Positions 1-32,667 of a DNA stretch of 32,667 nt are shown here, one piece after another (position 1 is the first letter of the stretch; each line of letters opens with the position of its first letter). The notes beneath the pieces were generated by a model. That model ran no database searches, had not been told where the DNA came from, and was given only the letters and a program-made list of their open reading frames with translations. Where the stretch lies: contig CAZJUE010000005.1 of the NCBI GenBank assembly GCA_964549025.1, positions 1 to 32,667 on the forward strand, read 5' to 3'. Origin of the DNA: an uncultured Anaerolineaceae bacterium (lineage in GTDB: Bacteria; Chloroflexota; Anaerolineae; Anaerolineales; E44-bin32). Both the position numbers and the translations under genes were made by a program.

Positions 1-1
1 G

Positions 2-67
2 GTCGGCCCCGGCGGGCGGGAAGTCAAGGCGCTGACCGCGCAGCTGCTGGAGGCGTTGCTCGCCTGA
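2..67 (+). CDS. 3' end of an unidentified CDS (partial, VGPGGREVKALTAQLLEALLA*)
   Basis: Open frame from the window edge to TGA at 65-67 with GC3-rich codons; converges on the transglutaminase gene. Confidence 0.5.
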   Translation, partial: VGPGGREVKALTAQLLEALLA

Positions 68-130
68 GCCCGGCCTGACCGGCCATGCGGCACAGCTGGG
101 TCGCGATCGATGGTTAACTGCCGCGCCCGG

Positions 131-2410
131 CTACGATCGTCGAAAGACGACGATCAATCGCGCCAGCCACAACCGAATCCGTAGCCTGCGCCAGGCGCGC
201 TGTGCACTGGCACGATCTTGCGCACCAGGCAAATCCGGCGCATAGGCGGCCGCCAGGTGGCTTTCGATCAACGCGGTCGCGCTTTGGGTGGCAGGGTGGA
301 GAAGCTTGGCTGGCACGTCGTCCGCGGCAGCTCGCTGGCGGTATGCGGCCAGCAGCTCGTGCGGCGTGAGGCCGGGGTGCAGTGGCTCTCGCAGCCGGCG
401 CAGGGCCGCGAACAGGCGGCTGTAAAGCACTGCGATCGCTCGCTCGGCGGCGAGCCGCCGCAGACGGCGACTATCCCAAAGCGACCACCCCAGCAGCCCG
501 AGCAACGCGGTAGAACCGACCCCGGCCACGACCCACAGCGCGGCCTGGCGGAACAGCGCCAGCCGCCGGGAGCGGATTTGTTGGGCCAGCCGCGGCTGCT
601 GTACCTCTGGTTCGGTCGCTGCGAACCGTTCCGCCGGCCGTTCGATCGCCGGACGGCCGGCGGTCGGTTCGAATTCCACCCAGCCGATCCTGGGGAAATA
701 CAGCTCCACCCAGGAGTGGGCCTCGGCCTCGGTCACCGTGAAGCGGAGCGTGCCTTCGGTGGACTGCGGTGTGCCGCTGGCGTATCCCACCACCAGCCGT
801 GCCGGCAGCCCGGCCGCGCGGGCTAGCACTGCCATCGCGCTGGCATAGTAGTCGCAATAGCCGCGGCGCAAGTCAAACAAGAAGTACTCCACTACGTCAC
901 GATCGCTTGGCGGCGCGGGGATCTCCAAGGTGTAGGGAATGTCGCGCAGGTAGCGCTCCAACGCCTGCGCACGGTCGAATGGGGTGGCAGCGGTGGCGGT
1001 CAACTCACGCGCCAGCGCAGACACGCTTGAGGGCAGCTCCGAGGGCAGATCCAGGTAGTTCTCCAGGACGTAGTCCGGGTAGTCGGTTCCGCTCTGACGC
1101 AGCTCAGCGACCGTAACTTGCGGGAGCAGCGACTCGATGGCGTAGCTGTCCTCCGCCAGGGTGGCGGCGAACAGATCGCGGCCGAGTTCGCGCCAGGCCA
1201 ATTCGTAATCCTGATCGACGGTGATCAACTCACCGGCCGAGTACGCCAGACCGCCCAATTCGCCCACCGCCTGCACCTGCTGCTGAATCAGCTGGTGCCG
1301 GCGCGGGAGTTCATCGATCAGTGCATGCCCGGCTCCGAAAGCTTGCACGGCCAGGGTGGTGGTCTGCCAGCCACGACCGTTGTAGCGATTGTAGGTCAGG
1401 GCGCGCCACCGAAATTGGGTGGCTTCGGTGCCTACGGGGGGATTAGTGAGCGTGACGTTCATCACCACCCGCTCGGATAGCTCAGGCCCAGCGCCGATCA
1501 GGTGTCGATTGGGCAATCCGGCGATCAACATCGGCTCGAAGCCGGTCCCGGGTCGCGAGGCCCGGTTCAAGCCCAGCCGATCTGGTAGACCGCCGTTGAC
1601 TGCGACCGGTCGTCCCCTCGCCCGCCGGCTGAGCTCCCGCACCCCTTCAATCGAAAGGTCCGGGGCGAAGGAGGCCAGCACGACCAGCGCTAGGCTCACC
1701 GGCAACGCCGACCCCGCCAGCGGACCGAGCAGGCCCTCTGGATGAGACACCCGCTGGACGGTCCAGCGTCGTTCCCGGTCGGCGTGGGCCACGAATGCCA
1801 GCAGCAGCAGCGAGAAGCTCAGCGGTGGCAGCAGGTAGGCGTGGCTGCTGCGGGAAAGGTAAAGCGTGGTCCCCAGCAGTGCCAACGCCGGAAGCGAAGC
1901 CAGCAGCGGCCGGGCGCGTCGCCAGGTCCACCAGGCTGCCCAAACTGCCGAAACCCAGAGCAGCACCGACCAGCCGAAGGCGCTGGCGATCGGGTCTATG
2001 GCTGCCCCGCCTGAGACCAGGTCCGCCACCCAGGTTACCGTGCGGACAAGGATTACCCGATAGCCGTCGAGCAGCGTCTCGAGAGCCTGCAGCACGGAGG
2101 CAGTAGAGGCTTCGGTGGCCGGTGTCAGCAAATCGACCGCCAACCTAGCCAGGCCGTCTGCCAGCCGCAGGTACTCGTCCCCCAGCCGGCCGACGTGTAG
2201 ACTGATCAAGCTCAAACCGATCCATCCGGCCAGCCCCGCGGCAGGCACCCCGGCCTGACCCGACTGGACCAGCAGCCAGCCCAGCGCCAGCGCCAGTACG
2301 ACGATCAACGTCGAGCTGGCTCCCTCCAGCCCTTGCGCGATGCCGGTGAGACCAGCGGACACGGTCCACATCAGGAGCAGCAACAGGGCCGCGGTCCAAC
2401 GATTGCGCAT
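131..2410 (-). CDS. Membrane-anchored transglutaminase-like protein (TgpA/DUF3488 type)
   Basis: Multi-TM N-terminus; catalytic motifs GYCDYYASAM, AHSWVE, FEPT; C-terminal TM; lies downstream of MoxR and DUF58. Confidence 0.9.
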   Translation of the reverse strand: MRNRWTAALLLLLMWTVSAGLTGIAQGLEGASSTLIVVLALALGWLLVQSGQAGVPAAGLAGWIGLSLISLHVGRLGDEYLRLADGLARLAVDLLTPATEASTASVLQALETLLDGYRVILVRTVTWVADLVSGGAAIDPIASAFGWSVLLWVSAVWAAWWTWRRARPLLASLPALALLGTTLYLSRSSHAYLLPPLSFSLLLLAFVAHADRERRWTVQRVSHPEGLLGPLAGSALPVSLALVVLASFAPDLSIEGVRELSRRARGRPVAVNGGLPDRLGLNRASRPGTGFEPMLIAGLPNRHLIGAGPELSERVVMNVTLTNPPVGTEATQFRWRALTYNRYNGRGWQTTTLAVQAFGAGHALIDELPRRHQLIQQQVQAVGELGGLAYSAGELITVDQDYELAWRELGRDLFAATLAEDSYAIESLLPQVTVAELRQSGTDYPDYVLENYLDLPSELPSSVSALARELTATAATPFDRAQALERYLRDIPYTLEIPAPPSDRDVVEYFLFDLRRGYCDYYASAMAVLARAAGLPARLVVGYASGTPQSTEGTLRFTVTEAEAHSWVELYFPRIGWVEFEPTAGRPAIERPAERFAATEPEVQQPRLAQQIRSRRLALFRQAALWVVAGVGSTALLGLLGWSLWDSRRLRRLAAERAIAVLYSRLFAALRRLREPLHPGLTPHELLAAYRQRAAADDVPAKLLHPATQSATALIESHLAAAYAPDLPGAQDRASAQRAWRRLRIRLWLARLIVVFRRS

Positions 2411-3732
2411 CAGCCGACCCGCTCCCAGCGGTGCTCGCCCGGCTGCACGTCCTTCCAGGGCCTGTGGCGTGGCTCTGGAAGATTCAGCAGGTTGCGGGAT
2501 ATGGCGTAGTGCCGGACGGACAGCGCAGCCAGGTGTGCGAGCGTCGCTCCCAGTTCGCCATCACCCCCGAAGCTGCGCGGATCGAGCAGCAGCACGGTCG
2601 GAACGGCGCCGGCCTGGACTAGGGGCAGCAGCGGCGCGAGCCATTCCACACGGGTGGAAGGCGTGACGATCACCAGGCTGGCCGGTCGGCCAAAGCCGGA
2701 CCGTATGCCCCGCAATAGCTCGGACAGCTGGTTGGATCCGGCTTCGGCCAGCGTGAGGGCTCGCAGAATTTCCCAGCGCTGGGCTGGCCCGGAACGCGGC
2801 GGCAGCCACACCCAGCTCGACTTGGCCCCGTGGGTGATCAGCCCCACCGCCCGACCGGCCTGCAGCGCCCGATCGGCCAGCGAGGCGGCGATGATGATGG
2901 CATGTTCCAGCGTGGAATCAGACCCGCTCCCGACCTGCACCGATTGATCAAGGTCCAGCACGATCCACCAGCTGCCGGAGGAACTGGTGTCGAATCGGCG
3001 AACGTATAGCGCATCGCGGCGCGCCGAGGTCGGCCAGTGAATCCAGCGCAGGCTGTCGCCAGGCCGGTAGTCGGCCACCCGGCCGGCGCTGACGCTCTGC
3101 ACCAGCGCGTTCTCTCCGGCCGGGCCCTGCTCCAGCGTGCCACCGGCAGCGATCCGAATCTGCGGCAGGGCAACGATCTGGGGCATGACCAGCAGTGAGA
3201 CCGCCGCCGGGTCATGGACCTCTACTGCGTACAGCCCGAACGGGTCGCCGGACCGCAGGGTGGTGGGCCCCAAGGTGAACAGGCCGCGGCGACTGCACAC
3301 GAATTCGCTGTGCCAACGATGCGAGCTGTCGCCCGATATGCGGGTGGCCCGACGGATGGTCAGCCCAGGCATCGTCGAGTGGTCGACCAGCTCAAGCCAC
3401 ACCGCTGGCGCCCAACGGTTGTTGAACAGCGTAAAGCGCTCCAGCAGGGTGTCGCCCACCTGCCGCCAGCCGAAGCGGGTCTCGCGCTGCAGGCCTAGTC
3501 CGGCGGCCAGCGATCGGGCCCACAGGTAGCTGATCAACCACAGACCGGCCAATCCGATCAGCAGCACGCTCCAGCCGCGGTACGGGATCAGCAGCTGAAG
3601 CAGGATCAGCAGCCCAACCAGGCCAGGCACCAGCCGGTTCTGCAGGTGAATCGATCGCTGCACCTGCTGTTCGGGCACTTCGCTAGCGCTCAGCACCGCA
3701 GGCACTTCGCTAGCGCTCAGCACCGCAGGCAC
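2410..3732 (-). CDS. DUF58 (vWA-like) domain protein
   Basis: RRGLFTLGP, GDPFGL, YRPGDSLRWIHWPTSARR, VLDLD motifs. Start is ambiguous because three in-frame GTGs (3732, 3705, 3678) fall inside a 27-bp repeat. Confidence 0.9.
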   Translation of the reverse strand: MPAVLSASEVPAVLSASEVPEQQVQRSIHLQNRLVPGLVGLLILLQLLIPYRGWSVLLIGLAGLWLISYLWARSLAAGLGLQRETRFGWRQVGDTLLERFTLFNNRWAPAVWLELVDHSTMPGLTIRRATRISGDSSHRWHSEFVCSRRGLFTLGPTTLRSGDPFGLYAVEVHDPAAVSLLVMPQIVALPQIRIAAGGTLEQGPAGENALVQSVSAGRVADYRPGDSLRWIHWPTSARRDALYVRRFDTSSSGSWWIVLDLDQSVQVGSGSDSTLEHAIIIAASLADRALQAGRAVGLITHGAKSSWVWLPPRSGPAQRWEILRALTLAEAGSNQLSELLRGIRSGFGRPASLVIVTPSTRVEWLAPLLPLVQAGAVPTVLLLDPRSFGGDGELGATLAHLAALSVRHYAISRNLLNLPEPRHRPWKDVQPGEHRWERVG

Positions 3733-3748
3733 TTCGCTAGCGCTCAGC
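3674..3748. repeat. 27-bp tandem repeat, about 2.8 copies (GGCACTTCGCTAGCGCTCAGCACCGCA)
   Basis: Identical units at 3674-3700 and 3701-3727, partial unit at 3728-3748; spans the moxR stop and DUF58 start. Confidence 0.95.
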
Positions 3749-4738
3749 TGGAGGCACTGGAACGCGCTGAAGCGTGTCTTGCAGGATCTGGCTACGGCTT
3801 TGTTCGCGTAGGCGGGCCTCCGGCGACAGCACGAAGCGATGCCCGACCACGCTCACCAACAGCGACTTTACATCGTCTGGCAGGATGTGGTCCCGACCCT
3901 CGATGGCGGCTTTGGCCTGGGCAGTGCGGTACAGGCTCAGGCTGGCGCGCGTGCTGGGTCCCACGGTGACATCTGGGTGCTCACGGATCGCCCGCACCAG
4001 GCTGACGATGTATTCACGGCCTGCCTCCGACACGTGGATCTGCGTGACGGCCTGTTGGGCGCCCGTCAACTGATCGGCTGTGGCGACCTGCTCAAGCTGC
4101 TCCAACGGATGCTGGAGCTGCTGGTCGTCCAGGATGCGCAGCTCGTCCTCGAATTCGGCGTAGCCCAAGTGAATGCGCATCAGGAATCGATCCAGCTGTC
4201 CTTCCGGCAGCGGGAAAGTGCCCTCGTACTCGAGCGGATTCTGGGTGGCCAGCACCATGAACGGTGCCGGCAGCGGGTGGGTGACGCCGTCGACCGTGAT
4301 CTGGCCCTCACCCATCGCCTCCAGCAGCGCAGCCTGGGTTTTGGGCGTGGCGCGGTTGATCTCGTCGGCCAGCACGATCTGGGCGAACAATGGCCCCGAG
4401 CGGAACTCGAATTCGCGGTTGGCCTGATTGAAGACGTTCACGCCGGTCAGGTCGCTGGGCAGCATATCGGGCGTGAACTGCACCCGGCGGAATGAGCAGC
4501 CAATCGAACGGGCCAGGCTGCGGGCCAAAACCGTCTTGCCTACCCCAGGGACATCCTCGATCAGCAGGTGGCCGCGCGAGAGCAACCCGACCAAAAGCGC
4601 CTCGATCGCGGCGGCCTTGCCGACGATCACCCGCTCGATGTTGGCGGTAAGTTGTTGGGCGAGGGTGTTGACTGCGACGGCGTTAATGACCTCGATCAGC
4701 GGCTCCTGCCTGTACCGCCTGCGGTGCTTGCGGTACAT
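3737..4738 (-). CDS. moxR: MoxR family AAA+ ATPase
   Basis: EDVPGVGKT Walker A, RVQFTPDMLPSD, LADEINRATPKTQAALLEAM, ATQNPLEYEGTFPLPEGQLDRF. True start may be downstream of 4738. Confidence 0.93.
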   Translation of the reverse strand: MYRKHRRRYRQEPLIEVINAVAVNTLAQQLTANIERVIVGKAAAIEALLVGLLSRGHLLIEDVPGVGKTVLARSLARSIGCSFRRVQFTPDMLPSDLTGVNVFNQANREFEFRSGPLFAQIVLADEINRATPKTQAALLEAMGEGQITVDGVTHPLPAPFMVLATQNPLEYEGTFPLPEGQLDRFLMRIHLGYAEFEDELRILDDQQLQHPLEQLEQVATADQLTGAQQAVTQIHVSEAGREYIVSLVRAIREHPDVTVGPSTRASLSLYRTAQAKAAIEGRDHILPDDVKSLLVSVVGHRFVLSPEARLREQSRSQILQDTLQRVPVPPAER

Positions 4739-4759
4739 CCGGACCGAGAGTCTAACAGG

Positions 4760-5233
4760 TCAGAGGTCCTGCAACTCCAGCGAGGTGGTGATCTCCACGC
4801 AATCGCGAATGGTGCGCGCCACCGGGCAATTCGGTAGATGAAAGCGATGCGCTCGCTCCGCCGCTGCGCGCTTCTCTGGATCCAGCTTCAAGGTGTAGCT
4901 GACGTGAATGCGCCGGATGACCAGGATCTTCTCGTCAGTCTCGATCTCGCCGACCGCTTTTGCAATTAGCCGGTCCTCACCGGCTGGGATATCGCGCGCT
5001 TCCAGCGCGCCGCCTAGCGTGCCGGTCAGTCAACCGGCGGTAGCGGCCACCACGTAGTCCAGCGTGGTCGAATGCTCCGGGTGTTGTCCGGGTTGATGGC
5101 CGTAATATTCGGCGATCTCCGAATGGGTGCTGACGTAAAAGCTCTCACCCTCGACCGGCAGGGTGATGATGCGGTACGAACCTTTGAGGCGTTTGACCTG
5201 TACTTTGGAAACGTACACCACCGGATCCGACAT
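4760..5233 (-). CDS. OsmC/Ohr-like peroxiredoxin, probable selenoprotein (157 aa, UGA/Sec at codon 68)
   Basis: SD AAGGAGG before ATG 5233; frame reads ...DYVVAATAG-[TGA 5030-5032]-LTGTLGGALEAR...IRRIHVSYTL...HLPNCPVARTI...LQDL* (stop 4760-4762). TGA sits where the first OsmC Cys is expected; CPV is the second Cys motif. Confidence 0.88.
4976..5029 (-). promoter_or_regulatory. Putative bacterial SECIS element
   Basis: Directly 3' of the UGA: upper stem GCGCGCU/AGCGCGC closing a G-containing loop (GGA, +27 to +29); lower stem ACCGGC/GCCGGU (+4..+9 with +46..+51). Confidence 0.7.
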
Positions 5234-5306
5234 AGCACCTCCTTGTTCAGCTACCAATTGTGAATACCAACTGCCACGCGGGAGCGGCGCCTGGTCCGGG
5301 CACAAG

Positions 5307-6155
5307 TCAGCCCTTGACCGCTCCCATTGTCAGCCCGGACACCAGGCGGTCGAGGAAGAAATTGTAGGCGATGGCCACCGGGATGGCGATGATGATCGCC
5401 GCCGCGACCAAGGACTGCCAGAAAAACACATCGCCGCGGATGAGCTCGGTGGGGATACCGACGCTGATGGTGCGCTGGTCTGACGCGGAGACGAAGGTCA
5501 AAGCGTAGATGAACTCGTGCAGCGTCAGCGTGAAGGTGAACACGATCACCGCGATCACACCCGATCGCGAGAGCGGCATCACAACCTTGCGGAACGCTGC
5601 CAGCCGGCTGTAACCGTCGACCAGTGCCGCTTCCTCCAGGTCGCGTGGGATGGTCTTGAAGAATCCCATCAAGATCCAGGTGGCAAAGGGAATGGTGATG
5701 GTGGGATATACCACCACCAGCGCCCACAAGGTGTTGTTGAGATTCAACGCCACCACGATGCGAAACAGCGGGATGAAGAGCAGGGTGGGCGGCACCAGGT
5801 AGACCAGGAAGATGCCGATTCCGGCTCGTTCTCCCCAGCGGCCGGTCAGCCGCGCCAGACTGTAGCCGGCCGGAATCGATATGGCCAAGGTGATCAGCAC
5901 CACCAGTACGCCGATTACCGCCGAATTTCGGATGAACACCAGGTAATTGGTGTCGAAGAACAGCAAGCGCAGGTTATCCAGCGTCGGGGGCAGGTTGAAC
6001 AGGAACGGATTTCCGAGCTGGCGGTACAGGTCGGCGTCGTCCTTAAAGGTGGTAATCAGCATCCACAGGAAGGGAAAGGCGGTGAAGGTGCAGAAGGCCA
6101 CGATGGCCGCCAGCAGCAGCGGTCGGCGCGCCCAGCGACGCAGGGTGGCGCGCAT
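5307..6155 (-). CDS. Carbohydrate ABC transporter permease (MalG-like)
   Basis: EAA loop IPRDLEEAALVDG; multi-TM. Start moved to ATG 6155 (MRATLRR), which overlaps the upstream TAA. Confidence 0.92.
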   Translation of the reverse strand: MRATLRRWARRPLLLAAIVAFCTFTAFPFLWMLITTFKDDADLYRQLGNPFLFNLPPTLDNLRLLFFDTNYLVFIRNSAVIGVLVVLITLAISIPAGYSLARLTGRWGERAGIGIFLVYLVPPTLLFIPLFRIVVALNLNNTLWALVVVYPTITIPFATWILMGFFKTIPRDLEEAALVDGYSRLAAFRKVVMPLSRSGVIAVIVFTFTLTLHEFIYALTFVSASDQRTISVGIPTELIRGDVFFWQSLVAAAIIIAIPVAIAYNFFLDRLVSGLTMGAVKG

Positions 6156-7090
6156 TACACCACCTCCACTCGCCGTATGGTGCGCAGCATCAATATGGCC
6201 ACCGCCAGCAGCACCGGGAACAGAAACAGCGAAATGGCAGCGCCCTCCGCCAACGCGCCGCCGTCGATCCCCTTGTACCAGGCCCACACGGGCAGCACCT
6301 GGGTGTAATACACGGGTCCGCCGCGGGTGAGCACGTAGACCACGGTCATATCGGTCACGATAAAGATGATGCCGAATAGGGTGGCGATGGCCATGATCGG
6401 CATGATCAGCGGCAGCTTGATTCGCACCAGGATGCGCCAGAAGCTGGCGCCGTCCACTTCGGCTTGATCGACCAGATCTTTGTCGATCGAGGTCAGCCCA
6501 GCCAGCAGGATTACCGTGGCTAGTGGCAGGATCCGCCAAACGTGCACCGCAATCACCGACCCCATGGCTAGGAATTCCTTGCCCAAAAAATGCATGTGCG
6601 CGCCCGGACCGAACACCGTACCGGGTCCCAATAAGTTCAGCTGCTCGAGGACGTAATCAAGCGGGCTGAGCGTGCTATCCAGCAACCACAGCCAGCCAAT
6701 GGTGCCCAGGCTGATTGGTGTGGCCCACGGCAGCAGAATCAGCAGTCGCACCAGCCATTTGCCACGAAAGTCGGCGGCGAGCACCACTGCCAGGATGTTG
6801 GCCAGCACGATGATGATCGCCTGGGCCACGATCGTTATCACCAGCGAGTTGAGCAGCGCCCGCTGGAATTGAGGCGTACGGACGGCATTCTGGAAATTGC
6901 GCAGCCCGACGAAGTCGATGCTGGTGTCGCCCACGGTAACGTCGCTCAAACTGAATGCGATGGCCAGCACGAACGGAACCGCTACCAGCGCCACGATGTA
7001 TAGCACCGCCGGTGCAAGGAAGGCCGGACCGAGCACCTCCTGCCGGTCAGTCATGCGAGCCCAAAACGAGCGACGGGATGCGGTTTCCAT
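6155..7090 (-). CDS. Carbohydrate ABC transporter permease (MalF-like)
   Basis: FVGLRNF, LPWATP, LAGLTSIDKDLVDQAEVDGAS, LTRGGP motifs. Confidence 0.93.
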   Translation of the reverse strand: METASRRSFWARMTDRQEVLGPAFLAPAVLYIVALVAVPFVLAIAFSLSDVTVGDTSIDFVGLRNFQNAVRTPQFQRALLNSLVITIVAQAIIIVLANILAVVLAADFRGKWLVRLLILLPWATPISLGTIGWLWLLDSTLSPLDYVLEQLNLLGPGTVFGPGAHMHFLGKEFLAMGSVIAVHVWRILPLATVILLAGLTSIDKDLVDQAEVDGASFWRILVRIKLPLIMPIMAIATLFGIIFIVTDMTVVYVLTRGGPVYYTQVLPVWAWYKGIDGGALAEGAAISLFLFPVLLAVAILMLRTIRRVEVV

Positions 7091-7093
7091 CGA

Positions 7094-8128
7094 TCAGCCG
7101 GGCCGCGCCTCGGTGCGCAACCCTGACTCGGCATCGAAGTAGCGCAGCTGCTGCTTCTGCACTGAAAAGTCGTAGACCTGGTTGGGCTGGATCGCGATGG
7201 CGTGCTCGGAGGACAGTCGTGCGATCAACGGGGTCTCATCAGTCGCACCTTCTAGGGTCCCATAGAGCAGCTGATCCGCCCCCAGGTACTCTGCCCGGTG
7301 CACCCGGAAGCTGAAGATCTCCAGTTCGTTTCCGTTGTCGGCGGCCTCTACTGGAACGAATTGCTCAGGCCGGAAGCCGACCAGGATCTCATTCTGCTCC
7401 ACCAGGTTCATGCCAGGTGAACCCAGGAAGGTGGCCACAAAGGTGTCGGCCGAGTCGTGATAGACCTCCTGTGGGGTGCCGATCTGCCGGATGGTGCCGG
7501 CGTTCATGACGACGATGCGGTCTCCCAGGCCCATGGCCTCCACCTGATCGTGGGTGACGAAGATAGTGGTGATACCCAGCCGGCGCTGAAATTGCTGCAG
7601 CTCGTCGCGTGCCGAGGCCCGCAGCTTGGCGTCCAGGTTGGAGAGCGGTTCGTCCAGCAGCAGCACCTCGGGAACTTTGACCATCGCTCTGGCCAATGCC
7701 ACCCGCTGTCGCTCTCCGCCGGATAGCTGCCGCGGCTTTCGATCAAGCAGCGGCTCGATGCCCAGCACCCCCGCCGCTCGCCGTACGCCTCCGTCGATCT
7801 CTTCCTTGGATAATCCGCCGTGCGCCTCGAGCGGGAAGGCGATGTTTTGGCGTACGGTCATGTGTGGATACAGGGCGTAGCTCTGGAACACCATCGAGAT
7901 CCGCCGATCGCGCGGCGGCAGGTCGGTCACCCGGTTGTCATCGATGAACACGTCGCCAGCGGTCGGCTGTTCGAGCCCGGCGATGGTCCGCATCAGGGTG
8001 GTCTTGCCGCAGCCCGACGGGCCGAGGATGACCAAGAACTCGCCCTCGCGGATCGCCAGGTCGACGCCGTCGACCGCCCGCACATCGTCGAAATGCTTGA
8101 CCAGGCCGGTAATCTCGACTACCGCCAT
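7094..8128 (-). CDS. Sugar ABC transporter ATP-binding protein (MalK/UgpC-like)
   Basis: GPSGCGKT, VFQSYALYPHM, LSGGERQR, DEPLSNLDAKLR, VTHDQ. Confidence 0.95.
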   Translation of the reverse strand: MAVVEITGLVKHFDDVRAVDGVDLAIREGEFLVILGPSGCGKTTLMRTIAGLEQPTAGDVFIDDNRVTDLPPRDRRISMVFQSYALYPHMTVRQNIAFPLEAHGGLSKEEIDGGVRRAAGVLGIEPLLDRKPRQLSGGERQRVALARAMVKVPEVLLLDEPLSNLDAKLRASARDELQQFQRRLGITTIFVTHDQVEAMGLGDRIVVMNAGTIRQIGTPQEVYHDSADTFVATFLGSPGMNLVEQNEILVGFRPEQFVPVEAADNGNELEIFSFRVHRAEYLGADQLLYGTLEGATDETPLIARLSSEHAIAIQPNQVYDFSVQKQQLRYFDAESGLRTEARPG

Positions 8129-8153
8129 CTTTGCCTCGGGATCAGTTTGGGGA

Positions 8154-8190
8154 GGAGAGGCCCGCCAAAATGAGCGTGGCCGGCCTCTCC
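8154..8190. other. Intercistronic stem-loop after the solute-binding protein gene
   Basis: GGAGAGGCC (8154-8162) and GGCCTCTCC (8182-8190) form an inverted repeat; such hairpins often stabilise SBP mRNA in ABC operons. Confidence 0.55.
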
Positions 8191-8216
8191 GGGTCGTCAG
8201 TCGTGCGTAGTAGGGT

Positions 8217-9677
8217 CTATCCGACTTGGCACTCTGGGGTAGCGGTGCCTCCTACCAGGCCCTCGGCGCGCCAGCGCTCGAAGATCTCTTCGATCTGGGC
8301 GTGGGCTTCACACACCGCCTCCTCGGCGGTTACGGTGCCCTGCGCCGCTCGGGCCATCATCGTAGCCAGGATATTGGCGCCGAAGGCTTCGCCGGTGGCC
8401 GGGTTGGCCGGTCCGGGGAAGCCGATCCAGGCGGTCCAATCTATGGCATCCGCCAGCAGCGAAAGCTTGTCCGCCGGTCGGGAGCCAAATGGATCGTTGG
8501 CCACCCAATCATCCAACTGTGGAACGGTGCTGGGGAAGGCGGGGAAAGTGTAGAGCTCGGCGTTGAAGGTGGCCTGGTTGTAGTTGGCCACCAGGTGCAG
8601 CATGAACGCCTTGGCGGCTTCCAGTTCTGGGCCTTCCACATAGTTGGGGATCACGTAGATCGCCCACACGTGGGACGAGGCCCAGCGCTCGCCTCCAGGC
8701 CCAAATAGCGCCGGCCCGAAACCGATGTTGTCTGCTGCCTCAGCGTCGATCTTCTGCAGCGTGCGGTAGGCTGAGATCGAGTTCAGGATGTACGACACGT
8801 TGCCGGCGATGAGCTCTTGGTTGTTGGTGGCCGCCACCCAATCGAACGGCTCGATCAAGGGTGTCATCGCTTGCTGGTAGAGCTGACTCATGAGCTCGAC
8901 CGCCTGCACCACCTCCGGCGAGTCGATCACCACGTTCTCGTCTTCATCCTGAACCGAACCGCCGTGCGACCAAATGATCGCCCGGGCGGCCATGCGCGAA
9001 TCCAGCTCGGGGGACAAGCCCAAGCCGATCGGGACGCCGGCCTCATCCTTGATCTGTGCGCCTCCCTGGAGCAGTTCTTCCCAGGTCGATGGACCCTCTG
9101 GGAAGCCAACATCCGCCCACAGGCTGCGCACCGTATCCGCCGGATCCGGGACCCAGCCGTGGCAGAAGCCGTACCATTTATCGAGCGTCGGCAAGTAGGA
9201 GCTGTTGGCACAGTTATCGACCTGATCGCCGAACAGCTCTTGTGCCTGCATGTTGACGTCGGTCAGGTCCTGGATGCCGTTCACGAAGGCCGAGGGTGCG
9301 AAGAGCACCTCAACCATGGTGGGGCCTTCGCCGGCCTCAATTGCGGCCGACAGGGTGGCTGTGGTAGCCGGGATGTCGACGTGATCGACCTGTGTCTCAA
9401 CTCCGTTAGCCTCCCCCCAGGCCTCCAGGAAGGGGTCGAACCATACGTCGTATTGCGGGACGAAGTGGCTCCACTGCACGAGGTGGATGGAGGTGCCTTC
9501 GGGGAACTCAGGGACCTCCACCGGCACCTCAACGGTGGCCTCGACCGGGACTTCGACTTCTCGCGTGACTTCTACCTCTTGCACCTGTACTTCCGGCTCG
9601 GCCGGGGCACAAGCGCCAACCAGCAGTCCAAATACCGCCAGGCTACCAATGAGATACAGAATTGGCCTCTTCGACAC
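8217..9677 (-). CDS. CUT1-family extracellular solute-binding lipoprotein
   Basis: Lipobox LVGAC, EVEVTREVEVPVE linker, WSHFVPQYD, PSTWEEL; SD AAGGAGG before GTG. Confidence 0.9.
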   Translation of the reverse strand: MSKRPILYLIGSLAVFGLLVGACAPAEPEVQVQEVEVTREVEVPVEATVEVPVEVPEFPEGTSIHLVQWSHFVPQYDVWFDPFLEAWGEANGVETQVDHVDIPATTATLSAAIEAGEGPTMVEVLFAPSAFVNGIQDLTDVNMQAQELFGDQVDNCANSSYLPTLDKWYGFCHGWVPDPADTVRSLWADVGFPEGPSTWEELLQGGAQIKDEAGVPIGLGLSPELDSRMAARAIIWSHGGSVQDEDENVVIDSPEVVQAVELMSQLYQQAMTPLIEPFDWVAATNNQELIAGNVSYILNSISAYRTLQKIDAEAADNIGFGPALFGPGGERWASSHVWAIYVIPNYVEGPELEAAKAFMLHLVANYNQATFNAELYTFPAFPSTVPQLDDWVANDPFGSRPADKLSLLADAIDWTAWIGFPGPANPATGEAFGANILATMMARAAQGTVTAEEAVCEAHAQIEEIFERWRAEGLVGGTATPECQVG

Positions 9678-9751
9678 GGTTCTCCTCCTTCGGTTGTCGG
9701 TTGAACATCGTGAAACAGGGGATCTTCAGTTTAATCCAGCCGCGCCGTGCC

Positions 9752-9766
9752 GTCAAATGATTTGAC
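9752..9766. promoter_or_regulatory. Palindromic candidate operator GTCAAATGATTTGAC
   Basis: Perfect 7-1-7 inverted repeat between the divergent SBP and SDR genes; overlaps a TTGACA hexamer (9762-9767). Confidence 0.5.
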
Positions 9767-9852
9767 AATTCGCCGCACAAAGCAGCGCTCCAGCGGATGC
9801 GTTAGCATTAGCGGGCCGGCTCGCTGGAGTCTGGCAACCCGAAGGAGGGCAG

Positions 9853-10641
9853 ATGGATCTACAGCTTGAGGATCAGGTGGCGCTGGTGGCGGCCGCTTCG
9901 GCGGGGTTGGGAAAAGCCGCCGCCCGGGCGTTGGGGCGCGAGGGCGCGAAGCTGGCGATCTGTGCCCGCAGTGAGGCACTGGAGGAAGCGGCGGACCAGA
10001 TCCGCGATGAGACCGGTGCCGAGGTGCTGGCGGTGCGGACCGATCTGACCGAACGCGAGCAAGTGGAGGCTTTTGTCGGCCAGGCGCACGACCACTACGG
10101 CCAGATCGACATCCTGGTGGCCAACTGCGGTGGAACCCCGACTGGAGAGTTCATGGATCTCAGCCTGGAAGACTGGCAGCATGGCATCGATGTCACCATC
10201 ATGGCCACGTTGTACCTGTGCTACGCGGTGATCCCGCACATGCTGGAGCGCGGATCCGGGTGCATCATCGCCAGCCAGTCGTACACCGTCAAACAGCCGT
10301 TGGCGCGGGTGATCACCTCCAATTCGCTGCGCATGGCGGTGATTGGGATGATGAAGACGCTGGCCAACGAACTGGGACCCAAGGGGATCCGGGTCAACTC
10401 GATCAACCCGGCTTGGACCTGGACCGAACGGGTGGAGCAACTGATGGCCGATCGGGCGGAGGTCAGCGGCACTTCGGTCGAGGTGGAAAGCGACAAGATC
10501 ACCGCGGCGGTGCCGTTGGGCCGAATGGGAACCCTGGATGAATACGGAAATACCATCGCTTGGCTGGCTTCGCCGGCGGCCGGATTCGTCCATGGGCACG
10601 CGCTGTTTATCGACGGCGGCACGGTGCAGGCTCCGCTCTAG
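9853..10641 (+). CDS. Short-chain dehydrogenase/reductase (BKR-like subgroup)
   Basis: AASAGLGKA Rossmann variant, DILVANCGG, SNSLR in place of YxxxK, GIRVNSINP, DGG; SD GAAGGAGG. Confidence 0.92.
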   Translation: MDLQLEDQVALVAAASAGLGKAAARALGREGAKLAICARSEALEEAADQIRDETGAEVLAVRTDLTEREQVEAFVGQAHDHYGQIDILVANCGGTPTGEFMDLSLEDWQHGIDVTIMATLYLCYAVIPHMLERGSGCIIASQSYTVKQPLARVITSNSLRMAVIGMMKTLANELGPKGIRVNSINPAWTWTERVEQLMADRAEVSGTSVEVESDKITAAVPLGRMGTLDEYGNTIAWLASPAAGFVHGHALFIDGGTVQAPL

Positions 10642-10744
10642 GCTGAGGTTGCCTCCGGCCAAGGGCTTCCCGCACTTTGCTTCACTGCAATTTAGCTTGA
10701 AAGCCTAATCTTTGGCTGCGCACCCGGCGCGAACCCCCTGTGCT

Positions 10745-10753
10745 TGGTAGAAT
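10745..10753 (+). promoter_or_regulatory. Extended -10 promoter (TGGTAGAAT) for lipA
   Basis: TGnTAGAAT ends 9 nt before the ATG and there is no SD sequence. Confidence 0.55.
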
Positions 10754-10762
10754 TTCCCAGCT

Positions 10763-11686
10763 ATGTCGACCGTAATTCGCGACGCTGATGTCCTGCCGCT
10801 GCCCACCCGTCGGCCGGAATGGATCAAAGTACGCGCCCCCTCCGGCGCCAATTACGAGAGCGTGCTGGACACCATGCGCTCCAAGCGGCTGCACACGGTG
10901 TGCGAAGAAGCCCGCTGCCCGAACTTGGGCGAATGCTGGGGCGACGGCACCGCCACCTTCCTCCTGATGGGGGATACCTGCACCCGCTCTTGCGGTTTCT
11001 GCGACATCAAAACTGGTCGGCCGGAGGCGTTGGACTGGCTGGAGCCGGAGCGGGTGGCGCGGGCAGTGCGCGACATGAACCTCAGGCACGCGGTAATCAC
11101 CAGCGTCAACCGCGACGAGCGCCTCGATGGCGGAGCACCGATCTTCGCCATGGTGATCCGCCGCATCCGCCAGCTGCAGCCTGGTTGCTCGGTGGAAGTG
11201 CTGATTCCGGATTTCAAGGGCTCGCGTCCGGCGCTGAGGATTGTGATGGATGCCCGGCCCGAGATACTCAACCACAACGTCGAGACCGTGCGGCGATTGT
11301 TCAAGCAGGTGCAGCCGCAGGACGACTACCGCTGGGCCCGGGCCACGCTGACCAACGCCAAAGAACTCGATCCCGATGTGCTGACCAAATCCGGCATCAT
11401 GGTCGGGCTGGGCGAGACCATCGAGGAGGTCAAGCTGACCATGGATGACCTCCGCAACTGGGGAGTCGACATCCTGACCATCGGCCAGTACTTGCAGCCC
11501 AGCCGCAAACACCTGCCGATCGAGCGCTACTACCACCCGGACGAATTTGCCGAACTCAAGGACTACGGAATGGATATCGGCTTTCGCTGGGTGGAAAGCG
11601 GCCCGCTGGTGCGCTCGTCCTACCACGCTGAAAAGCAGGTGCGGGCGCTTTCGGTCGTGCACCGGGAGCTTTACGGGGAGAGCTAG
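10763..11686 (+). CDS. lipA: Lipoyl synthase
   Basis: [12 protein letters not shown], radical-SAM [28 protein letters not shown]. Confidence 0.98.
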
Positions 11687-11743
11687 TCGGGAGCAATTAG
11701 CGGCGCTCCGAATTGGAGCGACGACGGTGCCACAGGCAAGTAC

Positions 11744-11765
11744 GCTCGGGGAAACCCGAGCTTTT
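11744..11765 (+). terminator. Intrinsic terminator after lipA
   Basis: GCTCGGG-GAAA-CCCGAGC hairpin followed by TTTT. Confidence 0.75.
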
Positions 11766-11781
11766 GGTTAGGTGAGTATGC

Positions 11782-13461
11782 CTAAGAACCTGGGGACCGG
11801 GCTACTCGCACGCTGCGGCCTTCGATCTCGAGGTAGACCACAACCGCGTTGTTGGTCTCGTCGGATTCCTGTATCAGGTTGAACGGGTCGGCGATCGACA
11901 TCAGCGCGTAGGATCCATCCGGCAATCCGGAGATGTCGATCGACTGCCCGGGTAGGTAGTAGTCGTACACATCGGCCCAACCGACCGATAGCCCCTGCCG
12001 GCCGTAGCTGCAGCTGCCGTAGCCCATGTAGGTCGCCTGGTTGGGATGCGGCTGACGGTGGATGTCGCGCAAGCAATAGCTGACCTTGTCGCTGGTCGCC
12101 ACCACCTGGTCCAGATTGCCATCGGCCTGCAACGACCACAGCTCGTACAGCGCGAAGCTGTCCAGATGCCAGTGGTTATGGCCGGGATGAAACACGAACT
12201 GGCCGACGTAACGTTCTTGGTAATCCTCGTTCGGGTCGAAGATCCGCTGCACCACCTGATGTGAAGCGCCGTCAGCCCCGACCTTGCCCCACAGCTCCAG
12301 CGGCCCGTAGCCAGCATTCCAGACCGAGTTGGTCAACCGCAGCAGCGTTGTATCGGTGTAACTGCTGTAGGTAATTTGCAGTCTGCTCGGGGTGAGGGTT
12401 TGTAGGTCCGGCAGCAACAGCAGCCGGTGTTCGGCATCTGCGCCAAACAACCCGGCCAGCAGCTCGGGATCGGGTTCACCGCCATCCAGGTAAAGCTCGG
12501 CGATGGCGGCGGTGCGGTCCGGCGGCACGCCCAGCGGTTTGGGTCCGGCCTCCTGTGAGGCGTTCAACGGGACCACCATCGTCTCGCTTCCGGTCAGCAG
12601 CTTGGTCAGCTGCGCCGGATCGCTGCCGCCGTATTCATACGGGAAAACCGCCGCCGGTTGCAGAGTGTGGGCGAGTTCCGCGGCCTGCTCGGCTGACAAT
12701 GAGGTCAGATCGTCGACGCTCAACAAAGCAATGTCCAGATCCTGAATTCGCTCCAGCCCGCGGATGAAATGCACCTGGCCGGTCAGCAACAGCTTGAATT
12801 CGCCGAAGGTGGCCACGTAGCTGTTGCCGGGCCGCAGGCGGGCTCCATCCGGCGACATTTCGGCCCGGAAGGACTGCAGTGCGGTGAGTTCGATCTGGTC
12901 GATGGTGACCACCACGCCGTTGCGCAGTTGGGTGAAGGGCAACAGCCCGCGCAGCAGCTCTGCGGAGCTTTCGTCGACGATGAGCTGAGTGCCAGGCCCG
13001 GACAGTGCTCGAATGGCGTGCAGATCGAGGTGCTCCGGGAGCGGATCGGTGATCCAGATCTGATCGGCCTGCGGCAGCTGGCTGTAGTCGCCGACCTCCG
13101 ACCACGGGTTCACGTGCACCACCGCGTCGCCGAACTTCAGCATCAGCGACCCGGCACCGACCTGGCGCAGCTTGACCGTGCCGGTGGGGGTGTCAAACAC
13201 GATGGTGCGCTCGCCGAACTCGTCCTGCCAATTCAGTCGGGCCAGCAGCGCCGGCTCGGCGGCGCTGACCGGAGCGGGTTCGGGATCAGGCTCCAGAGCG
13301 GATTCGAGCGTCGGCGCTGCCTCGACCGGTTCGGGCACCGCGAATAGCACCTCCCCCGGAACCGCCGCGGGGGCGGATGGCGCGCAGGCGCCCAGCACGG
13401 CCGCCCACAGCAGCGTGGTGAGCAGCCATCGGGCGCGCGAAATCATACGGCGCGGGGACAT
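11782..13461 (-). CDS. Lipoprotein: degenerate metallo-beta-lactamase fold fused to a lysyl oxidase-like domain
   Basis: Lipobox VLGAC. Middle region follows MBL-fold hydrolases (GAGSLMLKFG...HVNPW...LPQADQIWITDPLPEHLD...FPYEY). C-terminus has LOX motifs HPGHNHWH, KVSYCLRD, GLSVGWADVY, GQSIDISGLPDG, ESDETNN. Confidence 0.85.
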   Translation of the reverse strand: MSPRRMISRARWLLTTLLWAAVLGACAPSAPAAVPGEVLFAVPEPVEAAPTLESALEPDPEPAPVSAAEPALLARLNWQDEFGERTIVFDTPTGTVKLRQVGAGSLMLKFGDAVVHVNPWSEVGDYSQLPQADQIWITDPLPEHLDLHAIRALSGPGTQLIVDESSAELLRGLLPFTQLRNGVVVTIDQIELTALQSFRAEMSPDGARLRPGNSYVATFGEFKLLLTGQVHFIRGLERIQDLDIALLSVDDLTSLSAEQAAELAHTLQPAAVFPYEYGGSDPAQLTKLLTGSETMVVPLNASQEAGPKPLGVPPDRTAAIAELYLDGGEPDPELLAGLFGADAEHRLLLLPDLQTLTPSRLQITYSSYTDTTLLRLTNSVWNAGYGPLELWGKVGADGASHQVVQRIFDPNEDYQERYVGQFVFHPGHNHWHLDSFALYELWSLQADGNLDQVVATSDKVSYCLRDIHRQPHPNQATYMGYGSCSYGRQGLSVGWADVYDYYLPGQSIDISGLPDGSYALMSIADPFNLIQESDETNNAVVVYLEIEGRSVRVARSPGS

Positions 13462-13628
13462 CGGCTCAAGGGTACTACATAGGATGGCGCGGTTGTGAAT
13501 AGTGCAACCGGCCCAAGTGGGGCCGCCAACCGCGTCCCCTGGCAGGCTGACCGTTCAGCGACAGTGCAAGGTTGGGCTCGGGCTGGGCTGGGCGTGAGCG
13601 AAGCGCAACTGCGCTGGTGATACCCGTT

Positions 13629-14906
13629 CTACCTGCGGGGCTTGGCCAATCCAAGCTCAGCGCCCATCTGATATTCGGGAAAGACTTCGTCCAACCGGTC
13701 GTTGTTCATGCGGCGGAGCAGGATCTCGCCCAACACCTGCCGATAGTCGGTGGTGATTGCCAGGTCACCCGGGCCATATAGATCGCTCGGAGCTAATCCT
13801 GGCCACTCGCCGTAAACGTTTCCACCTTGGATACCGCCGCCCATCACGAACATCACCCCGCCGTGGCCATGGTCGGTGCCGCCGCCGCCGTTCTCTTCCA
13901 CCCGGCGACCGAATTCCGACATGGTCACCACCGTCACGTCCGCCATTTGTTCGCCCAGGTCCTGGTGGAATGCAGCCAGGCCGGTTGCCAGCGATGCCAT
14001 CAACTGCGGCATGCGGCCATCCTCGGCGCCCTGCTGCACGTGAGTGTCCCAGCCGCCCAGGTCCACGCAGGCGATCTCCAGTCCTAGCTCGGCCTTGGCC
14101 AGCAACGCGATCTGGCCGAGCGCCCGGCCGAAATCATCTTGCGGGTACTCAGCGCCGGCGGCCGGTTGGTAGGCGGTCGGATCCAGACTGGCCAGCAGAT
14201 CGACGGCCTCCAGGGTGGTCGCCGCCTGGCTGGCCAGCTCTGCTCCCAGGCCATCGGCCGGGAGCCGATAGAGCGAACTCAAGGTCTGTTGGAGCACGGC
14301 CACCGCCTTTGGATCGCCAGGCAGGTGGAACTCGGCAACCGACTGCAGCGCGGCGGCCGATACCGGACCGCGCAGCGAGGCTTGCAGGCCGGCGCCGATG
14401 CCGACCGCCCGAAACGGCGAATCGTTATCCCAGGGCGCGGTCATCAGATGCCGGGCGATCCATCCGGTCGCCAGCTGTTTCTCGCCTGGGGTGCCGCGCT
14501 CCATGTAATCCATGGCGTCGAAGTGCGAGTGGGTGGGATCGGGGGAGCCGACCGCGTGCACGATAGCGAGTTGACCCGCAAGGTAAGGGTCGTGCAGCGG
14601 GCGAAGCGCTGGATGCAGGCTGAAGCGCTGGTCGAGCTCGACGGCGGTGGAATCGTTCCCGCTGGAGGGTTCGTCGATTGCCAGAGTCGTACGGGCGTCG
14701 TAGTAGGCTGTTTCGAAGTGCGGGATCACGGCGTTCAGGCCGTCCATTCCGCCGCGCAGGAAAACGCACACCAGCAAATCACCGGAAGGCGGACTGCCGG
14801 GGGGCGCGAAGGCCAGTCTTGGAGTCCAGCCAGGGAGCGCCAGTGGCGCGGTGGACAAACCAGCCAATTGCAGGAAATCGCGTCGGGTGAGATTAGCTTC
14901 GCTCAT
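13629..14906 (-). CDS. DUF1501 family protein, Tat-exported
   Basis: TRRDFL twin-Arg; VFLRGGMDGLN, SHFDAMD, GGWDTH, SEFGRRVEENGGGGTDHGHG. ATG 14906 overlaps the DUF1800 stop (ATGA). Confidence 0.92.
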   Translation of the reverse strand: MSEANLTRRDFLQLAGLSTAPLALPGWTPRLAFAPPGSPPSGDLLVCVFLRGGMDGLNAVIPHFETAYYDARTTLAIDEPSSGNDSTAVELDQRFSLHPALRPLHDPYLAGQLAIVHAVGSPDPTHSHFDAMDYMERGTPGEKQLATGWIARHLMTAPWDNDSPFRAVGIGAGLQASLRGPVSAAALQSVAEFHLPGDPKAVAVLQQTLSSLYRLPADGLGAELASQAATTLEAVDLLASLDPTAYQPAAGAEYPQDDFGRALGQIALLAKAELGLEIACVDLGGWDTHVQQGAEDGRMPQLMASLATGLAAFHQDLGEQMADVTVVTMSEFGRRVEENGGGGTDHGHGGVMFVMGGGIQGGNVYGEWPGLAPSDLYGPGDLAITTDYRQVLGEILLRRMNNDRLDEVFPEYQMGAELGLAKPRR

Positions 14907-16405
14907 CGTAATTGGAAAGTTGACGAACACAGCACCAGCCCAGCCAGCACATTGACCAGCTCGACCTGCCGGGGAAGTTGGGCGGCGTCCACTGTGTGGC
15001 CGAAATCAATCAGCACCTTCTGCGCATCCGGCGGCAAGGCCTGGCCTAGTAGCTGGAGGCAGAGCGCGTCGACCATCTGCGGGATCGAGCCGTCCACCAC
15101 CGGGAGCGCGAGATCCACGCCGCGGATTGCACCTGAGGCCAGTGTCAGCGCCAGATTCCAACGGTAGAGCGATTGGCTGGTGCTGCTCCAGGCGGCTGCG
15201 TAGTCCGGATATCCGTCGGGCGCCGGCCATCCGAAGGGGATCTGACCCAGCAGCCGAAGGTATTGGCGCAGCAACCGATCCAATCGCCCGTCGGCGCCGC
15301 TCACCCGGATCGCCGAAACCGCGAAGTCCAGCGGGCGCTTCAGTTTCTGGCCCGCAGATGAGGCGAACTCGTCGGAGTAGAAGATGGTCCGTAGCATGGT
15401 CGGAATGTCGCCTCCGCTGTCGGTGTAGCTCGCAGTCACCGCCTCCACCAGCGAAGTCGGTGGGTCGTCGGCCACGAAACGCCCCACCAGCTTGCCGGCG
15501 ATGTGGCGTGCGGTGGAGGGATGCTCGGCCAGGATCTTGAGCACCCGGTCGCCATCAGCCTGCCCACCGGGGAGCTCGTACCCCAGCACGGTCTTGGGAC
15601 CCCGGTCGTGCCATTCTGCTCGGAAGGTGAATTCGCCGGCGGATCGACCACCGCGTCGCAATCCCTCCACTGACCAACCGGTAAAAGCCAGTGCCACGGC
15701 GTCGATGTCGGCGTGACTGTAGCCGCCATCGACGCCCAAGCTGTGCAGCTCCATCAGCTCGCGGGCGTAGTTCTCATTGGGCTCCGGCTGCCTCGATTGG
15801 GCGTTATCCAGATAGACCAACATCGCCGGGCTGTGGGCAGAAGCACGCAGCAGCTCCGGGAAGCTCCCCAGCGCATGGGCCCGGATCACCGCGCGATCGT
15901 CTTGACCCTTCAGGTACAGCTCGGGCGGTTGGAAGGCGTGGATGTTGAAGTGGTTGGTCCAGAAGTCGACCATCAGCTCGTAAAGCTGGGCGGGGCTGTA
16001 GATCTGGCGCGTCAGCGTGCCGGCTACCAGCTCGGTCGCCACCCGGGCGTTATCGTCCAATTCCGCCAGCTCAGCCGGCGACATGTTTAGCGTTTCGAAG
16101 TCGGTCAGCCGGGCATCAACCGGGGCGTGGTCCAACGTTGCTGGATCCAGCTGCTGCTCGATCCAGAGCTCCAGCCCGGCAGTTTGTGCAGCGACCAGCT
16201 CATGGGCGGTTGGCCCAAAGGTCGCGCGACGCAAGGTGTGCAAAATCAAGCCATCTGCGTCGAGCAGAGTCGCGGCGGGCTTGGCCACCGGGCCGCCAGA
16301 ACGGGCTTGCGGCACCAGGTCGGGTGAACAAGCTGCCAGCGCGGCTAGCGTGCTGCTCACCCCGGTCAGCTGAAGGAAGTCTCGGCGGGAAAGCTGACGT
16401 TCCAT
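14903..16405 (-). CDS. DUF1800 family protein, Tat lipoprotein
   Basis: SRRDFL plus LAAC lipobox; LRRATFGP, MVDFWTNHF, PAMLVYLDN, NENYARELMELHSLG, FTGW, PDGYP. Start moved to ATG 16405. Confidence 0.92.
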   Translation of the reverse strand: MERQLSRRDFLQLTGVSSTLAALAACSPDLVPQARSGGPVAKPAATLLDADGLILHTLRRATFGPTAHELVAAQTAGLELWIEQQLDPATLDHAPVDARLTDFETLNMSPAELAELDDNARVATELVAGTLTRQIYSPAQLYELMVDFWTNHFNIHAFQPPELYLKGQDDRAVIRAHALGSFPELLRASAHSPAMLVYLDNAQSRQPEPNENYARELMELHSLGVDGGYSHADIDAVALAFTGWSVEGLRRGGRSAGEFTFRAEWHDRGPKTVLGYELPGGQADGDRVLKILAEHPSTARHIAGKLVGRFVADDPPTSLVEAVTASYTDSGGDIPTMLRTIFYSDEFASSAGQKLKRPLDFAVSAIRVSGADGRLDRLLRQYLRLLGQIPFGWPAPDGYPDYAAAWSSTSQSLYRWNLALTLASGAIRGVDLALPVVDGSIPQMVDALCLQLLGQALPPDAQKVLIDFGHTVDAAQLPRQVELVNVLAGLVLCSSTFQLR

Positions 16406-16481
16406 GGCCGCATTTTCGGTCGGCGATTTCAGCTCCGGATTAGCGGGATGTAAAATCCATCGCCGACGATCGAGGACTGTG

Positions 16482-16820
16482 ATGGAGCGGATCAGCTGGG
16501 AGCAATTCGAGCGGGTGGAAATGCGGGTCGGTCGAGTGTTGGAGGCGGAGCCCTTCCCAGAGGCGCGCAATCCCTCGTTGCTGCTGCAGGTCGATTTCGG
16601 ACCGCAGCTCGGCCGGCGACGATCGGCGGCCGCCATTGCAGACATCTACGCCGCCGACGAATTGATCGGCCGGCTGGTGGTGGCCGTGGTCAACTTCCCG
16701 CCCAAGCAGATTGCCAACCACATGTCGGAAGCCCTGGTATTGGCCGGCGTAAACGGCGACGGATCGCTGCGGCTGCTGCAGCCGGATGCTGAGGTCGAGT
16801 TGGGGGCCCGAGTACGGTGA
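16482..16820 (+). CDS. csaA: tRNA-binding / export chaperone CsaA (Trbp111 OB fold)
   Basis: MRVGRV, PFPEARNP, VDFGP, AVVNFPPKQIA, SEALVL, LLQPD. Confidence 0.9.
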   Translation: MERISWEQFERVEMRVGRVLEAEPFPEARNPSLLLQVDFGPQLGRRRSAAAIADIYAADELIGRLVVAVVNFPPKQIANHMSEALVLAGVNGDGSLRLLQPDAEVELGARVR

Positions 16821-18037
16821 ATCCAGCCACCGGGACGTTGATCCAGCGCATCGACGACCGTCAACTGCGGCGTTTCGTGCACGATTGGGACGACTTCGAG
16901 GCGCTGGTGATCCGCGTGTATCGGGCAGGCGAGCCGACCAACTCCGATGCGCGCGAGTTGGTGTATTTGCGCCGCCGGCTTCGGCGAGCTTACGTCTCCT
17001 GGCAGGCGCCGCTCCGTCCCCACTGGCCGGAAGCGTTGGAGTTGGATCCGTTTCGAAAACTGCTCGAGATCGAGGCGGCCGACGCTCTGGTCGACAACTG
17101 GGAGGCCATGCAAACTCTGCCGCACGCCCGCCAGGCCATCAATCAGTTCCTGCTGGCGAGGTTGGAGGGGGTGCAGGCTGAACTGGATCACTTGGAGCTG
17201 GACGGCAGAGGCGTACGCTTGCATGCGGTGCAAGCCGGACCGGAGAGCGGTTTCCCAGTGATCCTGTTGCACGGGTTTCCAGAATTCTGGTACGGCTGGC
17301 GACATCAGATCGACGCTCTCTCGGAGGCTGGCTATCGGGTGTTGGCACTCGACCAGCGTGGCTACAATCGCAGCGACAAGCCGCAGGGGATTGCAGCGTA
17401 CCGCCCGGCGCTGCTGGTGGCAGACCTAGTGGCGGTGATGGACGGAATGGGATTGCGGAAGGCTGCGGTAGTCGGCCACGACTGGGGCGCTTCAGTAGCC
17501 TGGTGGGCGGCCTATGCTCATCCCGACCGCCTGGAGCGGATGGTGATCATGAACGTGCCTCACCCACGGGTCTTTGCCGACGCGCTGCGCACCAGCTGGC
17601 GCCAGCTGCTGCGCAGCTGGTACATCGCCGCGATTCAACTGCCGCGGCTGCCGGAGCTGCTGCTGCGGCTCTTCGGCTACGCGCTGCTCAAAGCCGCGCT
17701 GCGGCGCTCCAGCGGCCGCAACACATTTACCCGCCAGGACCTGCGGGCTTACCAGCAGGCCTGGGCGCAGCCCGGCGCGCTGACCGGCATGCTCAACTGG
17801 TATCGAGCGGTAGCCCGCTACCAGCCGCGCATCTCAACCCGGGGTCTGGTGCAGGTGCCCACCCTGATGATCTGGGGGGCACGCGATATCGCCCTGGGAC
17901 GGGAAATGGCGCCGGCCAGCATCGAGCGCTGCAAACGGGGCAAGCTGGTAATGGTTGAGCAGGCCAGCCACTGGGTGCAGCATGAGGCGGCCGGGCAGGT
18001 CAACAAGCTGATGCTGGATTTCTTGTCGGGCGGCTAA
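16817..18037 (+). CDS. Alpha/beta hydrolase (epoxide hydrolase-like) with an extra ~118-aa N-terminal domain
   Basis: LLHGFPEFWYGWRHQ, DQRGYNRS, nucleophile GHDWG, WGARD, SHWVQHE; GTGA overlap with csaA. Confidence 0.9.
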   Translation: MNPATGTLIQRIDDRQLRRFVHDWDDFEALVIRVYRAGEPTNSDARELVYLRRRLRRAYVSWQAPLRPHWPEALELDPFRKLLEIEAADALVDNWEAMQTLPHARQAINQFLLARLEGVQAELDHLELDGRGVRLHAVQAGPESGFPVILLHGFPEFWYGWRHQIDALSEAGYRVLALDQRGYNRSDKPQGIAAYRPALLVADLVAVMDGMGLRKAAVVGHDWGASVAWWAAYAHPDRLERMVIMNVPHPRVFADALRTSWRQLLRSWYIAAIQLPRLPELLLRLFGYALLKAALRRSSGRNTFTRQDLRAYQQAWAQPGALTGMLNWYRAVARYQPRISTRGLVQVPTLMIWGARDIALGREMAPASIERCKRGKLVMVEQASHWVQHEAAGQVNKLMLDFLSGG

Positions 18038-18099
18038 GCGGCTGCCCGGACTCATCGGGAACGGCCGCCGAAACAATAGCAGCACAGCCGGCCAACGCG

Positions 18100-18124
18100 A
18101 AACGGCCCGCGGCGGGGGCCGTTT
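18100..18124. terminator. Probable bidirectional terminator
   Basis: AAACGGCCC-N7-GGGCCGTTT between convergent genes. Confidence 0.6.
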
Positions 18125-18142
18125 GCTCAGGCTGTGCGAGGT

Positions 18143-18811
18143 TTAGTTGTGGACTTCGATGCCGCCGAAGGCCGCCACGCAGCGTACGTTCAGCTGCGGC
18201 GCATTGGTGTCGGTTGCATCGCGCATGCGGGTCTTATTGCTCCAGCCGCCAAAGATCGGCAAGCCAGTCATGCGAACCTTCCAGCTGTCCGGCACGCTGA
18301 TCTCGATTCCGCCGAAAGCCGCCGTGACGTCCAATTCGGCGCCTTCGGGATGCAGCATAGCGTCGCGCAAGTCAATGTCGGTACCGGCAAACAATGCCAC
18401 CGCGCTGCCGCCCTGGAAGGACTGGCTGTCGATGCGCCGCTCCATGCCACCGAAGATCGCGAAGCTATCGAGCTGATCGTCGCTGTCGATCTGGGTCGCT
18501 CGCCAACCGCTCCTGGAGAGCAGCATGTAGCCGCCAATCACGACCAGCAGCAGCGGCCAAAACAGCGCTCCCAAATTTACGTTCAGCAGGTCGAGTCGAT
18601 CGATCTGGAAGAATGCGCCAAGCAGGATCACGAATAATCCGGCCGGCACTGGGACCGAGCGGGTCGCCAACTGGACCGCGCCGACCGCAATCAGGATCAG
18701 CGGCCACCAGGTAGCCAGGATCGTACCGAAATCGATCACGTCGAGCTGATCCAGCATGAAGCCGGCGCCGATGACCACCAACCCCGTGCCGATAATCACC
18801 CGAAAAGACAT
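18143..18811 (-). CDS. LiaF-like membrane protein (DUF5668 + DUF2154 type)
   Basis: TM segments with WWPLILI/FWPLLL; C-terminal AIFGG, LFAGTDIDLRDA, AFGGIEISVP; SD GGAGG. Confidence 0.85.
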   Translation of the reverse strand: MSFRVIIGTGLVVIGAGFMLDQLDVIDFGTILATWWPLILIAVGAVQLATRSVPVPAGLFVILLGAFFQIDRLDLLNVNLGALFWPLLLVVIGGYMLLSRSGWRATQIDSDDQLDSFAIFGGMERRIDSQSFQGGSAVALFAGTDIDLRDAMLHPEGAELDVTAAFGGIEISVPDSWKVRMTGLPIFGGWSNKTRMRDATDTNAPQLNVRCVAAFGGIEVHN

Positions 18812-18909
18812 GTTTCCCTCCTCCGAAAGATTCCGTAGCGTGATTCTAATTTAGCCCCGGTGTAAGATGAGGACGACTGGCCCGAAAAACGCGGACGAGC
18901 GGATGAAAG

Positions 18910-19941
18910 ATGCCAATGAAGTTTGACGCGCAGATCGCCCCTGGGTCGCTGACCGAAGTCGGCCAACTGACCGAGGGGGCAGAAAAACTCGGCTTCGACG
19001 CGCTGTGGACTTCCGAAACCCAGCACGATCCGTTCCTGCCGTTGGGGCTGGTGGCCGAGCACAGCCAGCGCATTCAGTTTGGGACCTCGGTGGCAATTGG
19101 CTTCGCCCGCAGCCCGACCACCCTGGCCCACACCGCCTGGGATTTGGCCGAGGACTCCGGTGGCCGTTTCATTCTGGGTCTTGGCACCCAGGTGCGGGCG
19201 CATATCGAACGCCGCTTCGGTATGCCCTGGCCGGATTCGCCGGTCGGTAAGCTGCGCGAGCTGATCGCCGCGATCCGCGCGATCTGGCAGGCCTGGCAGA
19301 CCGGCGAGCGGCTCAACCTGCGCGGCGAGTACTTCAAGCTCACCCTGATGACACCCTTCTTCAATCCTGGGCCGATTCAGCACCCTCAGATCCCCATCTA
19401 CATCGCCGGAGTCAACACTGGCCTGGCGCGGCTGGCTGGGGAGGCGGCGGACGGGTTGCACGCTCATCCCTACCACTCGGCTGAATACCTGCGACAGGTG
19501 ATCCGCCCGGCGATCGACGAGGGCCTCGCCCGGGCCGGCCGCCAGCCCGGGGCGGTCAGCCTCTCGACCACTGCCTTTGCGGTCACCAGCGAGCCTGAAG
19601 CGGCCGCAGTACGTACTCAAATCGCCTTCTACGCTTCCACCCCTAGCTATCGGGTGGTGATGGAGCTGCATGGCTGGGAGGCCACCGCTGATCAGCTGCG
19701 GGACCTGGCGCAGCGTGGAGAGTGGGGGGCGATGGGGGACCAGATCAGCGACGAGATGCTGGAGACCTTCGCCGTGGTATGCGATCCGGCCGAGCTGGGC
19801 TCGGCGCTGGCGGCGCGCTATGAGGGATTGGTTGATCGTCTGGCGTTGTATCTGCCTTACTCGCCGGGCGTGGACGATGCGTTCTGGAGCGGCTTGATCA
19901 GCCAAATTGGTGCCCATCGGGCGGCCAAATCGGGGAGTTGA
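18910..19941 (+). CDS. F420-dependent LLM-class oxidoreductase (TIGR03617-like)
   Basis: ETQHDPF, FARSP, GRFILGLGTQVRAHIERRF, LTLMTPFFNPGP, IAFYASTPSY. Confidence 0.88.
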   Translation: MPMKFDAQIAPGSLTEVGQLTEGAEKLGFDALWTSETQHDPFLPLGLVAEHSQRIQFGTSVAIGFARSPTTLAHTAWDLAEDSGGRFILGLGTQVRAHIERRFGMPWPDSPVGKLRELIAAIRAIWQAWQTGERLNLRGEYFKLTLMTPFFNPGPIQHPQIPIYIAGVNTGLARLAGEAADGLHAHPYHSAEYLRQVIRPAIDEGLARAGRQPGAVSLSTTAFAVTSEPEAAAVRTQIAFYASTPSYRVVMELHGWEATADQLRDLAQRGEWGAMGDQISDEMLETFAVVCDPAELGSALAARYEGLVDRLALYLPYSPGVDDAFWSGLISQIGAHRAAKSGS

Positions 19942-20052
19942 CGACCGGGTCGGTATCCAACGGATCGTCGAGTCCGTAGCTTGACAGCCGGCTCGAACCG
20001 CGGTTTATTTTCGACGTGGATCGCTCGGCAACCCGCTTTAGTCGGCTCTAAA

Positions 20053-20526
20053 ATGCCTACATCTCCACTCAGTCCGAAGCAGGTAAGTTGGGCGCGCCGG
20101 TGGATGACACTGGTGCTGGTAGGCCTGTTCATTTTCGTCATCGGCATCGACCCCAACCTGTTGGGCCTGGACCGCAGCCCGGTGGTCGGCTTCGTGCAGA
20201 TCGGGGTGTGGCTGACCGGCCTGGCGATCCTGCTGTTGGGAGCCACGCTTACGGTTCGGGTGGTGCGCAACGCCCGTCCCAACACTTTGCGTTCTGAGAT
20301 CGGGCTGCGATTGATCGCTACCGGCTACGTGTTTGCGGTGGCGGCCTCGTTTGCCGATTTCCTAGGAATCGGGACCCACAACCTGCCAACGATTTCCTAT
20401 GGGCCGATGCAGGTCGGCGGGCTGATCCTTGGGGTGGTGGTCAGCCTGATCGGTGTGGTGCTGTACTGGCCCGGTCTGCCCGGTCGCAAGTCGAAAGCGA
20501 GACAGGAAAACGCTAGCGCGGGCTGA
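20053..20526 (+). CDS. Hypothetical four-TM membrane protein
   Basis: Four hydrophobic segments; ATG 20053 preferred over the track's TTG 19981. Confidence 0.75.
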   Translation: MPTSPLSPKQVSWARRWMTLVLVGLFIFVIGIDPNLLGLDRSPVVGFVQIGVWLTGLAILLLGATLTVRVVRNARPNTLRSEIGLRLIATGYVFAVAASFADFLGIGTHNLPTISYGPMQVGGLILGVVVSLIGVVLYWPGLPGRKSKARQENASAG

Positions 20527-20548
20527 GCGCAGTGAAGTGCCTGCGGTG
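20522..20548 (+). repeat. Dispersed copy of the 27-bp repeat at 3674-3748
   Basis: GCTGAGCGC-AGTGAAGTGCCTGCGGTG versus GCTGAGCGCTAGCGAAGTGCCTGCGGTG (minus strand of 3674-3748): one gap and one mismatch. Confidence 0.8.
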
Positions 20549-20576
20549 TTGATCGACTCTGGGGCCGGTCGCCGCG

Positions 20577-21605
20577 TTATTCGGCCATCTTTTCGCTGGA
20601 GTGCCCGGGGAAGACCTTTTCACCGGGCTTGATCGCGGCGTAGGCGTAGTTCACCGCCACGGTCACCTGTCCGTACCCAATCACAATCAGGTTCAGCGGG
20701 TCCAGCTCTTCTTGTAGGGCCAGGTCGCCGGCGGCGTATACAAACGGCAGGTTGGTCTCCATCTTGTTGTTGACCCGGATGTAGCGGCGACCGACGGTTT
20801 CCAGACCCCACTCCCGGATCGGTCCCAGATCGGCTTTAAAGCCTAGCGCCAGGATGGCTGCATCGACCTCCAATACCTGGTCTTCGTCGGTGCGGTTGTC
20901 GAAGATCACCGCCCGCTCCAGGTGGCCGTCGCCCTGAAATTCGCGCACTTCATAGTGGATCTTCACGTCGACGCCGGATTGGTTGAGCCGATTCACCGAG
21001 GTGTCGTGGGCCCGGAATCCCGGTCGCCGGTGGATCAGGGTCACCTGTTCGGCAAATGGCTCAGCGGCCAGCGCCCAGTCCACTGCGCTGTCGCCGCCGC
21101 CGACCACCAGCACCCGCTTGTCGGCGTACTCCTCGATATTGCGCACGAAGTAGACGATGCCCTTGTCCTCGAATTGATCCACGCTCTCATTCGGCAGCTT
21201 CACCGGCCGGAAGGCACCGATGCCGGCGGCGATCACCACCGCCCGGCTGTAATGCTTGGTTTTGCTGGTGCCGATTTCCCAGACCTGCTCCTCGCCGCCG
21301 GTGGGATCGGGCACGCGCTCCAGGGTGTCGGCTCGCTCGCCCAGGGCGAAGGCGGTGTCCCATTGCTCGGCCTGCTCGACCAGGTTTTCCACCAAGACCT
21401 TGCCGACGATCGATGGGAATCCCGGGGTATCGAAGATCTTCTTCTCCGGGTAGAGGGCGGTGATCTGCCCGCCGGGTTGCGGTAGGGCATCGATCAGCTT
21501 GCAGCTCATCTCTCGCATCCCGGCGTAGAAGGCGCCGAATAGGCCGGTCGGCCCGGCGCCAACGATGGTGAGGTCGAAAACTTCTGAATTCTTGGACTTG
21601 CTCAT
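20577..21605 (-). CDS. Ferredoxin--NADP reductase, TrxB-like (YumC type)
   Basis: GAGPTGLFGAFYAGMR, GGQITALYPEKKIFD, GGGDSAVDW, HRR, YAAGD, PGHSS; no CxxC. Confidence 0.92.
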   Translation of the reverse strand: MSKSKNSEVFDLTIVGAGPTGLFGAFYAGMREMSCKLIDALPQPGGQITALYPEKKIFDTPGFPSIVGKVLVENLVEQAEQWDTAFALGERADTLERVPDPTGGEEQVWEIGTSKTKHYSRAVVIAAGIGAFRPVKLPNESVDQFEDKGIVYFVRNIEEYADKRVLVVGGGDSAVDWALAAEPFAEQVTLIHRRPGFRAHDTSVNRLNQSGVDVKIHYEVREFQGDGHLERAVIFDNRTDEDQVLEVDAAILALGFKADLGPIREWGLETVGRRYIRVNNKMETNLPFVYAAGDLALQEELDPLNLIVIGYGQVTVAVNYAYAAIKPGEKVFPGHSSEKMAE

Positions 21606-21660
21606 CTAATCGAACAGACTCCTATGGTTGATTGTCGCTCCGGCTACGCCAGCGCGGTCC

Positions 21661-21669
21661 ATTCTAGCA
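21661..21669 (-). promoter_or_regulatory. Extended -10 (TGCTAGAAT) upstream of FNR
   Basis: Reverse complement of ATTCTAGCA, about 55 nt upstream of the ATG. Confidence 0.45.
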
Positions 21670-21769
21670 AAGCGGCGTCACGGCGCAGAATAGTCCCATG
21701 GACCATCTCTGGCGGGACGGAAATCACGAATCTGCCGTGCCCTTCCCTGCCGGGCGGGCAACTCGCCCT

Positions 21770-22375
21770 TCAGAGCTCCACCTTGCGGTGATTGACCCGG
21801 TGGTGTTCGGCCTCGATGATGGCCAGGATGGTGTCGATCGCCGCTTCGGCCTGCGAGTCGGCATTGACCACCAGGTAATCGAAGTGTTCCAGGTAGTCGA
21901 ACTCCCGGCGGGCGGCCTGCAGCCGGCGCTCCAGGTCGGCTTCCGATTCGGTGCGCCGCCTTCGCAGGCGGCCGGCCAGCTCCGCTTCATTGGTAGCGGT
22001 CAGGAAGATCAGCAGCGCCTGCGGCTCGAGCTGGCGGATGGTCCTGGCGCCTTGCACGTCCACTCGCATCACCACGTCCAAGCCGCTGTCCATGGCGTCA
22101 CGCACCTGCTGTTTGGGAACCCCTTTGTGCTGGTCGTACACCATGGCGTGCTCCAGCAGTTCTCCGTCGTCGATCATCTGCTGGAATTCGGCTTCATCGA
22201 CGAAGAAATAGTCTTGCCCTTCGACCTCGTGGGGCCGCTTGGGCCGGGTGGTAGCGGTGACCACAAAATGGAATGGGAGGCCGCGCATTTTCAGGCCATC
22301 GACGATGGTGTCTTTGCCCACCCCAGAGGGGCCGGAGATAACAACCAGGAGGGGCGAGCTGGTCGGCTGCTGCAC
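21770..22375 (-). CDS. gmk: Guanylate kinase
   Basis: ISGPSGVGKD, TATTRPKRPHEVEGQDYFF, DVQGA; start set at GTG 22375. Confidence 0.95.
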   Translation of the reverse strand: MQQPTSSPLLVVISGPSGVGKDTIVDGLKMRGLPFHFVVTATTRPKRPHEVEGQDYFFVDEAEFQQMIDDGELLEHAMVYDQHKGVPKQQVRDAMDSGLDVVMRVDVQGARTIRQLEPQALLIFLTATNEAELAGRLRRRRTESEADLERRLQAARREFDYLEHFDYLVVNADSQAEAAIDTILAIIEAEHHRVNHRKVEL

Positions 22376-22383
22376 GGCGGGTG

Positions 22384-22391
22384 AGTATAAT
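22384..22391. promoter_or_regulatory. Overlapping divergent -10 boxes
   Basis: TATAAT on + (22386-22391) and TATACT on - (22384-22389) in the short gmk/FmdB gap. Confidence 0.55.
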
Positions 22392-22411
22392 GCCAATCGC
22401 TGGAGGTCGTG

Positions 22412-22792
22412 ATGCCGAGCTATGACTATCGCTGCCGCGATTGCGGCAAGCGCTCTGTCATCTACCAATCCTACCAAGAGTACGGGGAAGTGCCGGTCGA
22501 GTGTCCGCATTGTGGGAGCGCGGAGCTCAAGCGGCTGATCGGGCGGGTGCGGATCGCCAAATCAGAAGAGTCTCGGCTGGATGACCTATCCGACCCCAGC
22601 AGCTGGGGAGATATCGACGAAGACGACCCGCGCTCGATGGCCAAAATGATGCGCAAGATGGGCCAGGAGCTCGGCGAGGACATGCCGCCTGAATTCGACG
22701 AAGTCGTCGACCGCTTGGAGGCCGGCGAAGATCCGGAGCAGATCGAGCAGGACCTGCCGGATCTGGGCGGCGACGCGGACCTGGACTTCTGA
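22412..22792 (+). CDS. FmdB family zinc-ribbon protein
   Basis: MPSYDYRCRDCG...CPHCGS; acidic C-terminus; SD GGAGG. Confidence 0.9.
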   Translation: MPSYDYRCRDCGKRSVIYQSYQEYGEVPVECPHCGSAELKRLIGRVRIAKSEESRLDDLSDPSSWGDIDEDDPRSMAKMMRKMGQELGEDMPPEFDEVVDRLEAGEDPEQIEQDLPDLGGDADLDF

Positions 22793-22818
22793 TCCAGCTC
22801 CCGCGCCGGGAACTGCAA

Positions 22819-22844
22819 ACGCCCCATCAGTGGGGCGTCTTTCT
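22819..22844 (+). terminator. Intrinsic terminator after the FmdB gene
   Basis: ACGCCCCA-TCAG-TGGGGCGT followed by CTTTCT. Confidence 0.65.
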
Positions 22845-22919
22845 ATTCCGCTGGTCGAGCCGACAACCCATCCCGCAGCGCAGTGAAGCGCTGCTTGGCG
22901 GTCGCAACCAGGCAGCTGC

Positions 22920-23558
22920 TTATCCCCCCGGGCGTTCGGGGGCCGGCAGTCGCTTGGCGACCGCCGCCTGGATGGCTTGCTGAACCTGCTCCGGAGACCG
23001 CGAGGCGTCGATGGTCACCCAGCGGTCGGGCTCTTGCTCGGCCAGCTCCAGGTACCCGGTCCGCACCCGCTGGTGGAACGCGAGATCGTAGTCGTCCAGC
23101 CGGTTCCATGAGCCGCCCTGTTTGCGTCGTTCCAGTCCGGCCTCGGCTGAAAGGTCGAGCAGCAGCGTTAGATCGGGCACCAGGCCGCCGGTAAAGAATT
23201 CGGTGATCGCCCGCAGGCGTTTGAGGCTGAGCCCATGTCCATACCCCTGGTAGGCAAGCGAGGAATCGTAGAAGCGGTCGGAAACTACCACTCCGCCGGC
23301 ATTCAAATGCGGCTGGATCACCTCTCGCACTACCTGGGCGCGCGAGGCCGAAAACAGCAGGAACTCGGCCTGCCGGCTCATGCGGGTATTGTCCAGCGAC
23401 ATGATCACCTTGCGAATCTGGTCGCCGATCTCGGTGCCGCCCGGCTCGCGGGTGAACAACACGTCATGCCCTTGGTCTTTGAGGTGATCGGCCAGCAGGC
23501 GGGCCTGGGTTGACTTTCCGCCGCCTTCCGGGCCTTCGAGGCTGAGGAAGAAGCTCAA
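22920..23558 (-). CDS. tmk: Thymidylate kinase
   Basis: EGPEGGGKST, TREPGGT, SDRFYDSSLAYQG, PDLTLLLD. Confidence 0.96.
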   Translation of the reverse strand: MSFFLSLEGPEGGGKSTQARLLADHLKDQGHDVLFTREPGGTEIGDQIRKVIMSLDNTRMSRQAEFLLFSASRAQVVREVIQPHLNAGGVVVSDRFYDSSLAYQGYGHGLSLKRLRAITEFFTGGLVPDLTLLLDLSAEAGLERRKQGGSWNRLDDYDLAFHQRVRTGYLELAEQEPDRWVTIDASRSPEQVQQAIQAAVAKRLPAPERPGG

Positions 23559-25126
23559 TCGCGGAAGATCCGCACCCGCCGCTGGGGCTCTCGTCCGTAG
23601 GAATGGGACACCAGGTTGGCCTGGCGGGCCATTTCGTGCTGTATGCGGCGCACGTAGGAATTGGCCGGGCGTAAATCGATCGAGCGGGCGCCATTGAGTA
23701 CCTTGTCGATGGCGTCCTGCGCTTCGCGCGCCCCCTGCTCGAGCAGCGGGTCATCGGCCGGCTGCCGATCCAGGTTGAACAGCTCAACCAGAAAGCGCTC
23801 CATCTGGGCGACCGTGTTGGCGCGCAGAACGTAAATCGGCATGCGCCGATTCTCGGCATCCGTGATCAGCTTGCGCTGCCGACGGTAGTAGGAGCGCAGA
23901 GTGACCAGCACGTCGGCCTGGCCGATGTCCTCGACCAGCAGAGCCGGCACGTGCAGGCGCTTACTGGCTTGCCGCAGCCGGTTGCGGGCTACGCCGTACG
24001 GGTAGATGCGGATGGTCTCTAGCGGCTCACCCGGCTGACGGATGGCCGCTGGAGCGGGGGTCTGGCTTGGGGTTCCCGATTGTCTGCGGTATCCCTCCTC
24101 GCCGCGCCGTGTCCGCCCGCTGCCCCCCTTCGGTTTGCGGATCTGGATCTCGCCTTGCTCGTCGCGTTCCCGAAGCTCGGGGGGCTCCGGCCGGCCACGC
24201 AGCAGTGCGTCCACCGCCTCCGAGACATCGTGGTGCAGCGCCAGTTTCTCGCGGTCCTGAATCTCGATCAGCACGTCGAAGGTCGGCGCGGCGCGCCGCT
24301 CGAGCACAGTCTTCTGTGTGCCACGGCGGCGGGCTTCCTCATCGGACAGCGTGACCGACTCGATCCCGCCCACCAGGTCCGACAGGGTGGGGTTGAGCAG
24401 CAGGTTTTCCAGCGTATTGCCGTGGGCGGTTCCGATCAGCTGAACGCCGCGTTCGGCAATGGTACGAGCCGCCACCGCTTCCAGTTCTCGGCCGATCTCA
24501 TCGATCACGATGACTTCCGGATTGTGGTTTTCCACCGCTTCGATCATCACTTCGTGCTGCAGGTTGGGTCGCTGCACCTGCATACGCCGAGCGCGCCCAA
24601 TGGCCGGATGCGGTACGTCTCCGTCGCCGGCGATCTCGTTGGAGGTGTCAACGATCACCACTCGGCGCTCCTCGGCCAGGATGCGGGCAGCTTCGCGCAG
24701 CATGGTGGTTTTGCCCACGCCGGGCCGGCCGACCAACAGCAGGCTCTTGCCGCTGTTGATCAGGTCCTGAATGATGTCGATGGTGCCGTACACCGCCCGG
24801 CCCACCCGGCAAGTCAGGCCGACCACCCGACCGTGGCGGTTGCGGATGGCGGAGATGCGGTGCAGCGTGCGCTCGATCCCCGCCCGGTTGTCAGCGTCGA
24901 AATCGCCCACTCGCTCGACCACGTAGTCGATGTCTTCCCAGGTGACTTCGCGGTTGCTGAGCGTGACCTCCTCCCGCACGTAGCGGGCGGTCGGAACCCG
25001 CCCGATGTCGAGGATCACCTCCAGCAGGTCGTCCGGCTGGTTGATTTCCTTGATTTTGTCGGTGATGCGGGGAGGCAGGACGCCGCGCAGGGCGTCCAGG
25101 TCATCGGTGATGCGCCTACTCGTCAT
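23555..25126 (-). CDS. SpoIIIAA/Ycf45-like AAA ATPase with C-terminal R3H domain
   Basis: GRPGVGKT, VDTSNEIAGDGD, IDEIG, GTAHG; R3H motif RRIQH...SHSYGREPQRRV. Start at ATG 25126 (ATGA overlap). Confidence 0.9.
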   Translation of the reverse strand: MTSRRITDDLDALRGVLPPRITDKIKEINQPDDLLEVILDIGRVPTARYVREEVTLSNREVTWEDIDYVVERVGDFDADNRAGIERTLHRISAIRNRHGRVVGLTCRVGRAVYGTIDIIQDLINSGKSLLLVGRPGVGKTTMLREAARILAEERRVVIVDTSNEIAGDGDVPHPAIGRARRMQVQRPNLQHEVMIEAVENHNPEVIVIDEIGRELEAVAARTIAERGVQLIGTAHGNTLENLLLNPTLSDLVGGIESVTLSDEEARRRGTQKTVLERRAAPTFDVLIEIQDREKLALHHDVSEAVDALLRGRPEPPELRERDEQGEIQIRKPKGGSGRTRRGEEGYRRQSGTPSQTPAPAAIRQPGEPLETIRIYPYGVARNRLRQASKRLHVPALLVEDIGQADVLVTLRSYYRRQRKLITDAENRRMPIYVLRANTVAQMERFLVELFNLDRQPADDPLLEQGAREAQDAIDKVLNGARSIDLRPANSYVRRIQHEMARQANLVSHSYGREPQRRVRIFRD

Positions 25127-26058
25127 AAAGCGGCGGGATCCTCGATCTGTGCGATCGGTGCGGTGGGCTCCGGATAGGTGCCTTCTACAGCGGGCAGCGC
25201 GCTGGTGGCGTGGCGCCGAACCGCGACCGCCAGGCGCTTGACCATTACGGCCTGGTCGGCCACCGGCTCGAAGCCGAGGCGCTCCAGCGGACCACCCATC
25301 CAGCTCTGATAGGAGCGGACGCACACGTATACCGGGCGATCGTGCGGTGCTTGGTGCAGGAAGCCGGTCAGCAATTCGGCGAAGTCGCTGGCTGCCGGAT
25401 GGAAGAACGGCTGTACCCAGGAGCCGCGGGCGCCGCGCTCGACATCGAGGTAGCCAAGCAGCTCGCCGTCACGAGCATGCACCAGGTTGTGTCCCGGACG
25501 CAGCGGTGGTTTTTCGACCTGGCGCACCAATCCCGGCACAATGTCCAGATACAGGCTTTGCGCCGATTCGCGGTCGCGCTCGGTTTCCACCCGCCAGCTT
25601 TCCGAATCGGATGGCTGCCGGTGCTCGAGCTCCCGGTGGAGGCCCCAAATTCGCTGGCGAGCATAGATCGCAAAGCCGGCCTGACGCAGCTGTTCGAAGG
25701 CCGGGCTGTTTTCATCGATGTCGGCAACCAGATTGTGTGCGCCATGGTCGCCGGCCGCATAGGCCAGGGACTCAACCAGTTCGAGTCCACTATCGCAGTC
25801 CAGAACATCGACCGGGCCAATGAAGGTCAATCGAGCGTTGGCGCGGTCGCTGCGCAGCGCGATTTGCCCGATGGCATCCACCTCACCATCGCGAGCCACC
25901 AGCGTCACCGCGGTCTTGCCGGGGATAAACGGGTTGAGCAGCGCTTGCTGCAGCGCGTTTGCGCCGCGGGTGTAGGCCAACTGGGCGTCAGGACACAGCC
26001 CGCGGTCACGCACACGGGCCAGCAGTGCCAGGTCGCGCCAGTCAAGTTCTCGGATCAC
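25123..26058 (-). CDS. Hypothetical protein, possible tandem GNAT-like fold
   Basis: 311-aa ORF coupled to the AAA-R3H gene; MIRELDWRDL start, LRQAGF and LERLGF resemble GNAT C-terminal motifs. Confidence 0.7.
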   Translation of the reverse strand: MIRELDWRDLALLARVRDRGLCPDAQLAYTRGANALQQALLNPFIPGKTAVTLVARDGEVDAIGQIALRSDRANARLTFIGPVDVLDCDSGLELVESLAYAAGDHGAHNLVADIDENSPAFEQLRQAGFAIYARQRIWGLHRELEHRQPSDSESWRVETERDRESAQSLYLDIVPGLVRQVEKPPLRPGHNLVHARDGELLGYLDVERGARGSWVQPFFHPAASDFAELLTGFLHQAPHDRPVYVCVRSYQSWMGGPLERLGFEPVADQAVMVKRLAVAVRRHATSALPAVEGTYPEPTAPIAQIEDPAAL

Positions 26059-26286
26059 AATTGCGTGGGTTCCTAAGCGTCAATACTAGCTAGCGCACAG
26101 CGCAGCACAAGCAGGCTTACAAATCGCCGCCACGTGGCCGTTGAATCGCGGCTCGCGCACGGCGCGGCGATTCTACCACGCAGGCAACTTGGGGCAATTT
26201 TCGCCCTTTATCGCTCCGCCGGGCGCTGAAAGCGCCTGCGGTACAATCGGTTCGCCCTCCTCCCGAGGGGGGCGACGGAGGAGAGA

Positions 26287-26823
26287 ATGGGGCAGCGGTC
26301 GCTCTCGGCGCGGACGGTATCGGTGCTGGCAGTAAGCATCGCCCTGGTGACGGTCACGGTTTCGGTGATCAAGATCCCAGTCGCGGCGACCGGCGGCTTC
26401 TGGCATACCGGAGTGATCGCCGAGACCTTTCTGGCCACTGCCTTCGGTCCGCTGATCGGCGCGGTGGCGGCCGGTGTAGGAGCGGCAATCGCCGACCTGG
26501 CCGGCGGCTTCGGCTCCTTCGCCCCGCTTACCCTGATCGCCCACGGCAGCACTGGTTTGGTGGTCGGCCTGCTGGCCTGGCGCAAAGGTTGGGCCGGAAT
26601 GCTGATCGGATGGATCCTGGGAGGTCTGGCACAGGTGGCGCTGTACTTCGCAGGCGAGGCCACGCTGTACGGGTTCGGCGCGGCCGGCGCGGCGGCCGAA
26701 CTCCCGCTGAATCTGATTCAGGTCGGGTTGGGTTTTTTCGGCCTGGTGCTGTTCACCATCGTGCGACAGGCCTACCCTCAAATCGAGCGCTTGGCCGGCG
26801 GCGAGCGCTTCGAAGAGGTGTGA
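26287..26823 (+). CDS. ECF transporter S component
   Basis: Small hydrophobic protein, IPVAATGGF, FGPLIG, GAAIADL, APLTLIAHG; SD GGAGGAG; precedes ecfA/A'/T. Confidence 0.85.
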   Translation: MGQRSLSARTVSVLAVSIALVTVTVSVIKIPVAATGGFWHTGVIAETFLATAFGPLIGAVAAGVGAAIADLAGGFGSFAPLTLIAHGSTGLVVGLLAWRKGWAGMLIGWILGGLAQVALYFAGEATLYGFGAAGAAAELPLNLIQVGLGFFGLVLFTIVRQAYPQIERLAGGERFEEV

Positions 26824-26898
26824 GGCGCACGACTTCGCTTTGGTGGCCGCCGGGCGACTTCACGGCGTCGCCCCGCCGCAATCCATCGTTTTTTCAAG

Positions 26899-27756
26899 AT
26901 GACTGACATCGTAGAGGTCGACGACCTCTGGTACGCCTATCCTAATTCTGAGGCCGAACCGTCGCCATGGGTACTGCAGGGCATCAGCCTGCGGTTGACG
27001 GCCGGACAGTTGACATGCCTGATGGGACCCAGCGGCGCGGGCAAGTCGACCTTGGCGCTGGCGCTGAACGGCAGCGTTCCGCAGTCCACCGGCGGTCGAA
27101 TCCGCGGTCGAGTGCTGGTGGAGGGGCTCGACACCAAACGGGTGCCGGTGCCCCAGATTGCGACCCGGGTGGGGATCGTGTTTCAGGACCCGGAGACCCA
27201 ATTCCTGCAGGCCAGCGTGGAAGCCGAAGTGGCATTTGGGATGGAAAACCTGGGGGTAGCTCCGGATCGCATTCGCCAGCGGGTACGGGAGGCCCTGGAG
27301 TGGGTGGGATTAGCCGGAATGCAAGCCCGTGCGCCGCAACAGCTTTCGGGAGGCGAGAAACAGCGGGTGGCGATCGCCGCGGTCCTGGCTATGGCTCCTA
27401 CGGTGCTGGTGCTGGATGAGCCGACCGCCAGCCTTGATCCGCAAGGCAAGGCTCAAGTATTTGCGGCAATTCGAAAATTGCGATCCGAACACACCGTGCT
27501 GGTGATCACTCAGGACAGCGAGTGGGCGGCAGACTATGCCGACCGGGTGCTGGTGCTCAGCGAGGGCAAGCTGGCGGCGGCAGGCGATGCCGCCGAAGTG
27601 CTGTCTGAAGTCGAACTGCTGGCCCGCTATGGGCTACGGGGGCCACAGGTCAGCGAGCTGGCACACTGCCTTAACCAGCGCGCCGGCGCGCCAGTCTACC
27701 GCTTCACCCAATTGGAAGAAGCCAGGCGGGAACTGGCGGACACTCCAGCGCGGTGA
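26899..27756 (+). CDS. ecfA: ECF transporter ATPase
   Basis: GPSGAGKS, VFQDPETQ, LSGGEKQR, LDEPTASLD. Confidence 0.92.
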   Translation: MTDIVEVDDLWYAYPNSEAEPSPWVLQGISLRLTAGQLTCLMGPSGAGKSTLALALNGSVPQSTGGRIRGRVLVEGLDTKRVPVPQIATRVGIVFQDPETQFLQASVEAEVAFGMENLGVAPDRIRQRVREALEWVGLAGMQARAPQQLSGGEKQRVAIAAVLAMAPTVLVLDEPTASLDPQGKAQVFAAIRKLRSEHTVLVITQDSEWAADYADRVLVLSEGKLAAAGDAAEVLSEVELLARYGLRGPQVSELAHCLNQRAGAPVYRFTQLEEARRELADTPAR

Positions 27757-27763
27757 AACTCAA

Positions 27764-28579
27764 ATGACCACACCGGCCATACAGGTGCGTCAAGCGAGCT
27801 TTTCCTACGCTACTGGCGCGGCCGTGCTTCGAAGCGTCGACCTGACGCTCATGCCCGGGGAGTTCATGGCATTGATTGGCCCCAACGGGTCGGGCAAAAC
27901 CACACTCGCCAAGCTGCTAGTCGGGCTGCTGCGGCCGGAAAGCGGACAGATTTCCATCGACGGCCAGGCTCTCGAGCAGCTTCCGGTGAGCGAACGGGCC
28001 CGCCTTGTGGGCTTTGTATTTCAGAACCCCGATCATCAGCTCTTCAGCGCGACCGTAGGGCAGGAATTGGGGCTCGGTCCGCGCAATCTGGAGCTGTCGG
28101 ATGAGCAGACACAACTGCGAATCGAGCAAGCGGCAGCCGAATTCGGTTTGAGGGACATGCTCGAGCAGCGGGTGGGCGCATTGAGTTATGGACAGCGCAA
28201 AACGCTCAGTCTGGCGTCGGTGGCTACGCTGCGGCCACACATCTGGATTCTGGACGAGCCAACCAGCGGGCTGCACTGGCGGGCCGCCCAGGCGTTGCTG
28301 GATTGGGTGGCGGAGCGCACCCGAGCCGGCCACTCGGCGCTGCTGATCACCCACGACATGCGCCTGGTGGCCGAGTACGCCGGGCGGGCGGCGCTGATGC
28401 AGAACGGGCGGATCGTCGCCGGCGGGGCGCCATATCAGCTGTTTGGAGAGGCGGAGTTGTTGTCGCAGGCTGATTTGCAGCCGCCGCCGATCGTGCGGTT
28501 GGCGCATCAGCTGGGGATGCCGCCCGAGGTAGTCACAGTTGGTGCGGCCTGCCAAGCCTATGGGGAGCGCCGTGGTTGA
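27764..28579 (+). CDS. ecfA: ECF transporter ATPase (second)
   Basis: GPNGSGKT, VFQNPDHQLF, LSYGQRK, LDEPT, ITHD; start moved to ATG 27764. Confidence 0.9.
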   Translation: MTTPAIQVRQASFSYATGAAVLRSVDLTLMPGEFMALIGPNGSGKTTLAKLLVGLLRPESGQISIDGQALEQLPVSERARLVGFVFQNPDHQLFSATVGQELGLGPRNLELSDEQTQLRIEQAAAEFGLRDMLEQRVGALSYGQRKTLSLASVATLRPHIWILDEPTSGLHWRAAQALLDWVAERTRAGHSALLITHDMRLVAEYAGRAALMQNGRIVAGGAPYQLFGEAELLSQADLQPPPIVRLAHQLGMPPEVVTVGAACQAYGERRG

Positions 28580-29360
28580 GTTCTACACGCCGGGCGACAG
28601 TTGGCTGCACCGGGCCGACCCTCGGGTGAAATTGCTGTTCGCGGCGGTCAGTGTGGTGAGCCTGCTGCTGCTTCGCCAGCTGCTGCTGACCGCCGCCGCC
28701 GGGGTCACGGTCCTGCTGCTGTACGTCACGGCCGGCCTGCCGGCGAATCGCTCGCTGCGGCTGCTCCGGGCAATGGCGCCGATCAGCCTGTTGATGGCTG
28801 GGCTGCGCGCGGTCTTCTACCCGGCTGGCGCCGAGCTGTATGTACTGGGCCCGCTGCGGCTGACCGGTGGCGGGCTGGCGGACGGAGCCGCGCTTGGTCT
28901 GCGCCTGGTCGTGATGGCATTGGTGGTATTCCTGTGGCTCTACACCACCGAGAGCCAGGCCATTGTGCAGGGTTTTGTGCGACTGGGAATGCCGTATCCT
29001 TGGGGCCTGTCGTTGAGCATTGCGCTGCGCTACATCCCGACGGTTGGACGTGACTATCAGATCATTTCCCAATCCCAGCAGGCGCGCGGACTGGATCTGC
29101 AAACCAGGCGCGGCCTCAACCGGGTGCGCGCCATGTTGCCCAGGCTGTTGGCGCTGATCGTGAGCTCCTTCCGGGCCAGCGAACAGATGGCACGCGCCCT
29201 GGAAGCGCGTGCCTTCGGAGCTCCAGGGGTACAGCGGACCTACCTGCGCGGGCTGCGCTTCCAGCCGTCGGATTGGCTCTACCTGGCTGTGACTTTGCTG
29301 GGGTTCGCTGGATTGCTGTACCTGCGCATCCGCTTCGGGTTCGGAGCAGAGCCGCTGTGA
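28572..29360 (+). CDS. ecfT: ECF transporter transmembrane T component
   Basis: SWLHRADPRVK, LRYIP, two ARG-type motifs QARG and EARAF. Confidence 0.92.
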   Translation: MVEFYTPGDSWLHRADPRVKLLFAAVSVVSLLLLRQLLLTAAAGVTVLLLYVTAGLPANRSLRLLRAMAPISLLMAGLRAVFYPAGAELYVLGPLRLTGGGLADGAALGLRLVVMALVVFLWLYTTESQAIVQGFVRLGMPYPWGLSLSIALRYIPTVGRDYQIISQSQQARGLDLQTRRGLNRVRAMLPRLLALIVSSFRASEQMARALEARAFGAPGVQRTYLRGLRFQPSDWLYLAVTLLGFAGLLYLRIRFGFGAEPL

Positions 29361-29385
29361 TTGATGCACTGAGCGTAGATTGTTG

Positions 29386-30405
29386 ATGGGCGAACGCTTC
29401 CCGCTTGGCAAGCTGCCGAACCGGGTGCTCAGTGAGCTGCTGGCAAAGATCGATATCCAGGACCCGCGGGTTGTGGTCGGGCCGGGGGTCGGATTGGATG
29501 CGGCGGTGATCGATTTTGGCGAGCGGTACCTGGTGGTCAAGACCGATCCGATCACCTTTGCCACCGACTGGCTTGGATGGTATGCCGTTCACGTCAACGC
29601 CAACGACCTGGCCTGCATGGGCGCCACGCCATCCTGGTTTTTGGGCACCCTGCTGCTGCCGGAGGGCGCCGAGCGCGAGCAGGCGCAGCAGGTGTTCGAT
29701 CAGATCCGCCAGGCCTGCCAGGCGCTGGAAGTCGAGCTAGTGGGTGGACACACCGAAATCACACACGGGATCGATCACCCGATCCTGATCGGCTGTTTGC
29801 TGGGTGAGGTGGAAAAGGCTCGGCTGGTGACCGCCGCCGGCGCCCGCGCGGGTGATGCGGTGCTGCTGGCCGGAGGGGTGCCGATTGAGGCGGTTTCGAT
29901 CATCGCTCGCGAAAAGGCCGAGGCGCTGAAGGATCGCTTCAACGACGATTACCTGGAACGCTGCCGCCGGTTCTTGTTTGAGCCCGGTATCAGTGTAGTA
30001 AAGGCGGCCCGGCTGGCGCAGGACAGCGGGGAGATCCACGCCATGCACGATCCGACCGAAGGCGGCCTGGCGACCGGGCTGTGGGAATTGGCACAGGCAT
30101 CCGGGCTCCGGATCGAGGTGCGTCGGCGTGACATTGCCGTGCTGCCGGAGGGGCAGGCGCTGTGTGATGCGATGGGGCTGGATCCGCTGGCCAGCATCGC
30201 CTCCGGCGCGCTGCTGCTGTGCCTGCCGGCCGATGAGGCGGGGCGGGTGTGCTCGGCGCTCGAGCGGGAGTCGCTTGCCTGCCAGGTGGTGGGCGAGGTG
30301 ATCGAGGCTGGCGAACCGGAAGTGGTCATTCACGACCAGGACGGCACGAGCCAGCTGCCACTGCCTGATCGAGACGAGATCGCCAAGCTGTTTGAAACCA
30401 CCTGA
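29386..30405 (+). CDS. AIR synthase / PurM-fold protein (HypE/ThiL/SelD-like)
   Basis: GKLP, GPGVGLDAAV, KTDPI, NANDLA, GGHTE, MHDPTEGG. Confidence 0.88.
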   Translation: MGERFPLGKLPNRVLSELLAKIDIQDPRVVVGPGVGLDAAVIDFGERYLVVKTDPITFATDWLGWYAVHVNANDLACMGATPSWFLGTLLLPEGAEREQAQQVFDQIRQACQALEVELVGGHTEITHGIDHPILIGCLLGEVEKARLVTAAGARAGDAVLLAGGVPIEAVSIIAREKAEALKDRFNDDYLERCRRFLFEPGISVVKAARLAQDSGEIHAMHDPTEGGLATGLWELAQASGLRIEVRRRDIAVLPEGQALCDAMGLDPLASIASGALLLCLPADEAGRVCSALERESLACQVVGEVIEAGEPEVVIHDQDGTSQLPLPDRDEIAKLFETT

Positions 30406-30412
30406 CATTAGA

Positions 30413-30458
30413 TACAATTCTACAAAGATACAATGGTACAATAAGACAATGCGACATT
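30413..30458 (+). promoter_or_regulatory. Six hexamer direct repeats at 8-bp period upstream of the GntR gene
   Basis: TACAAT 30413, TACAAA 30421, TACAAT 30429, TACAAT 30437, GACAAT 30445, GACATT 30453. Confidence 0.7.
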
Positions 30459-30465
30459 CTAACCG

Positions 30466-30948
30466 GTGGTGGCGCTGGCTCAGCTGATTGACCTGGACCT
30501 GACGGCTCACGTCCCGATCTACACGCAGATCGGCGAGCAGCTGCGGGCGCGCATCGAGGCCGGAGAGCTGCAGGATGGCGAACAGCTCCCGACCGTCCGC
30601 CAGTTGGCGGACGACCTGCAGGTGAACTTCAACACTGTAGCGCGAGCCTACCGGATGCTGGACGAACAGGGCTGGATCTCGACCCAACATGGTCGCGGGA
30701 CCTTTGTGCTTGACGCAGCCCAGCGTCGGGGAAAAAGCCGAGGTGCTGCGCCCGATCAAGCATCTGACGGTAGCCAGCCTGCCACCGCGGCCGGCCAGAG
30801 GGGCGATCCCGACCGCGCGGCTCGGCCGACGCTGCGTCAGCTGGTGCGTGGGTTCGCCGATCAGGCCCAGCGTTACGGTTTCTCGCCTGAACAGGTGGCG
30901 CGCGAAGTGGGCTACGTGCTGGAGCAATGGGCTCAGGAAGAAGAGTGA
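30466..30948 (+). CDS. GntR family regulator, YtrA subfamily
   Basis: PIYTQI, LPTVRQLA, VNFNTVARAY, GRGTFV; short C-terminal helix; upstream of an ABC ATPase. Confidence 0.92.
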   Translation: MVALAQLIDLDLTAHVPIYTQIGEQLRARIEAGELQDGEQLPTVRQLADDLQVNFNTVARAYRMLDEQGWISTQHGRGTFVLDAAQRRGKSRGAAPDQASDGSQPATAAGQRGDPDRAARPTLRQLVRGFADQAQRYGFSPEQVAREVGYVLEQWAQEEE

Positions 30949-31121
30949 ACCCCACGTTTCACGTGAAACATCTTGAGCGCCGACCGGTTTCCCGGGGGGC
31001 CGAAGCGCGCAACGGTGAGCCGGCTGTCGAGCACCCGCGCGGCGGTGAGGCAGCCGACCGGCGCCCGCGCAGCAGTGATCCAGCACTCCGGCGACCGCGC
31101 AACGGCGGATCGGTGAATTGA
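30945..31121 (+). CDS. Possible 58-aa small ORF with 10-aa repeats
   Basis: GTG overlaps the GntR stop (GTGA) and its TGA overlaps the next TTG start (TTGA). Confidence 0.3.
   Translation: MNPTFHVKHLERRPVSRGAEARNGEPAVEHPRGGEAADRRPRSSDPALRRPRNGGSVN
30955..30970. other. parS centromere-like site (CGTTTCACGTGAAACA)
   Basis: 15/16 match to the canonical TGTTTCACGTGAAACA; the 14-bp core is a perfect palindrome. Confidence 0.85.
31001..31110. repeat. Degenerate 30-bp tandem repeat, 4 copies
   Basis: Cores CGCGCAACGGTGA (31006), CGCGCGGCGGTGA (31036), CGCGCAGCAGTGA (31066), CGCGCAACGGCGG (31096). Confidence 0.7.
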
Positions 31122-31981
31122 TAGTGGACGTCTTGCTGCGTCTGCTGAACGGACTGCTGATGCTGGCGATGCCGCTGGCGCTGGGGGTGTACTTGGCACG
31201 GCGGCTAGGCCAGCGCTGGGGATTGTACCTGGCCGGGGCGGCGACCTTCATTGCCTCACAGGTGCTGCACCTTCCGTTCAACCTGCTGTTGCTGAACCCG
31301 CGTCTGGAGCTCGGTCAAGGCGAACTCACGCTGGGATTTGCCGCCTCGGCGGCCATGTTGGGGCTATCGGCCGGGGTCTTCGAGGAGACGGCCCGCTACT
31401 TGGTGCTGCGGTTCTGGCAGCGCACAGCCCGCTCCTGGCGAGAAGCGCTGATGTTCGGCGCCGGCCACGGTGGAATAGAGGCCATCATCGTGGGGGCGAT
31501 CGTGCTGCTGACGCTGGCACAGATGATCGCCTACCGCGGCGTCGATCTGAGCACCGTGGTTCCGGCGAATCAACTGGAGCTCGCACAGCAGCAGGTCGCC
31601 GAATACTGGGCCGCCGGGCCGTCGCTGGCGCTGTTGGGCGCGCTGGAGCGGCTGTTCGCACTGTGCTTGCACCTTTCGCTGTCGGTGATGGTGATGCGGG
31701 CGTTTACCCATGACAACCGCTGGTGGGTGGCTGCGGCGATCGGATGGCACGCGCTGGTGGATGCGGTGGCGGTCTTCAGCCTGCCGCTGCTGGGCCCAGT
31801 GACGACCGAAGCACTGATCGGCCTGTCCGCCGCGCTCAGTGTGCTGCTGGTATTCCGGCTGCGCTGGGAAGCCCCACCGGTGGACAGGCCCATCGAGGGG
31901 ATGGCTCCGGTTGCACGGCCGCCCGAGCGGGTGAAGGCGAGCGCCGAGTCCATTGAACGATCGCAGTATACCGATGTCTGA
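31118..31981 (+). CDS. YhfC family intramembrane protease (PrsW-related)
   Basis: AGVFEETARY, FGAGHGGIEA, ALERL...HLSLS, WHALVD; multi-TM. Confidence 0.88.
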   Translation: MIVDVLLRLLNGLLMLAMPLALGVYLARRLGQRWGLYLAGAATFIASQVLHLPFNLLLLNPRLELGQGELTLGFAASAAMLGLSAGVFEETARYLVLRFWQRTARSWREALMFGAGHGGIEAIIVGAIVLLTLAQMIAYRGVDLSTVVPANQLELAQQQVAEYWAAGPSLALLGALERLFALCLHLSLSVMVMRAFTHDNRWWVAAAIGWHALVDAVAVFSLPLLGPVTTEALIGLSAALSVLLVFRLRWEAPPVDRPIEGMAPVARPPERVKASAESIERSQYTDV

Positions 31982-32008
31982 AAAGCGACGACTTGAGGTG
32001 AGGACCGT

Positions 32009-32667
32009 ATGATTCGCATTGAAGGCCTTACCAAGCGGTTCGACCAGACCGTGGCGGTGGATGATCTGCACTTCGAAGTGCAGGCCGGCGAGGTGTTCGG
32101 CTTCTTGGGGCCGAATGGCGCCGGCAAGACCACCACCATCCGCATGTTGACCGGCCTGATCAGCCCCACCAGCGGCAGCGCCGAGGTGGCGGGTTTCAGG
32201 CTCGGAACCGACGACCAGGCCCTGCGAGAGCGGGTCGGGGTGTTGACCGAGGCTCCGGGGTTGTACGATCAACTGAGCGCACGTCGCAACCTGACCTTCT
32301 ACGCCGAGCTGTACGGGGTCGACGATGTGCCGGGCCAGGTCGAAAAATACCTGCGGATGCTGGGCCTGTGGGATCGGCGGAGCGAAGCGAGTGGCACCTT
32401 CTCGCGCGGAATGCGTCAGAAACTGGCTATTGCCCGGGCATTGCTGCACGAACCGCCGGTGCTGTTCCTGGACGAGCCGACAACCGGGCTTGATCCGGAG
32501 GCTGCTCGTTTGATGCGCGATTTCATCGCCGGGCTCAAGGGCCAGGGCCGCACCATCTTCCTGTGCACTCACAATCTGGACGAGGCCGATCGGCTGTGCG
32601 ACCGGGTTGGGGTGATCAACACTCGCCTGCTGGCGCTGGATTCGCCGGCCGCGCTGCGCCGGGAGCT
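32009..32667 (+). CDS. ABC-2 type exporter ATP-binding protein (partial, runs off the window)
   Basis: MIRIEGLTKRF, GPNGAGKT, FSRGMRQK, FLDEPTTGLD, CTHNL; absent from the ORF track because it has no stop in the window. Confidence 0.93.
   Translation, partial: MIRIEGLTKRFDQTVAVDDLHFEVQAGEVFGFLGPNGAGKTTTIRMLTGLISPTSGSAEVAGFRLGTDDQALRERVGVLTEAPGLYDQLSARRNLTFYAELYGVDDVPGQVEKYLRMLGLWDRRSEASGTFSRGMRQKLAIARALLHEPPVLFLDEPTTGLDPEAARLMRDFIAGLKGQGRTIFLCTHNLDEADRLCDRVGVINTRLLALDSPAALRRE

Follow-up and report, generated by a model that had tools for sequence, protein, structure and literature searches.

The window, the whole 32,667-nucleotide stretch of DNA analysed here, carries on its minus strand a single 157-codon frame (4760-5233), which runs from an ATG at 5233-5231 to a terminal TGA at 4762-4760 and whose sole interruption is an in-frame TGA at 5032-5030, codon 68. 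The Shine-Dalgarno-like sequence AAGGAGG (5238-5244, minus strand), a putative ribosome-binding site, lies 4 nt before the ATG. Under translation table 11 the upstream frame ends at 5030, and the remainder, which is open for 89 sense codons up to the terminal stop, is listed only as a 43-aa frame. With TGA read as U, translation gives 157 aa, with U68 in AATAG-U-LTGTLGGALEAR and C136, encoded by the TGC at 4826-4828, in NCPVARTI; the broken frame, the 89 open codons beyond it and the product with U68 and C136, all claimed in a preliminary description of this DNA, were recovered in this way. The terminal TGA (4760-4762) appears to be an ordinary stop, judged by where the genes of relatives end and by the use of TGA in the window. 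In the orthologues of eight relatives, six end with TAA or TAG at that position or a few codons away, one with TGA, and one with a TGA further on, and TGA closes 19 of the 39 long open frames in the window besides closing this gene.

The neighbouring genes lie on the same strand. An ABC-transporter permease (5307-6191; Pfam BPD_transp_1, 67.8 bits) is located upstream, and a MoxR-type AAA ATPase (3737-4738; Pfam AAA_3, 215.8 bits) downstream. A similar permease precedes the gene in just 7 of 80 related loci, and spurious overlapping frames aside, no gene other than this one was found to be conserved in these loci with 1.5-kb flanks. The permease and MoxR genes accompany it locally, in close relatives, and MoxR is not a conserved partner.

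The Pfam OsmC domain (PF02566) matched the read-through protein with 40.5 bits (cut-off 27.5) over residues 57-150, that is, across the TGA, and the genomic frame containing the one TGA with 32.1 bits. Since a profile search against PDB sequences gave weak matches only (and phmmer with the single protein none), a fold comparison was needed. AlphaFold modelled the read-through protein as a single domain (pLDDT 95.3, pTM 0.88), with U68 on helix 57-79 and C136 between helices 119-135 and 137-142. Foldseek returned 63 PDB matches at E <= 0.001, the listed ones all being entries for OsmC, Ohr or OsmC-like proteins; the best was 2onf (E 5e-9, TM 0.75/0.84), and others included 1lql, 1ml8, OsmC 1ukk and 1qwi, and Ohr 6ebg and 1n2f. 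In a profile alignment to Thermus thermophilus OsmC (1ukk), column 68 corresponds to the Cys of "HAGCF" and C136 to the Cys of "GCPVSR", which bears out the earlier proposal that the UGA occupies the catalytic Cys position and is paired with a CPV-type second Cys. Of the 120 best database homologues, 118 have Cys at the position of C136. The N-terminal part has conserved residues of its own (V5, Y7, S9, G18, R21, P26, H37, and Y44), with R21 being Arg in 86 of 86 related sequences. By sequence, fold and the two redox positions, the protein belongs to the OsmC/Ohr superfamily.

The TGA at codon 68 is kept in all nine full-length matches from a search of 40 relatives (the window's gene and eight others) and, at the DNA level, in 80 of 80 related loci, the best 80 of 584 loci confirmed among species-representative genomes, on which the codon count rests. 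These 80 loci share 50-72% protein identity, both halves of the gene stay open and conserved, and the phyla named in the record titles include Chloroflexota, Desulfobacterales, NC10, Nitrospirota, Acidobacteriota, Dormiibacterota, Actinomycetota, KSB1, Latescibacterota, Poribacteria, and Bacteroidota, among others. In samples of single phyla, TGA was found in 19 of 19 matches from 401 Chloroflexota genomes, 54 of 55 from 301 Acidobacteriota genomes, and 46 of 55 from 401 Actinomycetota genomes. The remaining nine Actinomycetota matches are stop-free, and all nine have Cys at column 68; these Cys-form homologues are single proteins of 150-160 aa. The TGA was also found in contigs from sequencing runs of two independent studies. 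An in-frame UGA that is conserved, together with Cys in the stop-free homologues, is the pattern expected of a selenoprotein. Two of the three findings that the preliminary description had named as fatal to its proposal, a non-Cys residue at this column and absence of the TGA from relatives or reads, did not materialise.

A 17-nt hairpin at 5010-4994 (GCGCGCU-GGA-AGCGCGC, minus strand) starts 19 nt past the UGA and is formed by the codons for G75-A76-L77-E78-A79-R80. It folds to -11.2 kcal/mol, and none of 200 shuffled sequences folded as well. Among 86 unique sequences, 81 have this 7-bp form, with 98.9% of cells paired, and five have a shifted 5-bp form whose loop is CUYGA, with G outside the first two loop positions; none has neither form. 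The wobble positions of codons 75, 76, 77, 79, and 80 have entropies of 0.09-0.67 bits, as compared to 1.18-1.99 bits at 44 other conserved four-fold codons, so that synonymous sites are frozen at the five hairpin codons only. Leu77 is always CUN and Arg80 always CGN, and the variation that does occur preserves pairing (G-C/G-U and U-A/U-G). Two-sided compensatory change was seen in none of the seven pairs of the main form, with shuffles equal to the observed values. Because in every pair one partner is a wobble base and the other is dictated by the amino-acid sequence, classical covariation is uninformative here, and the support for the hairpin is synonymous constraint.

In the bSECISearch model, as summarised in the legend of Fig. 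2 of PMC13188914, a bacterial SECIS has a loop of 3-9 nt, the first two positions of which contain G, an upper stem of 4-16 bp, a UGA-to-loop distance of 16-37 nt, and an MFE <= -7.5 kcal/mol. The hairpin lies within all four of these summarised limits, with a 3-nt GGA loop beginning GG, 7 bp, 26 nt from UGA to loop, and the folding energy given above; a bSECIS check of this kind had been suggested beforehand. Compared with the consensus model of bacterial SECIS elements, the one in the window is unusually invariant in sequence across phyla. An Rfam scan of 4500-5500 at E <= 10 gave six weak unrelated matches and no SECIS family, a result which says little. A longer segment, 66 nt from just before the UGA, folds to -32.3 kcal/mol (z -3.14), a value that one of 200 shuffles also reached. 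The five pairs of the lower stem in its two-stem fold all form in 22 of the 86 related sequences, a frequency not above that in shuffles, and we rejected this stem. A two-stem hairpin directly after the UGA had been described at first; what holds of it is a conserved SECIS-type hairpin with a G-containing loop, but this is a single apical hairpin, located 19 nt downstream, and the lower stem is not conserved.

The machinery for selenocysteine that such a gene would imply, and whose absence was the third finding named beforehand as fatal, was found in the genome. It comprises selA (538.9 bits), selD (356.5 bits; the gene itself contains an in-frame TGA, in TCAG-U-ASK), a tRNA-SeC(tca) on contig C82, and a partial selB that is cut by the contig start and scores 230.6 bits over profile positions 78-579, just below the cut-off of 242.25. 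In the Chloroflexota sample, selA was present in 17 of 18 gene-positive genomes (genome G286 had no selA match) versus a background of 308 of 401, or 303 of 396 when five unpublished genomes are left out; selA is so common in this sample that its co-occurrence is too weak to serve as evidence.

A rival reading, in which the UGA is decoded as Trp, Gly, Cys, or Arg by an alternative code or SECIS-independent read-through, draws on three observations. Column 68 is W in 82 of the 120 best database proteins; a metagenome scan for non-TGA TGN codons in the same peptide context found genuine TGG in two records; and C directly follows the UGA in 81 of 86 sequences. A UGA followed by C is a leaky context. 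The W entries, however, are most likely TGA codons translated by gene callers that use code 4 or 25, and the two TGG records are the only ones that the scan yielded. The same 120 proteins include 9 with Cys at the column and 8 with G, L, or R; these 8, like the TGG records, speak against selenocysteine. In addition, TGA terminates this very gene and 19 of the 39 long frames of the window, the carriers span many phyla with the standard code, and the stop-free homologues have Cys, not Trp. The bSECIS-fitting hairpin under synonymous constraint and the Sec machinery in the genome, in which selB is partial, also argue against an ordinary amino acid, and we consider this reading very unlikely.

Another possibility is that the locus works as a selenium switch or gives two products, with the 67-aa peptide as the usual one or the 89-aa part as a separate protein, and the full-length form being minor and selenium-dependent. 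In bacteria, Sec insertion competes with termination, and in most loci the codon after the UGA is CTG, TTG, or ATG, where the annotated 89-aa proteins start. In the AlphaFold model, however, the OsmC domain is intertwined, its N-terminal strands packing against the C-terminal sheet, and neither half would be expected to fold alone. The Cys-form homologues are single proteins spanning both parts, and there is no evident ribosome-binding site before the second part, where the codons A-A-x-A-G dictate the preceding sequence. Two products or such a switch are, in our estimate, very unlikely indeed.

An OsmC-like pseudogene killed by a nonsense mutation, or a sequencing or assembly error, would account for the frame split under table 11 and for the NCBI-sourced 89-aa C-terminal fragments named "OsmC family protein", but it has a practically negligible probability given the same TGA at the same column in all 80 loci of many phyla and in the three phylum samples, two open and conserved halves, and contigs from two studies.

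Selenocysteine insertion directed by the hairpin into a redox protein of the OsmC superfamily is the overall best explanation, and we hold it with high confidence. The gene itself is, on the sequence evidence, very probably a true selenoprotein gene. This explanation draws support from conservation of the UGA, from the Sec/Cys pairing, from the constraint on the hairpin, and from the presence of an OsmC fold in the protein and of Sec machinery in the genome. In the proposed mechanism, the UGA at 5032-5030 would not end translation, and Sec68 would take the place of the N-terminal (peroxidatic) active-site cysteine. The hairpin at 5010-4994 would act as a bacterial SECIS, bound by SelB with Sec-tRNA(Sec), so that Sec is brought to the UGA; this delivery step is modelled on the known bacterial mechanism. 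The enzyme would most likely work in an OsmC/Ohr-like manner, in which Sec68 on the long central helix attacks a hydroperoxide to form a selenenic acid, Cys136 of the CPVAR motif, the presumed resolving cysteine, converts it to a selenenylsulfide, and a thiol reductant regenerates the enzyme. That the protein is specifically a hydroperoxide reductase is the somewhat favoured assignment, with the peroxidase chemistry, the substrate, and the reductant presumed by us.

The OsmC/Ohr thiol peroxidases (Escherichia coli OsmC 1qwi/1nye, T. thermophilus OsmC 1ukk, and Ohr 1n2f/6ebg) have the same fold as our protein (Foldseek E 4e-7 to 9e-6) and the same two conserved redox residues, one on the N-terminal helix and one in the CPV motif. 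The two cysteines of OsmC/Ohr have redox roles in peroxidase chemistry, and a shared chemistry is what we propose. Enzymes of this superfamily are homodimers with a catalytic Arg/Glu close to the peroxidatic residue. In contrast, Sec replaces the peroxidatic Cys in the window's protein, and the identity is only 10-20%. The best structural matches, Ta0195 (2onf), the Mycoplasma pneumoniae OsmC-like protein (1lql), and 1ml8 (TM 0.64-0.75 on the query and 0.76-0.84 on the target), are Cys or non-Sec proteins that are 14-18% identical to it, and we take them to be poorly characterised OsmC-like proteins rather than proven peroxidases. The window's protein scores 19 bits against the model for OsmC proper (TIGR03562; cut-off 85.8) and does not reach the cut-off of any NCBIfam model.

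OsmC-like proteins with Sec, known since 2005, are by now an accepted kind of selenoprotein, and the principle is not new. By the account in PMC1088965, "OsmC-like protein" selenoproteins (UxxT; COG1765/PF02566) were first reported from the Sargasso Sea metagenome, and an OsmC-like selenoprotein family is also among those listed in PMC2398784, PMC9312934, and PMC13188914. We equate this UxxT family with NCBIfam NF041052, "OsmC-related (seleno)protein", by the matching motif, the papers being silent on the model. Members of NF041052 share with the window's clade the OsmC-superfamily fold family, Sec in place of the N-terminal helix Cys, an occurrence in Chloroflexota, and a short hairpin, some 20 nt downstream of the UGA, whose triloop begins with G (GCCCG-GUA-CGGGC in the members compared).

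The two groups differ in sequence. The window's protein scores 12 bits against NF041052, with a cut-off of 95, while true members score 115-174 bits, and BLASTP against a true member gave no similarity (E = 18); in a search of the window's family with the model, 5 of 25 members matched, with a best E of 1.2e-6. The NF041052 members compared have GF-U-L-L-T-Q and ERGC or ERAC, whereas the window's clade has AG-U-L-T-G-T and xCPVAR; its U-L-T-G-T carries Thr at +2 and +4 and departs from UxxT, in contrast to U-L-L-T in NF041052. Genes of both types lie side by side in genomes G113, G238, and G246, which indicates paralogous clades, and no NF041052 member above the cut-off was found in five Desulfobacterota and Latescibacterota genomes. 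The GOS table lists 5 Sec sequences and 161 Cys homologues for the known OsmC-like family, the reverse of the window's clade, where Sec forms dominate. The clade defined by U-L-T-G-T and CPVAR is, by these sequence comparisons, distinct from the described UxxT clade, and it is overwhelmingly Sec-containing.

The clade is widespread, with a frequency of 5-16% among the genomes sampled in three phyla, and its members appear in NCBI records as 89-aa fragments, as had been foreseen for standard pipelines, in which table 11 splits the frame. We tentatively suggest, at somewhat less than an even chance for all parts jointly, that it represents a second Sec clade of the OsmC superfamily, separately evolved or long diverged, which spans at least a dozen bacterial phyla, almost always has Sec over Cys, has a SECIS whose sequence (GCGCGCU-GGA-RGCGCGY in the G-A-L-E-A-R codons) is among the least variable known in bacteria, and has gone unrecognised because pipelines yield 89-aa fragments or read the UGA as Trp. 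Such systematic mis-annotation means that the clade is undercounted wherever selenoproteomes and antioxidants are inventoried in Chloroflexota, Acidobacteriota, Actinomycetota, Desulfobacterota, and others.

The excess of Sec over Cys forms suggests that selenium gives this enzyme a real catalytic benefit. A tiny SECIS that is near-identical across phyla and lies over a conserved peptide is a clean case of RNA and protein constraints sharing codons, and the same element suits the study of how it is recognised by the SelB proteins of distant phyla. If the existence of a second Sec clade is true, it would provide a ready-made, phylum-spanning model for the recognition of SECIS by SelB, and its presence would mark the use of Sec by uncultured lineages.

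We found that the OsmC-like gene in the window is genuine and mis-annotated, and that it very probably encodes a true selenoprotein, which supports the Sec-containing OsmC-like protein proposed in the preliminary description. The gene runs from 5233 to 4760 on the minus strand and consists of an ATG, 66 sense codons, a TGA at 5032-5030, 89 further sense codons and a terminal TGA at 4762-4760; the sequence AAGGAGG (5244-5238, same strand) lies 4 nt before the ATG. Translation table 11 splits the gene, giving a 91-aa frame that stops at 5030 and a remainder for which only a 43-aa frame is listed. The read-through product (P0001, entered with C standing for U) has 157 aa, with U68 within AATAG-U-LTGTLGGALEAR and C136 within NCPVARTI. 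The single frame with an internal TGA and both peptides are exactly as first described, as are the neighbours on the same strand, an ABC permease (Pfam BPD_transp_1) and a MoxR ATPase (AAA_3). These neighbours recur in close relatives only, and no conserved neighbour hinting at function was found among the related loci.

The internal TGA is conserved at the active-site Cys column. Among 40 relatives, eight full-length matches with 53-74% identity all have one TGA at this column (8/8), while two more weak partial matches proved to be other paralogues. The species-representative genomes gave 584 confirmed related stretches, and TGA occupies the codon 68 column in 80/80 of the best 80 loci. The record titles of these 80 cover Chloroflexota (several classes), Desulfobacterales, NC10, Nitrospirota, Acidobacteriota, Dormiibacterota, Acidimicrobiia, Thermoleophilia, KSB1, Latescibacterota, Poribacteria, Bacteroidota, Rokubacteria, Eisenbacteria, Anaeromyxobacter, Kiloniellales and one record labelled archaeon. 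Matches were present in 19 of 401 sampled Chloroflexota genomes (TGA in 19/19), in 49 of 301 Acidobacteriota genomes (TGA in 54/55 rows, the remaining row being the N-terminal part of a match that was split) and in 52 of 401 Actinomycetota genomes, where 46 of 55 rows have TGA and nine are stop-free; leaving out three TGA rows from genomes flagged unpublished, the Actinomycetota figures are 43/52 rows and 49/398 genomes. At the Sec column, each of the nine rows without a stop has a Cys codon (TGC or TGT). Both the retention of TGA in relatives and the Cys in homologues had been anticipated in the preliminary description. Among Logan contigs from public runs, a 492-nt contig is identical across 4603-5094 and comes from a run that is not independent and is possibly the source sample, and a 203-nt contig from run X2 of another study spans 4961-5161 with 20 differences, none at the TGA or the hairpin. 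This strain variant has all 20 of its differences before the UGA, at 5045-5123, and the 84 nt that contain the UGA and the hairpin are free of them.

The protein database gives a different picture, in which most of the best homologues show Trp at the UGA column; at face value, these W entries count against a selenoprotein by the preliminary description's own measure. We found 238 homologues, and column 68 in the best 120 (P0002-P0121) is W in 82, a gap in 21, C in 9, G in 4, L in 3 and R in 1. However, the DNA reads TGA at every one of the 80 loci, and an exact pattern scan of 241 million metagenome records (G-[TGC/TGT/TGG]-L-T-G-T-[FL]-G-G-A-L-E-A, run without a positive control) returned two non-TGA records only, both TGG and one disrupted downstream. 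Because of these two results, we read the W entries as TGA presumably translated by the code-4/25 models of metagenome gene callers. The 21 entries with a gap cover the C-terminal part alone (86-101 aa, mostly 89 aa), and most of them have an M start at the codon right after the TGA, and the NCBI-sourced ones are called "OsmC family protein". Read this way, the W entries and these fragments form a systematic artefact of annotation, through which the family escapes protein-level searches. The two TGG records (L108:601-638 and L109:601-638, metagenome contigs) retain the hairpin sequence GGCGCGCTGGAAGC, and L109 shows a frameshift-like divergence downstream; they may have arisen by recent mutation or sequencing error, or may be real Trp variants. 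One NCBI-sourced entry from a 5.9-Mb contig, P0045, has L at the Sec column.

A genetic code with TGA as sense is excluded, because TGA terminates this gene and 19 of the window's 39 open frames with 250 codons or more, and the orthologues of 6/8 relatives end with TAA or TAG at the same end point or within a few codons. The Sec machinery expected from the preliminary description is present in the organism's own genome (447 contigs, 88.6% complete), which holds selA (538.9 bits), selD (356.5 bits; contig C4:32698-33630, minus strand, locus L001), a partial selB (230.6 bits, profile positions 78-579, truncated at the contig start) and a 95-nt tRNA-SeC(tca) on contig C82. The selD frame is broken by its own TGA (TCAG-U-ASKL), so the selenophosphate synthetase is itself a selenoprotein. 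A second AIR-synthase-type frame in the window (29410-30171, plus strand) matches the selD model weakly, at 80.7 bits and below the cut-off, and is probably another AIRS-family member rather than SelD.

Downstream of the UGA lies a constrained SECIS-type hairpin, GCGCGCU-GGA-AGCGCGC, at 5010-4994 on the minus strand (positions 23-39, with the U of UGA as 1). In isolation it folds at -11.2 kcal/mol, which 0/200 shuffles equal. The bSECIS consensus in the legend of Fig. 2 of PMC13188914 gives a loop of 3-9 nt with G in the first two loop positions, a stem of 4-16 bp, a UGA-to-loop distance of 16-37 nt and an MFE of at most -7.5 kcal/mol; the hairpin falls within all constraints of that legend, with a distance of 26 nt. 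The "two-stem hairpin right after the UGA" first described is corrected to a single apical hairpin, since the apical hairpin is conserved but starts 19 nt downstream, and the lower stem that the window's sequence folds into shows no conservation, with all five pairs in 22/86 sequences, not above shuffles.

Pairing in the main form holds in 98.9% of cells across 81 sequences, and the variation consists of G-C/G-U and U-A/U-G only. This form leaves no room for two-sided covariation, and none was seen (0/7 pairs), because every pair has a wobble base on one side and, on the other, a base that the peptide G-A-L-E-A-R dictates. We therefore compared synonymous freedom in 86 unique Sec-form genes at 49 codon columns with a conserved four-fold-degenerate amino acid. 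In 44 of these columns the wobble position has an entropy of 1.18-1.99 bits, whereas codons 75, 76, 77, 79 and 80 have 0.41, 0.32, 0.32, 0.09 and 0.67 bits, respectively; the adjoining Gly74 has 1.99 bits. Leu77 is encoded by CUN and Arg80 by CGN without exception, and loop position G30 is G in 81/86 sequences. A minority form, G[CU]GC[CU]-CUYGA-[GA]GC[GA]C, shifted in register by two, occurs in 5/86 sequences (L048, L051, L091, L092 and L096, from Chloroflexota records, some of them labelled Dehalococcoidia) as well as in several loci of Actinomycetota genomes (L120, L121, L125 and L127); it shows two-sided changes (C24-G36 to U24-A36 and C27-G33 to U27-A33). It falls outside the consensus model, as the loop G is absent from the first two positions. 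Every one of the 86 sequences has at least one of the two forms. The base after the UGA (5029 in the window) is C in 81/86 sequences and the wobble base before the UGA is a pyrimidine in 78/85, which could reflect a preference for certain bases next to the Sec codon.

The protein has a single Pfam OsmC domain (residues 57-150, crossing the TGA; 40.5 bits against a cut-off of 27.5). An AlphaFold model built with 25 homologues (pLDDT 95.3, pTM 0.88) has one domain with the OsmC fold, in which the long helix 57-79 carries U68, and C136 lies where helices 119-135 and 137-142 meet. Foldseek against the PDB gave 63 matches with E <= 0.001; those listed are OsmC-like, OsmC and Ohr structures, with 2onf first (E 5e-9, TM 0.75/0.84), followed by 1lql, 1ml8, 1ukk, 6ebg, 1qwi and 1n2f. 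A profile-to-PDB alignment with a weak E of 0.038 places column 68 at the Cys of "HAGCF" and C136 at the Cys of "GCPVSR" in T. thermophilus OsmC. OsmC/Ohr chemistry is the basis for assigning roles to the two residues. Following the established bacterial pathway, SelB and Sec-tRNA(Sec) would bind the hairpin and the UGA would be decoded; Sec68 would then reduce a hydroperoxide, Cys136 would resolve the resulting selenenic acid by forming a selenenylsulfide, and the enzyme would be regenerated by a dithiol reductant. By this analogy, a hydroperoxide reductase is the somewhat favoured function.

Sec-containing OsmC-like proteins are an already known kind of selenoprotein. The Sargasso Sea study reports the family with three Sec sequences, COG1765 and a UxxT motif (PMC1088965), the GOS analysis lists five Sec sequences versus 161 Cys homologues (PMC2398784), and the family recurs in an Olavius symbiont study and in reviews of 2022 and 2026. 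We equate the NCBIfam model NF041052 with this family on motif grounds, because its members carry UxxT. In Chloroflexota, 14/301 genomes score above its cut-off, with TGA in 14/15 such matches; members fetched from genomes G178, G241, G142, G089, G101, G246 and G238 (L154-L160) read GF-U-L-L-T-Q, with the second Cys in ERGC/ERAC, and have a hairpin of like design (GCCCG-GUA-CGGGC) about 16 nt after the UGA. In contrast, the window's protein has the motif U-L-T-G-T and its second Cys in CPVAR, and gives E = 18 against one member in BLASTP. No NCBIfam model reaches its cut-off on it (TIGR03562, 19 bits versus 85.8; NF041052, 12 bits versus 95), and judged by these comparisons it is not an NF041052 member. 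The 25 members of the present clade scored against NCBIfam gave weak E-values only (best 2.6e-8; bit scores for the first member only). These weak matches, and the fact that the window's protein passes no NCBIfam cut-off, are in keeping with the fragments seen in NCBI-sourced records. Five OsmC-domain loci occur in the organism's own genome, and of these only the one in the window contains a TGA. A tandem pair of OsmC-like frames at C113:6227-7297 (plus strand) scores 80-82 bits with NF041052, just below the cut-off; both are without TGA and appear to be Cys-form relatives of the selenoprotein clade already described. Genes of the present clade and of NF041052 occur together in genomes G113, G238 and G246. 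A separate description of the present clade was not found in the openly accessible full texts searched. Our results reveal that the gene's clade is a widespread, Sec-dominant OsmC-like group, distinct from the described UxxT clade.
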